From the NCBI GenBank assembly GCA_963745835.1, contig CAVUZH010000018.1, positions 224,001 to 288,000 on the forward strand: DNA of 64,000 bases, given 5' to 3'. The notes under the pieces were generated by a model. It was not told where the DNA came from, searched no databases, and worked only from the letters and a program-made list of their open reading frames with translations. This DNA comes from an uncultured delta proteobacterium. GTDB taxonomy: Bacteria; Desulfobacterota; Binatia; UBA9968. Positions 1 to 64,000 of the stretch are shown piece after piece. Made by a program: the position numbers and the translations under genes. Every line of letters starts with the position of its first letter. Position 1 is the stretch's first letter.

Positions 1-262
1 CGACAACAAGTTCGCGAGGGAGGGTTGGGAGGCGCGCCTCAAAGGGTCATCGCCGGAAGCCCGTCTGGCAATGCTCAGCAACGCGGGCATGCTCGAAAGC
101 ATCGTCACATGGAAAGAGCAAATGGCTCTGGCCGGACGGCCATTGAAGATCGAAGGGCGCGCCGAGGATGTGTACGACTTCTCATTCGCTAAGCGAGCGC
201 ACGAGGAAATCAAAGCGGAAGGTTGGGATGCTAAGAAGTATCGGTACACGCCGAAAAAATGA
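1..262 (+). CDS. ABC substrate-binding protein, C-terminal fragment (NMT1/SsuA-like), truncated by window edge
   Basis: Open frame from position 2 to TGA at 260-262; C-terminal 'EDVYDFSFAKRA' is typical of this SBP class. Confidence 0.55.
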   Translation, partial: DNKFAREGWEARLKGSSPEARLAMLSNAGMLESIVTWKEQMALAGRPLKIEGRAEDVYDFSFAKRAHEEIKAEGWDAKKYRYTPKK

Positions 263-270
263 GCTACGAA

Positions 271-488
271 TTAACCCTAATCCGACATTATTCGAATCCC
301 GCGAGGCCAGCGAGCCCTACAGCCGTGGGCAATGGGACAGTGCCTTAAAGGCCCACCCCGCATTCCCCTAAAGGATGTTTGTTACGTCAAGGGCCTTAGA
401 GCCAACTGCGTGCTCGACGCCCACGGCTTCCAGTCTCGCCATCCCCGTTCACTGCTGACAACGCTCAACTATTGTCGGAGTAGGTTAA
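271..488. mobile_element. MITE/REP-like nested inverted-repeat element between convergent genes
   Basis: Ends TTAACCCTAATCCGACA / TGTCGGAGTAGGTTAA; inner pairs AGCCGTGGGC (321-330) with GCCCACGGCT (419-428), and AAGGCCC (348-354) with GGGCCTT (391-397). Confidence 0.6.
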
Positions 489-498
489 CAGTATGATC

Positions 499-1509
499 TC
501 AGTAGGGACCGGCGAGCTCGACGCCGCGGTAGGTTTCTGGAGCGAACAAATCCTCGACGGATAGTTGCTTGGTGATCATACCCTGACGAAATGAATACCT
601 GAGGAAGGCTTCCAGCACGGACCGATTCTCTTCAACCCCGTACATGAAGGGATCAGCGCCGATCTGCTCACGCGTCTCTTCCAAATGTGACCAAAGCCAC
701 GGAAGCGAACAAAAAAGACCGCCACCGTAGTGGAATTCCATGTGGCGCATACCCTGGATCTTTGCCCTCACAAAAGCCTTGTATAGGCTTGCAGCGACCC
801 AAGGATTTTTCTCATAGATCTCCCGCTTCAGCGCAACCATATGCATGATCGGGAAGATCCCCGTTTGCTTAAAATAGGCGAGCTCGACGTCTTTATAGTT
901 TGGGAAAAGACGCCCTACGTTCGGAGAACGATTGCGAAACGACGGCGGCGGCGTGGCGCCCATGAGAGCGTCGATTTCTCCGCGATCGAGCATCTCATCC
1001 AAAGATTGGCGATTGGAAATCGTCACGGTGCGTACGTTGGACGGCAATGCGACAGGAACCCGCTCGGTGTAATTTTTCGGCTCATGATAGCCGCCAAAAT
1101 ACCACTCGATTTGTTCGGCTCCCACACCATACTCGTCTTCCAGAATGCCGCGAATCCAAACTCCGGCCGTCTGCTGGTACTCCATGGCGCCGACCCGCTT
1201 GCCTGCGAGGTCTTGTGGCTGCCGGATGCCGGATTTGGTGTTGATGTAAATATCCGAGTGGCGGAAGCGGCGTGACGGAAACACCGGAATGCCTATTAGG
1301 CGGCGGTCCCCCTGAGAAAGCAGAATGGTGTATGTCGAAAGCGAAAACTCCGATGCATCAAATTCAGCGTTGCGCGCCTGGCGCCGCTGAAATTCGCCGG
1401 CATGCATCATGACAAAGTTGAGATCGATACCCTCCGCTGATACAGAACCATTTTGCAGCGCCACTGTCCTGTCGTAGAGACCCCCTGCATACGTCAGCTT
1501 GAGTTTCAT
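499..1509 (-). CDS. 4,5-dihydroxyphthalate decarboxylase-like protein (SBP fold)
   Basis: N-terminal LTYAGGLYDRT, FDASEFSLS, PVFPSRRFRHS, EYQQTAGVW and GIFPIMH motifs. Confidence 0.8.
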   Translation of the reverse strand: MKLKLTYAGGLYDRTVALQNGSVSAEGIDLNFVMMHAGEFQRRQARNAEFDASEFSLSTYTILLSQGDRRLIGIPVFPSRRFRHSDIYINTKSGIRQPQDLAGKRVGAMEYQQTAGVWIRGILEDEYGVGAEQIEWYFGGYHEPKNYTERVPVALPSNVRTVTISNRQSLDEMLDRGEIDALMGATPPPSFRNRSPNVGRLFPNYKDVELAYFKQTGIFPIMHMVALKREIYEKNPWVAASLYKAFVRAKIQGMRHMEFHYGGGLFCSLPWLWSHLEETREQIGADPFMYGVEENRSVLEAFLRYSFRQGMITKQLSVEDLFAPETYRGVELAGPY

Positions 1510-1522
1510 TCAAAAGATCCTC

Positions 1523-1909
1523 TCAGCTCTCAACTTCCGCCACACATTCAATCTCCAGTAAGAAGTCCTTATTGGTCATGGTAGCTTCAATAGTTGTTCG
1601 CGCCGGGTAACTGCCTTCCTTGAAGTAGGTCTTATAAATTTCATTCATTTCGGCGAAGTCGCGTATGCGGGCCAGAAAAACATTCACCTTGACGACCTTG
1701 TCGAGCGATGATCCCGCCGCCTCCAAGAGCGCCTTGAGTCCTTGCATCACTTGATGCATCTGCGCTGGAAAATCTCCCTTCGCGATCTGGTAATCGGTCG
1801 TAAATGGGGTGCTTCCCGAGACGAAGACGAGATTTCCTACTTTGACGGCGGGTGATAGCGGTACCCGAGGCTTGGCAACTTTATCGCTGGTAATGATTTG
1901 CTTCGGCAT
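1523..1909 (-). CDS. RidA/YjgF family protein
   Basis: GNLVFVSG, VVKVNVFL, YPARTT and LLEIECVA motifs. Confidence 0.9.
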   Translation of the reverse strand: MPKQIITSDKVAKPRVPLSPAVKVGNLVFVSGSTPFTTDYQIAKGDFPAQMHQVMQGLKALLEAAGSSLDKVVKVNVFLARIRDFAEMNEIYKTYFKEGSYPARTTIEATMTNKDFLLEIECVAEVES

Positions 1910-1921
1910 GTGGACTCCTTT

Positions 1922-3244
1922 TTATTTGGCTGTGCCATTCGGGAGGGTGTATTGTTTGAAGCCGTCGAGCCAATTTACGTTCTTCGGCAAGCCAAGGGAT
2001 AGCCCGCGGATACCGCCGTAAATCTCGGGGTTTCGTGCACACGGAGCTGGCATGCCATTTTCCCGCAACCTGTAGGCCGCTTCCAGCAGTTTGCGGCGAA
2101 CCATAATGATGGGTTCGTCAGCCTGCGTTAAATTTTCCTTGGTGCGGTCACAGATCGGGCCTTGGCTTTCAGAGACTGCTACGTCTTCTAAATGTACGGT
2201 GGGGATGCCGAAGCGTTTGGTCCTATGGACATTCCAATCCATGAAATAGTTATTGGCACGGCTGGCAGCGAGGCGTATATGGCCGTACACTTCGGGACCT
2301 GACGGTAGGTGCTCAAATTCGAACCCTTTGCACTCCGATTCTGTCAACGGTCTGACAGGGCTCCATCTTGGCCGCCAATTAACCGTATGCTCGTCATCCG
2401 CAGGCACCCACATGTGACCTAAATAAGCATCTTTTGGATCACCCGGCGGCATGGTGTAAAACGGAAAAAAGAAAAGATTGATGCGCCAGAGATAGGAGTC
2501 CTCTCCAACGTTTCGACGGCCTGCCATAACGACGCCGTAATCCGTCTCGTGGGCCTCAACTCGGGGAGTTCTTTCTCCGGTGTTAAACGCGTCGCGAAAC
2601 GCTTTGCTGAGACCCTTATCTGCACTCAGTCGTGATTGTGGACGGTTTGCTTCTTCGTCCTGCAGCGCGATTCTCTGCAGTGGACCGTGCAAGAATGCTC
2701 CGTGGGCAGGGTCTATTCCCCCCTCCATCGCCTGAAGGTAATTGCAATGCTGGTAGTCCCGATTTCGGAGAAACCGTTGTTCCTCCGGCACGATCAGAAA
2801 TTCTAAATCAGGGACGGGCGGCGGCTCAGCCGATGGTCCCATGTAAGTCCAAATCACACCGCCCTTCTCGACACAGGGATAGGCCGGGTGCTTTATTTTT
2901 TCTTTGAACTGATGCTCGGGCGGCACATTGGGCATCGCCAAGCACTGACCATTCAGGCCGTATTTCCATCCATGATAGACGCAGCGAATCCCATCGCGTT
3001 CGATTTGGCCAAAGTAAAGCGATGCGCGACGATGTGAACATAATTCTCCGACCAATCCGACTTGGCCTTCGAGTGTCCGAAAAGCCAGGAGATCCTCGCC
3101 AAGAAGTTTGACACGAATCGGTGGGCCGCCGCTTTCCAAGTCTTCAGAAAGAAGCACCGGAAGTTGATATTCTCTGAACAGATTGCCCATCAGAGTTCCT
3201 GGTCCCACCCTACACAGAAGCTCGTTCTCTTCGTGAGTCAGCAT
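1922..3244 (-). CDS. Rieske aromatic oxygenase, phthalate 4,5-dioxygenase-like alpha subunit
   Basis: MLTHEENELLCRVGPGT N-terminus; Rieske CSH...CVYH; mononuclear Fe site EGGIDPAHGAFLH...ED. Confidence 0.88.
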   Translation of the reverse strand: MLTHEENELLCRVGPGTLMGNLFREYQLPVLLSEDLESGGPPIRVKLLGEDLLAFRTLEGQVGLVGELCSHRRASLYFGQIERDGIRCVYHGWKYGLNGQCLAMPNVPPEHQFKEKIKHPAYPCVEKGGVIWTYMGPSAEPPPVPDLEFLIVPEEQRFLRNRDYQHCNYLQAMEGGIDPAHGAFLHGPLQRIALQDEEANRPQSRLSADKGLSKAFRDAFNTGERTPRVEAHETDYGVVMAGRRNVGEDSYLWRINLFFFPFYTMPPGDPKDAYLGHMWVPADDEHTVNWRPRWSPVRPLTESECKGFEFEHLPSGPEVYGHIRLAASRANNYFMDWNVHRTKRFGIPTVHLEDVAVSESQGPICDRTKENLTQADEPIIMVRRKLLEAAYRLRENGMPAPCARNPEIYGGIRGLSLGLPKNVNWLDGFKQYTLPNGTAK

Positions 3245-3271
3245 CTCAAGTTCTCTCCTTAGAACGTGCGG

Positions 3272-4030
3272 CTAATCCGCGATTACACGGTGTGCCTTTA
3301 GAAATTCAAAAATAGCGTCATTGAACTCGCGCGGTTTTTCGAAATAGACGGAATGTCCCGAATCGGCGATTTCGTGGTATTCCGAGTTCGGAATGAGTTG
3401 GTGAACTGCTTTTATTAGGTCAGGTGGAAAAAGGATGTCTTTCGAACCGACTAAAAACAAGATCGGAATTCCACTGGCCGAAAGTTGGTCTACGGAAATA
3501 CCAGGCAAACTGCCGCTTAAACTCTCACGGGCGTGGCCGTTGAAACTGTTCAATTCCGTATAAAGATGCGCTAGCACGGGCTCTCGTTCGCGAAATTGGC
3601 TACTCAGAACTCGGTCGAGCTGAGATAGACCCGAGGTAGCGCTGCGAACGGCTTCCATACGCGGGCGGAGGGACTCAGGTATCGTGAAGCCCACTAGAGT
3701 ATCCGCCAAGACTAGGGCGCTGACCTTTTCCGGATGACGAACGGCGAGACTCGCGCAGCTTCCACCGCCCATTGACTGTGCGACAAGCACGGCCTTGGCT
3801 ATTCCGAGATGGTCGAGAAGGTCTTTGAGATCGTCGGCAAAGCGCGATCGATCAGCTCCACCTTCAAGATCGCGCGAGTTACCAAAGCCACGGTGATCAA
3901 AGATTACCACTTTGAACCAACGGGAAAAAAACGGTACTTGATTAAACCACGACGCATGATTGCCGCCCATCCCGTGTGCAAGAACTAACGCTGGGCCATC
4001 GCCGTGAACCTCATAATAGATACTTGCCAT
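3272..4030 (-). CDS. alpha/beta hydrolase
   Basis: HGMGG, DHRGFG, AQSMGG nucleophile elbow, SGHS; start could be 4030 or 4045. Confidence 0.85.
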   Translation of the reverse strand: MASIYYEVHGDGPALVLAHGMGGNHASWFNQVPFFSRWFKVVIFDHRGFGNSRDLEGGADRSRFADDLKDLLDHLGIAKAVLVAQSMGGGSCASLAVRHPEKVSALVLADTLVGFTIPESLRPRMEAVRSATSGLSQLDRVLSSQFREREPVLAHLYTELNSFNGHARESLSGSLPGISVDQLSASGIPILFLVGSKDILFPPDLIKAVHQLIPNSEYHEIADSGHSVYFEKPREFNDAIFEFLKAHRVIAD

Positions 4031-4407
4031 GTTGCTCACTTTCACCGAGCTAGTTTCTCGTCGGATAGCCGATCTTTTCGATTAGCTATTATGAGCATGG
4101 CGCAGCTGTCAACAGCTCGATTGCTGGTAACCTGATTCTCCGTAATCCGTTTTGTCTCAACGAAGCTAGTACCACCCACATCGCATGATATTTGTCTAGC
4201 CGGCTTGTGCGCGCTCTTCGTTCGATTTCTGCGCAATCTAAATCGTCGTCGCCCCGAGAAATCCCCCGCGGCGTTCGACCGATTTATTTCGCAGCACCCT
4301 GACAATACACGATGACAGTGACGGTCCATAATCGGAGGAGACTCGTCACGTTCGTAGTCTCCAAGTAATTCCTAAGCATTTTGCGAGAGCGAGTGTCAGT
4401 TCAAAAG

Positions 4408-4422
4408 TGGCATATCGGTTGC
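4408..4422 (+). promoter_or_regulatory. sigma54 (-24/-12) promoter
   Basis: TGGCAT-ATCGG-TTGC matches TGGCAC-N5-TTGC; about 40 nt upstream of ATG 4462, which has a GGAGG RBS. Confidence 0.6.
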
Positions 4423-4461
4423 GCCGACCTACCGAGATTCTTTCAATTCGCGGAGGTTGGC

Positions 4462-6114
4462 ATGAATAACCGTCGGTTTCGTCTTTTGTCGCGCAGCTGC
4501 TCGTCCATTATTGCGCTGCTTACATTAATAATGTTCCTGACGAACTCGATGCGTCCGGCATGGGCGATGGACTCAGCTCGCGGCGGCGCCCTGCCGCAAC
4601 CGCTGCCGCTATTTCCCGCCGATAACTGGTGGAACTTGGATATCAGCAGCTGGCCGGTGGACCCGAATTCGACGAGCTTTATTTCCTTTATCAATAATGG
4701 TGCGACGAGGCGATTGCATCCGGACTTCGGCGGCAACGCGGGGACCGGAAACGCCATTTACGGCATGCCTTACGCCGTCGTTACCAATGTTGCCGATGCT
4801 GATCTCAAGGCGGTGCAGTTTCAATATTCAGATGAGAGCGACGGTGTCGAACATTCGACCGATATCAGCTTCCCATTTTATCCGATTCCGTCCGATGCGA
4901 TTACACAGCCGTTCTGGATCGAGGGCGGCGATCCCGGCAATGTCGATCTACGCAGCAGCCAAGACCGTCACCTGCTGATCGTCGACAAAGATCGCAATCA
5001 CCTCTATGAGCTGTACAACGTCTTCTACAATGCGACGCAGGGCAAGTGGTTTGCCGGCTCCGGCGCCTTCTTCGATATGAACACAAACAATCGGCGCCCG
5101 AATACGTGGACCTCGGCGGACGCCGCTGGATTGGCGGTACTTCCCGGTTTGGTTCGCTACGATGAAGTGTACGACCCGACTCTTGCGGAAATTCGCCATG
5201 CTTTCCGGGTGACGGTGCGCGCTACGAATGGTTACGTTTATCCGGCATCGCATCGCGCCGGTTCTACAGCGGGCGCTTTGCCGATGGGCGCGCGCTTGCG
5301 CTTGAAGGCTAGCGTGGATGTGACGCAAAGAACGACCGATCCCAATATACAAAAAATCTTTCGAGCGATGCAGAGATATGGTCTCATCGTCGCCGACAAT
5401 GGCTCGGACATGTATGTCACAGGAACGCACGACACCCGCTGGAACAACGACATCTTGAATCCTGCCTTCAGAAATCTCTCGGCCAGCGATTTCGAAGTTA
5501 TCGAGCTTGGCTATAATCCGGCTATCGCGGCGCCTGCGTCCTTGGCATCGGTCAGTATCAAGCCATCGAGCATTACCGCAGGCCAGCCGGCAACCGGCAC
5601 GGTGACTTTGTCGGGCGCAGCTCCGGCTGGCGGTGCCGTCATAAGTCTTGCGAGCGCGAACCCAGCCGCATCAGTGCCTGGTTCGATCACTGTACCGGCA
5701 AGCACGTCGTCGGCGAATTTCACCGTGAGCACGTCGACGGTAACGGCGACAACGGTGGGAAACGTTACCGCGAGCTACGCCGGCATAAGTAAGTCGGCGA
5801 CGTTGACGGTCAATCCAGCGGCTCCGGCGATATTGCTATCTCTGAGCTTAAACCAGAAAACGGTTGTGGGTGGATCGAGTGTGGCGGGAACCGTGACCTT
5901 AAACAAGGTAACGTCGACTCCTGTGGTGGTCACGGTTGCCAGCAGCAAGCCAAAGAACGCGGCGGTGGCCGCAACCATGACTGTTCCGGCGGGCGCGAGT
6001 TCGGCGGAGTTCAACATCGCCACGATGCCAACCAATAAAAAGATCAATGCGACGATCAGCGCGTCCTACGAAGGTGTGACGAAGAGCGCGACATTGACGA
6101 TCGTCAGAAGATAA
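4462..6114 (+). CDS. secreted protein: conserved domain of unknown function plus two Ig-like T/S/A/V-rich repeats
   Basis: GGAGG RBS; hydrophobic signal ending AWA; core motifs FPADNWWN, DRHLL, WTSADAAGL, YGLIVADNGS; two repeats ending SY.G..KSATLT. Confidence 0.75.
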   Translation: MNNRRFRLLSRSCSSIIALLTLIMFLTNSMRPAWAMDSARGGALPQPLPLFPADNWWNLDISSWPVDPNSTSFISFINNGATRRLHPDFGGNAGTGNAIYGMPYAVVTNVADADLKAVQFQYSDESDGVEHSTDISFPFYPIPSDAITQPFWIEGGDPGNVDLRSSQDRHLLIVDKDRNHLYELYNVFYNATQGKWFAGSGAFFDMNTNNRRPNTWTSADAAGLAVLPGLVRYDEVYDPTLAEIRHAFRVTVRATNGYVYPASHRAGSTAGALPMGARLRLKASVDVTQRTTDPNIQKIFRAMQRYGLIVADNGSDMYVTGTHDTRWNNDILNPAFRNLSASDFEVIELGYNPAIAAPASLASVSIKPSSITAGQPATGTVTLSGAAPAGGAVISLASANPAASVPGSITVPASTSSANFTVSTSTVTATTVGNVTASYAGISKSATLTVNPAAPAILLSLSLNQKTVVGGSSVAGTVTLNKVTSTPVVVTVASSKPKNAAVAATMTVPAGASSAEFNIATMPTNKKINATISASYEGVTKSATLTIVRR

Positions 6115-6131
6115 GTTTTATCTGCTTCGGG

Positions 6132-6171
6132 AAAAGGCCACCTTCGGATAAGACCGCAGGTGGCCTTTTTT
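6132..6171 (+). terminator. intrinsic terminator (likely bidirectional)
   Basis: AAAAGGCCACCT...AGGTGGCCTTTTTT hairpin 17 nt after the stop codon. Confidence 0.85.
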
Positions 6172-6773
6172 ATTCGCATGACTTTGTCTTTTCGGCTCGA
6201 TGTTCTATTCAGGTTTTTCGAGGAGAATCTGCGCTATGAAAGTTAGTCATGCGCAAGGTTCGGCTTCGGTCATGGCGCTCGGACGTCTGGCCAACGACAA
6301 TAGTGGCGGAATAAGTGCGAATGCAAGAAAGAGGTTCTTATCACGTTCATCTCCTCGGGTTACTGTTTGCCCGTGAAGTAAAAATTCGGGTCGAATCCGG
6401 AGCTAGATAGTTGGCGTTGCTCTTGTTTGTTGTCCGACGCTCTGCGGGCTGTGTATTATTCTCCGGTTCATTCATTTAGCACCTGACTCTCATGCTCCGC
6501 CCGAGTGGATTTTGGCTGGCGATTGCAAGTGCGATCTCATCGTTGGGAAGAATAGATAATCCTCGAGGTACGAACGTAATCTTCTCAGTGATATGGTTGC
6601 GAAAAACGTCCGCGTTTTTATTAACCGGGAGCAGCATGTGCGCTTCGAGCCTAACCCTAATAACTTTGAAATCGGCTGAGGGAACGAACAGCATCGACAC
6701 CCGCTTCGGCAAGGCACTCAACGCGACGACTAATTGAAAGTGCGATCATCAAACGAGCTAACCTCTCCTGAGG

Positions 6774-8093
6774 CTAGTTTGTCGTAGCCGGACTCACCCG
6801 CCAGATGATATTTCCAACATCGTCTGCAACAAGCAGGGCACCTGAATGGTCTACCGCAATCCCCACTGGACGGCCCAGGGCTTGGCCGTCTGCAGTGACA
6901 AAGCCATCGAGGACATCCTCGGGCATACCGGAAGGACTTCCATCCGTGAACGGCACAAAGATAACCTTGTATCCGCTGCGCGGTTCCCGATTCCATGAGC
7001 CATGCTGGCCGACGAAGGCTCCTCCAGCATAATGTTTCGGTAGAAGATTTCCCTGATAAAAGGCAAGCCCGAGCGAGGCTGTATGCGCGCCGAGTGCATA
7101 ATCTGGTACGAGGGCTTTAGCGACCAGATCGGGACGCTGCGGATTCACCCGAAGATCGACATGCTGACCAAAATAGCTGTAAGGCCAGCCGTAAAAACCG
7201 CCATCTTTCAAAGCCGTCATATAGTCCGGGACAAGGTCGCTGCCGATTTCGTCGCGTTCATTGACAGTAGTCCAGAGCGCGCCGCTCTGCGGCTGCCAGG
7301 CGAGTCCAACCGGATTGCGTAGGCCAGAGGCAAAGATCCGTACTCGGCCGCTTAGACGCTCCACCTCCAGCACTGCGGCGCGGTTGATCTCTTTCTCTAC
7401 ACCTTTTTCGCCCGCGTTGCTGTTTGAGCCGACCGTCACATACAGATGCGAACCATCGCGGCTGGCAATTACATTTTTGGTCCAGTGATGGTTAATCGGA
7501 CCTGCCGGTAGATCAGCGAGCTTTACACCCGGCGCGGTGATCTGCGTTTGGCCTTGTCGATACGGATATCGTATCAGGGCATCTGTGTTGGCGACGTAAA
7601 AATCATTTTCTACCAATGCCATACCGAAGGGTGAATTTAGCTCCTGCAAGAAGACCGTCCGCATATCCGCAATACCATCCCCGTCGTTATCGCGCAGCAA
7701 CGTAATGCGATTGGCGCTCTGCACGCCCGCACCAGCGCGTTTCTTAAGCAGCTTCATGATCCAATCTTTGATGCCTTTGCTGTCCTTCGGCGGGGCATTC
7801 GTTTCGGCGACCAGGACATCACCGTTGGGGAGAACATAGAGCCAGCGGGGATGATCCAGTCCGGTTGCATAAGCGTTCACGGAAAGTCCCGCGGCTGCCA
7901 TCGGCTTCGCGCCGCTGGGCCAACCTTTTGCTGGAGCAATATTAACGGTGGGAATTAGCGTAGGGTTTGGCGCCGGTAGCGTCGGCCGCGGGCCCATACC
8001 GGCTTCCAAGGGCAATGTCGCCCTTTCGCCACAGGCGATTATGTTGAGCAGCAACGAGCTCAGAAGCAGGAGGGAAATGATAGCTTGAGTCAT
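6774..8093 (-). CDS. L-sorbosone dehydrogenase family / PQQ-dependent sugar dehydrogenase (lipoprotein)
   Basis: [50 protein letters not shown]; lipobox IIAC. Confidence 0.9.
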
Positions 8094-8361
8094 GGGGATC
8101 TCAGGTCTTTTACTTTTGCTGTTTACCCGTGAGCTCGAGTGATCGGTGATTGAGGAATAGCGTAGTCCGAGAAGCTCGCCACATCAACGGTGAGATGATC
8201 GTGGAGTCAAGTGATCGCGGGACCAAACTGAAAGTAGTTGTTTTCCGTCTCCTTATAAGCGCCCAAGTTTCACAGGGGGAGGAAGCTTAAACGCCTTGAC
8301 TAGTCGACTGCAAAACGAGTAGGAACAGAAAACCCACTGCCCACGGAAAGGTATTCTGGCG

Positions 8362-9348
8362 ATGAAAAAAGGTGTTTGGCTTTTAGTCGGGATTTTTCTT
8401 TTTGCTTTATCTGATAGTGGAGCGGCGCAAGAAAAAATCCGCATCGGCATCGGTTCGGTGAGTCTGCAGTCGGTGCTGCCGTTTATCGGCAAGCAGCGCG
8501 GGCTGTTTGCCAAATACAATCTCGTGCCCGAGATTGTCTACATTCCCGGCGGGTCGACCAATGTTCAAGCGTTGATCTCCGGTAACCTGGACATTTCGCA
8601 GCTCTCCGGCGCGCCGGGAGCCGCCGCCAATCTCGAGGGCGCCGACATTATTTATATTCTCGGCCTGCTGGATAAATTGAATTACCAGCTCATCACTCGC
8701 CCGGAAATCAGAAACGTCGAACAGCTCAAAGGCAAGAAATTCGGCATCAGCAGGTTTAGCTCATCGGCGGATTTCGGCCTGCGCGCTTTGCTGAAGAAAC
8801 TTGGCATCGATCCGGTCAAGGATGTGACCATACTGCAGATCGGCGATGAGCACGCGCGCTTGGCAGCGGTGAAGGCGGGAAATATCGATGGAACCGTCAT
8901 GAACGCGCCGTTCGGCGCCGAAGCGGAGAAATTGAAACTCAACGTGGTGGCGGATTCGGTGAAAATGGGCATTCCGTTCTTCAACACCGGTTTGCTAGGC
9001 AGCAAGAAGTTTTTCGACCAGAACGAGGCGAAAGTCCTTAACTTTCTGCGCGCCTACCTTGAATCAATAAAAGTTTTCAAAACGGAAAGAGAATACGCCG
9101 TGAAATCGACCGCTCAGTTCACTCGAATCAACAACACCAAAGCGATTGAGGAAGGATACGACTACTTCAAAGAACAGCTTAACAATGTTCCGTATCCGTC
9201 CGCGGAGGCGATGCATGCCGTCGTAACGCAGCTAGGCGAGACCAATCCCAAGGCTAGGAAAATCGACGGCAAGATCTATGTCGACGATCGATATCTCAAG
9301 CAACTCGAAGAGGAAGGCTTTGTAAAAAAGCTTTGGCAGAGCAAGTAG
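8362..9348 (+). CDS. ABC substrate-binding protein, NMT1/SsuA family
   Basis: Signal peptide; LKGKKFGISRFSS; DVTILQIG. Confidence 0.85.
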   Translation: MKKGVWLLVGIFLFALSDSGAAQEKIRIGIGSVSLQSVLPFIGKQRGLFAKYNLVPEIVYIPGGSTNVQALISGNLDISQLSGAPGAAANLEGADIIYILGLLDKLNYQLITRPEIRNVEQLKGKKFGISRFSSSADFGLRALLKKLGIDPVKDVTILQIGDEHARLAAVKAGNIDGTVMNAPFGAEAEKLKLNVVADSVKMGIPFFNTGLLGSKKFFDQNEAKVLNFLRAYLESIKVFKTEREYAVKSTAQFTRINNTKAIEEGYDYFKEQLNNVPYPSAEAMHAVVTQLGETNPKARKIDGKIYVDDRYLKQLEEEGFVKKLWQSK

Positions 9349-9408
9349 GTTCTTCTTTTGGGCGACGACTCGTAGGTATCAAAAGCTTTGCGGCTAAAGA
9401 GGCACAAC

Positions 9409-10422
9409 ATGAAAGCGCACAGGCTGACGATTGTTTCGGTGTTTTTGATTTTCTTCCTCTCTCTGAATTCCGCTCAGGGCGCGGAAGCCGACGCACAACG
9501 GCAAATACTTGAGGGCGCCAAGAAGGAAGGCAAGTTAGTATTTTATACGTCCGTGGAAACTGAATTTGCGCGGGTGTTGACCGGCGGCTTTGAAGCAAAG
9601 TATCCGTTCGTTAAAACGGACATCTTCCGCTCGAGCCACGACAAGATCTTTAGCCGCTTAAACATCGAGCGCAAGGCCGGAAACTTCGCCGCGGATGTTC
9701 TCAGCGTGGGCGAGTTCGAAACTTATCACATGCAAAAGCGCGGGCTACTGACCCCCTACAAGGCGCCTTCCGCCGCCGTTTATCCTGAAGGATTCAAAGA
9801 TCCGGATGGTTATTGGACGGATTTTTACGACAATTTGATTGTCAGCGCGTACAACACCACGAGAGTGAAGCGCGAAGAGCTGCCTAAAAGCTATGAGGAT
9901 CTGCTCCATCCGCGTTGGCGCCGCCGCATGGTGCTCGATCGGAACGAGGATCGCTGGTTTGCCAACTTGCTTCATCACATGGGTGAGAAAAAAGGCATGG
10001 AATTCATGCAGGCGCTGGCGAAACAGGAAGTCGCCATCCGCTCGGGGCGTTCGCTGATTACCCAACTTATGGCCGCGGGGGAGTTCGACTTGCAGATCGT
10101 CGCCTACTGGTATCGTCCCTATCTGATGAAGAAACAAGGAGCGCCGGTAGACTGGTTTTCCCTGGATCCGGCATTCGTCGCTCTGCATCCGATTAGCATC
10201 ATCGAGCGGGCGCCGCATCTAAATGCAGCCAAGCTTTTTGTCGAGTATGTGCTCTCAGAAGAGGGCCAACGGTTGCTTGCAAAAAGGGGACGGGAGCCGG
10301 TGCGTCCCGGTATCAGGCCGGAAGGATATCCCAATCATTTGAAGGTTGTTCCGAGCCGAGTAGAGCTGGCGGAAAAGCTCGCCGATTATACGCGGCGTTA
10401 CGAATCGCTGTTCGTTAAATAG
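9409..10422 (+). CDS. extracellular solute-binding protein (Fe(III)/SBP_bac_6-like)
   Basis: Signal peptide; EGAKKEGKLVFY, YNTT, PKSYEDLL, APHLNAAKLF. Confidence 0.85.
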   Translation: MKAHRLTIVSVFLIFFLSLNSAQGAEADAQRQILEGAKKEGKLVFYTSVETEFARVLTGGFEAKYPFVKTDIFRSSHDKIFSRLNIERKAGNFAADVLSVGEFETYHMQKRGLLTPYKAPSAAVYPEGFKDPDGYWTDFYDNLIVSAYNTTRVKREELPKSYEDLLHPRWRRRMVLDRNEDRWFANLLHHMGEKKGMEFMQALAKQEVAIRSGRSLITQLMAAGEFDLQIVAYWYRPYLMKKQGAPVDWFSLDPAFVALHPISIIERAPHLNAAKLFVEYVLSEEGQRLLAKRGREPVRPGIRPEGYPNHLKVVPSRVELAEKLADYTRRYESLFVK

Positions 10423-10443
10423 CAACAAGCGCGCAAGGCGCGT

Positions 10444-10541
10444 GTTCAACAGTTCAAACCGCGCTTCGCGCTATTCAACGACAGGGCGTCGATTGGATCT
10501 GACGTTGAACGTTGAACTATTGAATAGCGAAGCGGTTGAAC
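10444..10541. repeat. GTTCAA/TTGAAC palindromic intergenic repeat
   Basis: TTCAAACCGCGCTTCGCGCTATTCAA pairs with TTGAATAGCGAAGCGGTTGAA; related sequence at about 11918-11958 and 40451-40620. Confidence 0.6.
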
Positions 10542-10543
10542 GG

Positions 10544-11002
10544 TTACTCGCCGGACCGTTTCGCCACGGCACCGCTTTTCGCATGGCGTTCGGTTAGCTC
10601 GATGACGTAGCCGTCCGGGTCCTTGATAAAGGCGTAGATATCCTTGCCGCCCGGCCGGTTCGGTCCCGGGCCGCTGACAAATTCCACCCCCTCTGCTTTG
10701 AGCTTGTCGCTGAGCTTGTAACAGTCCGATACGTAAAGCGCGATGTGACCCGTCCACTGTGCCAGAGGAGCTTTGCCTCGGCTCTCGCTCGATTCGATCA
10801 GCTCCAACGACGGGCCTTCATCCTCGCTGCCATAGCCTAAATAGCGCACCCGCTCGTTTCTATCGGGAACATCTCTGATGCGCTGGATGTCCATGCCGAG
10901 AAGGCGGGTGTAGAAATCGACCGTGCGATCCATGTTGCTCACGGGCAACATGGTATGCCGAATGTGGAGTGTGACGCCATCGATCGTGTTTTGTGGGAGC
11001 AT
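10544..11002 (-). CDS. VOC family protein (glyoxalase I-like)
   Basis: HTMLPV, FYTRLLGM, LELI, GHIAL, FIKDPDGYVIEL. Confidence 0.85.
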   Translation of the reverse strand: MLPQNTIDGVTLHIRHTMLPVSNMDRTVDFYTRLLGMDIQRIRDVPDRNERVRYLGYGSEDEGPSLELIESSESRGKAPLAQWTGHIALYVSDCYKLSDKLKAEGVEFVSGPGPNRPGGKDIYAFIKDPDGYVIELTERHAKSGAVAKRSGE

Positions 11003-11055
11003 GATATCTCCTCAGATCGTGTGGTGATATTCCCGGAGAATCTTCAATCTGGAAA

Positions 11056-11910
11056 CTACGATAACGCTTTGACGAAGGTGCGTTTCAGGAAAACCCCGAT
11101 CAAATGCCGTTTATAATCCGCGCCGCCTTCCAGATCGTCGACGGGATCCGCCGCCTGCGCCAAGGCCTCGGCGGCTTCCGCGAGCTGCCCTTCGACTTGC
11201 GCCTTCGACCCCTGCAGAAGCCGATTGGTTTTCTCTGATTGCGTCGGCACGGCACTGACACTGCCGACCACCGCGTTAGCTTGCTTAATGTTCTCGCCGT
11301 CGATATCAAGCACCAGCGCTAAGCCCAGTGTCGGCCGTTCCTTTAGCTGGTACTTTAAATAAGCGGCGCGTTGACTCGTGGTCGGGATCGGAACCTCGAT
11401 AGCTTCCAGGAGTTCCTCACTTGCCAGCGAAGTTTCGTATGAGCCGGTGATCAGTTTATCGATGGTCACGGTTCGCCTCTTCGACTTCGCCTGCAGATGA
11501 GCTTTGGCGCCGAGGGCCAAGAGTAACGTAGCTGGATCCGAATGGGGTTCGGCAAAACACAGATTTCCACCAAGCGTGCCGCTGGCGCGCACCCGGACAT
11601 TGGCGACATTCCTTTCCATCTGGGCCAGCACCGGCAGATGCTGTTGCACCAGGGGCGAGCGTTCAATGGCGCGATGAGTCGCCGTGCCGCCGATGAAGAG
11701 AGCGCCATCTTTTGATTCGATCTTGTTTAAACCCGGTATCGTTTTAACATCGACCAGGTGCTCGTACCGTAGCAGGTCGTGTTTCATCGCCAGAAGCAGC
11801 TCGGTGCCGCCAGCATAGAGCCGACCTTTTTCGCCGAACTCCGCGAGCATCTCAGAGGCTTCGGCGACACTCTTGGGTTGGTACACCGAAAAACGTCTTA
11901 ACGGCATCAT
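11056..11910 (-). CDS. xanthine dehydrogenase-family Mo-hydroxylase, FAD subunit (CoxM-like)
   Basis: AGGTELL, VRASGTLGGN, SDPAT. Confidence 0.9.
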   Translation of the reverse strand: MMPLRRFSVYQPKSVAEASEMLAEFGEKGRLYAGGTELLLAMKHDLLRYEHLVDVKTIPGLNKIESKDGALFIGGTATHRAIERSPLVQQHLPVLAQMERNVANVRVRASGTLGGNLCFAEPHSDPATLLLALGAKAHLQAKSKRRTVTIDKLITGSYETSLASEELLEAIEVPIPTTSQRAAYLKYQLKERPTLGLALVLDIDGENIKQANAVVGSVSAVPTQSEKTNRLLQGSKAQVEGQLAEAAEALAQAADPVDDLEGGADYKRHLIGVFLKRTFVKALS

Positions 11911-11984
11911 GATCTTTTAACGTTCCAATCGTTCAAGCATTTCAGGCAGTTCAAATCGTGAGAAAACACTGGCTACAATCTAGT

Positions 11985-14273
11985 TTACTTTTTGGAAGCT
12001 TGTTTTTCTTTGAGTGCGCGCCAGACTTTCTCCGGAGTGAGCGGCGCCTGGCGGATGCGAACACCCGCGGCGCGGTCGACGGCGTTGGCGATGTTGGCGG
12101 CCATGGAATTCAATGACGCTTCGCCTCCGCCTTTGGCGCCGTAAGGGCCCACGCCGTCCTGGTTCTGCACCAGATGGAGCTCGACTTTTTTCGGCAAATC
12201 AGAAAAGCGCGGCAGGCGATAATCCAAAATAGATCCGTTCATCAGCTGGGAACCTTCATAGATCAGTTCTTCGAACAAACCGATTCCCATTCCCATGGTC
12301 GCGGCGCCGATATCTTGGCCTTCGGCCAAGGCCGGATTGATCGCCAACCCGACATCGCCGACCGTCGCCAGTTTCTCCATGGTAATTTTGCCGGTTTCCT
12401 CGTCAACCGAGATTTCGACACCGGTTGCGGCAGCTTCCCAGAATACCGGCAGAGCCGCGAACTTGCCCGACTTTCTAATGTAGGAACGGCCGATGACTTC
12501 GCCGTCCGGAAGCGCATAGAACTTGCTGATCACTTCCGACCAATTGAGCTGCGCTTCGCCGCAGCGCACGCCGCCACGAACTACCTGGATGTCTTCAACT
12601 TTCACTTTCAGGACGTCGGCGGCCATCACCACCATCTGCTGGATCGCTTCGCGGCTGGCTTCCAAAACAGCGCTTCCCATCAACGTGGTCGTGCGGCTGG
12701 CGCCAGTGGATCGATCGTAGGGGGTGATTGCCGTGTCCGATGAAACAACATTGACCTTGTCGAAATCGACACCCAACTCTTCCGCGGCAATTTGCGGAAT
12801 GACAGTGTGACTTCCCTGGCCGAGCTCGGTGCTGCCGGTCATGATCGTGACCGAACCATCGGCATGCACCCGCACCGCCGTCGACGTGAGCGGGTAAGCG
12901 CCGGCATCGCTGCCGGAGCAGGCAACGCCCCGCCCGTGGCCCTTTGGTAAAGGATCTCTCCAGCCAACCGCGTTTGCCGCGGTGTCGAGATCTTCTTTCA
13001 AGGTCCCATCGAAGGGGCGCATTCCGGGAAAAAATTCTTCACCTGGTTTCGCCGCATTCGCCAGGCGAAACTCGTAAGGATCTTTACCGATCTTAGCGGC
13101 GAGCTCGTCGATTTGCGATTCGCCGGGCAAAGTCACCTGTGCGCAGCCAAAACCCCGATACGAACTCGCCGGCACGGTATTGGTGTAAAGCGAGCAGTTT
13201 TCGATCAAGACATTCGGAATCGCGTAAGGACCGACGCAGCGGTTGCTCGACTTCTCGACCACAAGAGGGCTGTTTTCCGCATAAGCTCCGGTGTTCATGT
13301 AAATCTTCGCCTGTCGCGCGATGATTTTGCCGTTGGCATCCACTGCCGTGCGCATCCAGGTATAGGCGTCATCGCTGCGCGTGGTAAGCATCGCTTCCTC
13401 GATTGTCAGCTGCAGCTTCACCGGTCGCTTGGCTTTCCATGAACAGGCCGCTACCAGCGGCTCGATTTTCGTATACGACTTGCTACCGTAGCCGCCGCCG
13501 ACAAACGGCACGATCAAACGCACTTTGCTGACCGGCCGATTGAACACAGTCTTAAGGTCGTGTCGAACCATGAACGGATGCTGCGCCGACGAATAAATAT
13601 TGACCCCTTGATCGGTGACATCGGCAACGGCGACGTAGGCTTCCATCGCGTAGGCGTAGGTCATCGGAAAATAGTACTCGGCCTCGACGACAGCGGCAGC
13701 GCTCTTGAAAGCTTCGTCGACGTTGCCCCATCTCACTTCGTGTTTCTGGCAAACGTTGCTTCCCTTGCCTGCGGTAACTTCGCCCTCGAAACCACGTAGG
13801 GCGCCGGCCTCGAACTGTCTTTCGTGCAGCAGCGGAGCATCTTTCGCTAATGCCTCTTGCGGCGTGAACACCGCCGGGAGCTCCTGGTATTTCACATCGA
13901 TGAACTCGAGCGCTTCGAAAGCGGTGCGCTCATCTATGGCGACCACAGCAGCTACCGGCTCGCCGGCATAACGGACTTTATCAATCGCCAGCAATGGATG
14001 ATCCTTGACCGCATGGCCATAATAAGGGTTCAGCCCCTCGAGATCATTGCCGGTGACCACGCAGAATACTCCCGGTTGCGCGGCAGCTCGTGATGTATCG
14101 ATGGAAATGATCTTGGCGTGCGCATAGGGGCTGCGCAGCACTTTGGCGTAGGCCATGCCGATGAGCTTCAAGTCGGCCACATACTGGGCCTTTCCGGTGA
14201 CTTTTACACGGCCGTCGCGCCGCGGCACCGAATGATTGACGACATGAAAATCGTTTTTCTTCTCTGGGCTCAC
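11985..14273 (-). CDS. xanthine dehydrogenase-family molybdopterin subunit
   Basis: KVTGKAQY, GGGYGSK, SYRGFG, ELGQG, AKGGGE; GTG start. Confidence 0.92.
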   Translation of the reverse strand: MSPEKKNDFHVVNHSVPRRDGRVKVTGKAQYVADLKLIGMAYAKVLRSPYAHAKIISIDTSRAAAQPGVFCVVTGNDLEGLNPYYGHAVKDHPLLAIDKVRYAGEPVAAVVAIDERTAFEALEFIDVKYQELPAVFTPQEALAKDAPLLHERQFEAGALRGFEGEVTAGKGSNVCQKHEVRWGNVDEAFKSAAAVVEAEYYFPMTYAYAMEAYVAVADVTDQGVNIYSSAQHPFMVRHDLKTVFNRPVSKVRLIVPFVGGGYGSKSYTKIEPLVAACSWKAKRPVKLQLTIEEAMLTTRSDDAYTWMRTAVDANGKIIARQAKIYMNTGAYAENSPLVVEKSSNRCVGPYAIPNVLIENCSLYTNTVPASSYRGFGCAQVTLPGESQIDELAAKIGKDPYEFRLANAAKPGEEFFPGMRPFDGTLKEDLDTAANAVGWRDPLPKGHGRGVACSGSDAGAYPLTSTAVRVHADGSVTIMTGSTELGQGSHTVIPQIAAEELGVDFDKVNVVSSDTAITPYDRSTGASRTTTLMGSAVLEASREAIQQMVVMAADVLKVKVEDIQVVRGGVRCGEAQLNWSEVISKFYALPDGEVIGRSYIRKSGKFAALPVFWEAAATGVEISVDEETGKITMEKLATVGDVGLAINPALAEGQDIGAATMGMGIGLFEELIYEGSQLMNGSILDYRLPRFSDLPKKVELHLVQNQDGVGPYGAKGGGEASLNSMAANIANAVDRAAGVRIRQAPLTPEKVWRALKEKQASKK

Positions 14274-14482
14274 TACTTGGACTCCTTGCTCATCGCCTGA
14301 GCGGCCGGTTCAATGGGTGATTGATTACGTAGAATGTTTTTCTCTGCATTCACTTCTTCCGCGTCCCTATTCATCGCCTGGGCAGCGCGTTGAATGAGTG
14401 ACTGATAGACCACGTAGAAGTCGGTTTTTTCTCTGCGCTCATTTTTTCTCGCTTGCTCATCACCTGGGCCGCGCGTTGAATG
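14233..14482. repeat. three degenerate ~83-bp tandem copies of the S/L subunit gene junction
   Basis: Units at 14233-14315, 14316-14396 and 14397-14482 each contain TTTTTCT...CATC(G/A)CCTG...GTT(G/C)AATG. Confidence 0.8.
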
Positions 14483-14925
14483 GCGGCAACGATCGGCACG
14501 TAGCCGGTGCAGCGGCAGATATTTCCGTCCATATGATGAATTATTTCCTCGCGGCTCGGTGTCGGATTTTCATCCAGCAGCGCTTTGGCAGACATAATCA
14601 TGCCCGGTGTGCAGAAACCGCATTGGAAGGCAAAATCGTCGATAAAGGCCTGCTGAATTGGGTGGAGTGTGCCGTCGGGTTTTTCCAAGCCTTCAATCGT
14701 TGTGACGCTCTTACCCTGTGCTTCGTATGCTAGATACGTGCAGGCACTTACCGGCAGGTCGTTTACGAGAACCGTACAAGCGCCGCAAACCTGGACCTCA
14801 CAGGATATTTTTGTGCCGTTTAGATTGAGCTGGTTACGAAGAACTTCGGCGAGGGTTTCTTCGGCCTCGCATTCGATTTCAACGGGCTTGCCGTTGAGGT
14901 GAAAGTTCAGAGCGACATTTCTCAT
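14371..14925 (-). CDS. (2Fe-2S)-binding subunit (CoxS-like)
   Basis: CEVQVCGACTV; QCGFCTPG; GNICRCTGY. Confidence 0.92.
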   Translation of the reverse strand: MRNVALNFHLNGKPVEIECEAEETLAEVLRNQLNLNGTKISCEVQVCGACTVLVNDLPVSACTYLAYEAQGKSVTTIEGLEKPDGTLHPIQQAFIDDFAFQCGFCTPGMIMSAKALLDENPTPSREEIIHHMDGNICRCTGYVPIVAAIQRAAQVMSKREKMSAEKKPTSTWSISHSFNALPRR

Positions 14926-14929
14926 TCGA

Positions 14930-15952
14930 TCACTCGTAGTGCGGCAAAATTGACTCGGCCCACAAGGTCATCTGACGTTCCAAACTGTCCATGCTCGGAT
15001 AAATAATTTTGAGCTCGAAATGCTGTACGCCGTTCTCGATGAATTCATCGACACGACGGCGCACGTCATCTACCGAACCGAAGATGTGGCGATCCAGGGC
15101 AAACTGCATGCTGTCGATGTCGCGCTCGTAGCTTTCGCTACTGGTTTTCAGGGTCGGCAACGCGAGCTGCAAGCCTTCGTCGCGGGTCTTGGCGATGGTC
15201 GCGAGCTTTTCAACGGCAATGGTTATCTTTTTCGGATCGCGGCCGTTTTCCTGCGCCGTCTGCGCTAGAATGTCGCAGCCCACTTTCATTTCCTTGGGCG
15301 AGAGCCAGCCGGGAATCCAGCCTTCGCCATATTTTCCGGCGCGCTTAGCAGCAAGCTTCATCCAGCCGCCGACCCAAACCGGTGGATGGGGTTTTTGCAC
15401 CGGCTTGGGATAAACCTCGGCATCCTTAAATTCGATAAATTCACCCTTGTATGTTGCCAAGGGTTGTGTCCAAACCGCTTTCATCGCTTCGATATACTCA
15501 TCGGTGCGATCGCCGCGCCGTTCATAAGGCACACCGAAGACGCCGAACTCGTCGGATTCACGAGTAGCTTTCGAGCCAAGACCGACGCCGACCAACAGAC
15601 GACCCTTGGCTAGGTGATCCAATGTCGAATACTGCTTTGCCGCATAAATCGGATTACGGCAGGGCATTACCAAGCACGCAACGCCAAGCGTGATCGTTTT
15701 GGTCTCCGCCGCCAGATAGGAGAGGATCGTGGTCGCTTCAAAAAAGTTCGCCTCCTGAGTATCCGTTAAGGCTTCAGCGGCGCCAGAAGAGATGTGATGG
15801 CGATGCATCTCCGAACTCCAGACCACGTGATCGTGAACCCAGATGGCGTCAAAGCCGAGTTCTTCTGCCTTCTTTGTGGCTTTAACGATATTCTCGATGC
15901 TCGAAAGCGGGCCGGAATTCGGCACCCGCACGCCAAACGAAATATTGTGCAT
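14930..15952 (-). CDS. LLM-class flavin/F420-dependent oxidoreductase
   Basis: AEELGFDAIWVHDH, PKPVQKPHPPVWVGG; AGGAG RBS supports a start at 15952. Confidence 0.88.
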   Translation of the reverse strand: MHNISFGVRVPNSGPLSSIENIVKATKKAEELGFDAIWVHDHVVWSSEMHRHHISSGAAEALTDTQEANFFEATTILSYLAAETKTITLGVACLVMPCRNPIYAAKQYSTLDHLAKGRLLVGVGLGSKATRESDEFGVFGVPYERRGDRTDEYIEAMKAVWTQPLATYKGEFIEFKDAEVYPKPVQKPHPPVWVGGWMKLAAKRAGKYGEGWIPGWLSPKEMKVGCDILAQTAQENGRDPKKITIAVEKLATIAKTRDEGLQLALPTLKTSSESYERDIDSMQFALDRHIFGSVDDVRRRVDEFIENGVQHFELKIIYPSMDSLERQMTLWAESILPHYE

Positions 15953-16012
15953 GACTTGTGCTCCTAATTTAGTAGCTTCAGCAGGGCTTTTGCGCCAAAA
16001 TGCGAGAGAAAC

Positions 16013-16150
16013 AAATCCGAAATCCGAATATCGAAATCCCAAACAAACAGCAGCAAATCAAATCCTGGTCCAAACCTCAAAACGGGGCTTGTTTGGGATT
16101 TTTTTTCATTTTGAATTTGTTTCGAACTTCGGATTTGGAGTTTGCGACTT
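16013..16150. repeat. AAATCCGAA...TTCGGATTT palindromic intergenic repeat, copy 1
   Basis: AAATCCGAAATCCGAATATCG...TTGTTTCGAACTTCGGATTT; second copy at 47015-47140. Confidence 0.7.
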
Positions 16151-16180
16151 ACAGCGCGGTGGCCAGCACTTACCGATCGG

Positions 16181-17101
16181 CTACTCCTTTTCAGTGATCT
16201 CGACTTTGTTGTATTTCAAGTGACGGTTATACCAGTCGACAATGTTGGCGGCGACGTCGTCGAAGTAATCGTTGTAAATGCCGTAATGGGTCGTCTTCTT
16301 ATAGAGCACGAGTTTTTTCGGCTCCCGCGCCTTTTCGTACAAATCAAAGGACTGCTGTTCCGGCGTGACCGCATCGCCTTCCACGGCGATGAACAACACG
16401 CCGCGCGGCGAAATTTTATCGACCACATCGATGGGGCTGTATTCCAAAATCCCTTCGGCGCAGGCCAGCGGCATGGCGTCGGGAATCTTATCGGCCACAT
16501 CTTTCTTGATGTTGGTGGTTTGACGCTCCGGAGTTTGCACCATAATGCCTCCCTCCCGGGCGCTAACCATCGCGCCAGAGCCGGTGGTTACCCGTTTCTT
16601 CCGATCTTCTTCGATGCTCTTGAGGTAATCGATCCATTCATACTCGCGCCGCATCGAATGGAGCCAGTCACGCCCGTTGCTGACACCCAGATAGCTGACG
16701 CAGCACTTGACTCGTTGATCGATGGCCGCGACATAGACGGCGTTGCCGCCGCCAGTGCCGCCGGAGCCGTAAGTAGCGATTCGGTCAGGATCGATCTCGG
16801 CTCGTGTTTGCATAAAGGTAATGGCGTTACGGATGTCCTCCGCTTGCCATTTCGGCATGACCCAGCCGCGATCGTTGCCTTCGCTGTCACCCCAACCGCG
16901 ATAATCAAAGCATAAGCAGGCGTAGCCCGCGGCGCACAGTTTCTCGAACATCATGATGTAGTGCTTGGCATCTTTAAGACCGAGAAAACCGGGGCCTTGC
17001 ACAATGCCGGCAAACGGTTTGTCTTTATCGGAATCCGGCAAGTAGAGCACGCCGGCGAGCTTGATGCCTTCGCTGTAAAAATTTACCTTCTCTGTACGCA
17101 T
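16181..17101 (-). CDS. alpha/beta hydrolase fold protein
   Basis: FDYRGWGDSEG, IDPDRI, EPKKL, THYGIY; AGGAG RBS before ATG 17101; the longer ORF-track N-terminus is MITE sequence. Confidence 0.85.
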   Translation of the reverse strand: MRTEKVNFYSEGIKLAGVLYLPDSDKDKPFAGIVQGPGFLGLKDAKHYIMMFEKLCAAGYACLCFDYRGWGDSEGNDRGWVMPKWQAEDIRNAITFMQTRAEIDPDRIATYGSGGTGGGNAVYVAAIDQRVKCCVSYLGVSNGRDWLHSMRREYEWIDYLKSIEEDRKKRVTTGSGAMVSAREGGIMVQTPERQTTNIKKDVADKIPDAMPLACAEGILEYSPIDVVDKISPRGVLFIAVEGDAVTPEQQSFDLYEKAREPKKLVLYKKTTHYGIYNDYFDDVAANIVDWYNRHLKYNKVEITEKE

Positions 17102-17116
17102 ATCAAACTCCTGTGA

Positions 17117-17236
17117 CAGGCCGTTGAAAGGCTCATCTGCTTCGTTGCCCTCGATCGCCTCGCTCCAACGTACCTGAGTTCGTCTACGCTCATCGATTCT
17201 CGCGCGCCTCGCATCTAGACTCTTTTGCACGACCTG
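17117..17236. mobile_element. MITE family A, degenerate copy
   Basis: CAGGCCGTTGAAAG...GCTTCGTTGC...CGCGCGCCT...CTTTTGCACGACCTG. Confidence 0.7.
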
Positions 17237-17308
17237 AAATCAAACCTGGACCTTCAACACACTCTTAAATATTGTCCGAGATCCAAACCCCCGCACCCGA
17301 AACCTACG

Positions 17309-18310
17309 TTACGCCCGCACCTTGGGTAGAACTTCCTGGCCGAGATAATCGATCTGCTCGTACCAATCGGCATAGCGGAATCGCAAGTCGAAAACGATAT
17401 GATTCAAACCGGCTTCTTCGTAGCGTTTGGTATCACGGGCGATATCCGCTGGAGTCCCCGCCATCAGCAGCCCTTCGATGTCCTCGACGGTGGAGAAGGT
17501 GCCGGACTTGGGTTTGACCCAGGTCTTTTTGCTCGGGGAATTGCCTTCGTTGATGAGCCCCTTGGTGTTGACTTTGCTGAGAGCAACGTCGCGGTTCTTA
17601 TCGATACTGGTGATCGGGATTGCGCCGGTGGTTACCATGGGCCGTCCGGCCAGCTTGCACTGCTCTTCGAGGTACTTGACCATTTTGTTAAATGTCGCCG
17701 TCGGAATACGTCCGGGCATCCAGCCGTCACAGTAATCCGCCGCGCGGCGGCATGAGGCCGGCGTTCCACCACCGTACCAGATTGGAATGGTTTTACTCGG
17801 CGTCGGTCTGAGCTCAACGTCTTTGAACTCGTAGTAGTCATCTTTATAATGGTCGACCTTTTCACCGGCCCAGAAACGGCGGCATAGCAGCGCGTTTGCC
17901 TTGGCGATGTTGGCGCGATCCTGCAAAGTAACTTTTTTATAACCTGCCGCCTCGAATTCGTGAGGAAAAGTTCCGAGGCCGAGGCCCATGATGATATTGC
18001 TGTCGCAGAGTGTGCTCAGGCCCGCAACGGCCTGCGCCAAATGAATCGGATGTCGGTGCGAAATCATCGTGCCGGTGCCGAGAATGAGTTTTTTGCACAC
18101 CGAAGCGATCGCCGCCAGTATCAACAGCCCCTCGATATGGGTGTTATCGTTTCCCTCCATGCCGTGCGGTTCAAAAACCAGGTGGTCCCTGACCCAAACC
18201 GAGTCGAAGCCATACTCTTCCGCTTTCTTCGAGCCCTCGATACAGCTTTCGGACGACGCATATTCGCCGAAATGAGGTAAGAGCAATCCAAATTTGAGTT
18301 TTGTCGCCAT
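17309..18310 (-). CDS. LLM-class flavin/F420-dependent oxidoreductase
   Basis: AEEYGFDSVWVRDH; IPIWYGG; DGWMP. Confidence 0.88.
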   Translation of the reverse strand: MATKLKFGLLLPHFGEYASSESCIEGSKKAEEYGFDSVWVRDHLVFEPHGMEGNDNTHIEGLLILAAIASVCKKLILGTGTMISHRHPIHLAQAVAGLSTLCDSNIIMGLGLGTFPHEFEAAGYKKVTLQDRANIAKANALLCRRFWAGEKVDHYKDDYYEFKDVELRPTPSKTIPIWYGGGTPASCRRAADYCDGWMPGRIPTATFNKMVKYLEEQCKLAGRPMVTTGAIPITSIDKNRDVALSKVNTKGLINEGNSPSKKTWVKPKSGTFSTVEDIEGLLMAGTPADIARDTKRYEEAGLNHIVFDLRFRYADWYEQIDYLGQEVLPKVRA

Positions 18311-18530
18311 ATCTCTTCTCCTTATTTCTTCTCAGTTAAAAAAAATCACTTAACATATTCATTGCGGCATTGTCTATGATGGGCGCGTGATCGTTGTGCC
18401 GGCTTAAGATGTTGAAAAAGGTGCGACAATGAAAACGAATTGTGCTTTACAGCTCTGCAACCATGGGCCAACCCTGCTCAGGACGCGAGCTGATCAATTC
18501 CACCGTTCAACGGCGCGCAGCATCTACCGG

Positions 18531-18938
18531 TTAAGGCGCTTTGTGGCTTAGCTGAGGTTCATAGAGCATTTGTATGACGATGCCGTCGGGATCGGCGCAG
18601 TAGAAGGAGGCGCTGCCATCGCGATGAATTTTAAATGGGTGGACTATGGTAACGCCGGCACAACGGAACTGTTCTTCAAGCTCTTGAACCCGCTCGATGC
18701 TCTCGACGATGAAGCCGAAATGGTCCAGGTGCTGCTCCGCTGCTATGCCTGCAAAGCCGGCGGTTACCTGGTGCAGAGCAAGATTGTCGTAGCCGGACGA
18801 GAGATACACATTCTCTGGGTCCGGTTCCCAAACCACATCCATGCCGAGCATATTTTTATAAAAGCTCTTCGCCTTCGCTATATCTCTGACTTTAAGCGCA
18901 ATGTGGCGCATCCCTTTGACGCCCCCGAGTGGACTCAT
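18531..18938 (-). CDS. VOC family protein
   Basis: RHIALKV, LDHFGF, FYCADPDG; start uncertain. Confidence 0.8.
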   Translation of the reverse strand: MSPLGGVKGMRHIALKVRDIAKAKSFYKNMLGMDVVWEPDPENVYLSSGYDNLALHQVTAGFAGIAAEQHLDHFGFIVESIERVQELEEQFRCAGVTIVHPFKIHRDGSASFYCADPDGIVIQMLYEPQLSHKAP

Positions 18939-19229
18939 GGCAGTAATATATGACACCGTCCCGGCAACGCTGCAATCCACGCTCGGTGGTAATCGGTTCG
19001 AGCCAGTCTTGTTGAATCCGACTTGGCTCGGCGTCCGAAACGATAGCAGTTCAAGTCTGCTTTATTGACCCAATGTGGCACGGATCCTGACTCCGCCCGC
19101 AAATCGCCGGCAGGTATACAACGCTTCTTGGCGATTGCTCGTAGGCATTCTGGCCGTCGTCTGTTAGAGTTCACTGGCGAAAAAGTCAAATTTATGCTCT
19201 ATAAAGGAGTCTCTCCACCGTCTTCAAAC

Positions 19230-21632
19230 ATGGCAAAAGCAAAAAAAACCGGACGCGAAGTACACCCTCACCTGACCATACTAGAAGATATCAGCACGCT
19301 GATCACCCATTCTCACGATCTCCAAGACACCTTACAAAATATCGTTACAACCGTTCGCGACCGAATGGAGGCCGAGGTCTGTTCGATTTACATCCTCGAC
19401 CCGCAAAAGAAGCGCCTGACCTTGCGGGCAACCATGGGTTTAGATCCGGAATCCATCGGTAAAGTGTCGATGGCGATAGGGGAAGGGTTAACCGGTCTGG
19501 TGATCGAGCGCATGGAGCCGGTCATGGTAGTGGATGCGCTCGCGCACCCGCGCTACAGGTATTTCCCGGAAACCGGCGAAGAACGTTTTCACTCTTTCCT
19601 AGGCGTGCCGCTGTTCAACAACAAATCGCCGCTTGGCGTGCTTGTCGTTCAAACCTCGCGCCGGCGCCAATTCTCACGCGATGAAATCCGCTTGTTGATC
19701 ACCATCTCGGCTCAGGCTGCGAGTATTATCGTTCAAGCCCAGCTGGTGGAATCATTGCGCAACAAGGAACGCGAGCGCAAAGAATATCAGAAACGCATGG
19801 TCGATGCGCTGCGCAAGCTGCGCTCTTACGAGGGTCGCCGCCGCGAGAAGACATCGAAGAAAACGTCGCACAAGTGGCGCGGCCGTTTGGTTGGGCTTGC
19901 GGCATCGCCCGGATTTGGTCGGGGAAGGGCATTTGTTTTGAACCCGCGCATGGAACTCAGTGCGATTGAGAAAAAACGCGCTCGCAATCCGCAACGTGAA
20001 ATTGAAAGATTTCGCGGCGCGGTGGAGCGGGGCATCGAGCAAATAAACGTCGTCAAACAGAGAATGAGCAATCTGATCTCACGCGAGGAGGGCGCTATCT
20101 TCGATGTTTACCGGTTGATCCTCGAGGACCCGGCCATTATCCAGCAGATTGAAGCGCAAATCCGCAAAGAAAATTACGTTGCAGAATACGCCGTGCGGCT
20201 CGTCTTTGAGCAGTATTTAAGCTCGATATCGCAAATCCAAGACGAATATTTGAGAGAGCGAACCGGGGATGTTAAAGACGCGGCGCAGAGACTGTTAGAA
20301 AACCTTGCCGGGACACCCGATCAGCACATCGCCGTGCCGAGTGATGCGGTGCTGGTGGCTGAAGATCTTTCGCCCGCGGATCTGAGCATGCTTGAAGGCG
20401 ATCACTTTCGGGGCATCGTCCTGGCAACCGGCGGGGTAACGACGCATGCGTCAATTTTAGCCAAGTCGTTTGAGATTCCCAGTGTGGTCGCGGTCGAAGG
20501 GCTGATGGACATCGTGCATCAGGGAGATGCCGTCATCGTCGATGGCAATTCCGGTGTGCTTTACGTCAATCCGAATCCGGAAGTTGCCCGCGAATACGAT
20601 CGGCTCGAGCGCGACTATGCAGCGCTTAACCGCGAGCTCGAAGAATTGAAGGACGAGCCTGCCGAAACCATCGACGGTCACAGAGTTTCGCTCTACGCAA
20701 ACATCGGTCTCTTGAGCGATATTGCCTTCGCTCATCTTCATGGCGCCCAGGGGGTGGGCCTCTATCGAACCGAAATTCCGTTCTTAGCCCATCGCGATTT
20801 TCCCAGCGAAGAGGAACAGTACTCCTTATATAAGCGTGTGATCGAAGGCATGGCTGGCAAACCAGTAACGGTTCGGACCTTAGACATAGGCGCCGACAAG
20901 TATCCCTCCTATATGCGCAGCACCAAGGTGGAGCCGAATCCGTTTCTCGGTTGGCGCTCCATTCGAATCTCGCTCGACGTCGAAGAGATCTTTAAAACGC
21001 AGCTTCGTGCGATCCTGCGAGCAGGAACATTGGGGCGAGTTCGGCTTCTCATCCCGATGATCTCCAGCCTGGAAGAAGTCCTCAAAGTCAAGGAATTGTT
21101 GGCCGAGGCCAAAGATGAGCTGCAGCGAGAGTCCACTCCCTTCGACCTCAACATGGAGTTGGGGATCATGGTGGAAGTTCCGGCGGCGGTTCAACTCGCT
21201 GAGCGACTGCTGCGCGAAGTCGATTTTTTGAGCATTGGCACTAACGATTTGATCCAATACATCCTTGCGGTCGATCGCAGCAACCGCAAAGTGGCAAATC
21301 TTTATGAGCCGCTTCATCCCGCTGTTCTGGCTGCGCTTTACTCCACGATTCAGGCGGGAAAAAGAGACGGTAAAAGAGTCGGCATGTGCGGCGAGATGGC
21401 CGGCGATCCGATTTATGCGCTTGTGCTGCTCGGCATGGGTTTAGAAGAATTCAGTATGGGTTCGCTGTTCGTGCCTGTGGTTAAAAAAACCATCCGTTCG
21501 GTCACCTACGAAGCCGCCAAATCAATGGCGCGAATCGTTCTCGAGATGGATACCGCTGCCGAAATTAAGCGGTACTTGTTCGAGCGGATGCGAGAGCTGG
21601 GTATGGTCGAATTGATGGAGATGTATCATTAA
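19230..21632 (+). CDS. ptsP: GAF-containing phosphoenolpyruvate-protein phosphotransferase (EI-Ntr)
   Basis: N-terminal GAF domain; GGVTTHASIL phospho-His; GLYRTE, EPNPFLGWR, SIGTNDL, GMCGEMAGD. Confidence 0.93.
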   Translation: MAKAKKTGREVHPHLTILEDISTLITHSHDLQDTLQNIVTTVRDRMEAEVCSIYILDPQKKRLTLRATMGLDPESIGKVSMAIGEGLTGLVIERMEPVMVVDALAHPRYRYFPETGEERFHSFLGVPLFNNKSPLGVLVVQTSRRRQFSRDEIRLLITISAQAASIIVQAQLVESLRNKERERKEYQKRMVDALRKLRSYEGRRREKTSKKTSHKWRGRLVGLAASPGFGRGRAFVLNPRMELSAIEKKRARNPQREIERFRGAVERGIEQINVVKQRMSNLISREEGAIFDVYRLILEDPAIIQQIEAQIRKENYVAEYAVRLVFEQYLSSISQIQDEYLRERTGDVKDAAQRLLENLAGTPDQHIAVPSDAVLVAEDLSPADLSMLEGDHFRGIVLATGGVTTHASILAKSFEIPSVVAVEGLMDIVHQGDAVIVDGNSGVLYVNPNPEVAREYDRLERDYAALNRELEELKDEPAETIDGHRVSLYANIGLLSDIAFAHLHGAQGVGLYRTEIPFLAHRDFPSEEEQYSLYKRVIEGMAGKPVTVRTLDIGADKYPSYMRSTKVEPNPFLGWRSIRISLDVEEIFKTQLRAILRAGTLGRVRLLIPMISSLEEVLKVKELLAEAKDELQRESTPFDLNMELGIMVEVPAAVQLAERLLREVDFLSIGTNDLIQYILAVDRSNRKVANLYEPLHPAVLAALYSTIQAGKRDGKRVGMCGEMAGDPIYALVLLGMGLEEFSMGSLFVPVVKKTIRSVTYEAAKSMARIVLEMDTAAEIKRYLFERMRELGMVELMEMYH

Positions 21633-21672
21633 GTAGAGCTGGCTGGTGGGCCTAAATTTCCTTTGGATGGGG

Positions 21673-21723
21673 TTGATTTAGACGATGACGTGAGTTAAAT
21701 TTAATTTCGAACGATCGTTCGAA
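21673..21723 (+). promoter_or_regulatory. sigma70 promoter overlapped by a perfect 18-bp palindromic operator (PaaR/TetR-type)
   Basis: TTGATT-N17-TAAATT followed by TTCGAACGATCGTTCGAA (21706-21723). Confidence 0.7.
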
Positions 21724-21749
21724 CAGGCTCCTTCCGAAAGGATTAAACC

Positions 21750-22856
21750 ATGCAGAAAATCGCAAATTTCGATGATTGGATCGATTACTTCCGTGTCTGG
21801 CAAAAAGATATCGGCTATGACCCGGCACTGTTAGGCGATTACAAGTTTGAAACCAAGCTGGGAGAACTGCACAGCTCGGAGATTGAATTTGGCGACTTCA
21901 AGGGCCAACCGAAATGGCAACGAATCGGGCAAATACCGAATCAGTCGATTCGCGATGCGCTGATGAATTTGATCGTCTATCAGGGCGATACCGAATTCGC
22001 TTCGGTGGAACAGCAAAAAAACCTGCTCGACACCGCGCCCACGGAATACGACCGTAAAGCCCTGACCCGTGTAAACAGCGAAGAAATGCGCCACGGCTGG
22101 CAGATGTGTTACCTGCTCGTCAATTACTTCGGTGATTCAGGAAAATTGGAGGCGCGTAAACTGCTCGAGCGAAGAGCTTTCCGCGGTGACCGGCTACTGG
22201 GATCTTTCAATGCCCCGGTGAAAAACTGGCTGGACTTCTTTACCTATACGGAATTTGTCGATCGAGACGGCAAGTATCAGCTGACCATGCTAAGCCATTC
22301 GGCCTTTGCGCCGCTGGCTGAGAGCGTCACCGCAATGCTCAAGGAAGAGCACTTTCACATGTTTACAGGTCACACCGGACTCACCCGTGTGCTTCGCGCC
22401 GGGCAAATTCCGGTTGCCATCGTGCAAAAATATTTCAACAAATGGTTGTCCACCGCTTATGATCTATTTGGGACCGATCATTCATCCTCTGCCAACTGGT
22501 CGTATGTCTGGGGTCTGAAGGGAAGATACGATGAACATGAAGCGACGGTGGCGGCGGACAAGGACCGATTGAACGATTTGGCCCGCGACCATTACATGGC
22601 GGAAAGCTCAAAACTAATCGATCAGCTGAACCAGCTTATTCCGGAAGGACAGCCCAAGCTTTCAGCGCCGGATTTGAAATTCAACCGCTCCATCGGTGAG
22701 CACGTCGGTAAAACTTTCAGCGTTACCGGTGAACTCTTGTCGCCGGAGGCATACAAGAAGCACTTAACCGAAGCCTTGCCGACAGCGGAAGACGAGCAAC
22801 TACTCAACGACATCATGAAAGGCAAGGAGTGGGTTTCGCAGATTCAAATGAACTAA
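21750..22856 (+). CDS. BoxB-like di-iron aryl-CoA epoxidase subunit (PaaA/PaaC/BoxB family)
   Basis: QGDTEFASVEQQ, EEMRH, DRDGKYQL and EEHFH correspond to the BoxB di-iron ligand motifs. Confidence 0.85.
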   Translation: MQKIANFDDWIDYFRVWQKDIGYDPALLGDYKFETKLGELHSSEIEFGDFKGQPKWQRIGQIPNQSIRDALMNLIVYQGDTEFASVEQQKNLLDTAPTEYDRKALTRVNSEEMRHGWQMCYLLVNYFGDSGKLEARKLLERRAFRGDRLLGSFNAPVKNWLDFFTYTEFVDRDGKYQLTMLSHSAFAPLAESVTAMLKEEHFHMFTGHTGLTRVLRAGQIPVAIVQKYFNKWLSTAYDLFGTDHSSSANWSYVWGLKGRYDEHEATVAADKDRLNDLARDHYMAESSKLIDQLNQLIPEGQPKLSAPDLKFNRSIGEHVGKTFSVTGELLSPEAYKKHLTEALPTAEDEQLLNDIMKGKEWVSQIQMN

Positions 22857-22915
22857 GCGGATGCATTCCACCCTGGGTTTGATGCTGCCGCCAGTTGCAA
22901 CATAAGGAGGGAGCA

Positions 22916-23239
22916 GTGAAGCGGATGTGTCTCGTCTGTCAGAATATCGATTGTAAATCTCGGGGTTCCGAGCAGCTGATGGGCGAGCTCGAGAAGCGGG
23001 TTGCGGCGAAAGGGTTGAATGATGTCGAGGTAAAGCCCTACATGTGCTTCGGCGCATGCCAAGAGGGTCCCAACATCGTTCTTTACCCTGAAAAAAGCTG
23101 GTATGCGAATGTCAAAGTCGACGACTTGGACGAGATCACTGAACACATTGCCGGCGGACCTCACGTCAAACGCTTGGACACCATCGATGCTTCGCTCAAA
23201 GAACTGATTTACCAACTTCTAGATACGGGGGTCGTTTAA
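22916..23239 (+). CDS. thioredoxin-like [2Fe-2S] ferredoxin (NuoE-like)
   Basis: CQNIDC...CFGACQEGP; AGGAGG RBS before GTG. Confidence 0.85.
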   Translation: MKRMCLVCQNIDCKSRGSEQLMGELEKRVAAKGLNDVEVKPYMCFGACQEGPNIVLYPEKSWYANVKVDDLDEITEHIAGGPHVKRLDTIDASLKELIYQLLDTGVV

Positions 23240-23242
23240 CCG

Positions 23243-24502
23243 ATGGAAGGCATTCTTTTCCCCCATGGAATCCCTGAGGGTCGAGAAGAATTAAGTGATT
23301 ACCGCGGCCGCGGTGGCTATGAGGCATTAGCTCGTGCGATCAGGATGCCGGCCGAGGATATCGTCAAGCAAGTCTCTGACGCGGGGCTCCGCGGCAGGGG
23401 CGGCGCGGGATTCCCCACCGGCAAAAAATGGGAGCTTACTCGCGAGGCGCCAGAGCAAACCCGTTATCTCATCCTGAACGGTGGAGAAGATGAACCCGGC
23501 AGCAAAAAAGATCGCGTGCTGATGGAGAATGTTCCTCATCTGGTGATTGAGGGCGTGATCCTATCCGCTTACGCGATTGGCGCGGAGAAAGCATATCTTT
23601 ACATCAATGCTCAGTACGAGACCGCGATTAAAAGAATTGCCGACGCTTTGTCTGAAGCAAAGAGTGAGGCCTATTGGGGTGAAAATATTCTCGGCAGCAG
23701 TTTCAGCCTAGATATTGAAATTGTCCCAGCGCCGCACAACTATGTGGCCGGCGAGGATACGGCGGTCATCGAGGTCATCGAAGGTAAGAAAGCTTGGCCC
23801 AGGGAGAAGCCGCCGTTCCCGGTAACGGTAGGACTCTTTGGCAAACCGACGTCGGTGAACAACGTTGAAACTCTCGCCAACGTCGCTCCGATTCTTTTGC
23901 ATGGCGCCGACTGGTATCGAAAATTTGGCACCGCCGAAAGCCCCGGGACCATGATCTTTGCTCTCGACGAAGACGTGAACCGGCCCGGCGTTTATGAGCT
24001 AGAGTTCGGCACGCCGCTGCGTTATCTGATCGAAGAGTGCGGCGGCGGCTTGAAGAGTGGTAAAAAGATCAAAGCGGTTATGCCAGCCTCGCCCTCGTGC
24101 GCCTTTCTACCGCCGGAGAAAATCGACACGCCGCTTGACCACAACTCTATGCGCGAGGCCGGCGCCGGCATTGGTTGCGGCGTTATCCGCCTGGTCGGCG
24201 AAGGCGAATGTATCGTTGAAGAAGTCCTTGGCATCGCCGAATTTTTCGCCACCGAGTCCTGCGGCCAGTGCCCGGCGTGCCGCATGGAAACCAGTACGCT
24301 AGCGATGATGATGAAGAAAGTGCAGCAAGGGCAGGGCGGCAAACCGATCCTTGAACAGTTTGGCAAGATTTTGGCCTTCAACAAAGGCAAAGGATTTTGT
24401 AATCTGATCAATATGCCCGGTCCGCCGATTGAAAGCGCGCTCAAACTCTTTCCCGGTGATTTCGAAGCCCACCTGACTACCGGGAAATGCCCGGTAAACT
24501 AG
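23243..24502 (+). CDS. NuoF-like FMN/[4Fe-4S] NAD(P)H diaphorase
   Basis: GLRGRGGAGFPTGKKW, EPGSKKDR, YVAGEDTA, NNVET, ESCGQCPACR...C. Confidence 0.9.
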   Translation: MEGILFPHGIPEGREELSDYRGRGGYEALARAIRMPAEDIVKQVSDAGLRGRGGAGFPTGKKWELTREAPEQTRYLILNGGEDEPGSKKDRVLMENVPHLVIEGVILSAYAIGAEKAYLYINAQYETAIKRIADALSEAKSEAYWGENILGSSFSLDIEIVPAPHNYVAGEDTAVIEVIEGKKAWPREKPPFPVTVGLFGKPTSVNNVETLANVAPILLHGADWYRKFGTAESPGTMIFALDEDVNRPGVYELEFGTPLRYLIEECGGGLKSGKKIKAVMPASPSCAFLPPEKIDTPLDHNSMREAGAGIGCGVIRLVGEGECIVEEVLGIAEFFATESCGQCPACRMETSTLAMMMKKVQQGQGGKPILEQFGKILAFNKGKGFCNLINMPGPPIESALKLFPGDFEAHLTTGKCPVN

Positions 24503-24628
24503 CAGGCTGCTGAAAAAGCCTCATAGGCTTCGTTGCACTGCGCCCGCCTCGCTTTGCCGTACTGAAGCGTGCGCCTCAGCTCTTCGGACTTCGCGCGCCT
24601 TGCATCTGAGATCTTTTTGAGCAGCCTG
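24503..24628. mobile_element. MITE family A copy
   Basis: TIRs CAGGCTGCTGAAAAAG / CTTTTTGAGCAGCCTG, directly after the CTAG that contains the upstream stop codon. Confidence 0.8.
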
Positions 24629-24749
24629 CAAAGCAAAGTTTTTAAACTGCTAAACTCACCGGTTTCATTTCCGCCAGCGCCAATTCAGGTTGACGGTTCA
24701 AGTAACCCCTTGATAGGATCTGCCTCGGTTTAATTACGAGGTACAAAAC

Positions 24750-25578
24750 ATGCGACCGACACCGATCAAATTACCCAACGATGCGAAAATCGCCGTCAGT
24801 TTCTTCGTCGCCTTTGAGGCGTTTGAAAAATATTCGCAATATCGCGAAGGCGGAGAGAAACCTGATTTCGCATCTCTCGCTTACGGCGAATACGGCGGCA
24901 AAGCCGGCATCTGGCGGATCATGGATGTATTGGCGCGTAACCAGGTTAAAGGGACAATCGATACTAACGGCCGTATTGCCGAGGATTTTCCCGATGCGTT
25001 GAAAGAGCTTCACGCCGGCGGTCATGAGATCGTCGGTCATGGTTGGGTCAATGACACTTCTCTTATTTCGCTGGAGCCGGCTAGGGAAAAAGAGCTGATC
25101 AAGCGCACGCTCGACAGCCTTGCCTCAGTCACGGGTAATCGACCTGTGGGCTGGGTCAGCCCCGGCCATCGAATCAACGAATATACCTTCGGGCATTTCG
25201 TTGATGAGGGAATAATCTGGACCGGCGACTTACCCGGGACCCGACATTCCCCAGCATCGGATGGTCAACGGCAAACCATTGGTGATCATGCCGCGGCTCG
25301 ATTACGCCAACGATCTTTCGCTCATCTTTCGCGCCAAGAATCCCGCGCGGGTCTATTTTGAAAGCTTCAAGAGCGCTTTTGATCTGTTGTATGCGGAGGG
25401 GCAGGCCGGCTCGCCCAAGCTCATCGATGCGCTCGTGCACGCCCACATCGGTGGCAGAGCCAATATCATCGGCGTATTCGAGGAGTGCATCCGTTACGCC
25501 AAGGGGTTCAAGGACGTGTGGTTCTGTACCAAGGGTGAAATAGCGAGCTGGTATCTGGACAATTACGTACGCAAGTAA
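24750..25578 (+). pseudogene. polysaccharide deacetylase/PuuE-like protein interrupted by a +1 frameshift (pseudogene or sequencing error)
   Basis: EYGGKAGIWRI, HEIVGHG, PVGWVSP in one frame; the C-terminal half is in the +1 frame; removing one base near 25233-25238 gives ...GDLPGPDIPQHRMVNG. Confidence 0.75.
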
Positions 25579-25588
25579 TGAGGACGAC

Positions 25589-26770
25589 ATGCCGATAAAA
25601 TCCGCAGCGGTAGAAAAATTTCTGGCGAACCTGGGCTCGACCGAGCTTTTACTGACACTCAATTGGGATGAATGGCTTACCATCGAAGCGCCCTACTCCG
25701 ATGTGAAAATTTCCAGCCAAGACGTTGTCGCGCGTTACAACCGCAATGGTTATGACTGGGACATCCATGGGACGCTGTTCACTCCGGAAAAAGAATTCGA
25801 CAGCAACAGAGCCTTTGTCTTTTTCCATGGCGGTGCCGGCAGCGAAAAAATTATGGATCTTACACCGGATGGAAGACCCGGTCTGGCGCGCGTCGTCGCA
25901 TCCCAAGGCTTTAATGTTCTGGCTCTCACATATCCGGGCCATTACCCCAAGGGGGGCGTCTGGAAACAACCGATTGCGGAGCGAATGCCGATCTACCTGG
26001 TGGACCGGGAACTGCCAACCGAAGAAATTGTCGATCGCAATTTGAAATGCACTTTCAACGTGATTCTTCAGGGTGCGGGGCTTCTCACCGACCAGCGTTT
26101 CGCCGGTCGTGAAATAATCGGCTTCGGCCACTCGACCGGTGGGCCGATGGCCGCGCATCTCACACGATTTTCCAAAAAGACCAGAGTCATTGGGCTCGTC
26201 GGCTTCGGCAGCGGCGGTCCCGATGGCTGGCGTCTGGAATGGCGCAATCAAACCGGCGCCGAAAAATACACTGAGAAACCGATCGATCACATCTCGCGCC
26301 GCTCGCCGGATTCCTTCAAAGAATCGGGCTACGTCGATCCTGAAGATCTCACGCCGTGGGGCGGAGCCGACGACTACATCCGCCTGATCAGTCCACTGCG
26401 CTCGCAGATGAAAACCAGCCTGTGCGATAACCAGCATAACGCCGCCGTCGGCATCCTCGACGAATACGTAAAACGCACCGGCTTGCCGCGCGAGGAGTAC
26501 TTTGATCATTTGCAAGAGCCCGATCCGGCTTGGCTGAAGACGATTCGCGTGCTGCTAACCGTCGGTGAAAACGACAAAGGCCACTGGGTCAAAGGCGAGC
26601 GGCTGGAACACAAGCGTGAAATGTTCATGGGCGCCAAGTACGCGGCAAGCACCCGCGGCGCGCACGTGGTTCGCATCCCGCGTTATGGCCATGTGGGCTA
26701 TTCCGAGCTGTACAATGAAAAAATCGCCTATCTCTGGCTGTGGGCATTAAAAGCGGGCTATTTCGATTGA
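25589..26770 (+). CDS. alpha/beta hydrolase fold protein of unknown function
   Basis: FFHGGAGS, GHSTGG, C-terminal YGH; GAGGA RBS. Confidence 0.7.
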   Translation: MPIKSAAVEKFLANLGSTELLLTLNWDEWLTIEAPYSDVKISSQDVVARYNRNGYDWDIHGTLFTPEKEFDSNRAFVFFHGGAGSEKIMDLTPDGRPGLARVVASQGFNVLALTYPGHYPKGGVWKQPIAERMPIYLVDRELPTEEIVDRNLKCTFNVILQGAGLLTDQRFAGREIIGFGHSTGGPMAAHLTRFSKKTRVIGLVGFGSGGPDGWRLEWRNQTGAEKYTEKPIDHISRRSPDSFKESGYVDPEDLTPWGGADDYIRLISPLRSQMKTSLCDNQHNAAVGILDEYVKRTGLPREEYFDHLQEPDPAWLKTIRVLLTVGENDKGHWVKGERLEHKREMFMGAKYAASTRGAHVVRIPRYGHVGYSELYNEKIAYLWLWALKAGYFD

Positions 26771-26797
26771 CGACGTCTGCTTCTGAGGAGGATTTTC

Positions 26798-27868
26798 ATG
26801 CTGACGAGAGTACGACTAACACTCGTTTTGTTGTTGATCGTGGCGCATGCCCCGGTGTTGCAGGGCGCACAAAGCCGGCCCGGGTCGGTTGCTGAGTTGG
26901 CTCTGTATCAAGGCTCGGATCGCGAAAGCATTCTTATTGAGGGGGCCAAGAAAGAAGGTCAACTCACCTTTTATACCTCAAACACCTGGGTCGCCGGACC
27001 CGTCTCGCAAGAATTTGAAAAAAAATATCCGTTTATCAAAGCCAATGTTTGGCGCAGCGATTCCAAGGCGTTGCTGAAACGCCTCACCGAAGAGCACGCT
27101 GCCGGTAAGTACCTCGCTGATGTCGTTGAAACCAGCCCCGAATACGTAAACCTATTGGTACGAGCTAGCTTGCTGCAGGATCACTTCTCGCCGGAGCTCA
27201 GCGCCTATGATGATGAAGCAAAAGTGAAGGGCAAAAGCGGCGTACTCGCATGGACCAATCGTGAGATTTATATCAGTTTGGGATACAACACCAACTTGGT
27301 TCCAGCTGCAGATGCGCCAAAGACGCTCAAGGATTATCTCGATCCTAAATGGAAGGGCAAGATGGCGATCGCCGGGACCACTACCGGTACCCAGTGGATC
27401 GGCGCTGTGTGGGACACCATGGGTCGGGAGTTTCTGGAAAAACTGAGCGCGCAGGAAATCAACGTGCAGAACATGTCCGGCGCTGCTCTTTCCGGTCTGG
27501 TAGCTTCGGGCGAAGTGCCGCTCTCGCCGACAATTTTCAATTCGAACATATTTACTCACAAGCAGAAGAGCGCCCCGGTCGAATGGCGGCCCATCGATCC
27601 GGTGATCGCCGGCGTGGGCAGCTCCGGCCTGATTGTCAACGCGCCGCACCCGCACGCTGCCTTGCTGTTTCTAGATTATCTTCATTCCAAACTGGGTCAG
27701 CAGGTCGCCATGAAGGGCGGTCTTAGCTCGGCGCGCAACGACATCGGATCGCTGGAGCAAAAGTTCAAAAAAATTTACATGGAGAGCAAATACACGCCCG
27801 AGGAAATGGAGAAAAAGTTCGAAGAATGGGAAGGACTCATGCGTAAGCTGTTCATCCGCAAGCGCTAG
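26798..27868 (+). CDS. extracellular solute-binding protein
   Basis: EGAKKEGQLTFY, FEKKYPFI, APHPHAALLF. Confidence 0.85.
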   Translation: MLTRVRLTLVLLLIVAHAPVLQGAQSRPGSVAELALYQGSDRESILIEGAKKEGQLTFYTSNTWVAGPVSQEFEKKYPFIKANVWRSDSKALLKRLTEEHAAGKYLADVVETSPEYVNLLVRASLLQDHFSPELSAYDDEAKVKGKSGVLAWTNREIYISLGYNTNLVPAADAPKTLKDYLDPKWKGKMAIAGTTTGTQWIGAVWDTMGREFLEKLSAQEINVQNMSGAALSGLVASGEVPLSPTIFNSNIFTHKQKSAPVEWRPIDPVIAGVGSSGLIVNAPHPHAALLFLDYLHSKLGQQVAMKGGLSSARNDIGSLEQKFKKIYMESKYTPEEMEKKFEEWEGLMRKLFIRKR

Positions 27869-27870
27869 GG

Positions 27871-27993
27871 CAGGCTGCTGAAAAAGCTCAGATGCTTCGT
27901 TGCGCTGGCCCGACTCGCTTCAACGTACTGAGGCGTACGCCTCAGCTCATCGAACTTCGCGCGCCTTGCCTCTGAGTCTTTTTGAGCAGCCTG
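27871..27993. mobile_element. MITE family A copy
   Basis: CAGGCTGCTGAAAAAG...CTTTTTGAGCAGCCTG. Confidence 0.8.
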
Positions 27994-28021
27994 CAAACAG
28001 AGGTTTTTGCACACTACCAGT

Positions 28022-28969
28022 ATGCCCATGGACTCTACGATCCTCATCACAGGCGCCAATGGATTCATTGGTTCCCACTTTACCCAACTTATGGAATCCC
28101 TCGGCAATAGAGTTGTTCCTGTCGACGTCTTGCCGCGCTCGGCGGATCTTTCATTGCTGGCGATCCAGACTCCAAGCCGCATCATGAATGTCACCGATGA
28201 AGAGCCCTTCCGGGAGCTCTGCCGGTTGGAACAGCCCACGCATATTTTTCATGCCGCGCATCCTCCGCGCGATGATAGCCCCGAAGTCCTCAATTTTTGC
28301 TATCGTGCGATGACCAACATCCTCGAAGCTGCCCGGGAACTGAAGGTCAAAAGCGTGGTGTACTCCAGTTCCGGGGCGCTTTATGGCCAGCTACGAAAAA
28401 AGGATCACACACCCATAAAAGAAGACGATCCTGTGACGATCTACCCGACTTATTTTTACCGCTCCGGCAAGATCATGTCGGAATGGATGGGTGACTTTTA
28501 CAAACAAAAGTTCGGAGTTCCTTTCGTCGCCTTGAGATACTCGTCGGTCTATGGCCCGGGACTCGCCAGAGGGATTCCGCTGGAGTTGAAGAAGGGTGTC
28601 CTGGGCCAGCCTTGCCGGCCCTACCTAACCCGCTTGCCCGATGATTTGATCTATATTGACGATGTGACCGATGCCGTGCGCCGCGCGCTCTTTACGGAAG
28701 AACCGTTGAGCCGCGCCTATAATATTGCCCTCAATCAGGCGTACGGCAACCAAGATCTCGAGGACTCGATCCGGAAAGCCTTGCCCGAGATCTCTTTTGA
28801 GATCGGCAAGCATCCGCATGCGGCGACTGTGGGAGCGCATCGCGATCGGGATCCGCTGGATATCACTCGCGCCAAGGAAGACCTCGATTGGACACCCACA
28901 ATTGATCTGGAAAACGGCATTGCGCGAATCGCCGCTTGGTTAAAGAGCCATGCTCATAGGCTGAAGTAA
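28022..28969 (+). CDS. NAD-dependent epimerase/dehydratase (extended SDR)
   Basis: ITGANGFIG, YSSSGALYG, YRSGK, LRYSSVYGPG. Confidence 0.88.
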   Translation: MPMDSTILITGANGFIGSHFTQLMESLGNRVVPVDVLPRSADLSLLAIQTPSRIMNVTDEEPFRELCRLEQPTHIFHAAHPPRDDSPEVLNFCYRAMTNILEAARELKVKSVVYSSSGALYGQLRKKDHTPIKEDDPVTIYPTYFYRSGKIMSEWMGDFYKQKFGVPFVALRYSSVYGPGLARGIPLELKKGVLGQPCRPYLTRLPDDLIYIDDVTDAVRRALFTEEPLSRAYNIALNQAYGNQDLEDSIRKALPEISFEIGKHPHAATVGAHRDRDPLDITRAKEDLDWTPTIDLENGIARIAAWLKSHAHRLK

Positions 28970-29012
28970 ACTCGCCACGACGCATCGCCATTATTCGGTC
29001 AGGAGGAAAAAA

Positions 29013-30116
29013 ATGACTGCCTTGCCAATGGCAAAGAACGCTACTGCGATTCGGTGGCTGTTTAAGGCTGGCCTTGTTCTGCTCATTCTCCTGGCAGTTA
29101 TGGAGCAATCAGACGCAGCCGGCAGATCGTTGACACCATCGGAGCTGTTCTTCTATCAGGGCGCGGATAGAGAACAGATTCTCCTCGAAGGAGCAAAAAA
29201 AGAAGGGCAGCTGGTTTTCTATAATTCCCATACCTGGTTTAAGTCCGTCGCGCAGGAGTTCGAGAAGAAATACCCCTTCGTGAAGGTCTCAGTCTGGCGC
29301 GCCGATGGCGCGGATGTAATGAAGAGAGTTTTGGAAGAAAGTCTAGCCGGCCGTTTCCTCGTTGACGTAGTCGAGAGCACCGAGGCCAACATCGGCGGTC
29401 TGCACAAACGACAACTGCTTCAGGAACACCACTCTCCCGAACTTCGTTTTTTTAAGGATGAAGTCCTAGGCAAGGGCAAGCGCGGAGTATTTTACTGGGC
29501 TGACCGGGAGACTTATATCAGCCTGGGCTTCAACACCAACCACGTATCTATTGAGGAAGCACCGAAGCGCACTCAGGACCTTCTCGACCCTAAGTTTAAA
29601 GGCAAGATCTCCTTCGCCGGCGGCGCCACGGCTGCAAGATGGGTAGGCGCCGCCATCGACACGCTGGGCAGGGATTTCATCGAAAAGCTGAGCCGCCAGG
29701 ATGTCACAGTCCATAAACTCTCCGGCGCCGCGCTCGCCAACCTGGTGGTGACAGGAGAAGTGCCGATTTCGCCGACAATCTTTGACTCCAACATGTTTGT
29801 TGCCAAGAACAAGGGCGCTCCGGTGGAATGGCGGCCGATGGAACCGGTTGTGGCTAACGTCGGTTACTCCAGCGTGGTCGCCAAGGCGCCGCGTCCACAT
29901 GCCGCTCTGCTCTTCATTGACTATCTCCATTCCAAGGAAGGTCAGCAGGTGGTGGTGAAAGGGGGTCTCAGCTCTCCTAGAGACGATGTTGACTCTCTGG
30001 TGCCACAGAAGTTCAAGAAGACCTATCTTGAAGCTAAATATCCTTTGGATGAATACGAAAAAAAGCTCGACGAGTGGGAAGATCTCATTCAACGGCTTTT
30101 TATCAGAAAAAGGTAA
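29013..30116 (+). CDS. extracellular solute-binding protein
   Basis: Paralog of 26798 and 30136; EGAKKEGQLVFY. Confidence 0.85.
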   Translation: MTALPMAKNATAIRWLFKAGLVLLILLAVMEQSDAAGRSLTPSELFFYQGADREQILLEGAKKEGQLVFYNSHTWFKSVAQEFEKKYPFVKVSVWRADGADVMKRVLEESLAGRFLVDVVESTEANIGGLHKRQLLQEHHSPELRFFKDEVLGKGKRGVFYWADRETYISLGFNTNHVSIEEAPKRTQDLLDPKFKGKISFAGGATAARWVGAAIDTLGRDFIEKLSRQDVTVHKLSGAALANLVVTGEVPISPTIFDSNMFVAKNKGAPVEWRPMEPVVANVGYSSVVAKAPRPHAALLFIDYLHSKEGQQVVVKGGLSSPRDDVDSLVPQKFKKTYLEAKYPLDEYEKKLDEWEDLIQRLFIRKR

Positions 30117-30135
30117 GTTCTAGGGGGAGGCAACC

Positions 30136-31215
30136 ATGTCCCTGAAGCGATCCAATCGCCGGGCCGGGGTTCCACTTATCGCTGCCATCTGCTTACTTAC
30201 GACGGTCAACGTATTTGCGGCGAGCGCGCCGATGTCGGATGCACAGATCGCCCTCTATCAGGGTATGGATAGAGAAAAAATGCTCATCGAGGGAGCGAAG
30301 CGAGAAGGGCAGCTCACCTTTTACAACTCACATACCTGGTTTCGAAGTTACGTCAAAGAATTCGAGAAAAAGTATCCTTTCATCAAGGTCGCAGAGTGGC
30401 GCAGCGATTCAAAGAATCTGCTCAGCCGAGCAATGGCAGAGTTCGGTTCTACTCGTTCTTTAGTGGATGTCATTGAAACTACCGCTGAAGCCATGGGCGT
30501 GATGAAACGGAACGGCATGTTTCAGGAGTATTTTACTCCAGAGGCGCGTTACTATCCCGACGATGTCAAAGTAAAAGGCAAGAGCGGAGTCTACTATCTT
30601 GGCGATCGCGAGACGTATAACAGCTTAGGCTTCAACACCAACCTCATTGCTGCGAACGAGGCGCCGAAGACGCTTAACGATCTGCTCGATCCAAAGTGGA
30701 AGGGGAAAATGGCCATTGCCGGAACATCCACCGGCGTGAGATGGGTTGGTAGCACACTGGATACGCTGGGCCGTGAGTTTCTGAACAAAATGGCCGCACA
30801 GGAGTTAACGGTGCAAAATATGTCCGGGGCGGCGTTGGCGGGTTTGGTAGCATCCGGAGAAGTTCCGTTATCGCCCACGATCTTCGACGCCGATGTGACT
30901 GTTGCAAAGCAAAAAAATGCGCCAATCCAATGGCGTGCTCTCGATCCCGTCGTCACCACGGTCGGCTATTCCGGTTTATCGTCCAAAGCCTCTCATCCAC
31001 ATTCGGCTTTGCTCTTTCTTGACTACCTGCATGGCAAGGAGGGACAGCAGCTAATGATGAAAGGCGGCCTTTGGTCGCCTCGCGATGACACTGGATCTTT
31101 GGATCAGAAGTTTGAGAAACTCTACCTTGACAGCAAATACTCGCTCGAAGAGCTCGAAAAGAAGCTCGTCGAATGGGAAAATTTGATGCGTCAACTTTTT
31201 GTTCGAAGAAAGTAG
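30136..31215 (+). CDS. extracellular solute-binding protein
   Basis: EGAKREGQLTFY, GEVPLSPTIF. Confidence 0.85.
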   Translation: MSLKRSNRRAGVPLIAAICLLTTVNVFAASAPMSDAQIALYQGMDREKMLIEGAKREGQLTFYNSHTWFRSYVKEFEKKYPFIKVAEWRSDSKNLLSRAMAEFGSTRSLVDVIETTAEAMGVMKRNGMFQEYFTPEARYYPDDVKVKGKSGVYYLGDRETYNSLGFNTNLIAANEAPKTLNDLLDPKWKGKMAIAGTSTGVRWVGSTLDTLGREFLNKMAAQELTVQNMSGAALAGLVASGEVPLSPTIFDADVTVAKQKNAPIQWRALDPVVTTVGYSGLSSKASHPHSALLFLDYLHGKEGQQLMMKGGLWSPRDDTGSLDQKFEKLYLDSKYSLEELEKKLVEWENLMRQLFVRRK

Positions 31216-31360
31216 ATGTCGATCGGGTTGTGCGGCAGCCAGCCGCGCTGCGTGCATTGGTCGGTAGCTCAGAGTAGGCCGGATCTCGTTATATCAGACA
31301 CTGTTGACTCCGATTTAGAAGCAACTTATGGCTAAATGATGCTGCAATTTACAAGGAGGA

Positions 31361-33013
31361 ATGCTCTCGATGAAATCACGGCATTCACCGCATCCTGATT
31401 TGATTCTGCACAGCGGCAAGATTCGTACTCTTGCCGGCAATGGTTCGATCTGTGAGGCGCTCGCTTGTGCCGGCGGGCGCATCGTTGCCATTGGGTCATC
31501 TGACGAGATTCGACGACTTGCCGGACCCGACACCGAATCTTTCGATCTCAAGGGCAGAACTGCCATCCCTGGATTGACGGATACGCACGTTCATCTTTCA
31601 GAGAAGGGCACCGCCGAAATGGAGCTGGTGGATTGCCGCGATTTTTACGTGGATGTGAACTCCGTCTCTGATATTTTGCAGCGGCTTGCCAATGCCGCCG
31701 CCGGCGCTCCGAAGGGCTCCTGGATCGTCGCCCATGGCAGTCCGATGCAAGACTTCCGCATCGAAGACAAACGCTTTCCCAACCGGCATGATCTTGATCG
31801 CGTCGTGCCCGATAATCCGGTTTCCATTTCTTTCGGCGCGCATGTCACTATCGCTAACACGCCGGCTCTGGCGGCGGCGAAGATTACACGCGATACCGCG
31901 GATCCCGCCGGCGGCCACATCAGGCATGATCCGCAAACCGGAGAGCCCACCGGCGAATTGCACGAGCGGGCGCAATTGATTGTCAAAAAAGTGGCGCCGG
32001 AATTTAATTATCTGCAATTGAAAGATGGCATCGTCTTCGCGTTGGATCAATGTCTTCAACGCGGCGTGACCACCGTTCACGACATAGTCCGCTATGCCGA
32101 GCCGGTGCGGGCGTATCAGGAGCTTTACAAAGAAGGCCGCATGCATGCCCGGGTGAGTATCTTGCCCCGGGTGATCGAGTCGATGATCGAATCGAAGAGC
32201 CTGATCGAGCTCGGTCTCATCACCGGCTTCGGCAACGAATGGCTGCGCATCGGCGGGGTCAAGATGAGCATCGACGGCGGGATTACCGGACGCAATGCTT
32301 GTTTTCATGAGCCTTATGAAAACGACGAGCACAACCACGGCATTATAAGGATTCAGCAAGACGAGCTGAATCATACCGTGCAGGTATGTCACGATGCCGG
32401 GCTGCGCTGCTGCGTTCACGCCATCGGCGACAAAGCTTTCGATATGGCGCTGGACGCCTACGAAAACGCTATCGAGCATTCGCCGCGCAAGGATCATCGC
32501 CATCGTATCGAACACATGGGCAATTGGCTGGCCACGCCGAAACTCATGCAACGAATGGTACGATCGGGCATCGTGGCGATTCCAAATATTGCTTTTGCCT
32601 ATTATATCGGCGATGCCATCCTCGATTGCGTCGGCGAGAGGCGGCTAACCAAAGCTTTTCCATTTCGAACGCTCTTGAAGAACGGCGTAATCATCGCGGG
32701 CGGCTCCGATTCCCCGGGCTATTGGCCGGTCGATCCTCTACGGGATATTGCCACTGCCGCGTCACGCAAAATGCGCTGGGGCGATGTGTGGGTGCCCGAG
32801 GAAAGAATCAGCGTGAGTGAAGCCTTCGCGATGCACACCACGACGGCGTCGTGGGTGGGGTTCGAGGAGAACGAAAAAGGCACATTGGAGGTTGGCAAGC
32901 TCGGCGACATCGCCGTCCTGACGGAGGATCCATTTGAAACTCAACCGGAGCGCATCAAGGATATCAAAGTGGAGATGACGTTGGTGGGCGGAGAGGTGAA
33001 GTACCAGGCCTAG
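31361..33013 (+). CDS. amidohydrolase 3 family (YtcJ-like)
   Basis: PGLTDTHVH, KMSIDG, HAIGD, RIEH, GSDSP, GTLEVGKLGD. Confidence 0.9.
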   Translation: MLSMKSRHSPHPDLILHSGKIRTLAGNGSICEALACAGGRIVAIGSSDEIRRLAGPDTESFDLKGRTAIPGLTDTHVHLSEKGTAEMELVDCRDFYVDVNSVSDILQRLANAAAGAPKGSWIVAHGSPMQDFRIEDKRFPNRHDLDRVVPDNPVSISFGAHVTIANTPALAAAKITRDTADPAGGHIRHDPQTGEPTGELHERAQLIVKKVAPEFNYLQLKDGIVFALDQCLQRGVTTVHDIVRYAEPVRAYQELYKEGRMHARVSILPRVIESMIESKSLIELGLITGFGNEWLRIGGVKMSIDGGITGRNACFHEPYENDEHNHGIIRIQQDELNHTVQVCHDAGLRCCVHAIGDKAFDMALDAYENAIEHSPRKDHRHRIEHMGNWLATPKLMQRMVRSGIVAIPNIAFAYYIGDAILDCVGERRLTKAFPFRTLLKNGVIIAGGSDSPGYWPVDPLRDIATAASRKMRWGDVWVPEERISVSEAFAMHTTTASWVGFEENEKGTLEVGKLGDIAVLTEDPFETQPERIKDIKVEMTLVGGEVKYQA

Positions 33014-33135
33014 GATAACGGACTACGGATACGGCACTCGCAAGCAGTGATCCGCATTCGAGTCGCCGCCCGATCCCTGCTCAGCGATCGGCTTTGTTCA
33101 AGTTCGTGAATCTTCTCTTTGGTTGTAAGGAGAAT

Positions 33136-34143
33136 ATGGAGTTCTGTCACAACCGTGATTTCCGCCCCAGATTAGCGTTATTTGCCGCCATTGTTATTCT
33201 TGTGTTGCCAACCTTGGCGGCGGCACAATCACCACTCAAAGTAAGAGCAGCTTATGGAGCGATGTCCGCAGCTATGGCGCCGTTGTGGTACGCCCAAGAC
33301 ACCAAGCTGTTCGATAGGTTTGGAGTACATGTAGAGCTGCTATATATACAGGGCCAGCCGATAGCTCTTCCAGCGCTTGTGACAAAGGAAATCGATGTGT
33401 TGTTGACCAGCGGTGGGAGCGCTGTTCCTTTTATCATGAATGGCTTGCCGTTGACCATGGTTGCCAATCTCAACAACATACAACCGTATCGGCTGCTGGT
33501 CGCTCCGGAAATCAAAAATGCGAGTGATTTGAAGGGCAAGAAAGTGGCCGTAAGCCGGATCGGCGCCACGAGTCATCAACTCGCTGTCATGAGTCTCGAA
33601 AAGCTCGGACTTAAATCCAATGACGTCACTTACTTACAAGTGGGTGGCCAGTCAGAAAGACTTGCGGCTCTCAAGGTGCGCGCTGTCGATGCGACATTGA
33701 TCAACCCGCCGGCCAATCTGACGGCTCGTAAACTGGGATTCAATGAAATCTTCGATCTAAAAGAATTGGGAGAGAACTTCCTCTTTCAAGTGCTCGTCAC
33801 TCGCAAGACCGATTCGGATATTAAGGTCGAATGGCTTCAACGTTTCATAAAGATGACCATGGAAGCAGTAAGGCTGATGAAGGCTGATCAACAGACTACT
33901 ATCAAAATCATCGGCAAGTATCTTAAGGAAACGGATCGCGAAGCCCTCGAAGAAAGCTTCAAAGTTCATGCGCTGAGCATGGTCGACTATCCGCTGGTGA
34001 GCCGTAGCGCAGTGGAGGATGCCTACAATGACGCTCTCAAGGCGCTGAAAGGAACCGTTCCCAGGAATACCAACATAGACAGCATGTACGACAACAGTCT
34101 GTTACAGAATATCAAAGGCGGGGCGCAATCTGGAAAGAAGTAG
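33136..34143 (+). CDS. ABC substrate-binding protein, NMT1/SsuA family
   Basis: AAGGAG RBS; DLKGKKVAVSRIG; ERLAAL. Confidence 0.85.
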   Translation: MEFCHNRDFRPRLALFAAIVILVLPTLAAAQSPLKVRAAYGAMSAAMAPLWYAQDTKLFDRFGVHVELLYIQGQPIALPALVTKEIDVLLTSGGSAVPFIMNGLPLTMVANLNNIQPYRLLVAPEIKNASDLKGKKVAVSRIGATSHQLAVMSLEKLGLKSNDVTYLQVGGQSERLAALKVRAVDATLINPPANLTARKLGFNEIFDLKELGENFLFQVLVTRKTDSDIKVEWLQRFIKMTMEAVRLMKADQQTTIKIIGKYLKETDREALEESFKVHALSMVDYPLVSRSAVEDAYNDALKALKGTVPRNTNIDSMYDNSLLQNIKGGAQSGKK

Positions 34144-34156
34144 ACCGGTAATCACT

Positions 34157-34537
34157 ATGAAGCCCAAATTCATCAAACACGATCCGCCTCGGCGTTATTC
34201 CAAGGCGTCGGTTTATGGCGATTTCATTTTTTTGGCGGGCGAAGATTCCAAAGACCCAAAAACTCAAAAGGTGAGGGGAACAACGGCCGCCGAACAAGCG
34301 GAGTACCTGTTCCAGAATATGAAAGCAACGCTGGAGAGTTTAGGAAGTGGACTTGAGGATGTCATCAAGACTACGATCTATCTCACCGACGCTCGCCACG
34401 CCGATGGTTACCGGGAAGGGCGTAAGAAATATCTGCCGCATGCGCCGCCGAGCACTCTTATCATGGGTGTTCAATTGGCCGAACCGGAGATGCTGATCGA
34501 AATCGAAGCGGTAGCCGTAATTTCTGAAAAAAAGTAA
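34157..34537 (+). CDS. RidA family protein
   Basis: YSKA, FIFLAG, PPSTL, LIEIEAVA. Confidence 0.88.
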   Translation: MKPKFIKHDPPRRYSKASVYGDFIFLAGEDSKDPKTQKVRGTTAAEQAEYLFQNMKATLESLGSGLEDVIKTTIYLTDARHADGYREGRKKYLPHAPPSTLIMGVQLAEPEMLIEIEAVAVISEKK

Positions 34538-34607
34538 CCGCCATGTCAGAGATCGTTGCTAGATTGTGTGGTTGCACTCTTTCTCTATTGTCAGGACGCT
34601 GCTTGGG

Positions 34608-35189
34608 TCAGCTTTTTACTTTCAGAGTTGGAGCGAGCCCGGTCGTCGTATCGCCTAAAACCTCTCCATGAGCGATACCCAGCGTTTTAATCCAGCGCTG
34701 CTGTCCCAAGGTAAGCGCGACAAAAAAGCCGAGCTCAACCAACTCTTCGGTGGTAAAGTGCTGATGCAACTTCTGCCAGAGTGCGTTGTCAGCGATTCCT
34801 GAGTTCCAGATAATCGCGCTGGTATAGGTCAGCGCCACCTTTTCCCGTTCGGAAAACTTTTCCGAATCGGCAAAATTCAGCAGCTCATCAATCTTGTCCT
34901 CGGTCAGACCCTTCCGTCCAGCCTGGACGGACCGCTGGACTCCTCAGTATTCACAGTCGATGGACTTTGAAACATAAACACGGCAGAGCTCCTTGAGAGC
35001 ATGGTCGCAAACACCCTGCCGGTAGGTCAGTTCCCATGCTTGCGAGAACGCCCGAATGACACTTGGGTTATTGGCCCGAATCGCTTGACTCTCAGGCCGG
35101 GGCGTACCTTCTTTGCGCGCCAGTTCGAGGTAACCCAGAATTTCCGGGTCCGTGATAGACGCCGGATCGGCATAGGGAATGTGCGGCAT
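34608..35189 (-). CDS. AhpD/carboxymuconolactone decarboxylase-family selenoprotein (UGA=Sec at 34944-34946)
   Basis: LKELCRVYVSKSIDCEY-TGA-GVQRS... continues in frame to FTTEELVELG; CxxU motif; hairpin TCCGTCCA-GGC-TGGACGGA just 3' of the UGA. Confidence 0.8.
34913..34946 (-). promoter_or_regulatory. candidate bacterial SECIS element
   Basis: 8-bp stem with a G-containing loop 20 nt downstream of the in-frame UGA. Confidence 0.65.
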
Positions 35190-35226
35190 TGGCAGTACCT
35201 CCTTCGGTCAACCCTACTCGGCTGCA

Positions 35227-36288
35227 TCAATTGAAGCCATAGAACTTCTTTGGATTCGTCTCAAGGATTTTGCTGACCACCCCAGGTGCAATTCGTTTAT
35301 CATTGCGCAGCAGATGAATGGCGTTGAGCTCGGTCGAGGGATCATGGTGACCGTAGTCGGTGCCGATCATCAGACAATCCTCGCCGGCATGGCTCAATAC
35401 GTAAGGCAGATCATCAGTGTTTTCGCATGCCACCCACAGGTTGTTTGCCGCGAGCGGGTCGGCTGGAAACGGTCTCCCCTGACGCCGGAAGCGATCGGCT
35501 AGATCGTTGAGAACATAGGGCACCCATTGGGCGCTGACCTCGACAAAGCCCCAGCGAACCTTCGGAAATTTTTTCGGAATTTCTTTCTCAAGCAAGGTAT
35601 GGAAAGCGCCGACGACAGTCAATTTGAATTTAGTAAAGCTAGTATCCTCGGCGAAGAAGTCATGATGAATAAAACTGCCGTTGGCCGAATGAATGCAGAC
35701 GGGAAGATCGAGTTCGGCCGCCATTTCCCAGAGCGGGTAGAAATACGGAGCGCCGAGCGCCCGCTCGCATTCCAGGCCGCGCATGAAGATGCCGCATGCG
35801 CCGTTTTTCTTGGACCATTCGAGTTCCTGTCTTAATGCGGCGGGCGTTTTTTCCAGCAAACGCAGGGGCGGCTTGGCCACCCAGCGCAATCGCCCTTGAC
35901 CCTGCCGCCAAAGCTCGCCCATCCAGCGATTATAAGACTTGCACAGAGCACGCTCGCGTTCGGCATCCTGCAGAACCGGCCGGAGAAACAGCGTCGGATA
36001 AAGCACCTGCGTTTCGATGCCGAGGTCATCCATATGCGCGAGCCGTGCCTGGACGCTGAGCATTTCACGCGATTCCTTTGACGTATCCGTGCCCACATTG
36101 CGGTCTTTGCCGAATGCGCGGTTCTCGATCACCCAGAATTCGGGGACGGCGATTCCTTCATTACTGAGAAGTTTCTCGCCGAAGGTTTGAGTCATGAGTT
36201 GCGGAGTGTAACGTCTTTCATCATTCTCCAGGTAGCTCCATGTCTGCACCGTCTCGATCACATGTGCATCTGCGTCAATCGCTCCCAT
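35227..36288 (-). CDS. amidohydrolase 2 family (decarboxylase/hydratase-like)
   Basis: IDADAHV, QVLYPT, YNRW, PVCIH, GTDYGH; AGGAGG RBS. Confidence 0.88.
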   Translation of the reverse strand: MGAIDADAHVIETVQTWSYLENDERRYTPQLMTQTFGEKLLSNEGIAVPEFWVIENRAFGKDRNVGTDTSKESREMLSVQARLAHMDDLGIETQVLYPTLFLRPVLQDAERERALCKSYNRWMGELWRQGQGRLRWVAKPPLRLLEKTPAALRQELEWSKKNGACGIFMRGLECERALGAPYFYPLWEMAAELDLPVCIHSANGSFIHHDFFAEDTSFTKFKLTVVGAFHTLLEKEIPKKFPKVRWGFVEVSAQWVPYVLNDLADRFRRQGRPFPADPLAANNLWVACENTDDLPYVLSHAGEDCLMIGTDYGHHDPSTELNAIHLLRNDKRIAPGVVSKILETNPKKFYGFN

Positions 36289-36646
36289 CAGCTTCCTCCT
36301 TGAACTAAAGTACTTCCGCTCCGAGTTGCTCGTGATGAGGACCACCAGTTCGTATCCACCACCGGCTTCTCACGGAACCATGCAACAATACTGGAGGGCA
36401 TTGGCATGTCATAACATGATCGGTTTGAAGCGGGCAATTCAATAGAGCAGCTCGATTCTACAGCTTGGATCTCGCGGGGAGCCAGGCATTTTTGTAGCTC
36501 GACCTATCCACCAACGGATTCTATCGTACCGTCAGACTTGACGTTGCTTGTGAATTCTCGGCGGTGCCGCTATTGAGTAAAAAACCGGTTCAATGACAGC
36601 TTCTAAGCCTTGCGAATGAACCTTGACCTCGATAGGAGGAACTTTG

Positions 36647-36956
36647 ATGCTGCATATTGCTTTTCTATTTACAGTAGATCACCGATGCCGCGAAGATGGA
36701 AGAATACCGCAGCCGCGTTCTGGCAACCGTAAAGCATTATGGCGGGCGCTACTTGGCAGTGGGCGGCAGATGCGAGGTGGTGGAAGGCACCTGGCGGCCG
36801 GTATTGCCGGTGCTCATCGAATTTCTAAACCTCGAACCGGCCAAGGCCTGGTACGGTTCCGATCAATACAAAGAGCTGAAAGCGCTGCGACTCTCGGCGA
36901 CCAAGGGCGACGTGGTGTTCATAGAAAGCGGGCCCAACGAGTTCGACGGGCCTTGA
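36647..36956 (+). pseudogene. DUF1330 protein with a damaged 5' end
   Basis: AGGAGG RBS and ATG 36647 out of frame; in-frame TAG at 36675 before ITDAAKMEEY...YGGRYLAVGG...AKAWYGSDQY. Confidence 0.7.
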
Positions 36957-37140
36957 TGTGCCGAATTAGGTGGAGCTAGCCTGTGCCGCATGCTAACTTC
37001 TATGATCGCAATGCAGACTCGCGACATTCAAGCTTAGCTTAACAGTATGCAAGAAATCCCAGAATCTCTGAGGTGGGTTCTTTGAGCGGGAGATGGATCG
37101 CGGAAAAGTTTTATAATTTATCTCCCAGGGAAGGAGACGG

Positions 37141-37362
37141 ATGAAAGTTGTTCTGCTTGCTTTGGCGATGTTGGTGGCTGCCTGCGCCAGCCCGCCGCCA
37201 CCGGCTCAAACGAGGGACAAGACCACTACAACGGCAAACCCAAGCAGCTTGAGTCGTGATACCACGGATTGCGAGCGTCAGGCTGCGCTGGCCGGCCCGG
37301 GTGAGAGAGCCAAAGCTTTTGAGAGCTGCATGAAAGCGAAAAACCGGACGCCGCAGCGTTAA
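37141..37362 (+). CDS. small lipoprotein
   Basis: AAGGAG RBS; lipobox LVAAC; DCERQA...FESCMK cysteine pair. Confidence 0.75.
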   Translation: MKVVLLALAMLVAACASPPPPAQTRDKTTTTANPSSLSRDTTDCERQAALAGPGERAKAFESCMKAKNRTPQR

Positions 37363-37409
37363 AAGCGGATAAAGATCCAACTGCGCGAGATTACGCCGCC
37401 GAAGCCGGA

Positions 37410-39812
37410 CTAGCGCAACACCTCTCGTTGTCTGAGATCCGCAATCTGCCGGCTGGACATGCCCAGTAATTCACCGAATACCGACTCGTTATCGTCGCCG
37501 GCGAAGCGCGCTTGCTCTTCAGCCGTAAATTTCGCTGCGCTCGACCGAACTGATGGCCCGGCGCGCGTCACCCAACCGGTGGACTGATGAAACACCTCCC
37601 GCGCAGAGCCGCGCTCGCGCAGGTGCGGATCGCGATAGAGATCTTCGGCGGTTTGCACTACCCCGGCGGCTATGCCGTTGCGCTGCAAAATCATCATGAC
37701 CTGATGCGGCGTGTGCCGGGCCGTCCACGAGTCGACCAAAGGATCGAGCTCTGAACGATTTGCAACCCGGGATGAAAGATCCCTGAACCGAGCATCTGCA
37801 AACCACTCGCGATGGCCGACGACATCGCAGAAGTGCGCCCATTCTTCTTCCGTCTGCACCGAAATAACACACCAGCGGTCGTCTCCCTTGCATTTATAGC
37901 AGCCGTGCGGCGCAGAGAACGCGCTGAAATTGCCGCGTGGTTGAGGCTCCCGCCCGGTTAGCAACCATTCCAGATGTGCCGGAGCAATGAGCGAGGCAGC
38001 CGTCTCGGCCTGGGAGAGGTCGATGTACTGGCCTTTGCCGGTACGCGCGCGATAGTGCAGAGCCGCTAGAATCGCCAGCGCGCCATAGGAGGGCGCGATG
38101 TAATCGGGAAAGGCCGTCTGACAAGCGGCACCCGGCCGCTCGCTTTCGGGATCACGCCAGAGATAAGCCATGCCGGAATAAGCCATGAGAATTGGTCCGA
38201 AACTGACATAGTCGCGCCGCGGCCCGGTCTGACCAAAAGCCTGAAGGCTGGCCATAATGATGTCGCTGCGAACTTTGCGCATGCGCGGATAGTCCAGTGA
38301 CCAACTCGCCATCACCCGGGCGCTGAAATTTTCCGCGACAACGTCCGATTGAGCGATGAGGCGCTTGGCGAGATCCACTCCCTCGCTGTGCTTCATGTTG
38401 ATGGCGATCCGTTTGCGGCCGCGGTTACTTTCGAGATCGGAGGCAATTTGAAATTGTTGGCCGCGCTGCGGGCTGCGGATGGCCCGACCGGCTTCAATGG
38501 AAATAACCTCTGCGCCATGTTCAGCCAACAGGCAGCCCAGGGCCGGTCCGACAACGCCGGTTGGAAAACTGATGACTCTGATGCCCGCAAAAGCTCGGCT
38601 ACTGCTCTCCGGTGATTTCAATGATTCCAGCGCCGGTGAGGGTCGCGACCAATCGCTCGTTATCATTGATTGATGTTCGCCAACGAGCGGCGCGCCCCGG
38701 CCGATATGCCAGGGGCTTTCAGAAAATTTATAAGGATCCCCAGGAAAACGGTGCCGGCCTAAATGAGCGTGATTGATTTCCACAACATAGTCGCGATGCC
38801 GGGTCTGTTCATCATCGAGAAAGGCACTGGGCGAGTTAATTGGGGCGGCGGCCAACCGACGCCCTTGAAATTCATCGAAGAAACCTTTCACGTAATAATT
38901 CAAAGTGCGGGCCTCGATGAGACGATCGAGCAGCGGCCGTAGTGGCAATCGGTTCTGCACGTTCTCGAATTTGGGATCGATCAACTCCGGTGGATTTCCG
39001 AGCCATTCAACCAGACGTCGCCAGTGATCCGGTTGGTTGCAGAAGAGGCGAACAAAACCGTCTTTGCACTGGTAGGTCTCAGCAACCGTCGTTGCCTGGC
39101 TGTGTCCGGTGCGCTGCAGTATTTCACCCGTGACACTGTAGCGCGTGATGATGCGTAGAAAGGGATCGGCAACCAACACGTCCTGAAGTGAGATGTCCAG
39201 ATGATCGCCACGCCCAGAGACGCGCCGGTTGAACAGGGCTACCAAGGTGCCAAACGCCGCATGCACGGATCCCAGACGATAGGCGATATCGCACGGACCG
39301 CTGAGCGGGGCGCGCTCGGGATGGCCGCATAGATTCATCAAACCGCCCATCGCAAATGCGACGATACTCGGCGTCTTGAAATCGCGATAAGGGCCCGTGC
39401 TGCCAAAGCCACTGATGGAAGTCATGACCAGTGCTGGATTGATGGCTTGCAGATCTTCGTATCCGAGACCGAGCCGTTGGCAAAATGCCACTGGACGATC
39501 TTCGATGAACACGTCTGCATGGCCAACGAGATGGCGCAGCCTTGCACGATCATTCTCCGACTCTAGATCCAGGACAATTCCCTGCTTGTTTGTGTGATAG
39601 GCGGCAAAGGAGATACTTCCTTCCGGGTTCGGACTGTCCTTGAACGGCCCCTCGCCTCGCATGATTTCGCCACCGGGTGGTTCTATGAGAATTACCTCGG
39701 CGCCAAGATTTGCCAGAAGCAGACCGCAGTATCCTCCCATTCGACTGGTAAAATCCAAGACACGTAGACCGGCTAACGCACCCGATTTCAATGGATTCGA
39801 TTCGACAGGCAT
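37410..39812 (-). CDS. CoA-transferase family III (CaiB/BaiF), two fused domains
   Basis: LAGLRVLDF...GAEVI and FAGIRVISF...GAEVI repeats; DVVAENFS. Confidence 0.9.
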   Translation of the reverse strand: MPVESNPLKSGALAGLRVLDFTSRMGGYCGLLLANLGAEVILIEPPGGEIMRGEGPFKDSPNPEGSISFAAYHTNKQGIVLDLESENDRARLRHLVGHADVFIEDRPVAFCQRLGLGYEDLQAINPALVMTSISGFGSTGPYRDFKTPSIVAFAMGGLMNLCGHPERAPLSGPCDIAYRLGSVHAAFGTLVALFNRRVSGRGDHLDISLQDVLVADPFLRIITRYSVTGEILQRTGHSQATTVAETYQCKDGFVRLFCNQPDHWRRLVEWLGNPPELIDPKFENVQNRLPLRPLLDRLIEARTLNYYVKGFFDEFQGRRLAAAPINSPSAFLDDEQTRHRDYVVEINHAHLGRHRFPGDPYKFSESPWHIGRGAPLVGEHQSMITSDWSRPSPALESLKSPESSSRAFAGIRVISFPTGVVGPALGCLLAEHGAEVISIEAGRAIRSPQRGQQFQIASDLESNRGRKRIAINMKHSEGVDLAKRLIAQSDVVAENFSARVMASWSLDYPRMRKVRSDIIMASLQAFGQTGPRRDYVSFGPILMAYSGMAYLWRDPESERPGAACQTAFPDYIAPSYGALAILAALHYRARTGKGQYIDLSQAETAASLIAPAHLEWLLTGREPQPRGNFSAFSAPHGCYKCKGDDRWCVISVQTEEEWAHFCDVVGHREWFADARFRDLSSRVANRSELDPLVDSWTARHTPHQVMMILQRNGIAAGVVQTAEDLYRDPHLRERGSAREVFHQSTGWVTRAGPSVRSSAAKFTAEEQARFAGDDNESVFGELLGMSSRQIADLRQREVLR

Positions 39813-40078
39813 TCGATAGATCCTCGAGAAGTCTCAAATAAAATTTTTCAAAACTCACAGCTCAGAAAAAGTTTTCTAATGTCATCCTGTCCACCTGCAC
39901 AGAAACTCGGAAGAGCCGAATTCACCGCAGAAGGTCGGACTTCGCCTTCCGTACAACGAATACACACGATGACTATGCACTCGTTTGGGAATATATTTGC
40001 AGCGGACTATAAATAACAAGAGACGCTCGATGTTTACCCCTCGTACGAGTGGTTTGTTGGTAACCGTTGATTCTGGCG

Positions 40079-40513
40079 ATGATTCCAGCGCAAACAGTTT
40101 ATCCGGTGCTTGCCGATTTGGTTGTCTTGGTCCATCTAGGCTTTGTCGTCTTCGTGGTTTTAGGCGGATTGTTGGTGATGAAATGGCCCGGGCTGATCTG
40201 GTTCCATTTGCCGGCGGTGTTCTGGGGCATCGCTATCGAACTTTCCGGCTGGATTTGTCCTTTGACGCCGCTCGAGAACTGGCTCCGGCACAAAGGAGGA
40301 GAAGAAAACTATCAGTTTGATTTTGTCGCGCATTACCTCTTGCCGATGCTTTATCCGCAAGGGCTAACGCGTAGATCGCAGATTGTCCTCGGTGCTCTCG
40401 TGCTCGTCGTGAATGGCGCGATCTATGGGTGGGTTCTTAGAAAAAGGAAGGTTCAACGGTTCAATCGTTTAACCGTTCAACGCCCTGCTAAGCCTCAACT
40501 CCGCAATCGCTAA
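40079..40513 (+). CDS. DUF2784 membrane protein
   Basis: LADLVVLVHLGF, WICPLTPLENWLR, F..HYL; C-terminus runs into a GTTCAA repeat. Confidence 0.85.
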   Translation: MIPAQTVYPVLADLVVLVHLGFVVFVVLGGLLVMKWPGLIWFHLPAVFWGIAIELSGWICPLTPLENWLRHKGGEENYQFDFVAHYLLPMLYPQGLTRRSQIVLGALVLVVNGAIYGWVLRKRKVQRFNRLTVQRPAKPQLRNR

Positions 40514-40631
40514 TCCTTAAACACTGATAATTAGCTCAGTCTCTAATTCGAATAAGAAGTCAAAGCTCAAATTTCGTTGAGCTGAACTCGAGATCGGTCT
40601 GACGTTGAACTGTTTGAACGGAGTCTTGTTC

Positions 40632-42137
40632 TTAATCCGTTTTCGAAATGGGCGCGAGCTTCCCGCTGCTGTCGTAAACCTCGATGGGCCCGTATTTTTC
40701 CAGAGCAGGTTTGATCTTGTCCGCATCGCCTACCGCCACTAGCTGCATCGTGTCCGGGTCGAGATAGGTACGCGCCACACGCTGCAGATCTTCCGCGGTC
40801 ACCGCCATGATTTGGCTCGGATAGTTGTCCCAGTAATCTGGAGGAAAGCCATAGGTTTTCTGCACCATGGCAAAAGCCAGCACGCCAGTCGGCTGCTCCA
40901 GAGATAGCGCAAAACGCGCGGTGATAGCGCGTTTGGCATCAGCCAATTCGCTATCAGAAACTTTTTCATCGCGAATGCGCCGGATCTCGTTGAAGAATTC
41001 AGCCACGGCTGGGGCGGTCACTTCCGTGCGCATACTACCGCCGGCGCGCCATGGACCGGGGTAACGAAGCGCGGTCAGATCGCTGTAGACTCCGTAGGTG
41101 TAGCCTTTTTCCTCGCGAAGATTCAAAAACAACCGGGCCGCGGCGCCGCCGCCAAGGATGTGATTCATGACCACCAGCGGTACATAGTCCGGACTGCGGC
41201 GCTCGATGGCGATGTTGCCCAGAGCGATGGTTGTTTGCACCGAGTTGGGCCGATCGACCAGGTAAACTTTCCGCTCGGTGGTTGGAACGGCATTGGCCGG
41301 CAAGGTTTCTTTCAAGCTGGTCGCTTCCCAATCGGCCAGCCATTTCTCGAGCTTGGGGATCAGTTCTCCAGCGCGCACGTTGCCGGCAAATCCCAAAATT
41401 GCATTCTGCGGCACATAGCGCTCGCGATGCCACTTTGCCAAAACCGCCGGTGTTAACGATTCGAGCGATTCTGCTGTCGCTGAGACAATTGCAGCCGGAT
41501 GCTGGCTGAAAAGCGCGCGGTTGAAACGCTCGCTGGCGAGAAAACCAGGTGATGCTCTCTGCTGGCGCAACTGCACGCCTAGTCGTTGCTTGAGGTTGTC
41601 TAGTTCGCGGGCCGGAAAACTAGGATGAAGCAAGACCTCCAGCGCCAAAGGAAACCAGATGTCAAAGTTATCGCTCAATCCGGAGGCGCCAAAGGTAGTG
41701 ACCGAGGAGCCGAAGTCGGCCGATCCGCCGAAACTTGCTCCCAATTTGTCGGCCTCTTCGGCAATCTGTTTGCTGTCGCGCGATTTCGTCCCCTCGCGTA
41801 GCATCTGCGCCGTGACACTCGCCAGCCCGGCAACATTCTCGGGTTCGTACAAAGCTCCAGCGGCGCTGATTTGCAGTTGAACCGAGATCGCCGGAAAGCG
41901 GTGATCTTCGGCGATCAGCACGGTAAGGCCATTTTTCAATTTCGCTTCTACGGGTTTGGGCAGCTTGACTCGAAGAACCTCGCTCGACAGCGGCGCTTGG
42001 TTCTTTCTTTCTACTTTACTCGTCGGCGTGCTCGGCGCCGAATCTTGAGCGCGAATCGGAGAAGTTAGAAATAGAAACCCAGCGGCAAGGCTGATTGCCG
42101 CCGTCAAAGACCGATAAGATTTACGAGATTGATTCAT
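40632..42137 (-). CDS. M16 (pitrilysin) family peptidase, non-catalytic subunit
   Basis: LKNGLTV; no HxxEH; RLFLNLREEKGYTY. Confidence 0.88.
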   Translation of the reverse strand: MNQSRKSYRSLTAAISLAAGFLFLTSPIRAQDSAPSTPTSKVERKNQAPLSSEVLRVKLPKPVEAKLKNGLTVLIAEDHRFPAISVQLQISAAGALYEPENVAGLASVTAQMLREGTKSRDSKQIAEEADKLGASFGGSADFGSSVTTFGASGLSDNFDIWFPLALEVLLHPSFPARELDNLKQRLGVQLRQQRASPGFLASERFNRALFSQHPAAIVSATAESLESLTPAVLAKWHRERYVPQNAILGFAGNVRAGELIPKLEKWLADWEATSLKETLPANAVPTTERKVYLVDRPNSVQTTIALGNIAIERRSPDYVPLVVMNHILGGGAAARLFLNLREEKGYTYGVYSDLTALRYPGPWRAGGSMRTEVTAPAVAEFFNEIRRIRDEKVSDSELADAKRAITARFALSLEQPTGVLAFAMVQKTYGFPPDYWDNYPSQIMAVTAEDLQRVARTYLDPDTMQLVAVGDADKIKPALEKYGPIEVYDSSGKLAPISKTD

Positions 42138-42138
42138 A

Positions 42139-43533
42139 TCAGCGATTGATCGTCGCGGTGGGTGAGGCTGCTTTGGCTTTCGGCAACGTCGTCACCACCG
42201 TTCGATTGCTCTCCTTCAAGTAATTGTTGGCGACACGCTGCAAGTCGTCCTTGGACACCTCGAAGATCTTTTCCTGAACCGAATTGATCAGCCCTGGATC
42301 GTTGTAATAAACCGCATAATAACCCAGAGTATTGGCGCGGCTGCGCGTGCTGTAGAAACTCTGCGCCCGCTGGCGACGGACCTGGGTGCGTACCTTTTCT
42401 ATTTCCCAATCCATGACGGCTTCGGTTTTGGTTCGCTCCAGTTCTTCATAAACGAGCTTCTCAATCTCGTCGAGGCTGATTCCCGGCCGGGGCATAACCG
42501 AAACCCAAAACAGAGATGGCCCGCGACGCTCGTCCGGTCCGGCGGAAATACTCAACGCGAGCTCTCTGTCCTTGACGAATTTCTGGTAAAGACGCGACGA
42601 TAATCCACCGGATAGGACCTGCCCCAATACCTGCAGCGCATAAGAATCCGGAGTATTCCCGGGCGGAATTTTATAGACGATATCGAGCCGGGGGGTTTGC
42701 GCAAAGGCATCCTCTATGGTGTTGCGGCGTTCAGCCTGTTGCTCCGGCTCCGCGACATTGAGCGCGGGTGGCGGCGGCTGTGACGGAATGTTCTCGAAGT
42801 ATTTTTTGATCAGTGCCATAGCCTCTTCAGTCTTGAAAGCCCCGACCAACGAGAGCACCGCATTGTTAGGCGCGTAATAAGTTCGAAAGAACTCCGCGAC
42901 ATCCTTTAGAGTCGCCGCGTTCAAGTCCTCCATGGATCCAATGGTCGAGTGCTTGTAGGCGAAATTGTCATAGGCGGTGCCGATGACTGCTTCATAGGTT
43001 CGACCATAGGGGCGGTTGTCGACTCCCTGGCGCCGCTCTTCCTGGACGGTATGGCGCTGGTTGTCCAGATTGGCCTGATTGATATTCAAAGAGCGCATGC
43101 GATCGGCTTCCAGAAATAGGCCAAGCTCGAGCTGGTTCGCCGGCAAAGTCTGAAAGTAGTTGGTGCGATCCGAATTGGTGGTGCCGTTGGCGCTGCCGCC
43201 GTTGTTAAGAACCAAAATAAAGTGCTCGCCCTTACCTACATTTGCCGAGCCCTGAAACATCATATGTTCAAAGAGGTGAGCAAATCCCGTGCGGCCGGGC
43301 TTCTCGTCACGAGAGCCGACATTGTAGGTGACGCAGATCGAGTAGGTTGGCGCATGCTGATCTTCCGAGAGAATGATACGCAAGCCATTGGCAAGTTTAT
43401 ATTCTTTGAAGGATACAGCGATGCTATCGGCAGATTGAGCGGCGGCGGCCGGCCTTATTTGTGATTGTCCAATCGCGCCCGCAGCGACAATCAGGATGAG
43501 CAGCGCAAGCGAAAAAGAAATGGCTTTAGACAA
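42139..43533 (-). CDS. M16 family zinc peptidase, catalytic subunit
   Basis: GFAHLFEHMMF, NGTT..DRTNY; TTG start with GGAG (start uncertain, ORF extends to 43578). Confidence 0.9.
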   Translation of the reverse strand: MSKAISFSLALLILIVAAGAIGQSQIRPAAAAQSADSIAVSFKEYKLANGLRIILSEDQHAPTYSICVTYNVGSRDEKPGRTGFAHLFEHMMFQGSANVGKGEHFILVLNNGGSANGTTNSDRTNYFQTLPANQLELGLFLEADRMRSLNINQANLDNQRHTVQEERRQGVDNRPYGRTYEAVIGTAYDNFAYKHSTIGSMEDLNAATLKDVAEFFRTYYAPNNAVLSLVGAFKTEEAMALIKKYFENIPSQPPPPALNVAEPEQQAERRNTIEDAFAQTPRLDIVYKIPPGNTPDSYALQVLGQVLSGGLSSRLYQKFVKDRELALSISAGPDERRGPSLFWVSVMPRPGISLDEIEKLVYEELERTKTEAVMDWEIEKVRTQVRRQRAQSFYSTRSRANTLGYYAVYYNDPGLINSVQEKIFEVSKDDLQRVANNYLKESNRTVVTTLPKAKAASPTATINR

Positions 43534-43791
43534 GTCATGCTCCAGAGTTATAAGTTTTAATTGACTAGCCATCGCCACAGCTTTGTCACCGGCGAGGCAA
43601 AACAGTCACTCCACTCAGTATATGGGGACTATCCGGGAGCAGCAAGCGCACTGCTCGTCTGTTTCCTGTATCGGCCGGCTACTCCTCCATCAAAATCATC
43701 CATGAAGTGATTTCGCGATGATTCGAATTGAGTTGACAGCTCTTGTTTCCCGGCGGTAACGTCGGCCATCAAATCGACGAGGTGAGTTTAT

Positions 43792-44847
43792 ATGGCCGGG
43801 CCGGTGAAGGAGTTTGAGGTCCATCCTTATGTCCAGTTCATGATGGACAGGTATAGTCCCTATAAAAAGTGGATCGAGGCCGAAGGCGTGCCGATCATCG
43901 GCGGGGCGTTCGTCAGGGACGTGCGCACCGAAAAACTTGGCTATTGGAAGCGTAAAGAGTGCAAGGGCGCCATTTGCACGTTTTCCGATCAGATGGTTGC
44001 CGATGCCTACATTGCAGAGATCGATCCGGGAAAGAGCACCAAACCTCAACGTCAGCTCTACGAAGAAATCATCACCGTCGCAGCCGGTCGGGGCGCAACC
44101 ACCGTATGGTATGAAGGCACGGCCAAGCGAGTTTTCGAATGGGAAAGAGGCAGCACCTTCGCGATTCCACTTAACGCGTGGCACCAGCATCATAATGCCA
44201 GCGGCTCTGAGCCCTGCCGCTATTTTGCGCTCACCAGCCAGCCAGTGGCGTTCGAGCTTTTCCGAGACTCAGAGTTTATCTTCAACACGAATTATATGTT
44301 CACAGACCGTTTCGATCCCGGCGATCCCGAATTTTTTTCCAAAGAAGGGCAGTACTTCACCGAGTACTACGGCGGCATTCTCCATTCCAACTTCATCCCT
44401 GATATCCGGAAAATCAATCTCGTGCCGCGCGAGAAGCGCGGCAAGGGCACGCGCAATATGTATATTCATATGTCCGGGAGCGCGATGTTGGCGCACGTTT
44501 CGCAGTTTCCTGTAGGACGGTACAAGAAGGCGCATCGCCATGGCCCCGGTGCTCATGTGTTTCTGCTCGACTCGACGGGTTACACCTTGATGTGGAACGA
44601 GGGGGAAAAACCCGAAAGGTACGACTGGCACGAAGCGACCTGCATCTCACCGCCGGCGGGCACTTGGCACCAGCACTACAATACCGGCAAGGAGCCGTGT
44701 AAGTTTGTCGCGCTTCATGCCAACACGGCAGTGCAAAGAGAAGAGCGGGGCGTCGAACAGATCGAATTTGAGGACGAAGATGACTCGATGCGCAAGCTCT
44801 ACGAGGAGGAATGCGCCAAGAATGGGGTCAGGGTGGATATGCAGTAA
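43792..44847 (+). CDS. bicupin protein (gentisate dioxygenase-like fold)
   Basis: PLNAWHQHHN and KAHRHGPG...WHQHYN cupin motifs. Confidence 0.8.
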   Translation: MAGPVKEFEVHPYVQFMMDRYSPYKKWIEAEGVPIIGGAFVRDVRTEKLGYWKRKECKGAICTFSDQMVADAYIAEIDPGKSTKPQRQLYEEIITVAAGRGATTVWYEGTAKRVFEWERGSTFAIPLNAWHQHHNASGSEPCRYFALTSQPVAFELFRDSEFIFNTNYMFTDRFDPGDPEFFSKEGQYFTEYYGGILHSNFIPDIRKINLVPREKRGKGTRNMYIHMSGSAMLAHVSQFPVGRYKKAHRHGPGAHVFLLDSTGYTLMWNEGEKPERYDWHEATCISPPAGTWHQHYNTGKEPCKFVALHANTAVQREERGVEQIEFEDEDDSMRKLYEEECAKNGVRVDMQ

Positions 44848-44903
44848 TCTACTACCAGAAGAATCGCGGCTACGAATTTGCGGCTCGGGCCGTTGGAGGT
44901 TTC

Positions 44904-45989
44904 ATGAATCAAATTAGACCGGCGTCGGCGTTCTTCATTAGTTATCTGGTACTAATTGGTTTATTTAGTGTCTTAAGCACGAGTGAAGCATCCGCGGCAT
45001 CCGCTTCGAATCCGCCACGCGAAAGTCAATCCCAAAATGAATCCCAAAGTGAATCCATCAATGAGCTTTATGAAAAAGCCAAGAAAGAAGGCGGCCAGCT
45101 GACGCTCTACATAGCCCTGTCGGCCCGTTCGGAAGAAATTATCCTGCCGTTGTTCAAGAAACGCTTTCCCGCCATTGCAGTGAACCACATCGACGCGACC
45201 TCCGATAAATTGGTGGCGCGGGTCTTGGCGGAGCAGCGCGGCGGACGAATCATCGGCGATGTATTCGGCGGCACTCCGGGTTATCTGGCTCAAATGACCG
45301 AGCAGAAACTGTTGGCGCCGCTTGCGGTTCCTGAGGCGGCGGCTTATCCGGCAATGCTCAAGGGAGCGGAGTGGGTGGCAACCGACACGCAGTATTTTAT
45401 CGCCGGATGGAACACCAGCCTGGTTAAAAAGAGCGATGAACCTAAGCAGTTTGAAGATTTCGCTGATCCGAAGTGGAAAGGGAAATTGATCGCCGAACCC
45501 CGGGATTTCCAGCTGTTGATGGGTTTGGCCAAGAGAAAATACAACAGTGACGAAAAGGCTGTCGAGCTATTAAAGAAAATCGCCGCCAACGGCGTGGAGT
45601 TCCATAAAGGTCATTCGCAACTTATCGAACTGTTGGTGGCGGGCCAGGCGCCGGTTTGCCTCACCTGTTATTCGCACCATTTCCCGCCGCGAATGAAAAA
45701 GGGCGCGCCGATTGTGCCGCTCTTGAGCGAAGGCGTCGGCGAAGTCGGTGGCAGCGTGGCGATTCTCAAAGGCGCGCCACACCCGCATGCGGCCCGGCTG
45801 TGGGCGCGGTGGGCTGTCAGTGATGAAGGGCAGAGAGCCTATGCGCAGGCCGGTGAAACACCGGCTCATCCGAACGTCGAGCCGGCGGAGAAGGTACGGC
45901 CTGAGACCATTCATATGTTGACGGCCGACGAGGTGAAGGAGTTTCCGAAATACGAAAAGCTCTGGAAGGGAATTTTCCAGATCCGATAG
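44904..45989 (+). CDS. extracellular solute-binding protein
   Basis: GGAGG RBS; AKKEGG, DPKWKGK, APHPHAARL. Confidence 0.85.
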   Translation: MNQIRPASAFFISYLVLIGLFSVLSTSEASAASASNPPRESQSQNESQSESINELYEKAKKEGGQLTLYIALSARSEEIILPLFKKRFPAIAVNHIDATSDKLVARVLAEQRGGRIIGDVFGGTPGYLAQMTEQKLLAPLAVPEAAAYPAMLKGAEWVATDTQYFIAGWNTSLVKKSDEPKQFEDFADPKWKGKLIAEPRDFQLLMGLAKRKYNSDEKAVELLKKIAANGVEFHKGHSQLIELLVAGQAPVCLTCYSHHFPPRMKKGAPIVPLLSEGVGEVGGSVAILKGAPHPHAARLWARWAVSDEGQRAYAQAGETPAHPNVEPAEKVRPETIHMLTADEVKEFPKYEKLWKGIFQIR

Positions 45990-46985
45990 CTAAAACGGCA
46001 AGACCGTTCCCACGCGTTTCGCCGCCGCGGAATGATAGATGTGGTTCGCTAGCGCGACATCTTGATTGACCAAGCCGATGGCGCGGATGAAAATCCGCTC
46101 CCGCTCGGATTGGCGTGCGGGCTTTTTGCCTGAAAGCAGTTCCGGCAGCTCGGCATAAAGATCTTTTTCGCTCAAGAACTTTTCTTGCAACATTCGCTGC
46201 ATGTCCGATTTATTCCTGCAGTGCACCCAACTATCGACGACAAACTTGTCGGCATCCTTGTAAACGTCGCTCTCCATTTCTTGATGTTTGCCGATCGAAT
46301 AGACCGTTACTCCGGCAGTGAGCCAATGGTTTTTAACGAACGGTGACGACGCAGTTGTCGCTGAGACCACCAGGTCGGCGCCGTTGAGGGCTTCCTCAGT
46401 GGAATCGACGGGACGGATGTTTAGGTTGTAGGCAGCTCCGACTTCCCTGGCGTAACTTTGACGGGACTCGGTGGCGCGCGAGGTGACACGGATTTCTTTT
46501 AGGGCAAACGCCTGCGCTATCACCGGCACGACGGCCCTCGCGGTGTCACCAGCGCCCAGCATCGTCAGGATCGCGGCGTTCTTGCGCGCGAGCAAGCGCA
46601 TTGCGACGGTCGCCGCCGCTGCAGTCCGCACTGCATGGCACCAGTCCTCGTCCATGATGGCACGGATCTCTCCGCCTTCACGGTCGCTGAGAATCAGAAT
46701 TCTTCTTGGTCCCCTTGGCGCGCGCGACACATCGCGGCTACCACCCGCGGCTTTAATCGAGCGAATACGAAATCCCGCGACCGGCTCAGTTGAAAGCGCG
46801 CAGCCGGTGACCCATGACTGCCAGCCTTGCTCCGGTTTGATCGCGAGATCTTCCGGCGTCGACCAGATCACTCGACCTTCGCTGTGATCGCGCAGCGCTT
46901 GCTCGGTAATTTCGATAGCGCGGCCGAGGTCGAGAACTCTTTTCACGTCCTCGTTCGATAGATAGAGAATGCCTTTTTGTTCCAT
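45990..46985 (-). CDS. ornithine cyclodeaminase/mu-crystallin family
   Basis: RTAAAA, LGAGDTA, ADLVVSAT, GLVNQDVA. Confidence 0.85.
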   Translation of the reverse strand: MEQKGILYLSNEDVKRVLDLGRAIEITEQALRDHSEGRVIWSTPEDLAIKPEQGWQSWVTGCALSTEPVAGFRIRSIKAAGGSRDVSRAPRGPRRILILSDREGGEIRAIMDEDWCHAVRTAAAATVAMRLLARKNAAILTMLGAGDTARAVVPVIAQAFALKEIRVTSRATESRQSYAREVGAAYNLNIRPVDSTEEALNGADLVVSATTASSPFVKNHWLTAGVTVYSIGKHQEMESDVYKDADKFVVDSWVHCRNKSDMQRMLQEKFLSEKDLYAELPELLSGKKPARQSERERIFIRAIGLVNQDVALANHIYHSAAAKRVGTVLPF

Positions 46986-47014
46986 GGATTTTTCAACAAC
47001 ACATCACGAGTGGG

Positions 47015-47140
47015 AAATCCGAATCCGAATATCGATCCCGAAACAGACGCAAAGAATTCAATCCTAACTACGATCCGCCTGTTTGGAGTTCTCCGATTTT
47101 CGAAGAATCGATATTGTTTCGAATCTTGAGTTTCGGATTT
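47015..47140. repeat. AAATCCGAA...TTCGGATTT palindromic intergenic repeat, copy 2
   Basis: AAATCCGAATCCGAATATCG...TTGTTTCGAA...TTCGGATTT. Confidence 0.7.
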
Positions 47141-47171
47141 TTCACTCAGCCGCCAATTTCGCGCCTGTTGG

Positions 47172-48308
47172 TTACTTGATAATGTCTAACTTGCGACAAC
47201 CGGTGGTCAAAAATACAGGACCTTTCTCGGTAATGAGTACATCTTCTTCGAGATGAACCGCGCTTTTTTCGGAGCGAACTTTCGGTTCCAAGGCGAGGAC
47301 CATCCCGGGACGATAGAGCTCGGTCTCGACTTCGTTGAGCGATGGCGGTTCGGCTCTCGACATACCGATGCCATGGCCGATACGTTTCGGGCTCTCAACT
47401 GCCTGATAACCGCGCTTGACCAATTCACGGTTAGCCACGGGAGACACCTCGGCAATGCGCGTGCCGGGCTGCATCGACTCGAAACAGAGCTCGATCACGT
47501 CGCAGGCGGTCTCATGATCTTTTTTGTGTTCGGCGGTCGGTTCGCCAAAGATCGTCATTCGCGTGACGTCGCCGTAGTAGCCTTCATAACAGGCGCCGAA
47601 ATCGGCGATCATGCGGTCGCCCTGATTGTAGCGGCGGTCGTCGTAACGGGTCGAGGAATTAAGCATGAGAAAACCAGGATGGCGCGGGTGGGCGCCTTCC
47701 TCGATCATCGATATGTAGAGCCGATCCGCGACTTCGCGCCGGGTCATACCTGGTCTCAATTGAGGTAAGCAGCGATCGTACGCTTTGACCGAAATAGCAC
47801 AGGCCGTGCGCATGAAATCGATTTCCTGGGGGCTCTTGATCAGCCGCATTTCGGTTAGCGCAGCGGTGCCGTCTTTGATTTGTGCTTTTGGTAAAGCTTC
47901 GGTTAATCGTGAAAGATAGTTTACCGGAAAACCCAGACGCTGATCGTCACCGAGCTCAAACCCCAACTTAGATTCACCGAGACCTATCTCTTTGAGACAA
48001 TTGCCGATCATTTCTTCAGGAAAGGGTACGTCCGTATAGGCGCGCACTTCACCGATCCACGGCAGCGCCTTGGCTTTAGCTTTGTCATTGCCATAGACGA
48101 GCAGCAGCGGCTTACCGGTTTTCGGTAAAACGCAGATCTGCGGTCGCTGGATATGATCCAGCTGATAACTGATGAGACCGGTGAAATACCAGTAGTTGTT
48201 TTTTTCCGAGACCACCAATGCGTCGAGACCGTCGCGCTCCATCAGGATTTGTGCGCGTCGATAGCGGGTCAAATATTCTTCGTCCGCGAACGGGGCTTCG
48301 GTTGCCAT
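47172..48308 (-). CDS. Xaa-Pro peptidase (M24) family
   Basis: RLIKSPQE, DFGA..GY..D.TR, GHGIG, LALEP, LEEDV. Confidence 0.9.
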   Translation of the reverse strand: MATEAPFADEEYLTRYRRAQILMERDGLDALVVSEKNNYWYFTGLISYQLDHIQRPQICVLPKTGKPLLLVYGNDKAKAKALPWIGEVRAYTDVPFPEEMIGNCLKEIGLGESKLGFELGDDQRLGFPVNYLSRLTEALPKAQIKDGTAALTEMRLIKSPQEIDFMRTACAISVKAYDRCLPQLRPGMTRREVADRLYISMIEEGAHPRHPGFLMLNSSTRYDDRRYNQGDRMIADFGACYEGYYGDVTRMTIFGEPTAEHKKDHETACDVIELCFESMQPGTRIAEVSPVANRELVKRGYQAVESPKRIGHGIGMSRAEPPSLNEVETELYRPGMVLALEPKVRSEKSAVHLEEDVLITEKGPVFLTTGCRKLDIIK

Positions 48309-48344
48309 ACCTGCTGCCTCCTTGAGCTTCAGCGAAGATTCTTG

Positions 48345-49052
48345 CTAACTCGCGAGGGCTTTTCTGCCTTCTACTCGTTTGAGCTTGCCCACATAATCCA
48401 GTGCCTCGGCGAGCTGGATCACGGTTGCGTACTTGGCATTCATCTCGAACAGGTTCACCAGGTGCGAGGTGCGGGCACGATCGAAAACGCATTCCTCGAC
48501 TATAAAGACCGGATAACCGTAGGAGTAACCGTCGAGCACGGTGCCACGCACGCAGCCGCAGGTGCTGGTTCCAGTGACCAGCAGGCAATCGATGTTCTTG
48601 CGCACCAAGTAGGTGATCAGATGGGTGCCGAAGAACGCGCTGGCGCGGGCTTTGTGGACCACGAACTCGCCTTTTTTCGGTTTGATCATTTCGGGAAATG
48701 CCACGGCCAGCTTTTCGAAATCAGTGGCATCGACACCGCGTTTGGTGGCGTTGCCGAAGGCTGCTTTGAAATCCGGATCGCTGGTCGAATAAATCACCGG
48801 CACGTCAGCATCGCGACAGGCATGGAGCAGCTGTTGAATCTTCGGCAAGGCATCCCAGGCGACTTGGCCGCAGCTGGTGGGAAACTCGTCGATGGCATCC
48901 AGGACGTGCATCGGTTTGGTGCCGGTAAAACCGGTAATGACGTCGATCACCAACAGCGCCGGATTGCGGCCGAAACTGTCCTTGCCTTTATAGCCCGCCT
49001 TCTCGTAAATTTTTCTTTCTTCTTCCGGAATAATCTGTTCCCATTCGCGCAT
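48345..49052 (-). CDS. isochorismatase family cysteine hydrolase (maleamate amidohydrolase-like)
   Basis: PALLVID, K..ASAFFGT, GTSTCGCVRGT; AGGAGG RBS. Confidence 0.88.
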   Translation of the reverse strand: MREWEQIIPEEERKIYEKAGYKGKDSFGRNPALLVIDVITGFTGTKPMHVLDAIDEFPTSCGQVAWDALPKIQQLLHACRDADVPVIYSTSDPDFKAAFGNATKRGVDATDFEKLAVAFPEMIKPKKGEFVVHKARASAFFGTHLITYLVRKNIDCLLVTGTSTCGCVRGTVLDGYSYGYPVFIVEECVFDRARTSHLVNLFEMNAKYATVIQLAEALDYVGKLKRVEGRKALAS

Positions 49053-49074
49053 GATTGCCTCCTTGTAATTACGT

Positions 49075-49231
49075 CTAGGAGGCTGCTGAAAAAGACTCAT
49101 AGACTTCGTTGCGCTCGCCCGACTCGCTTCAACGTACTGAAGCGTACGCCTCAGCTCATCGAACGTCGCGCGCCTTGTCTCTGAGATCTTTTTGAGCAGC
49201 CTCTAATCAAAATCTTTTATCAGGCTGCTAG
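49075..49231. mobile_element. MITE family A, full-length copy flanked by CTAG on both sides
   Basis: CTAG-GAGGCTGCTGAAAAAG...CTTTTTGAGCAGCCTC...CAGGCTG-CTAG. Confidence 0.8.
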
Positions 49232-50226
49232 CGAATCCCTAATGCATCATTGTGCAATCGGGTGATCTCACGCAGGTTCTTATAGCTCTCCGGAACTATA
49301 ACACGCCGTCTAAATCCCTCGAAAAGTTTGGGCGGATCAGGCTTCACATCTTTGCGCGGCCCGATCCGTCTGAAGCCTTTCAGCAATTCCTGTCCCTCTT
49401 TGGAGATCAGGTAGTCGATGAATAACTTGCCGGCATTGGGATGCGCAGCTTTCGCCGATAGCATGGACACGTTTAGTTCCACATTCACCGGCTCCAACGG
49501 TATCCAATCCACGGGCGCGCCGGTTTGCTTCATGCGCTCGATGATTTGCGCATAGACAAATGTCATCGAGCGCTCGCCGATGCTGACAAAATTGGCGCGG
49601 TTGGTATTGCCGCGCAGGAAGACCGGTTCTTGCTTGGCAAGGTCTTTGAAATAATTGATTGCTTTCTCCTGGCCCCATTCCTGACTGAGCCCGTAGAAGA
49701 CATCATGGTTCTCGATATCGATGATAAACTTTTGCCTGTATTGCGGCTTGAGCAAGTCCTCGTAACTCTTGGGAAGATCATTGCGCGAGAGGATCTTGGT
49801 ATTGTAACCGAGCACCAGCGTATTGAGGTAAACCGTGGCCCAATAACCTTTGGAATCGTAAAGATCGTCATAAAGGCTGGGAAACTCCGGCGACAAATAC
49901 GGCGCGATCAAATTTTTCTCGCGCATGGGAACGTAAGAAGGCGAGATTCCCACCGCGACATCGAACTTTTGCGCTCCTGCCTGAGCTTCGGTCATGATCC
50001 GGCTTACCATCGCGGTGCCGCCCAGGCGCACCAGATCGCCGCGGATGAACGGATACTTCTTGGTAAACGCGTCCAGCACGGGTTTGCTGTTCTGGATGTC
50101 CATGGTCGTATAAAACACCAGAGCCGCTTCCTTCTTGGCGCCTTCAATGACGGACGGTTCCGCCCCCAGCGCAAAAGAAACCGAGCACATCGACAGTACT
50201 AAGATCCAAAGCGATCGAGTGAACAT
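49228..50226 (-). CDS. extracellular solute-binding protein
   Basis: EGAKKEAALVFY, FTKKYPFI, AAHPNAGKLF. Confidence 0.85.
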   Translation of the reverse strand: MFTRSLWILVLSMCSVSFALGAEPSVIEGAKKEAALVFYTTMDIQNSKPVLDAFTKKYPFIRGDLVRLGGTAMVSRIMTEAQAGAQKFDVAVGISPSYVPMREKNLIAPYLSPEFPSLYDDLYDSKGYWATVYLNTLVLGYNTKILSRNDLPKSYEDLLKPQYRQKFIIDIENHDVFYGLSQEWGQEKAINYFKDLAKQEPVFLRGNTNRANFVSIGERSMTFVYAQIIERMKQTGAPVDWIPLEPVNVELNVSMLSAKAAHPNAGKLFIDYLISKEGQELLKGFRRIGPRKDVKPDPPKLFEGFRRRVIVPESYKNLREITRLHNDALGIR

Positions 50227-50273
50227 GATTCCTTGCCTCGAGCCTTCGACATTATTTAGCGTTCGTTTAAACA

Positions 50274-51341
50274 TCAAGGGGAATAGGTTTTGTCTCCACG
50301 TCGGGTCATGAATAGATCCAATGGCAATTCGGAACCGATGCCTTTTTCACGGGCTTTTTCATACATCTTTCTTGCCGTGGCGGCGAATTGAATGCCCATG
50401 CCGGTGTTGTTCTTGAAAAGTGTGATCTCCTTGTCGTCGATACGCCCTCGGCACTTGCCGTTTAACAGATCACCGAGCTCGTGCAGATCATCGGCTTTGA
50501 CCATGCCGCGTTCCAGGCGTTCGTGAAACTCTGCCTGCTTGTCGATAAATATTTGCGGCTTGTAACCGACAACGATCAGTGCGGCCCTGGTAATCACGTC
50601 ATCATCCAGTTCTTTGCGCGGCAGAAAGCCGTCGCCGCCGACCAGGCTGGTGATATGCATGCCATCTTCCAGCCAGCGGCCCTGAACCACGGGATCAACG
50701 GTGTTCGTCGCAGCGCTCACAATATCGCTGCCGCGCACGGCTTCTTCGGCGCTAGCTACTGGCACCACCTCGATGCCGGTGTTCCCGCTCATCTCCCGGG
50801 CGAACTTCTCACGATTTTCTTTGGTCGGGCTGTAGACTTTGACTTTATTCAGAGGACGAATCGCCAGATGCGCGGTGACCTGAGTTTTTGCTTGCTCACC
50901 GGAACCCAACAGCCCCATGATCTTTGAGTCCTTGCGAGCCAGGTACTTGCTTGCGACGGCGCTCGTCGCAGCCACGCGCATCGCGGAAATATGATGATCG
51001 TCCATGATCGCCAGCAATTCGCAAGTGTCCATATCGAATAACATCACCAGCCCGATAAAATCGCCGGGGTAAATGCGCCGTTTGGCGCCATCGATCTGGA
51101 CTTCTTTGGAGAAGCTGGAATCGATGCGCAACGCCATGGATTTAACTCCCGGCACCAGGCCCATGATGTTGTTAAAATAATACTGCCCGCCCTCCTCTTT
51201 CCATGGCGTTCGCAGTCGCGCGCGCGGCGCATTCATTGCTTGGCCCGCGCCAAGCTCACGGAAAGCCTCCTCGATGGCATCGATCTCTTCCGCCATCGGC
51301 AGGAGATCTTCCATTTGTTCATTTTTAAGAACCAGAACCAT
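50274..51341 (-). CDS. ornithine cyclodeaminase/mu-crystallin family
   Basis: MRVAATS, LGSGEQA, ITLFKN..GMGIQ. Confidence 0.88.
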   Translation of the reverse strand: MVLVLKNEQMEDLLPMAEEIDAIEEAFRELGAGQAMNAPRARLRTPWKEEGGQYYFNNIMGLVPGVKSMALRIDSSFSKEVQIDGAKRRIYPGDFIGLVMLFDMDTCELLAIMDDHHISAMRVAATSAVASKYLARKDSKIMGLLGSGEQAKTQVTAHLAIRPLNKVKVYSPTKENREKFAREMSGNTGIEVVPVASAEEAVRGSDIVSAATNTVDPVVQGRWLEDGMHITSLVGGDGFLPRKELDDDVITRAALIVVGYKPQIFIDKQAEFHERLERGMVKADDLHELGDLLNGKCRGRIDDKEITLFKNNTGMGIQFAATARKMYEKAREKGIGSELPLDLFMTRRGDKTYSP

Positions 51342-51388
51342 GCGCCAATCTCCTTTTATACTACCAGCGTAATGAAAAGCTCTGATTA

Positions 51389-51514
51389 CAGGCTGTTCAA
51401 AAAAATCTCAGAGGCGAGACGCGCGAAAATCGACGAGTGCAGGCGTACTTACGTAGTACGTTGGAGCGAGACGATTGAGCGCAACGAAGCCTATGCGGCT
51501 TTTTCAGCAGCCTG
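51389..51514. mobile_element. MITE family A copy (inverted orientation)
   Basis: CAGGCTGTTCAAAAA...GCAACGAAGC...TTTTTCAGCAGCCTG. Confidence 0.8.
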
Positions 51515-51749
51515 TGACTTCTGCCTGCGTACAACAGATAAAGGAACCGAGTCAAGGCGCGCGCAGCATGAATTATTTTCTGATTGGTTTAGCGACGTCG
51601 CGATACGATCATCGGTATGCGCTTTGAGCGGTAAGCAGCCGCTAGCGAACGCAGCCCGTTCACTTTGATGTAGATCATCAGTACAAAGCGACCGAGCTAA
51701 TGAGAACCACTAGAGCAGGCCGAGAGGCAGTTAGAATTTTCGCGGCATT

Positions 51750-51777
51750 AAAAAAGGGCTGAGAATCCTCAGCCCTT
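51750..51777 (-). terminator. intrinsic terminator of the ferredoxin gene
   Basis: AAAAAAGGGCTGAG-AATC-CTCAGCCCTT. Confidence 0.85.
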
Positions 51778-51810
51778 GGGAAGGTTCGGAAGTAAAATGA
51801 AGATCGGGCG

Positions 51811-52083
51811 CTAGCCTTTTTTCGCCTTGAACCAGTCGGCGTCGATCTTGATGAAGTGCTTCCACTTATCCGGAGTCGCCGCCTCCTCAAAAATTGCTTC
51901 TACCGGGCAAACGGGCTCACAAGCGCCGCAGTCAATACATTCTTCAGGATCGATGTAGAGCTTATTTTCTTTTTCGAACTCCTCAGCCTCATTTTTCGTG
52001 GGATGAATGCAATCCACCGGACAAACGTCGACACACGCAGTATCTTTGGTGTCGATACAGGGTTCAGCAATGATATAGGTCAT
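51811..52083 (-). CDS. ferredoxin (FdxA-type dicluster)
   Basis: CIDTKDTACVDVCPVDC and CIDCGACEPVCP. Confidence 0.92.
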   Translation of the reverse strand: MTYIIAEPCIDTKDTACVDVCPVDCIHPTKNEAEEFEKENKLYIDPEECIDCGACEPVCPVEAIFEEAATPDKWKHFIKIDADWFKAKKG

Positions 52084-52376
52084 CTATTTTTCCTCTCCTA
52101 AAAATGAAGTGACTTTAGTCTAGTAGCAAATCGAATTATCCAAGTCAATTAAGCAATTTAGCCAGATCGCCGCGGGTGCCTTCTCATCAGTCTGGGTAGG
52201 GGGAAAAAAGGTCTGACGGTTTTCGTTGCGCGTCCACAAAGGACATCCGAAAGGGATTACGGAACAAAAAAGCACTAATCGGTCGGGATCCGGCGTGACC
52301 GATGAGCGCTATGCTAGTTGACCGGTAAGAGCCCCAAGTGTTAGACAAGAAGATCTTTCCCTCAAGGAGTGTGATC

Positions 52377-52778
52377 ATGGCAAAACTCCGGCATCTTGCG
52401 ATCTTGACCCATCAACCGGAAAAACTCGCGGACTTCTATAAGAAAGTTTTTGAGCTAAAAGAAATGTACCGCACCAAAAACGGCTCGGTGCATCTCTCAG
52501 ACGGTGAAGTGAACCTGGCGATTTTGAACGCGACTGATCCGAAAGAGCCGGGTCACGCCGCCGGCATGTATCATTTTGGCTTTCATGTCGATGATGCCGA
52601 AGTCGTTGCGCAACGTATTCAAGAGCTTTACCCGGAGGGCGCTCCCAAAGCGAGGCCAAAGGGAACCAGCTACGCGGAAACTCGCGGTTCGGATCCCGAT
52701 GGCAACCTGTTCGATATCTCCACTTGGGGATGGGGTGAAAAACTGTTGCCCAAAGAAAAAGGCGGACCCGGCGCTTGA
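52377..52778 (+). CDS. VOC family protein
   Basis: AAGGAG RBS; KLRHLAI, YHFGF, DPDGNLFDI. Confidence 0.85.
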   Translation: MAKLRHLAILTHQPEKLADFYKKVFELKEMYRTKNGSVHLSDGEVNLAILNATDPKEPGHAAGMYHFGFHVDDAEVVAQRIQELYPEGAPKARPKGTSYAETRGSDPDGNLFDISTWGWGEKLLPKEKGGPGA

Positions 52779-52915
52779 TGCCAACCAAAGTTCGACGATC
52801 AATCGCGCCCATCAGGGAACATGCGCCGGACAAGCAAGACGGTCGGTTGCGTTAGGGCGGTCAACGGCACTCCTAAAAGCATTAACGCACTACCTTGCCT
52901 GCAGACCACGCCACG

Positions 52916-53365
52916 ATGGTCATCGAGTTCGCCCGCCGAGGCGCCGGCAGGGAATTTCCCACCGCAAATCTCAAGAAAATTGCCGCCGCAATCTTGACAG
53001 CCCTTGAACAGCGCGAGTCGGAACTCAGTGTGGCTCTGGTAGGCGACCGGGAAATGCGCCCGCTCAACGCCAAGTACCGCAAGGAAAACAAGACCACAGA
53101 CGTACTTTCATTTCCGGCTGATCCTGCGCTGCCTGCACAAGCGGGCTTGCTCGGGGATGTCATCATTTCCGTCGAGCAAGCCAAGCGTCAGGCCAGAGAC
53201 CGTAAAACATCGCTAGAAATAGAAATGGTCACTTTGTTGATTCACGGGGTTCTTCATCTTTTGGGCTATGATCACGAACGTTCGCAGCGACAGGCAAAGA
53301 TTATGGCGACCCTCGAGCAAAAAATCCTAAGTCACCTTTGTGAGCGCGGCCTAATCAAGCTATAA
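52916..53365 (+). CDS. ybeY: rRNA maturation RNase YbeY
   Basis: LNAKYR, TDVLSF, LGDVII, HGVLHLLGYDH. Confidence 0.95.
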   Translation: MVIEFARRGAGREFPTANLKKIAAAILTALEQRESELSVALVGDREMRPLNAKYRKENKTTDVLSFPADPALPAQAGLLGDVIISVEQAKRQARDRKTSLEIEMVTLLIHGVLHLLGYDHERSQRQAKIMATLEQKILSHLCERGLIKL

Positions 53366-53377
53366 TTCAAAGTCGAG

Positions 53378-53549
53378 CAGGCTGTCTAAAAGCATAGGCT
53401 TGGTTGCGCTTGATTGCGCTCACCTAGAGTTCGTGTTTCGTGTTCGTGCTCGTTCGAAATTCTCGCTCACGTTTTTCACGGACAGGATCACGAGTATTCC
53501 GCCTCTGAGTCCTTTGAGCAGCCGGCAATCAGAGTTTTTCAGCAATCTG
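53378..53549. mobile_element. MITE family A, degenerate copy with a TTCGTG-repeat insertion
   Basis: CAGGCTGTCTAAAAG...CTCTGAGTCCTTTGAGCAGCC...AATCAGAGTTTTTCAGCA. Confidence 0.65.
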
Positions 53550-53605
53550 ACAGCGCAGATGCAGAATTCCGGAATCAGTATTTAGCCGACCAAGGGCGAG
53601 GGCCG

Positions 53606-54716
53606 ATGTTAGAAGAAACCAAAGAGCAATTGGTGCAACTGGAACAAAGACTCGATAAGCTTCGGAGGCGTCTTTGACGTCGAAAGCAAACAGAAGCGTC
53701 TCGAGGAACTAACTCAAATCACTTCCCAGCCTGATTTCTGGAACGACGCCGACAAAGCTCAGACGATATTCAAAGAGCAGTCCTTTCTTAAAACTGTCAT
53801 AGAAAATTGGGAGAAACACCGAACGGGCCTCGAAGAGGCTCGTTTTTTTCTTGACCTTGCCGGCGAAGGGGAGGGCGACGAGGCTTTGCAAGAAGCGGCA
53901 GCCAAAGTCGCAGAAGTAACTCAGGGAATGGCTGAGACCGAGCTCGCGCAGATCCTTGGCGGTGCCGATGATCGGCGCAATGCGATCGTCACGCTTCATC
54001 CTGGCGCCGGCGGCACCGAGGCTCAGGATTGGGCGGAAATCTTGCTGCGCATGTATTTCCGCTGGGCCGATCGCCGTGGCTACCGCAAGGAAATTCTCGA
54101 ATACCAACCAGGCGAAGAAGCAGGTTTAAAGAGCGTCACCTTCAGTGTCGAAGGCGACTACGCCTACGGCTACCTGAAAGCGGAAGCCGGCATTCACCGG
54201 CTGGTGCGAATCTCCCCTTTTGACGCCAATTCGCGGCGTCATACTTCATTTGCTTCGGTGTTCGTCTATCCGGAAGTGGATGACACCATCAAAGTGGAAG
54301 TTGACGAAGCCGATTTGCGTGTCGACACTTACCGCTCCAGCGGCGCTGGCGGGCAGCACGTCAATAAAACCGATTCCGCCGTGCGCCTCACCCATCTCCC
54401 CACCGGCATTGTGGTCGCGTGTCAGAACGAACGCTCGCAGCACAAGAACCGGGCGATGGCCATGAAGATATTAAAATCTCGGCTTTACGAATTGGAGCTC
54501 GAGAAGCAAAAAGAAAAAATGGATACCTTGCACAAGACTAAAAAGGATAACGCCTGGGGCAGCCAGATCAGGTCCTATGTGCTGCATCCTTACCGGTTGG
54601 TTAAAGATCATCGCACCAATATCGAAATCGGCAACGCCGATGCGGTGCTCGACGGCGATATCGATCCATTTATTCAAGCCTACTTACTGCACGACAGTGA
54701 TTCGCCGGCCGCTTGA
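53606..54716 (+). CDS. prfB: peptide chain release factor 2 with programmed +1 frameshift
   Basis: GGAGG-CGT-CTT-TGA-C at 53664-53678; SPF and GGQ motifs. Confidence 0.96.
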
Positions 54717-55172
54717 GTTCCCACTGATATCTAACGGTGACGAACGCCGAAGGCGGGTTATCACGGCAACCATCTGTTTACTTCGGCTGTAATTTTCTCT
54801 TCTTGAAGAACTGAATATGGCTCAGCGCGTCGGACCGGCGAAGTGAAAGCTGTTTACGAGAACACGCTCGCCGGAGTTCGACTATCGGTACTGTAGAGGA
54901 GAGGGAATAAGCTTCCTCCGAGCGTGAGAATCTTCGGCCTCTGTTCGCCGCTGCTTGAAGCTCACGTCGGTTTTGACATAGGTATTTATCGATCGGGTGC
55001 CGGGGTGGGCGGCGCGAAGAAGACTCATCGCGACGCAGATAGCCCGCACTGAGCACAACAATTCGGCTTTGAATAGCGGAACCAATGCACGGCATTTGCG
55101 AACTAGAAATCATCTTTGACAGAATAGCGAGGATTATTTTATGCGCGGAATAACTCCAAGACGGGAACAAGG

Positions 55173-56046
55173 CATGGCCGATCCGGTCTTGGCCGAAATG
55201 GTTCATGCCACGGGGGCAACCGAGTCACGCCACTTTGCGGCGGTGAAACCGGTCATTCAAGCTTATCGCGCCAGTTGGGTTAAACTGGCGCCCTATCGTG
55301 ATGGTCCGGTGAATTCGCAGCGGGTGACAGTCAGCGATCCGGCGGCGATGACCGCGCAGATCAAGAGCAAGGCAAAGGAACTGGGCACCGACATGGTTGG
55401 CGTCTGCCGCTTGCAGCCGCATATGATCGATCTCGGCTCGGAGGTGGTCCATGAGTTCGTGATCGCCTGCTGCGTCGCGGAAGATTATGAAAAAGTTATT
55501 CACGGGCCGGATGCGGTCGAGGAAGAAGCGATGCGGACATACGCCAAGTGCACAGAGATCGCTACGGCGCTAGCCGCCTACATACGCCAGATCGGATATC
55601 CCGCGATCGCGCACCACAATGGCGCCAGCGAAGTTCAGGCGATTCCGATTTTCTACCAGGTGGGATTCGGCGAGCTCGGGCGCCATGGCAGTTTGATCAA
55701 CGAAGAATTCGGCGCAAGCTTTCGGCCGGGATTCGTGACCACCGACTTGCCGCTGGTGGAAGATCAGCCGCGCGAGTTTGGCGTTCAGGACTTCTGCATG
55801 CACTGCAATGTATGCCAGCGCAACTGTCCCGGCGATGCAATCCCCCAGGATCACGTGATGACGCATGGTATCAAGCGTTGGCTGATCGATCTAGAAAAAT
55901 GCTACCCATACTCCCGGCTGCGCGACGAGTATTGTCATCTGTGCGTCGATGTCTGCCCGTACATCGTGAAGTCGCATCCGGAAACCTATAAAACGTTCAT
56001 GAAAGAGCGCAAGCAAGTGGGCTACAAAACGCCGAAGACTTATTAA
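55173..56046 (+). CDS. reductive dehalogenase-like cobalamin/2x[4Fe-4S] protein
   Basis: AKELGTDMVG, GFGELGRHGSLI, VTTDLPL, FCMHCNVCQRNCP, KC...CHLCVDVCP; start 55141 or 55173. Confidence 0.75.
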
Positions 56047-56052
56047 ATCTTC

Positions 56053-56262
56053 ATGGAAAAACTTTACGTCAACGAGATCCGTCCGGATGGCGCAGTGAGC
56101 ACCGTTGGGCTGTTCTATTCGCGAGCGGAGGCTGAGAAGATCGTCGTCATGCTGCGCGATATTCCCGAGCAGGCTGCCTGCCGCTACGAAATCGTTCAAG
56201 CGGTGCGTCATGTGTTAGCCGAGAAGGGCGCGCGGCGAGCACAGACCCCGCCGGAGGAGTGA
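56053..56262 (+). CDS. hypothetical protein
   Basis: 69-aa ORF 6 nt after the previous stop codon, same strand. Confidence 0.55.
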   Translation: MEKLYVNEIRPDGAVSTVGLFYSRAEAEKIVVMLRDIPEQAACRYEIVQAVRHVLAEKGARRAQTPPEE

Positions 56263-56264
56263 TC

Positions 56265-56354
56265 ATGCCCTATATCAAAACGATTCTACCGTCAGAGGCG
56301 ACTGGCAAGCTCAAGAAAATCTATGAATCCGGCGCCGGACCATCGGCGGGGTGA
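56265..56354 (+). pseudogene. N-terminal remnant of an AhpD/peroxidase-related protein
   Basis: GGAGGAG RBS; MPYIKTILPSEATGKLKKIYE, then stop after 29 aa. Confidence 0.5.
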
Positions 56355-56367
56355 TTCCGTGACGAGC

Positions 56368-57180
56368 TTAACTTGGCCTGGATTTTTCTCTCGCGAGAGC
56401 CAGCAACTCATCCATGGGCATCTCGGACGCGAGGATGCAGATCACATCGCCCTCGCGGTGGAGAACGGCATTGATCCCCGCCCGCGAGAAGGCATAAAGA
56501 TTCATGTTCATATCCGGATCAAAAAACTTCGCTGCGTTGGCCGGAGCATCCGCTTCGGATCCGAGGAAGGTGTAGCACAACAGCGAACCTCCTTCGCCCT
56601 GATAGATCGCGACCAGGATCTTGCGTCCGTCAATTTCCCGGACGACGCCCGCAACCGGTCTCATATTCATCGCCGAGAGATCGTATCCCATGGGGTGGAA
56701 GCGTCCATCCACCGCTTGAGTCAGCCGTCTAACAATATCATCGCTGTTTGACGTGCGATCGAAAGGCAGTTTGCCCTGCCTGAACGAATCGTAAGTTTCG
56801 AAAGCAGCCAAGGCGACAGGCTGAGAGATCCGATTGGATAAATAGTAGGTCGGAAGAATCAGTAGCACCAGAAAAGCTAGCGCCAACCCGGCCTGGTAAA
56901 CAGGAGAGCGGTGCCATAGGTTTTCTAACCATCGTCGCGCCAATACTCTGTTCTCAGGAAAGATTCGCCGGTCCGTAAGGATCCTGCTGCGCAACAGCGC
57001 AGGCGCATGCATGCGCTCGCCGGTTTGGCGTATGTTTCGCTTCAGAGCAAGCTCATCTTCAAACGCCAGCCGGCAGCCGGAGCACTCATCCATGTGAGCT
57101 TTCAGTGACGATCGCTCTGCCTGATCCAGTTCTTGATCCACCAGCGCGGTAATCAGTTCTTGTGCTTCGTCGCAGTTCAT
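56368..57180 (-). CDS. zf-HC2 (ZAS) transmembrane anti-sigma factor
   Basis: MNC...HMDECSGC (HxxxCxxC), one TM helix, periplasmic domain. Confidence 0.85.
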   Translation of the reverse strand: MNCDEAQELITALVDQELDQAERSSLKAHMDECSGCRLAFEDELALKRNIRQTGERMHAPALLRSRILTDRRIFPENRVLARRWLENLWHRSPVYQAGLALAFLVLLILPTYYLSNRISQPVALAAFETYDSFRQGKLPFDRTSNSDDIVRRLTQAVDGRFHPMGYDLSAMNMRPVAGVVREIDGRKILVAIYQGEGGSLLCYTFLGSEADAPANAAKFFDPDMNMNLYAFSRAGINAVLHREGDVICILASEMPMDELLALAREKSRPS

Positions 57181-57181
57181 T

Positions 57182-57751
57182 TCACTTGAGTTTTTCTTGT
57201 TCCCCGACAACATACGCTCTCAGGAATTTTCGCATTAGTTTTCTTCCCCGAGAGAGCCGCGAGCGGACCGTGCCGATAGGGCATGACATTATCAGCGCAG
57301 CCTCTTCGTAGGAGAAATCGCCGACATCCACCAAAACAATCGGTGTGCGAAACTCCTCCGGGATTTTCTTCAGAACCGCGCTGATTTGATCGTCGAGTTC
57401 CCGGGTCAAAACGGTGCGCTCCGGTCCGGGATTCTGCGCTGCGAGACCCTCCCAATAGTCGGCTTGCGGCTCCGCTAATTCTTCTGTGGAGACCCATCGT
57501 TGCTTGCGGCGGGTATGATCGAAAAAAAAGTTGCGCAGGATCGTTGTCAGCCATGCTTTCATATTGCTTGCCGGCTCGAACTGTTCGTAAGCAGCAAGCG
57601 CGCGCGCAAACGTTTCCTGCACTAGATCCTCGGCGTCCGATTCGTTCTTTGTCAGAAAAAACGCCACCCGATACAAATGATCGAGGTGAACCATGGCCTC
57701 ACTTGCAACAGCATCCCGCTTGGCGCCTCCTGTTTTCCGGTCCCCGGACAC
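57182..57751 (-). CDS. ECF sigma-70 factor (SigR/SigH-like)
   Basis: DAEDLVQETF, KAWL..I.RN, SYEEAA..M.CPIGTVRSRLSRGR. Confidence 0.92.
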   Translation of the reverse strand: MSGDRKTGGAKRDAVASEAMVHLDHLYRVAFFLTKNESDAEDLVQETFARALAAYEQFEPASNMKAWLTTILRNFFFDHTRRKQRWVSTEELAEPQADYWEGLAAQNPGPERTVLTRELDDQISAVLKKIPEEFRTPIVLVDVGDFSYEEAALIMSCPIGTVRSRLSRGRKLMRKFLRAYVVGEQEKLK

Positions 57752-57896
57752 GCGGGCATTCTATAGATCAGTCACTGTCTAAACAACATAACGTTTTACC
57801 GGGTTTCGAGTTCCCGATGATGCTCGGACCGTGGCCGACGTCCGTCGCCACTTCAGTTACGTCTGGAGCTATTTCTTGTACACGGCGTTGTAAGTG

Positions 57897-57921
57897 GGAA
57901 CTTTTTGCTTCCTCGCCAGTT
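57897..57921 (+). promoter_or_regulatory. candidate ECF (SigR/SigH-type) promoter
   Basis: GGAAC-N17-GTT about 60 nt upstream of ATG 57983. Confidence 0.55.
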
Positions 57922-57982
57922 TCAACAGGTACGAAAGCTTCGATATCCGAAGCCGGTAAACAACCGAGGAGGGAGAATAGTC

Positions 57983-58220
57983 ATGAAAAATACACGAGAT
58001 TTGGGGTTAGCGTTGCTAAATAGCAAGCGCGCTGATCGGTGCACCGATTTCCGCGCAGGAGAAGGGTGGGACGAAGGATGAGAAGGGCATGACAAAGGAC
58101 GAGAAAGGGATGATGAAGGATGACAAGGACACGATGATGAAAGACAAAATGAAAGCCGAAAAGAAGGGTCAGGCCGGAAAGACAGATGATAAGATGAAGA
58201 TGAACGAGAAAAAGCAATAG
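57983..58220 (+). pseudogene. secreted Met/Lys/Asp-rich (MXKDX-like) small protein with a +1 frameshift
   Basis: GAGGAGG RBS; deleting one A near 58018 gives 78 aa: MKNTRDLGLALLIASALIGAPISA-QEKGGTKDEKGMTKDEKGMMKDDKDTMMKDKMK... Confidence 0.7.
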
Positions 58221-58358
58221 CATCGGCTCTTGCTTTGCCGGTATCGGTTTCTGGACGCGGTGCGCGTCGGGCAACCGAGTCCAGGCACCGTCTTGCGTCC
58301 TACTCGGGAAGATGATTTTGTTTCAACCACCGTTTCTGTGCCGAACTGAGGGGACGAT

Positions 58359-59549
58359 ATGGAAGAGAAGAATGTTAGTGCAATCGACGGAACGAGCGAC
58401 AATGTTGAAGCCGCAGTGCTGCAGCGTTACGGCAACGCGGCGCAAGAGGTCGAAGCCTGTTTGTGCCTGCCGGTCAGCTACGACCAAGCTCTATTGAACG
58501 TCATCCCTGACGAGATCATCGAAAGAGACTACGGCTGCGGCGATCCCACCCGGCACGTCCGCCAAGGTGAGACCGTGCTCGATCTGGGCTCGGGCAGCGG
58601 CAAAGCCTGCTACATCATCGCTCAGATCGTCGGCGCTGAGGGCAAAGTCATTGGCGTGGATTTCAATCCGCCTATGCTCGATCTCGCGCGCAAATACCAA
58701 AAGTCGATCGGCGATCAGCTCGGTTATCATAATGTCGAGTTTCGCCGCGGTAGAATTCAGGATCTTAGAACTAATCTGGAGCTAATCGATCTATTCTTGC
58801 AGGAAAACCCGGTGCGATCGGTGGCGGATCTCGCGCGCTTGGAAAGCTTTCAGCACACGGTTCGTGATGAACAGCCTTTGATCGCCGATGAGTCCATCGA
58901 CGTGATCGTTTCCAATTGTGTCCTCAACCTGGTTCGGCCGAACGATAAGAAATCTCTGTTCGCCGAGATGTACCGCGTGCTTAAGCATCGCGGCAGAGTC
59001 GTGATTTCGGATATCGTCAGCGATGAGCCGGTGCCGGAACATCTGGCCAAAGATCCTGATCTATGGAGCGCGTGCGTTGCCGGCGCTTTTCTTGAAGATG
59101 AGTTTCTGCGCGCCTTCGAAGAAGCGAAGTTTTACGGCATTCACATCGAAGAGCTCCGCAGCGAGGCTTATCAGACCGTCGAAGGCATCGAGTTTCGCTC
59201 TATCACAGTGACTGCTTACAAGGGAAAAGAAGGTCCGTGCGACGAGCGGAACCAGGCAGTCGTTTACCGCGGCCCGTGGAAGCAAGTGGTCGATGACGAC
59301 GGCCACACGCTGGAGCGCGGCGCGCGCATCGCGGTTTGCGACAAGACGTTCAAGCTCTATTCCCAGCCACCGTATCAGGACCAGTTCATTCTGCTACCGC
59401 CGCGGCAAGAAGTTCCGCTCGATGAAGTCGGTCCATTCGATTGCTCGCGCGAACATAAGCGCCATCCGCGCGAGACCAAAGGCGTTGGGTACAAAGTTAC
59501 CAGCGCCGCCGCAAGCGCCAGCACGCCGGGCTCGGCGTGCTGTCCATAG
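58359..59549 (+). CDS. arsM: arsenite methyltransferase-like SAM methyltransferase
   Basis: ACLC, YGCG, LDLGSGSG, SNCV and WSACVAGA cysteines; C-terminal CC. Confidence 0.75.
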   Translation: MEEKNVSAIDGTSDNVEAAVLQRYGNAAQEVEACLCLPVSYDQALLNVIPDEIIERDYGCGDPTRHVRQGETVLDLGSGSGKACYIIAQIVGAEGKVIGVDFNPPMLDLARKYQKSIGDQLGYHNVEFRRGRIQDLRTNLELIDLFLQENPVRSVADLARLESFQHTVRDEQPLIADESIDVIVSNCVLNLVRPNDKKSLFAEMYRVLKHRGRVVISDIVSDEPVPEHLAKDPDLWSACVAGAFLEDEFLRAFEEAKFYGIHIEELRSEAYQTVEGIEFRSITVTAYKGKEGPCDERNQAVVYRGPWKQVVDDDGHTLERGARIAVCDKTFKLYSQPPYQDQFILLPPRQEVPLDEVGPFDCSREHKRHPRETKGVGYKVTSAAASASTPGSACCP

Positions 59550-59657
59550 AAGACAGGCAGGGAAGCAAGGAGAAGGAAGACAGGGAGACAACGCGAGCAT
59601 ATGATCTTACCTTCCTCTCCCACCACGGGAGAGGATCAAGGTGAGAGTGATCTTTTT

Positions 59658-60611
59658 ATGCAACCCTTTTCCCATAAGATCCATCCTAGGAACGGCTTGA
59701 GCCGTCGCGCCATCGACACCCTGCAGGTAAACCTGGGCCGTTACTGCAATCTCGCCTGCATTCATTGCCATGTCGAATCGGGTCCGACCCGCACAGAAAT
59801 GATGAACCGGGAAACGGTCGATGCCGTGCTGCGATTTCTCGCCAGCTCGAATATTTCGGCTCTCGATATCACTGGCGGCGCGCCGGAGCTAAACCCGAAT
59901 TTCGACTATCTTGTTGAATCCGCGGTCGGTCTGGGGCGACACGTCATGGATCGCTGCAACCTGACCGTGATCTTCGAGCCTGGAAAAGATTATCTTCCTG
60001 AGTTTTTCAAGCGCCATGGCGTGGAACTCATCTGTTCGCTGCCCTGCTATTCCGAAGAGAACGTCGATCGCCAGCGCGGCAAGGGTACCTTCGAGTTGAG
60101 TATCCGCGCATTGCAAATGCTCAACGCGATTGGTTACGGCAGGGACGCTAATTTAGTTCTGAATTTGGTCTACAATCCGGTGGGCCCGCACTTGCCGCCG
60201 GCCCAGGAAAAGCTCGAACAAGATTATAAAGAGATTCTTAACGAGCAGTTTGGCGTCGTCTTCAATCAGCTTTTCTGTCTCACCAATATGCCGATCACGC
60301 GTTACGCGACGCATCTTAAATTGCGCGGCGAGTACGACTCTTACATGAACCTCCTCGAGAGCAGCTTCAACCGGTCAACGCTCGAACAGGTGATGTGCCG
60401 CAATCTTATCAGCATAGGCTGGGAAGGCCTGGTATACGATTGCGATTTCAACCAGATGCTCGATCTGCCTCTGACCGACAATGATGGAAACCGGTTGAAC
60501 ATTGCGTCGCTGACGGTTGAGCAGGTTGCCTGCCGAAAAATTATCATTGGCAATCACTGCTACGCCTGTACGGCCGGAGCGGGCAGCAGTTGTGGCGGCA
60601 CGCTGGTTTAA
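59658..60611 (+). CDS. arsS: arsenosugar biosynthesis radical SAM protein ArsS family (Cys form)
   Basis: LQVNLG..CNLACIHCHV, DITGGAPE, VMCR, YDCDFNQ, HCYACTAGAGSSCGG. Confidence 0.88.
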   Translation: MQPFSHKIHPRNGLSRRAIDTLQVNLGRYCNLACIHCHVESGPTRTEMMNRETVDAVLRFLASSNISALDITGGAPELNPNFDYLVESAVGLGRHVMDRCNLTVIFEPGKDYLPEFFKRHGVELICSLPCYSEENVDRQRGKGTFELSIRALQMLNAIGYGRDANLVLNLVYNPVGPHLPPAQEKLEQDYKEILNEQFGVVFNQLFCLTNMPITRYATHLKLRGEYDSYMNLLESSFNRSTLEQVMCRNLISIGWEGLVYDCDFNQMLDLPLTDNDGNRLNIASLTVEQVACRKIIIGNHCYACTAGAGSSCGGTLV

Positions 60612-60629
60612 AAGGGAAGGAAAGCGACG

Positions 60630-61658
60630 GTGAAGTCCATCCTAGTAGCATTTCTCGCCCTCGCTGTGCTCTTCGCCGGATGCGGCAAACGCACGGAGGA
60701 AAAGAGCGGCGGCGCCAAGACCGTTATTCAATATGACGCGATCCCTAACTACGCGAATTGGGGCGGCGTGACCGAAGCGTACTTCAAGAAAACCGGTGTA
60801 AGGGTGCCGCCGGACATGAAAGGTTCGAGCGCGTCCATGGCCGCCTTGGAAGCCGAAAAGAACAACCCGCAAGCGGACACGGTTTACTACTCGGGCGCGA
60901 TTGGTTATCAAGCCGCAAGCAAAGGGCTGCACCAACCCTACAAGCCTTCGGGATGGGAAAAAATTCCCGATAATCTTAAAGACCCGGACGGCTTGTGGTG
61001 GACCATTCATGCCGCTCACATCGCTTTGCTGGTCAATACTTCGGCGCTCAAGGGTAAGCCGATACCTCGTTCATTCGCCGATCTGCTCAGACCGGAATAC
61101 AAAGGGATGGTTGTCTATGACGATCCGCGCATTCACGGCACCGCTTTTACGTTCGTCTATGGCATCAATCAAGTGTTGGGTGGCGGTTCGGATCTGAGCA
61201 AAGGATTCGATTACTTAAAAAAGCTCCATCCCAATATTCTCAAGTACGCCAAGGAAAACAGTTACAATGATCTCTTGCGCGGCGAGGTGCCGATCTGGAT
61301 TAACGCCGACGGCAACGGCTTGAAGGCCAAGCATGTCGACAACGCGCCGATCGAAACCGTGATACCGGAGGAGGGCGCGATCACGATGCCGCTGGTCATG
61401 GCTCTGGTCAAAGGCGCGCCGCGGCCGGTAGAGGCAAAAAAATACTTGGATTGGCTTCTCGACGAAGAGGCACAGAAGCTTATGGCCGACGCGTTTTTTC
61501 GGCCCGTTATGAACGTCGATTTGCCCGCCGACCTCCAAGCCAAGTTTCTGCCGGCGCAGGCGTATGCCAACACCCTGGTGCCGCCTCTTGCCGAGATGGC
61601 GGCAAAGGCAGATGCCATCAAGAAGCGTTGGGAGGAGGAAGTCGAGAATGGAAGGTAA
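60630..61658 (+). CDS. ABC importer substrate-binding lipoprotein (Fe3+/thiamine/aminophosphonate-type family)
   Basis: Lipobox FAGC; AEKNNPQAD, KDPDG.W. Confidence 0.85.
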   Translation: MKSILVAFLALAVLFAGCGKRTEEKSGGAKTVIQYDAIPNYANWGGVTEAYFKKTGVRVPPDMKGSSASMAALEAEKNNPQADTVYYSGAIGYQAASKGLHQPYKPSGWEKIPDNLKDPDGLWWTIHAAHIALLVNTSALKGKPIPRSFADLLRPEYKGMVVYDDPRIHGTAFTFVYGINQVLGGGSDLSKGFDYLKKLHPNILKYAKENSYNDLLRGEVPIWINADGNGLKAKHVDNAPIETVIPEEGAITMPLVMALVKGAPRPVEAKKYLDWLLDEEAQKLMADAFFRPVMNVDLPADLQAKFLPAQAYANTLVPPLAEMAAKADAIKKRWEEEVENGR

Positions 61659-61679
61659 CGTTCAACTTAAGCCGTTGCT

Positions 61680-62522
61680 ATGAAGCGGGTTCTTTTGCGA
61701 CCCGAGCTTCTGTGCCTGCCGCTGCTCGTCGCCTTTGCCGCTCTGCTGCTTTGGCCCTTGGCTTTACTCTTTTTTGAAAGCGTCGTTAGCGGTGGGAGCG
61801 GAGCCGGGTTTACCTTGCGGCGTTATCTCGACGTGGTAACGATCCCGCGATATCGCGCGGCATTTCTTTGGTCTGTCTGTTTAAGCCTTGCCGTCGCGGT
61901 GTTCTCGACGGTAGCCTGTCTCGCGCCGGCTTGGTTGTTCGTGCGCAAGGAGTTCGCTGGCAAGCGCTGGCTTCGCGGCGCCTTTGCTCTTCCCATGTCT
62001 TTTTCAGGAGTCATCGTTGGTTTCCTGATGATCATCATGCTCGGGCGGTCCGGTTTTATCCCCGAATTGGCGCAGCGCCTCACCGGCGTGCCCTTGTTTT
62101 CGGGCGTCGCCTATCAGATTTCCGGTTTGTTTCTAGCCTATCTTTATTTCGAGATCCCGCGTGCGACCTTGACCCTGGAATCGGCATTGCGCAAATTCGA
62201 CGTCCGGCTCGAGGCAGCGGCAAAATCCCTGGGGGCCAATCGTTGGCAGCGACTCGTCTGCGTGATCCTGCCGACCATCTGGCCGGCTTTGATATCGACC
62301 TTCGCCGTCACCTTTACCGTTTCACTCGGCTCGTTTGGCGCTGCGCTGATTTTATCCACTCGTCAGGTAAATCTTTTGCCGCTGGAGATTTTCACTCAAT
62401 ATCTCGCGGTCCCGTCGGATCGCCCGGCGGCGGCGGCGATGGCCGTGATGTTGACGGGAATAGCCCTGGGAGTTAATTACGGTTTTCGCTCGTGGGTGGA
62501 AAGAGAGATTCCCCGGCGATGA
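61680..62522 (+). CDS. ABC permease
   Basis: Multiple TM helices; LEAAAKSLGA (EAA loop). Confidence 0.9.
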   Translation: MKRVLLRPELLCLPLLVAFAALLLWPLALLFFESVVSGGSGAGFTLRRYLDVVTIPRYRAAFLWSVCLSLAVAVFSTVACLAPAWLFVRKEFAGKRWLRGAFALPMSFSGVIVGFLMIIMLGRSGFIPELAQRLTGVPLFSGVAYQISGLFLAYLYFEIPRATLTLESALRKFDVRLEAAAKSLGANRWQRLVCVILPTIWPALISTFAVTFTVSLGSFGAALILSTRQVNLLPLEIFTQYLAVPSDRPAAAAMAVMLTGIALGVNYGFRSWVEREIPRR

Positions 62523-63344
62523 TCAAGTTCCGTCCACAATTCGAGTTCCTGCTGGTCTACACCGTCACTCTGGGGTTGCTTGCGCTCATCCTTGCTCCCA
62601 TGATCGTCGTTATTCTCGGTTCTTTTTTAAACATGGGGCTCCTCGGAATCACTAGCGACCAATGGTCCGCCGCGCGCCACCAGCTGGTCAGCTTGGACGC
62701 GTTTACATACCTGTTCAGCGTCTATTGGGAGTGGATGTTGTTTAGCATGGAATTGGCGCTGCATATCGGTGATCCTCTGTGTAGTCGTCGCTGTTCCGGC
62801 CGGTTATGCATTGGTTCAACATCCGTTTAGAGGCAGCCGTTTGATCGAAGAGCTCCTTCTCCTGCCTTTGTCGCTGCCCGGCATTGCCATGTCGATCGCT
62901 TTGATCGCCGCCTACAACACGGTTCGCGGCAGGTGGCTGGTCCTGGGCGGCCATTTTCTCTATACGATGCCTTTCATGGTTCGTGTCGTGACCGGAACAC
63001 TGCGCAGCTTCGATGTCACGCTTCTGGAAGCGGCGGCGCAAACTTTGGGCGCCGGTTTCTGGCAACGCATGTGGCATGTGATTCTGCCCCACCTGCGCCA
63101 TTCGCTGGTTCTGGGATCGCTGTTGGTTTTTGCCGTTTCATGGGGCGAATTCAACGTCAGCTACCTTTTGAATGCCGGCCACCCGCAGACCTTTCCAGCA
63201 GCGGTTTTCAACACCTATGCCAATGAAAGCTTTCAACGCTCAAGCGCGGCCACAGTGATTTTTCTCGCAGTCGTGATCCCCATCGTGATCGCCATCCAGT
63301 GGCTTGGCGGCAAATCTTCGGTGGATGTGGAGCAGGGCGCGTGA
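62519..63344 (+). pseudogene. second ABC permease with a +1 frameshift near 62761 (probable error)
   Basis: ATGA overlap start; MELAL/ISVILCVV restored by deleting one base; LEAAAQTLGA. Confidence 0.75.
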
Positions 63345-64000
63345 GCACTCGAATCGAAACCAGGAAACTGTGCAAACGCTATGGTTCGATCGTCGCGGTG
63401 GAGGAGTTCTCTCATATTTTCGCGCCGGGAAGAGTGACCACGATTCTCGGGCCGAGCGGATCGGGAAAAAGCACCACATTGGAGATGCTCGCCGGTCTGG
63501 TCGATCCGGATGCCGGGCGGGTTTACTGCAACGGCGATGACATCACGGAGCTGCCCGCCGATCGCAGAAATTTTGGCATGGTGTTTCAAAGCTACGCGCT
63601 CTTTCCGCATATGACGGTGCTGGAAAATGTCGAGTTCGGATTGCGTGTGCGCCGGATTGAGCTGAGGGAACGGCGCCATCGCGCTGCCCGAGTCCTGGAA
63701 ATGCTTCAGATCGGGCGGTTGGCCGATCGGCGCATACGGCAAATTTCCGGCGGCGAGCAGCAGCGCGTCGCGGTGGCGCGGGCCTTGGCGTTCAATCCGC
63801 AGGTTTTGTTGATGGATGAACCGCTTTCGGCGCTCGACGCCAGATTGCGCGAAACTCTCCGCACCGAGCTCTTTCGCTTGCTCGCCGACCTCGGCGTGAC
63901 AACGATCTATGTCACGCACGATCAGATCGAAGCCATGAGCCTGGGTTATGAACTGATCATTATGAATGCCGGGCGCATCGAACAAGCCGGGCACCCGTTT
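63341..64000 (+). CDS. ABC ATP-binding protein (PotA/FbpC-like), truncated by window edge
   Basis: GTGA overlap; GPSGSGKST, VFQSYALFPH, ISGGEQQR, LLMDEP. Confidence 0.92.
   Translation, partial: MSTRIETRKLCKRYGSIVAVEEFSHIFAPGRVTTILGPSGSGKSTTLEMLAGLVDPDAGRVYCNGDDITELPADRRNFGMVFQSYALFPHMTVLENVEFGLRVRRIELRERRHRAARVLEMLQIGRLADRRIRQISGGEQQRVAVARALAFNPQVLLMDEPLSALDARLRETLRTELFRLLADLGVTTIYVTHDQIEAMSLGYELIIMNAGRIEQAGHPF

Follow-up and report, generated by a model that had tools for sequence, protein, structure and literature searches.

The three genes at positions 21750 to 24502 (plus strand) of the window are read, with a probability of roughly 0.6, as a single operon, controlled by a repressor and encoding a three-component, NADH-dependent di-iron oxygenase. 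The substrate would be an aromatic acyl-CoA, with benzoyl-CoA or a near analogue the likeliest. The window is the whole stretch of DNA that was analysed, 64,000 nt of contig CAVUZH010000018.1 (positions 224,001–288,000, forward strand) in assembly GCA_963745835.1 of an uncultured delta proteobacterium (Binatia; UBA9968), the genome being 7.28 Mb and 97.1% complete. The reading draws on the observed gene content, cofactor-ligand motifs, BoxB fold, linkage, operator and cover by RNA-library contigs. The features, in window positions, are as follows.

21673..21701, plus strand: putative sigma-70-type promoter, from a reading of the sequence
21706..21723, no strand: perfect 18-bp palindrome TTCGAACGATCGTTCGAA, probable repressor operator (conservation, consensus fit)
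21750..22856, plus strand: short BoxB-like di-iron oxygenase, 368 aa, ATG start (PF05138, ligands, fold)
22895..23239, plus strand: longest ferredoxin ORF, 114 aa from TTG
22916..23239, plus strand: thioredoxin-like [2Fe-2S] ferredoxin, 107 aa from GTG (PF01257, four cysteines)
23243..24502, plus strand: NuoF/HydB-type NADH-binding FMN and [4Fe-4S] flavoprotein, 419 aa, ATG start (PF01512, PF10531, PF10589)

The three proteins

Open reading frames and family matches agree with the original prediction of a three-gene unit of BoxB-like protein, ferredoxin and NuoF-like flavoprotein. The second and third genes are separated by 3 nt, as had been described, the ferredoxin stop codon ending at 23239 and the flavoprotein ATG standing at 23243; likewise, a scan of 17 ORFs between 11985 and 33013 turned up no other nuo, hydrogenase or formate dehydrogenase gene. 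A dispersed repeat element lies 3' of the flavoprotein gene.

By Pfam profile search the oxygenase is a member of the PaaA_PaaC superfamily (PF05138, 48.9 bits, cut-off 28.5). Among NCBIfam models it matches TIGR03225 BoxB best, at 245.8 bits about half of the cut-off of 499.1, and a profile search of the whole source genome returned no TIGR03225 match over that cut-off; the score against the PaaA model is 42.8 bits. The best solved relative is BoxB 3per_A (1.2e-51), and identity to BoxB over the ligand helices is approximately 50%. Residues E82, E112, H115, D171, E200 and H203 align with E120, E150, H153, D211, E240 and H243, given as the di-iron ligands of A. evansii BoxB in an excerpt of PMC5489048, and all six are invariant in 79 of 79 relatives, in keeping with the earlier statement that every di-iron ligand motif of BoxB is present. 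The same excerpt names Q116, T119, S123, F193, F203/F206 and T210 as the second-shell residues that orient benzoyl-CoA. Five of these positions (Q116, T119, S123, F193 and F203, here Q78, T81, S85, F153 and F163) are likewise unchanged in all 79 relatives; the F206 position is tyrosine in 76 of the 79 and the T210 position valine or isoleucine in every one, and both changes count against the main reading, as does the BoxB score at half of its cut-off.

An AF2 model of the oxygenase (pLDDT 94, pTM 0.91) gave BoxB 3pm5_D as its top Foldseek match (E 1.6e-23), with a TM score of 0.90 by query and 0.71 by target, compared with 0.56 to PaaA. Canonical BoxB proteins are 465–481 aa long against 368 aa here, which bears out the predicted difference of about 100 aa; the shortfall consists of seven scattered deletions, and a missing domain was ruled out. 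In a quick tree the oxygenase clade is separate from canonical BoxB representatives (SH-aLRT 99 on the separating branch).

For the ferredoxin, the GTG at 22916 is a likelier start than the TTG at 22895, judged from its position five bases after AAGGAGGGAG. The protein matches the C-terminal half only of PF01257 (profile positions 65–143 of 145; 31.6 bits, cut-off 24.8) and positions 67–145 only of the 148 of NuoE TIGR01958 (32.5 bits, cut-off 142.4), and, with a score of 53 against 150, it does not reach the curated cut-offs of named ferredoxin equivalogs. Cluster cysteines C8, C13, C44 and C48 (CX4C...CX3C) are invariant in the 23 aligned relatives (23/23), and a C-terminal tail, IYQLLD(T/A)G, is conserved. 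The best solved matches are the N-terminal domain of HydB (7q4v_B, residues 7–92, 2.9e-12) and the Aquifex ferredoxin 1f37 (3.3e-11). Assignment of this protein as NuoE was rejected, since the N-terminal half of NuoE is missing and the HydB N-terminal domain is the best solved match.

The flavoprotein contains FMN/NADH-binding, SLBB and [4Fe-4S] domains, all over cut-off (PF01512, 153.7 bits; PF10531, 31.9 bits; PF10589, 58.5 bits). Its translation includes the stretches GGAGFPTGKKW, GEDEPG and ESCGQCPAC, which we take to serve FMN, NADH and cluster binding, respectively. NuoF TIGR01959 is matched over its full length (12–409 of 410), with 414.6 bits where the cut-off is 558.65; the true complex I nuoF of this genome (564.9 bits) is a separate gene elsewhere on the same contig. 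The best solved matches are NfnB 9n5u_B (355.8 bits), HydB 7p5h_B (339.8 bits) and Nqo1 2fug_1 (331.9 bits), and the reductase resembles a split HydB/NfnB-type module more than NuoE/NuoF. The original proposal of a complex I diaphorase (NuoE/NuoF) as electron donor is supported with a refinement: a NuoF-type flavoprotein is indeed linked to the oxygenase, but the ferredoxin does not have the N-terminal half of NuoE and the best matches of the flavoprotein are NfnB and HydB, so that NuoF/HydB-type diaphorase is the better name.

The electron path, substrate, product and repressor identity that we infer would fit together as follows. NADH would reduce the FMN of the flavoprotein, from which electrons would pass by way of its own [4Fe-4S] cluster to the [2Fe-2S] ferredoxin, and the ferredoxin would in turn reduce the short BoxB-like protein at its di-iron centre. 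The di-iron centre would activate O2, and the ring of the CoA thioester would be epoxidised or otherwise oxygenated. An aryl-CoA-sensing repressor of the TetR/PaaR type would occupy the palindrome that covers the expected transcription start.

Linkage, operator and RNA cover

Conservation of linkage had been set beforehand as a test of the prediction, and the outcome did not refute it. Both partner genes lie directly downstream of the oxygenase gene in 28 of 30 orthologous loci (69–91% protein identity), and the remaining two end at a contig edge, all complete loci (28/28) being linked. In the reverse direction, BoxB-like and ferredoxin genes were found upstream at 3/3 metagenome loci with a NuoF-like relative of at least 60% identity, and at 0/77 loci with distant NuoF homologs (38–47% identity).

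Outside this group the parts occur separately. In the Terriglobia order to which genome G306 belongs, BoxB-like plus ferredoxin and ferredoxin plus NuoF-like genes form unlinked pairs, with a ferredoxin gene 3' of the BoxB-like gene at 9/11 loci and 5' of an unlinked NuoF-like gene (53–57% identity) at 5/9. Both the BoxB-like and the NuoF-like gene are present in nine of 14 genomes of this order, one only in two and neither in three, counts that are confounded by kinship and assembly size. The pairs themselves speak for the main reading. The ferredoxin/flavoprotein pair of G306 stands alone between pfk and polA, and may therefore be a general diaphorase. In a sister clade of short BoxB-like genes (50 loci, oxygenases 58–65% identical), the flavoprotein had no ortholog in any of the 15 genomes checked (best 39–42%). 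The enzyme family therefore does not need this flavoprotein, and with most of the family in that situation the NuoF/HydB-type donor would be one of several.

The putative sigma-70-type promoter consists of a -35 element TTGATT (21673–21678), a 17-nt spacer and a -10 element TAAATT (21696–21701). It agrees with 8 of 12 consensus positions and was not listed by the consensus scan, which needs 9; most of the 30 upstream regions of orthologs show a TTGATTT/TTGACTT box in the corresponding position.

The palindrome between promoter and start codon is a probable repressor operator and would cover the expected transcription start. In orthologous loci it lies 37–49 nt (once 64) before the start codon, with no more than two mismatches in 22 of the 30 loci (11 exact) and three or four in six; of the two loci without it, one lies on a contig that starts within the site and the other shows none. 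No other place in the 7.28-Mb genome comes within one mismatch of the 14 core positions. Within it, CGAACGATCGTTCG fits the T. thermophilus PaaR consensus CNAACGNNCGTTNG (excerpts of PMC9493321 and PMC6651687); the loose consensus is not enriched genome-wide (8 found, 7.9 expected), which counts against the main reading. The operator core TCGAACG-NN-CGTTCGA also occurs 11–127 nt before the aligned TetR gene start in all 14 TetR-headed operons of the sister clade. Only there (14/14) does the candidate TetR gene adjoin the operator; the source genome and 7/7 other operon-bearing genomes checked carry a sole TetR gene resembling that of the sister clade (40–44% identity), with no such palindrome nearby, a further point against the main reading. 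The palindrome was also considered as the LexA box of this genome and rejected, the lexA promoter carrying TACTGAAAATATATTCAGTA instead.

In RNA libraries of four soil studies, contigs that are at least 90% alike cover all three genes. One contig of 2414 nt spans 21705–24087 with both gene junctions and others bridge single junctions; such contigs may stem from DNA carry-over and are no proof of a single transcript.

Substrate and alternative readings

The predicted absence of boxA and paaE, another test set in advance, was borne out in the 97.1%-complete genome, where the best match to BoxA (TIGR03224) scored 32.6 bits against a cut-off of 459.2 and PaaE gave no match. Class I benzoyl-CoA reductase subunit B was likewise not found in the source genome. 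Neither was BoxC (TIGR03222; best 71.7 bits, cut-off 712.3), which counts against the main reading; an excerpt of PMC4498308 reports that product inhibition of BoxB is relieved by BoxC, which is needed. Two benzoate-CoA ligase genes are present (794 and 588 bits, cut-off 375), one of them in an operon with an ABC transporter. Two features of the surroundings also weigh against the main reading: no hydratase, aldehyde dehydrogenase or ligase gene adjoins the operon, and its conserved neighbours are housekeeping-like (ptsP in 21/30 loci; Leu/Phe-tRNA protein transferase).

In the sister clade, one operon type has the order TetR-ECH-(ALDH)-UDG-ECH-BoxB-like-ECH. A three-subunit enzyme is encoded 3' of the BoxB-like gene (5' in locus L084) in nine of the 50 loci; in locus L063, the large subunit of this enzyme reaches 977.9 bits against the model for 4-hydroxybenzoyl-CoA reductase alpha, for which the cut-off is 994.55, with an ORF that is approximately 20 N-terminal residues short. 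A divergent BzdR/BoxR-type regulator is present at one locus (NF006015, 315.5 bits, cut-off 204). An aryl-CoA substrate is supported by the conserved benzoyl-pocket residues, by the enoyl-CoA hydratases, aldehyde dehydrogenase and Hcr-like enzyme of the sister-clade TetR operons, and by this regulator. At about 20 sister-clade loci, genes for KAS III, a beta-barrel protein and MutY take the place of aromatic-pathway neighbours; DNA glycosylase genes stand beside the sister-clade genes as UDG/Mug-like in 16/50 loci and as MutY in 17/50.

Tentatively, and with the odds somewhat against it, a fuller proposal may be made: a self-contained, NADH-driven benzoyl-CoA (aryl-CoA) epoxidase that takes the place of BoxAB in Binatia-like bacteria and in other uncultured bacteria abundant in soil. 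Two modules that some Terriglobia still carry separately would have been joined to give it, the oxygenase with a ferredoxin and a ferredoxin with the NuoF/HydB-type flavoprotein. Since these genomes contain no BoxC, another enzyme would process the epoxide, and the short-BoxB family, with its several alternative electron donors, would mark a widespread, so far unrecognised aerobic aromatic-acid route that marker-based annotation overlooks.

It is unlikely, though worth weighing, that the same three-component architecture serves a substrate other than benzoyl-CoA, either an aryl-CoA that is substituted or heteroaromatic or else an acyl-CoA without an aromatic ring, perhaps by hydroxylation or desaturation in place of ring epoxidation. 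The BoxB score at half of its cut-off, the replacement of two of seven pocket residues (F206 by Y in 76/79, T210 by V/I in 79/79), the seven loop deletions, the genome without BoxC and the roughly 20 sister-clade loci with KAS III, beta-barrel protein and MutY in place of aromatic-pathway genes would all suit such a substrate. However, Q78, aligned with the glutamine that hydrogen-bonds benzoyl-CoA according to an excerpt of PMC5489048, is invariant together with both phenylalanines, the 4-hydroxybenzoyl-CoA-reductase-like enzyme and the BzdR/BoxR-type regulator of the sister clade point to benzoyl-CoA itself, and the genome encodes benzoyl-CoA ligases, with none of the other dearomatising enzymes searched for being recognised.

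Less probable still is a non-catabolic unit, an NADH-driven di-iron protein reducing O2, peroxide or an epoxide in detoxification or stress, perhaps in protection from DNA damage. The retained pocket of a CoA-ester oxygenase, an operator common to aryl-CoA catabolic operons and a palindrome different from the LexA box of the genome all speak against this; in its favour are the housekeeping-like operon neighbours, the glycosylase genes of the sister clade (UDG/Mug-like 16/50, MutY 17/50) and a computational study proposing, in the excerpt of PMC5489048, that BoxB also deoxygenates its epoxide. That the ferredoxin/flavoprotein pair is a general NADH:ferredoxin diaphorase merely adjoining the gene of an oxygenase served by another donor is very improbable, the solitary pair between pfk and polA in G306, the 15/15 sister-clade genomes with the oxygenase and no flavoprotein ortholog and the merely transient contact of BoxA with BoxB described in an excerpt of PMC4498308 being outweighed by adjacency in 28/28 complete loci over 69–91% protein identity, oxygenase linkage of 3/3 close NuoF-like relatives in metagenomes, one conserved operator before the first gene with a 3-nt gap between genes 2 and 3, and a ferredoxin of the same subfamily 3' of the oxygenase gene at 9/11 loci where the flavoprotein is unlinked.

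Relation to known systems

The dedicated aryl-CoA oxygenase that we favour shares with BoxAB of Azoarcus/Aromatoleum evansii (3PER, 3PM5, 3PF7, 3Q1G) the single-subunit di-iron fold, the six ligands and five of the seven pocket residues. It differs in an oxygenase about 100 aa shorter, below the BoxB cut-off and in a separate clade, in a genome without BoxA and BoxC, and in its donor, a NuoF/HydB-type FMN protein with a separate [2Fe-2S] ferredoxin. The original prediction had called both BoxA and PaaE FNR-type reductases; this was loose, since an excerpt of PMC4498308 describes BoxA as an NADPH/FAD protein with two [4Fe-4S] clusters, unlike PaaE or typical monooxygenase reductases, and PaaE as a class IA FAD/[2Fe-2S] reductase.

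With the phenylacetyl-CoA 1,2-epoxidase PaaABC(D)E the oxygenase has PF05138 in common, and the PaaR operator consensus fits the palindrome; the reaction proposed here, like that of PaaABC(D)E, is an oxygenation of an aryl-CoA at a di-iron site that receives NAD(P)H-derived electrons via an Fe-S centre. The match is far weaker than to BoxB (PaaA 42.8 bits, TM 0.56), and no PaaB, PaaC or PaaE adjoins.

NuoF-like subunits with an N-terminal thioredoxin-like [2Fe-2S] domain, namely HydB (7Q4V, 7P5H), NfnB (9N5U) and HoxF-type diaphorases, are the class that gives the best solved matches for both donor proteins, and the order of the genes (ferredoxin, flavoprotein) is the domain order of HydB. In contrast to HydB, there are two separate proteins here and the C-terminal ferredoxin domains are missing (419 aa against ~600); no hydrogenase, Nfn or formate dehydrogenase partner is nearby, the linked partner being the oxygenase. 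Complex I NuoE/NuoF (Nqo2/Nqo1) has the same NuoF-type FMN, NADH and [4Fe-4S] domains (331.9 bits to 2fug_1), and NuoE the thioredoxin-like fold family and CX4C...CX3C motif of the ferredoxin, but both proteins here are below the NuoF/NuoE cut-offs, the ferredoxin is without the N-terminal half of NuoE and no nuo genes adjoin. The TetR aryl-CoA operons of the Acidobacteriota sister clade have the same ligands, pocket and operator core, together with hydratases, an aldehyde dehydrogenase and an Hcr-like enzyme; unlike the operon here, they contain no ferredoxin or NuoF-like genes, and in 10/10 of their genomes checked the flavoprotein had no ortholog.

A full-text literature search, with subscription journals outside its coverage, found no description of such a system, and the oxygenase, ferredoxin and NuoF-type set is probably an undescribed electron feed for a BoxB-type oxygenase. 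To our knowledge, BoxA and PaaE are the only two types of reductase described for di-iron aryl-CoA epoxidases. If the main reading is true, an FMN flavoprotein of the hydrogenase/complex-I type, working with a thioredoxin-like ferredoxin, would add a third, probably using NADH rather than NADPH. The soil phyla in which the short-BoxB family occurs have few or no cultured members, and the function of the family therefore matters for the soil turnover of plant-derived aromatic acids. Expression and assay should be straightforward, all three proteins being small and soluble, and the conserved operator offers a handle for finding the inducer. A database search at E 0.001 or better gives the short-BoxB family more than 5000 proteins, and at least 592 matching stretches were found in a one-genome-per-species collection.

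Architecture of the unit and its short BoxB-like oxygenase

The unit comprises the following features (window positions):

21706-21723, perfect 18-bp palindrome TTCGAACGATCGTTCGAA, between a sigma-70-like promoter (by our reading) and the ribosome-binding site
from 21750, + strand, BoxB-like oxygenase of 368 aa (PaaA_PaaC family PF05138, 48.9 bits)
between the first and third genes, + strand, ferredoxin ORF of 114 aa (PF01257, positions 65-143 of 145)
from 3 nt after the ferredoxin ORF to 24502, + strand, NuoF-like flavoprotein of 419 aa with all three NuoF domains

The three ORFs, their family matches and the 3-nt gap were found as the original prediction had described them, and, again as it had stated, a scan of 17 surrounding ORFs showed no further nuo, hydrogenase or FDH gene. 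The ferredoxin most likely starts at a GTG at 22916, preceded by a strong ribosome-binding site, which would give a protein of 107 aa. Judged from sequence and modelled structure, the unit probably encodes a three-component aryl-CoA oxygenase (probability roughly 0.6), which would share with BoxAB and PaaABCE the NAD(P)H-driven di-iron mode of aryl-CoA oxygenation. Full-text searches outside subscription journals turned up no account of a NuoF/HydB-type flavoprotein acting as donor to a di-iron oxygenase.

The top curated family of the oxygenase was BoxB (TIGR03225), with a score of 245.8 bits where the cut-off is 499.1, and its nearest solved structure was BoxB of Azoarcus evansii (3per_A, 1.2e-51), with PaaA far behind (8.6e-07). 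The six di-iron ligands of BoxB, as listed in PMC5489048, aligned to E82, E112, H115, D171, E200 and H203. Conservation was assessed on 79 family members, namely the window's own protein and those of 80 related loci, less two that lacked a usable ORF. All six ligands were invariant in 79/79, in agreement with the complete set of motifs originally claimed, as were the counterparts of BoxB Q116, T119, S123, F193 and F203; Q116 is described in PMC5489048 as hydrogen-bonding benzoyl-CoA. The position of BoxB F206 was occupied by Y in 76 of the 79 and that of T210 by V or I in all. The roughly 100 residues by which BoxB had been said to be longer were traced to seven scattered deletions. An AF2 model of the oxygenase (pLDDT 94, pTM 0.91) superposed on BoxB with bound benzoyl-CoA (3pm5_D) at a TM of 0.90 and on PaaA at 0.56. 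On a quick tree in which several rows sat on long branches, a long branch parted canonical BoxB representatives from the short family (SH-aLRT 99). Complex prediction for the oxygenase-ferredoxin pair (alignments A1 and A2) gave a median of 0.24 (runs 0.24, 0.43 and 0.08) against a mark of 0.32, which speaks neither for binding nor against it.

A second short BoxB-like paralog of 375 aa, 56% identical, was located elsewhere in the genome (C14:394852-395937; L012:10841-11968). Ferredoxin and NuoF-like genes were absent there; a DksA-like zinc-finger gene follows it, a sigma-54 activator gene is near, and 5 kb upstream a PaaA-like gene (269 aa) is accompanied by genes for hemerythrin and DUF6448 proteins.

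Linkage and identity of the reductase pair

Of 8000 candidates scored, 5020 proteins belonged to the short BoxB family at E 0.001 or better, and a one-genome-per-species collection held at least 592 confirmed stretches. Eighty loci were kept for comparison, 30 at 69-91% identity to the oxygenase and 50 at 58-65%. The 30 orthologous loci formed a clade on the quick tree (SH-aLRT 92) and came from MAGs classified as Binatia, as 'Deltaproteobacteria' or in a handful of further phyla. The ferredoxin gene was present in 29/30 and the NuoF-like gene, directly downstream, in 28/30; the exceptions (L018 and L039) stop at a contig edge, and the linkage, which had been named as a check, is thus conserved. 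A reverse search of metagenome contigs with the flavoprotein returned 80 loci, three of them at least 60% identical, all three with BoxB-like and ferredoxin genes upstream; the other 77 (38-47% identity) were generic NuoF genes without a BoxB-like gene, caught by the universal FMN motif. Within the window's phylum the oxygenase was found in 3 of 301 sampled genomes; the operon is therefore patchily distributed, and was perhaps acquired by transfer.

The 50 loci of the sister clade, for the most part from Acidobacteriota, carried neither partner gene, save for L076 (ferredoxin only) and L084 (fragments). At the latter, a locus with Hcr-like genes, broken frames at 10448-11813 show 52% likeness to the ferredoxin and 55% to the flavoprotein's C-terminal part; they lie after an HdrD-like gene and may be a decayed copy or the product of poor assembly.

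Neither of the reductases known from related epoxidases was detected in the whole genome of the window (97.1% complete, 9.3% contamination), the best BoxA match scoring 32.6 bits against a cut-off of 459.2 and PaaE returning no match, so that the expectation of no boxA or paaE ortholog serving the enzyme was borne out. The ferredoxin ORF matched the NuoE profile (PF01257) over the profile's C-terminal thioredoxin-like half alone, and its four cysteines and C-terminal tail IYQLLD(T/A)G were kept in 23/23 relatives; its nearest solved structures were the HydB N-terminal domain and the Aquifex [2Fe-2S] ferredoxin. The flavoprotein scored 414.6 bits against NuoF, below the cut-off of 558.65, and its nearest solved structures were NfnB (355.8 bits) and HydB (339.8 bits), with Thermus Nqo1 slightly behind (331.9 bits). 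From these matches, the pair has less the look of NuoE plus NuoF than of a minimal HydB/HoxF-type diaphorase that is split in two. The donor proposed as a complex I module is more aptly called a NuoF/HydB-type diaphorase: the flavoprotein is distinct from complex I NuoF, and the ferredoxin from NuoE. The contig bears a true nuoF (564.9 bits) at another place, and the genome has a third NuoF-like gene besides. The match of the true nuoF (C18:193354-194581) is split between two overlapping frames, one of 402 aa with model positions 2-367 and one of 509 aa with positions 338-410. A frameshift, an error in assembly or fusion with a gene downstream may account for the split.

Fourteen genomes were compared from the Terriglobia order to which the genome of L076 belongs. 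An unlinked NuoF-like ortholog (53-57% identity) occurred in 10/14 and a BoxB-like gene in 10/14; both were present in nine genomes, one only in two, and neither in three, these three being among the smallest assemblies. A ferredoxin gene followed the BoxB-like gene at 9/11 loci and preceded the NuoF-like gene at 5/9, and by our reading the window's ferredoxin resembles the NuoF-linked type. This pattern, its counts weakened by kinship and incomplete assemblies, is compatible with a chain in which the ferredoxin links the flavoprotein to the oxygenase, and which would have been assembled in the present clade from two modules. In the genome of L076 the ferredoxin/flavoprotein pair stands alone, between pfk and polA. 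In 15/15 other sister-clade genomes the best NuoF match was 39-42%, that is, no flavoprotein ortholog was found; the NuoF-type protein is therefore one among several donors that serve this family.

Operator, transcription and neighbouring genes

The palindrome occurred in the same place in 22 of the 30 orthologous loci at no more than 2 mismatches and in six more at 3-4, with diverged flanks. No second strong site of this type turned up when the whole 7.28-Mb genome was searched for a regulon. The palindrome is similar to LexA boxes of the type TCGAAC-N4-GTTCGA. An SOS function, suggested by this likeness and by the DNA glycosylase genes beside the sister-clade genes, was dropped for this genome: the single lexA gene (C14:15217-15813, minus strand) carries in its upstream promoter another palindrome, TACTGAAAATATATTCAGTA, an E. 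coli-like CTG-N10-CAG box, and recA lacked a good TCGAAC site, the best one having 2 mismatches and lying ~290 nt upstream. The palindrome agrees with CNAACGNNCGTTNG, the consensus reported for PaaR, a phenylacetyl-CoA-responsive TetR repressor of Thermus thermophilus (PMC9493321, PMC6651687). This consensus, a loose one, occurred in the genome no more often than by chance (8 sites against 7.9 expected). More tellingly than this loose fit, the core TCGAACG-NN-CGTTCGA was found 11-127 nt before the aligned TetR start in all 14 sister-clade loci with a TetR gene. The one candidate repressor in the window's genome (C16:368282-368845, 41% identical to the sister-clade TetR) had a best nearby site with 5 mismatches, and the same TetR in 7/7 other operon-bearing genomes (40-44% identity) had best sites with 3-5 mismatches, none of them operator-like.

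Six soil metatranscriptome runs contained 21-25% of the region's sampled words. Contigs that matched at 90% likeness or better, from four of these runs (four studies), covered the three genes; one contig of 2414 nt corresponded to 21705-24087, across both gene junctions, and others bridged single junctions. As assembled contigs of relatives, with DNA carry-over possible, they are compatible with co-transcription of the three genes and no proof of it.

Directly upstream lies a ptsP-type enzyme I gene with a GAF domain (19065-21632, + strand; NF008283, 626.6 bits), found there in 21/30 orthologous loci; the remaining conserved neighbours were also housekeeping-like, and no pathway gene adjoined the operon. 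A functional tie to ptsP is not evident, since the operon is served by a promoter and an operator of its own. At 11985-14925 (- strand) are molybdenum and [2Fe-2S] subunits of the xanthine dehydrogenase family. The top NCBIfam match of the large subunit was 4-hydroxybenzoyl-CoA reductase alpha, at 517.8 bits, and an Hcr ortholog was ruled out by the cut-off of 994.55 and by the nearness of this score to those for XdhA. Directly 3' of the NuoF-like gene is an element of ~135 bp (24500-24632) with terminal inverted repeats GCAGGCTGCTGAAAAAG ... CTTTTTGAGCAGCCTGC, with further copies near 49076 and 51480. Forty-two copies of its 38-nt core occur genome-wide at no more than 6 mismatches, and in RNA libraries from several studies contigs ran from its edges into unrelated sequence; the element has the appearance of a dispersed repeat of MITE/REP-like type.

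Sister-clade contexts, substrate and pathway genes

About half of the 50 sister loci were TetR-ECH-(ALDH)-UDG-ECH-BoxB-like-ECH operons; the remainder were housekeeping-like, with KAS III, a beta-barrel protein, a CBM9-like protein and MutY around. A three-subunit molybdenum enzyme stood beside the BoxB-like gene in 9/50, and a 3-hydroxyacyl-CoA dehydrogenase gene was near it in eight. At L063 the large subunit scored 977.9 bits against 4-hydroxybenzoyl-CoA reductase alpha (cut-off 994.55; the ORF is ~20 N-terminal residues short), and the other two subunits, at 331 and 167 bits, were each under their own cut-off. The flanking hydratase of L043 was like PaaG and oxepin-CoA hydrolase, under their cut-offs, and L076 carried a divergent BzdR/BoxR-type regulator (NF006015, 315.5 bits, cut-off 204). 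Because of these contexts, the common pocket and the common operator, benzoyl-CoA or a close analogue would be the likeliest substrate.

BoxC was absent from the window's genome. According to PMC4498308, BoxB requires BoxC for relief from inhibition by its product, and the absence of BoxC argues against the aryl-CoA oxygenase reading, as do the lack of pathway genes beside the operon, the stand-alone ferredoxin/flavoprotein pair and the patchy distribution. Because the score lies below the family cut-off and neither BoxA nor BoxC was found, the oxygenase is placed outside the BoxB equivalog. Two benzoate-CoA ligase genes exceeded the cut-off (794 and 588 bits). The first heads an operon (C25:44000-50400, L191) that also encodes an ABC-family transporter of the branched-chain type (periplasmic binding protein, two permeases, two ATPases), and a haem-oxygenase-like iron enzyme gene comes next. 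No class I benzoyl-CoA reductase subunit was detected in the genome; a class II enzyme (BamB) may be among its two AOR-family genes. A search for orthologs of the sister-operon genes gave a single hydratase (C3:25114-25890), 60% identical to the first hydratase of those operons, with an adjoining aldehyde dehydrogenase gene (C3:23344-25890, L220), which is suggestive only of an unlinked piece of a lower pathway; their Hcr-like enzyme had no ortholog (37%).

A 136-aa ORF just before the sister-clade genes ('Cluster 8') was set aside, since its composition is like that of spurious frames in high-GC DNA and Pfam gave no match. DNA glycosylase genes adjoined the sister-clade BoxB-like gene (loci L043-L092) in two contexts, a UDG/Mug-like gene inside the TetR-ECH operon in 16/50 loci and MutY directly downstream in 17/50; to connect arene-oxide chemistry with the protection of DNA would be pure speculation.

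Follow-up and report, generated by a model that had tools for sequence, protein, structure and literature searches.

The window, a 64,000-nt stretch of DNA, contains on its minus strand a single frame of 193 codons that runs from an ATG at 35189 to a terminal TGA at 34610..34608. The sole in-frame interruption is a TGA at codon 82 (34946..34944), which is preceded by C79-E80-Y81. ORF calling with table 11 splits the frame at this codon into a fragment of 81 aa (34944..35189) and a fragment of 76 aa that begins at an internal GTG (34608..34838). A sequence-only reading of the window had described two ORF fragments in one frame, parted by one TGA, with a read-through length of 193 aa; both fragments were located, and translation through the TGA reproduces that length. 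The features of the locus are collected in Table 1. No SECIS-type hairpin was found behind the terminal TGA (34608..34610).

Table 1. Features at the locus of the proposed selenoprotein gene, with positions counted in the window
Feature	Position	Strand	Basis
Predicted selenoprotein CDS, AhpD/CMD-like, proposed Sec at codon 82	34608..35189	-	Translation, Pfam CMD, homologues, predicted fold
Codon 82 TGA, second position of the CxxC-type motif (C-E-Y-U)	34944..34946	-	Sequence and codons of relatives
Cys79 codon, partner Cys of the CxxU motif	34953..34955	-	Cys at -3 in all 79 best loci
Putative SECIS hairpin, 8-bp stem, apical A-GGC-U	34913..34931	-	Fold, RNAalifold, covariation
True terminator, likewise TGA	34608..34610	-	Homologue C-termini fall in the same region
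Shine-Dalgarno-like GAAGGAGG, 8 nt ahead of the ATG	35198..35205	-	Read from the sequence
Upstream Amidohydro_2 gene	35227..36345	-	Pfam PF04909, E 2.2e-15; ends 37 nt before the ATG

The read-through product matches the Pfam CMD domain (PF02627) over residues 44-123 with an E-value of 2.6e-7 and a score of 31 bits, compared with a cut-off of 23. A search of a large protein collection returned 2468 candidates, 2394 of which were homologues at E <= 0.001, mostly 190-205 aa long and many of them named 'alkylhydroperoxidase family enzyme' by JGI or 'carboxymuconolactone decarboxylase family protein' by NCBI. The AlphaFold model, built with 37 aligned sequences, is all-helical with a mean pLDDT of 88.3 and a pTM of 0.84. 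Comparison of this model with the PDB using Foldseek resulted in 31 matches at E <= 0.001, and the matches listed are AhpD-like/CMD proteins (2prr, 6k40, 2oyo, 2ijc, 7xw1, and 6ohi/6ohj) with TM values of 0.60-0.85, those for AhpD-like structures being given as 0.70-0.78. The domain score and the AhpD-like predicted fold agree with the CMD/AhpD family assignment made in the sequence-only reading. A sequence profile search of the PDB gave seven matches, with Bmp8 at the top (E 2.6e-10) and PA0269 virtually equal (4.5e-10). The best NCBIfam models were NF053654 with 59.6 bits (cut-off 310) and TIGR01926 with 26 bits (cut-off 81.8). These scores are far under the cut-offs, indicating that the protein is positioned inside the AhpD/CMD superfamily but outside both curated families. 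The model of PcaC, the gamma-carboxymuconolactone decarboxylase, gave no match, as only NF053654 and TIGR01926 were returned from NCBIfam at E <= 0.001.

The first residue of the motif, Cys79, is almost invariant in the homologue alignment A1. At the alignment column of position 82, 109 of the 120 homologues listed have Cys, as expected from the claim that the TGA takes the place of the second Cys of a CxxC motif; ten of the remaining homologues, all of them JGI calls, have Trp, and one has a gap. In AhpD, a His four residues past the second Cys serves as a proton relay. The equivalent residue here is Arg86, and the Q85-R86-S87 segment is invariant in both the Sec and the Cys forms.

Alternatively, each fragment could be a small protein in its own right, an N-terminal one of 81 aa and a C-terminal one translated from an internal start such as the GTG at 34838, and table-11 ORF calling does yield exactly those fragments. 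This explanation is highly improbable. Homologues of the Cys form consist of one chain of about 190-205 aa, protein-level conservation extends through the 35 codons that separate the TGA from the GTG (from G-V-Q-R-S onward), and both parts contribute to a single compact AhpD-like domain in the predicted fold.

To determine the state of codon 82 in relatives, genome contigs were scanned with 13 aligned close homologues as the query. The scan yielded at least 600 pattern matches, 584 of them confirmed, and the best 80 were kept, representing 79 loci with 69-98% amino acid identity. The titles of these best loci include Binatia, Rokuibacteriota, delta- and betaproteobacteria, Syntrophobacteraceae, Burkholderiales, and Chloroflexota/Ktedonobacterales, as well as Actinomycetota, Armatimonadota, Verrucomicrobiia, Dormibacteraceae, and others. 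As mapped by tblastn, all 79 best loci (from the best 80 of the 584 stretches) have TGA as the homologous codon, with TGG, TGC, or TGT in none of them. The check proposed in the sequence-only reading, a tblastn search for homologues with Cys or TGA at this site, thus finds both states, TGA in every one of the best loci and Cys in most of the homologues listed, Cys being the state of the more distant ones. One contig (L036) contains two copies of the selenoprotein gene, at 8156 and 10937 and therefore 2.8 kb apart, and the TGA and the hairpin are present in both.

No stop occurs within 105 codons past the TGA in any of the 79 best loci. Comparison of the window with its relative L002 resulted in Nei-Gojobori dN/dS values of 0.073 downstream and 0.020 upstream of the TGA, and the median values against the window were 0.075 downstream (54 loci for which dS was computable) and 0.069 upstream (15 loci). 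The lack of further stops together with the low dN/dS values indicates, at the level of sequence constraint, that the part past the TGA is translated and is constrained like the part before it.

The ten Trp-bearing JGI calls (P0002, P0003, P0004, P0007, P0008, P0009, P0015, P0021, P0027, and P0028) do not group together on a FastTree tree of 199 rows but are interspersed with the TGA forms; the P0002 protein overruns the usual end by about 60 aa. The scatter on the tree and this overrun are most simply explained by a gene caller having rendered the TGA as Trp. On the same tree, a quick one in which the column of the Sec/Cys trait itself was left in, the state of the site (Sec with W, or Cys) changes at least nine times, with five changes forced by well-supported branches, which hints that Sec/Cys exchange happened repeatedly.

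A pseudogene, in which an ordinary Cys-type AhpD-like gene has recently acquired an inactivating nonsense codon (TGC/TGT or TGG to TGA), would account for the Cys seen in 109 of the 120 homologues listed and the W in ten JGI calls, and would be in line with the Sec machinery not being found in the window. A recent mutation is difficult to reconcile with a TGA shared by all 79 best loci across many phyla, with purifying selection past the TGA that equals that upstream and no further stops in these loci, or with the conserved and covarying RNA hairpin described below. The W calls also lose their weight as support for this explanation, as they are intermixed with the TGA forms on the tree and the excess length of P0002 suggests a W supplied by the gene caller. 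We therefore regard a pseudogene as extremely unlikely.

The sequence downstream of codon 82 forms a hairpin, UCCGUCCA-GGC-UGGACGGA (34931..34913), which is comprised of eight pairs, from U-A to A-U, and a GGC triloop. The hairpin begins 12 nt and its loop 20 nt past the TGA, so that the 8-bp hairpin with a G-containing loop noted in the sequence-only reading is present at the distance given there. The hairpin alone has a folding energy of -12.5 kcal/mol (z = -3.0), a value that 2 of 200 shuffles attain. The wider single-sequence context is unexceptional, with a z of -1.08 for 42 nt (27 of 200 shuffles as good) and of -0.23 for 71 nt (83 of 200), and the case for an above-chance structure is therefore built on comparative data and not on folding energy.

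For this comparison, 57 nt counted from the TGA were aligned for 80 distinct sequences, namely the window, 78 loci, and the second L036 copy; L001 was omitted, being identical to the window over the 57 nt. RNAalifold predicts the same helix from these 80 sequences, pairing columns 17-23 with columns 27-33. Standard pairing holds for all six core pairs in every one of the 80 sequences, whereas the closing pair 23-27 is broken in nine. Three of the pairs vary in sequence with pairing retained: pair 18-32 is C-G in 58, G-C in 13, and U-A in 9 sequences, pair 20-30 is U-A in 76, C-G in 3, and U-G in 1, and pair 19-31 is G-C in 67 and G-U in 13. Paired cells amount to 98.4% compared with 92.6 +/- 0.5% in shuffles, and the covariation score is 0.229 compared with 0.117, with 0 of 500 shuffles reaching either value; relatedness alone can beat shuffle controls of this type, a weakness from which slid controls are free, and when the 3' arm was slid by 1-3 columns only 15-44% of cells were paired. 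Column 18, a synonymous Ser wobble position, covaries with column 32, where the changes alter the amino acid (Arg CGG, Gln CAG, Ser UCG), and column 20 (Val-to-Ala) covaries with column 30, a synonymous Gly wobble position. Judged from the codons involved, protein constraint cannot yield this covariation between synonymous and amino acid-changing sites. The wobble columns 21, 24, and 33 within the stem are invariant (80/80), and the wobble columns 6, 9, 12, and 15 just before the stem have three or four bases each.

The loci L061-L079, of Ktedonobacterales/Chloroflexia type, have a variant hairpin, UCGGUCC-GGUCU-GGAUCGG (columns 16-34 of A3), the loop of which begins GGUC. The encoded peptide changes from SVQAGR to SVRSGS in these loci, such that the RNA structure is kept as the protein sequence drifts.

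The bSECIS model, as summarised in a 2026 review, has an apical loop of 3-9 nt on an upper stem of 4-16 bp, the pattern N1-G-[G/U]-N-N2 with N1 and N2 paired and G in the first two loop positions, a distance from the UGA to the loop of 16-37 nt, and an MFE of <= -7.5 kcal/mol (PMC13188914). The hairpin lies within all of these published limits, with a stem of 6-8 bp, a spacing of 19-20 nt, and -12.5 kcal/mol, and its loop pattern, A-G-G-C-U or, in the Ktedonobacterales-type variant, G-G-U-C-U, fits the model as given in that summary. The bacterial SECIS geometry suggested by the sequence-only reading is thereby supported both by the published description and by the conservation and covariation of the hairpin. 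Rfam gave no match at gathering score for the whole window. To provide a negative control for the hairpin, DNA of Cys-form homologues was sought in a plasmid collection, where the nine matches, at 33% identity or less, were too distant to serve.

UGA is also used as a stop in this window, where 16 of the 57 long ORFs end in TGA, including the selenoprotein gene itself. The window contains prfB (53414-54716, plus strand), encoding RF2 with PCRF and RF-1 domains at 53886..54716. This gene has the classical +1 frameshift site ...CUU UGA C (53663..53678), at which a short upstream ORF ends with RRRL-TGA. The presence of RF2 with its frameshift site and the 16 ORFs ending in TGA exclude a reassigned genetic code.

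Downstream hairpins are able to stimulate read-through in general, and the hairpin found here could act in this manner, aiding read-through of the UGA by a near-cognate tRNA (Trp, Cys, or Arg) with no involvement of Sec; use of UGA as a sense codon would be another Sec-independent route. Genome-wide reassignment is already excluded by RF2 and the ORFs that end in TGA. Further, the UGA occupies the place of the redox Cys in a CxxC motif, where Sec and Cys classically alternate, the hairpin fits a SelB-type bSECIS in loop pattern and spacing as these are summarised in the review, and the family is documented as a selenoprotein family in the published descriptions cited below. Sec-independent recoding is on these grounds very unlikely. 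We conclude that the frame at 35189..34608 on the minus strand is, with high probability, one gene for an AhpD/CMD-like (COG2128-type) selenoprotein of a redox family, in which UGA is read as Sec with the assistance of a SECIS element.

Genes for the Sec machinery were searched for in the window and around the related genes. Pfam identified no selA, selB, or selD among the 57 ORFs of the window, and ARAGORN found no tRNA-Sec in the window or in the 60 of the 79 best loci that were scanned. A tblastn search with SelA, SelB, and SelD of E. coli K-12 found nothing over 1,109,574 bases (the window and the 79 loci), a span in which approximately 0.6 co-locations would be expected by chance, too few for the negative to carry weight in either direction. 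A search for a second selenoprotein gene in the window, by TGA read-through of the stretches not covered by ORFs, found none; the only single-TGA read-through candidate, 54982..56046, was rejected because of its implausible leader. A literature search on selenocysteine in Binatia or Rokubacteria gave nothing relevant among the matches listed.

The window also contains an ArsM-like SAM methyltransferase gene (58359-59549, plus strand) followed by a gene for the radical SAM protein ArsS (59601-60611, plus strand). ArsS scores 444 bits, against a cut-off of 300, with TIGR04167, 'arsenosugar biosynthesis radical SAM (seleno)protein'. This family also has Sec forms, and the C-terminus of the protein in the window, GSSCGG, is the Cys form.

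In the proposed mechanism of decoding, the UGA at codon 82 would escape RF2 and would be decoded by Sec-tRNA(Sec) brought by SelB, which in turn would be recruited by the downstream hairpin with its loop 20 nt past the UGA. From the match of the hairpin to the SECIS model we infer that SelB-dependent Sec decoding takes place in the source genome, with delivery of the Sec-tRNA to codon 82.

The product would be a CxxU thiol/selenol oxidoreductase on an AhpD fold. In work on M. tuberculosis AhpD the second Cys of the motif is reportedly the attacking nucleophile. By analogy, Sec82 would attack as the nucleophile, and Cys79 would act as the resolving residue by forming a selenenylsulfide with the oxidised selenium; a cellular thiol system would then re-reduce this bond. 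The substrate is most likely a peroxide or a disulfide/oxidised partner; a small molecule passed on by neighbouring catabolic enzymes would be a possible alternative.

The neighbouring genes bear on this question of function. The sequence-only reading placed the gene 37 nt downstream of an amidohydrolase-2 gene and suggested from this position a role in catabolism. The spacing is confirmed (Table 1), the interval between the two genes has no terminator-like site, and a weak consensus match to a promoter is positioned at 36412..36385 upstream of the Amidohydro_2 gene. From this arrangement the two genes are probably co-transcribed. Clustering of the neighbours, 505 ORFs within 5 kb of the gene in the 79 best loci, gave Amidohydro_2 as the largest cluster, with 17 members in 14 of the 79 loci. 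An Amidohydro_2 gene is directly upstream on the same strand in eight of the 79 (L001, L002, L012, L021, L023, L038, L040, and L057), and these adjacent cases make up two sequence subgroups. Outside L001 and L002 the Amidohydro_2 neighbours are 25-29% identical to the protein in the window, and are paralogues rather than orthologues. A glyoxalase-fold protein is encoded near the gene in 11 of the 79 best loci and directly upstream in seven, and three further clusters, an NMT1-like binding protein, a Fer2-adenylate cyclase protein, and MurJ, are present in nine loci each. No conserved operon was found among the 79 best loci, where even the largest cluster reaches only 14. Pfam found no peroxiredoxin or ahpC partner, either among the 57 ORFs of the window or among proteins representing the ten largest neighbour clusters.

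The surroundings of the gene (26798-39812 of the window) are syntenic with L002, a Candidatus Binatia MAG contig (DASUVS010000158.1). Ten neighbour proteins have matches in L002, nine with 92-98% amino acid identity and one, a solute-binding protein, with 55%. L001 carries the same pair of Amidohydro_2 and selenoprotein genes. From these matches the source organism is probably a Binatia-like bacterium. The window as a whole is rich in genes for solute-binding proteins, amidohydrolases, luciferase-like monooxygenases, and RidA, and also holds a doubled family-III CoA-transferase of 800 aa.

The suggestion of a catabolic role via the amidohydrolase is thus weakly supported: the association is recurrent at the family level (14 of the 79 best loci), but direct adjacency is limited to eight of the 79 and does not extend to a conserved operon. 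Taken together these observations hint, at most tentatively, at a catabolic link to the amidohydrolase. A broader form of the same idea is that the clade as a whole is a Sec-dependent small-molecule redox enzyme on the CMD fold with a catabolic function and not one in peroxide defence, for example a Bmp8-like reductive dehalogenase or desulfurase. Its partners may then be the neighbouring Amidohydro_2, glyoxalase-fold, or binding-protein genes, and Sec may be used as in the deiodinases. We consider this unlikely. If true, it would make the protein a widespread selenoenzyme of soil and groundwater, found under at least ten phylum-level labels and without a curated model.

For annotation, the reading of the frame as a selenoprotein gene would give one 193-residue selenoprotein in place of two fragments or a pseudogene. 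As this protein scores below the cut-off of every curated NCBIfam model, at least 79 species-level genomes from many phyla would need the same correction. It would also imply that the source organism, which is near a Candidatus Binatia MAG, uses selenocysteine. As the hairpin is near-invariant across phyla and covaries between synonymous and amino acid-changing sites, the gene provides a clean comparative example of a bacterial SECIS element constraining a coding sequence. The assignment opens no new question and should come as no surprise to specialists.

Several known systems can be compared with the predicted protein. The debrominase Bmp8 (6ohi/6ohj), a thiol-dependent reductive dehalogenase with a CMD fold, has the motif C-M-Y-C where the protein described here has C-E-Y-U, and the folds superpose with TM values of 0.72-0.76. 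The sequence identity is 16-18%, and the score of Bmp8 is no better than that of the AhpD-like protein 2ijc (E 4.5e-10), which makes the match no more than a lead. Neither the window nor the neighbour clusters showed a halogenase or bmp-type gene. A full-text literature search for the debrominase Bmp8 gave no match, and a looser search returned only a passage in a review.

AhpD of the Mycobacterium/Pseudomonas type shares with the predicted protein the all-helical fold and a CxxC-type motif on the same helix. The differences from canonical AhpD are the Sec in place of the second Cys, Arg86 where PA0269 (C-A-Y-C-V-N-M-H) has His, and the lack of an AhpC/peroxiredoxin gene among the 57 ORFs scanned. 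Because of the Arg in place of His and the lack of a nearby peroxiredoxin gene, the protein is called AhpD-like and not AhpD, a name that reflects its sequence features. The NCBIfam families NF053654, 'YciW-related (seleno)protein', and TIGR01926, 'peroxidase-related enzyme', have the same core (residues 17-166), whereas the scores far under their cut-offs set the protein apart as a subfamily of its own, for which the matches include no curated model.

The closest parallel is provided by selenoproteins described from metagenomes. In the Sargasso Sea data of 2005, the CxxU selenoproteins reported include 27 AhpD-like (COG2128) and four CMD-domain (PF02627) sequences (PMC1088965), and 299 'AhpD-like 1' and 70 'AhpD-like 2' selenoproteins are given for the GOS data of 2008 (PMC2398784). 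Several AhpD-related Sec families appear in the table of the 2026 review (PMC13188914), and BSepDB has a page for an AhpD-like family (PMC13326102). The statement in the sequence-only reading that AhpD-like selenoproteins exist is therefore well founded, as CxxU forms are documented in the first three of these sources. As they are described, the AhpD-like/CMD selenoproteins of Zhang and Gladyshev belong to the same superfamily and share the CxxU motif, in which Sec takes the place of the second Cys; they also have a bacterial SECIS element directly downstream and widespread Cys homologues. Those families come from marine reads, whereas the clade found here, compared with them by description only, comes from MAGs of Binatia, Rokuibacteriota, Chloroflexota, Actinomycetota, and others. 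AhpD-like CxxU selenoproteins have thus been known since 2005, and the gene in the window adds to them, possibly as a member of a subfamily that has not been modelled.
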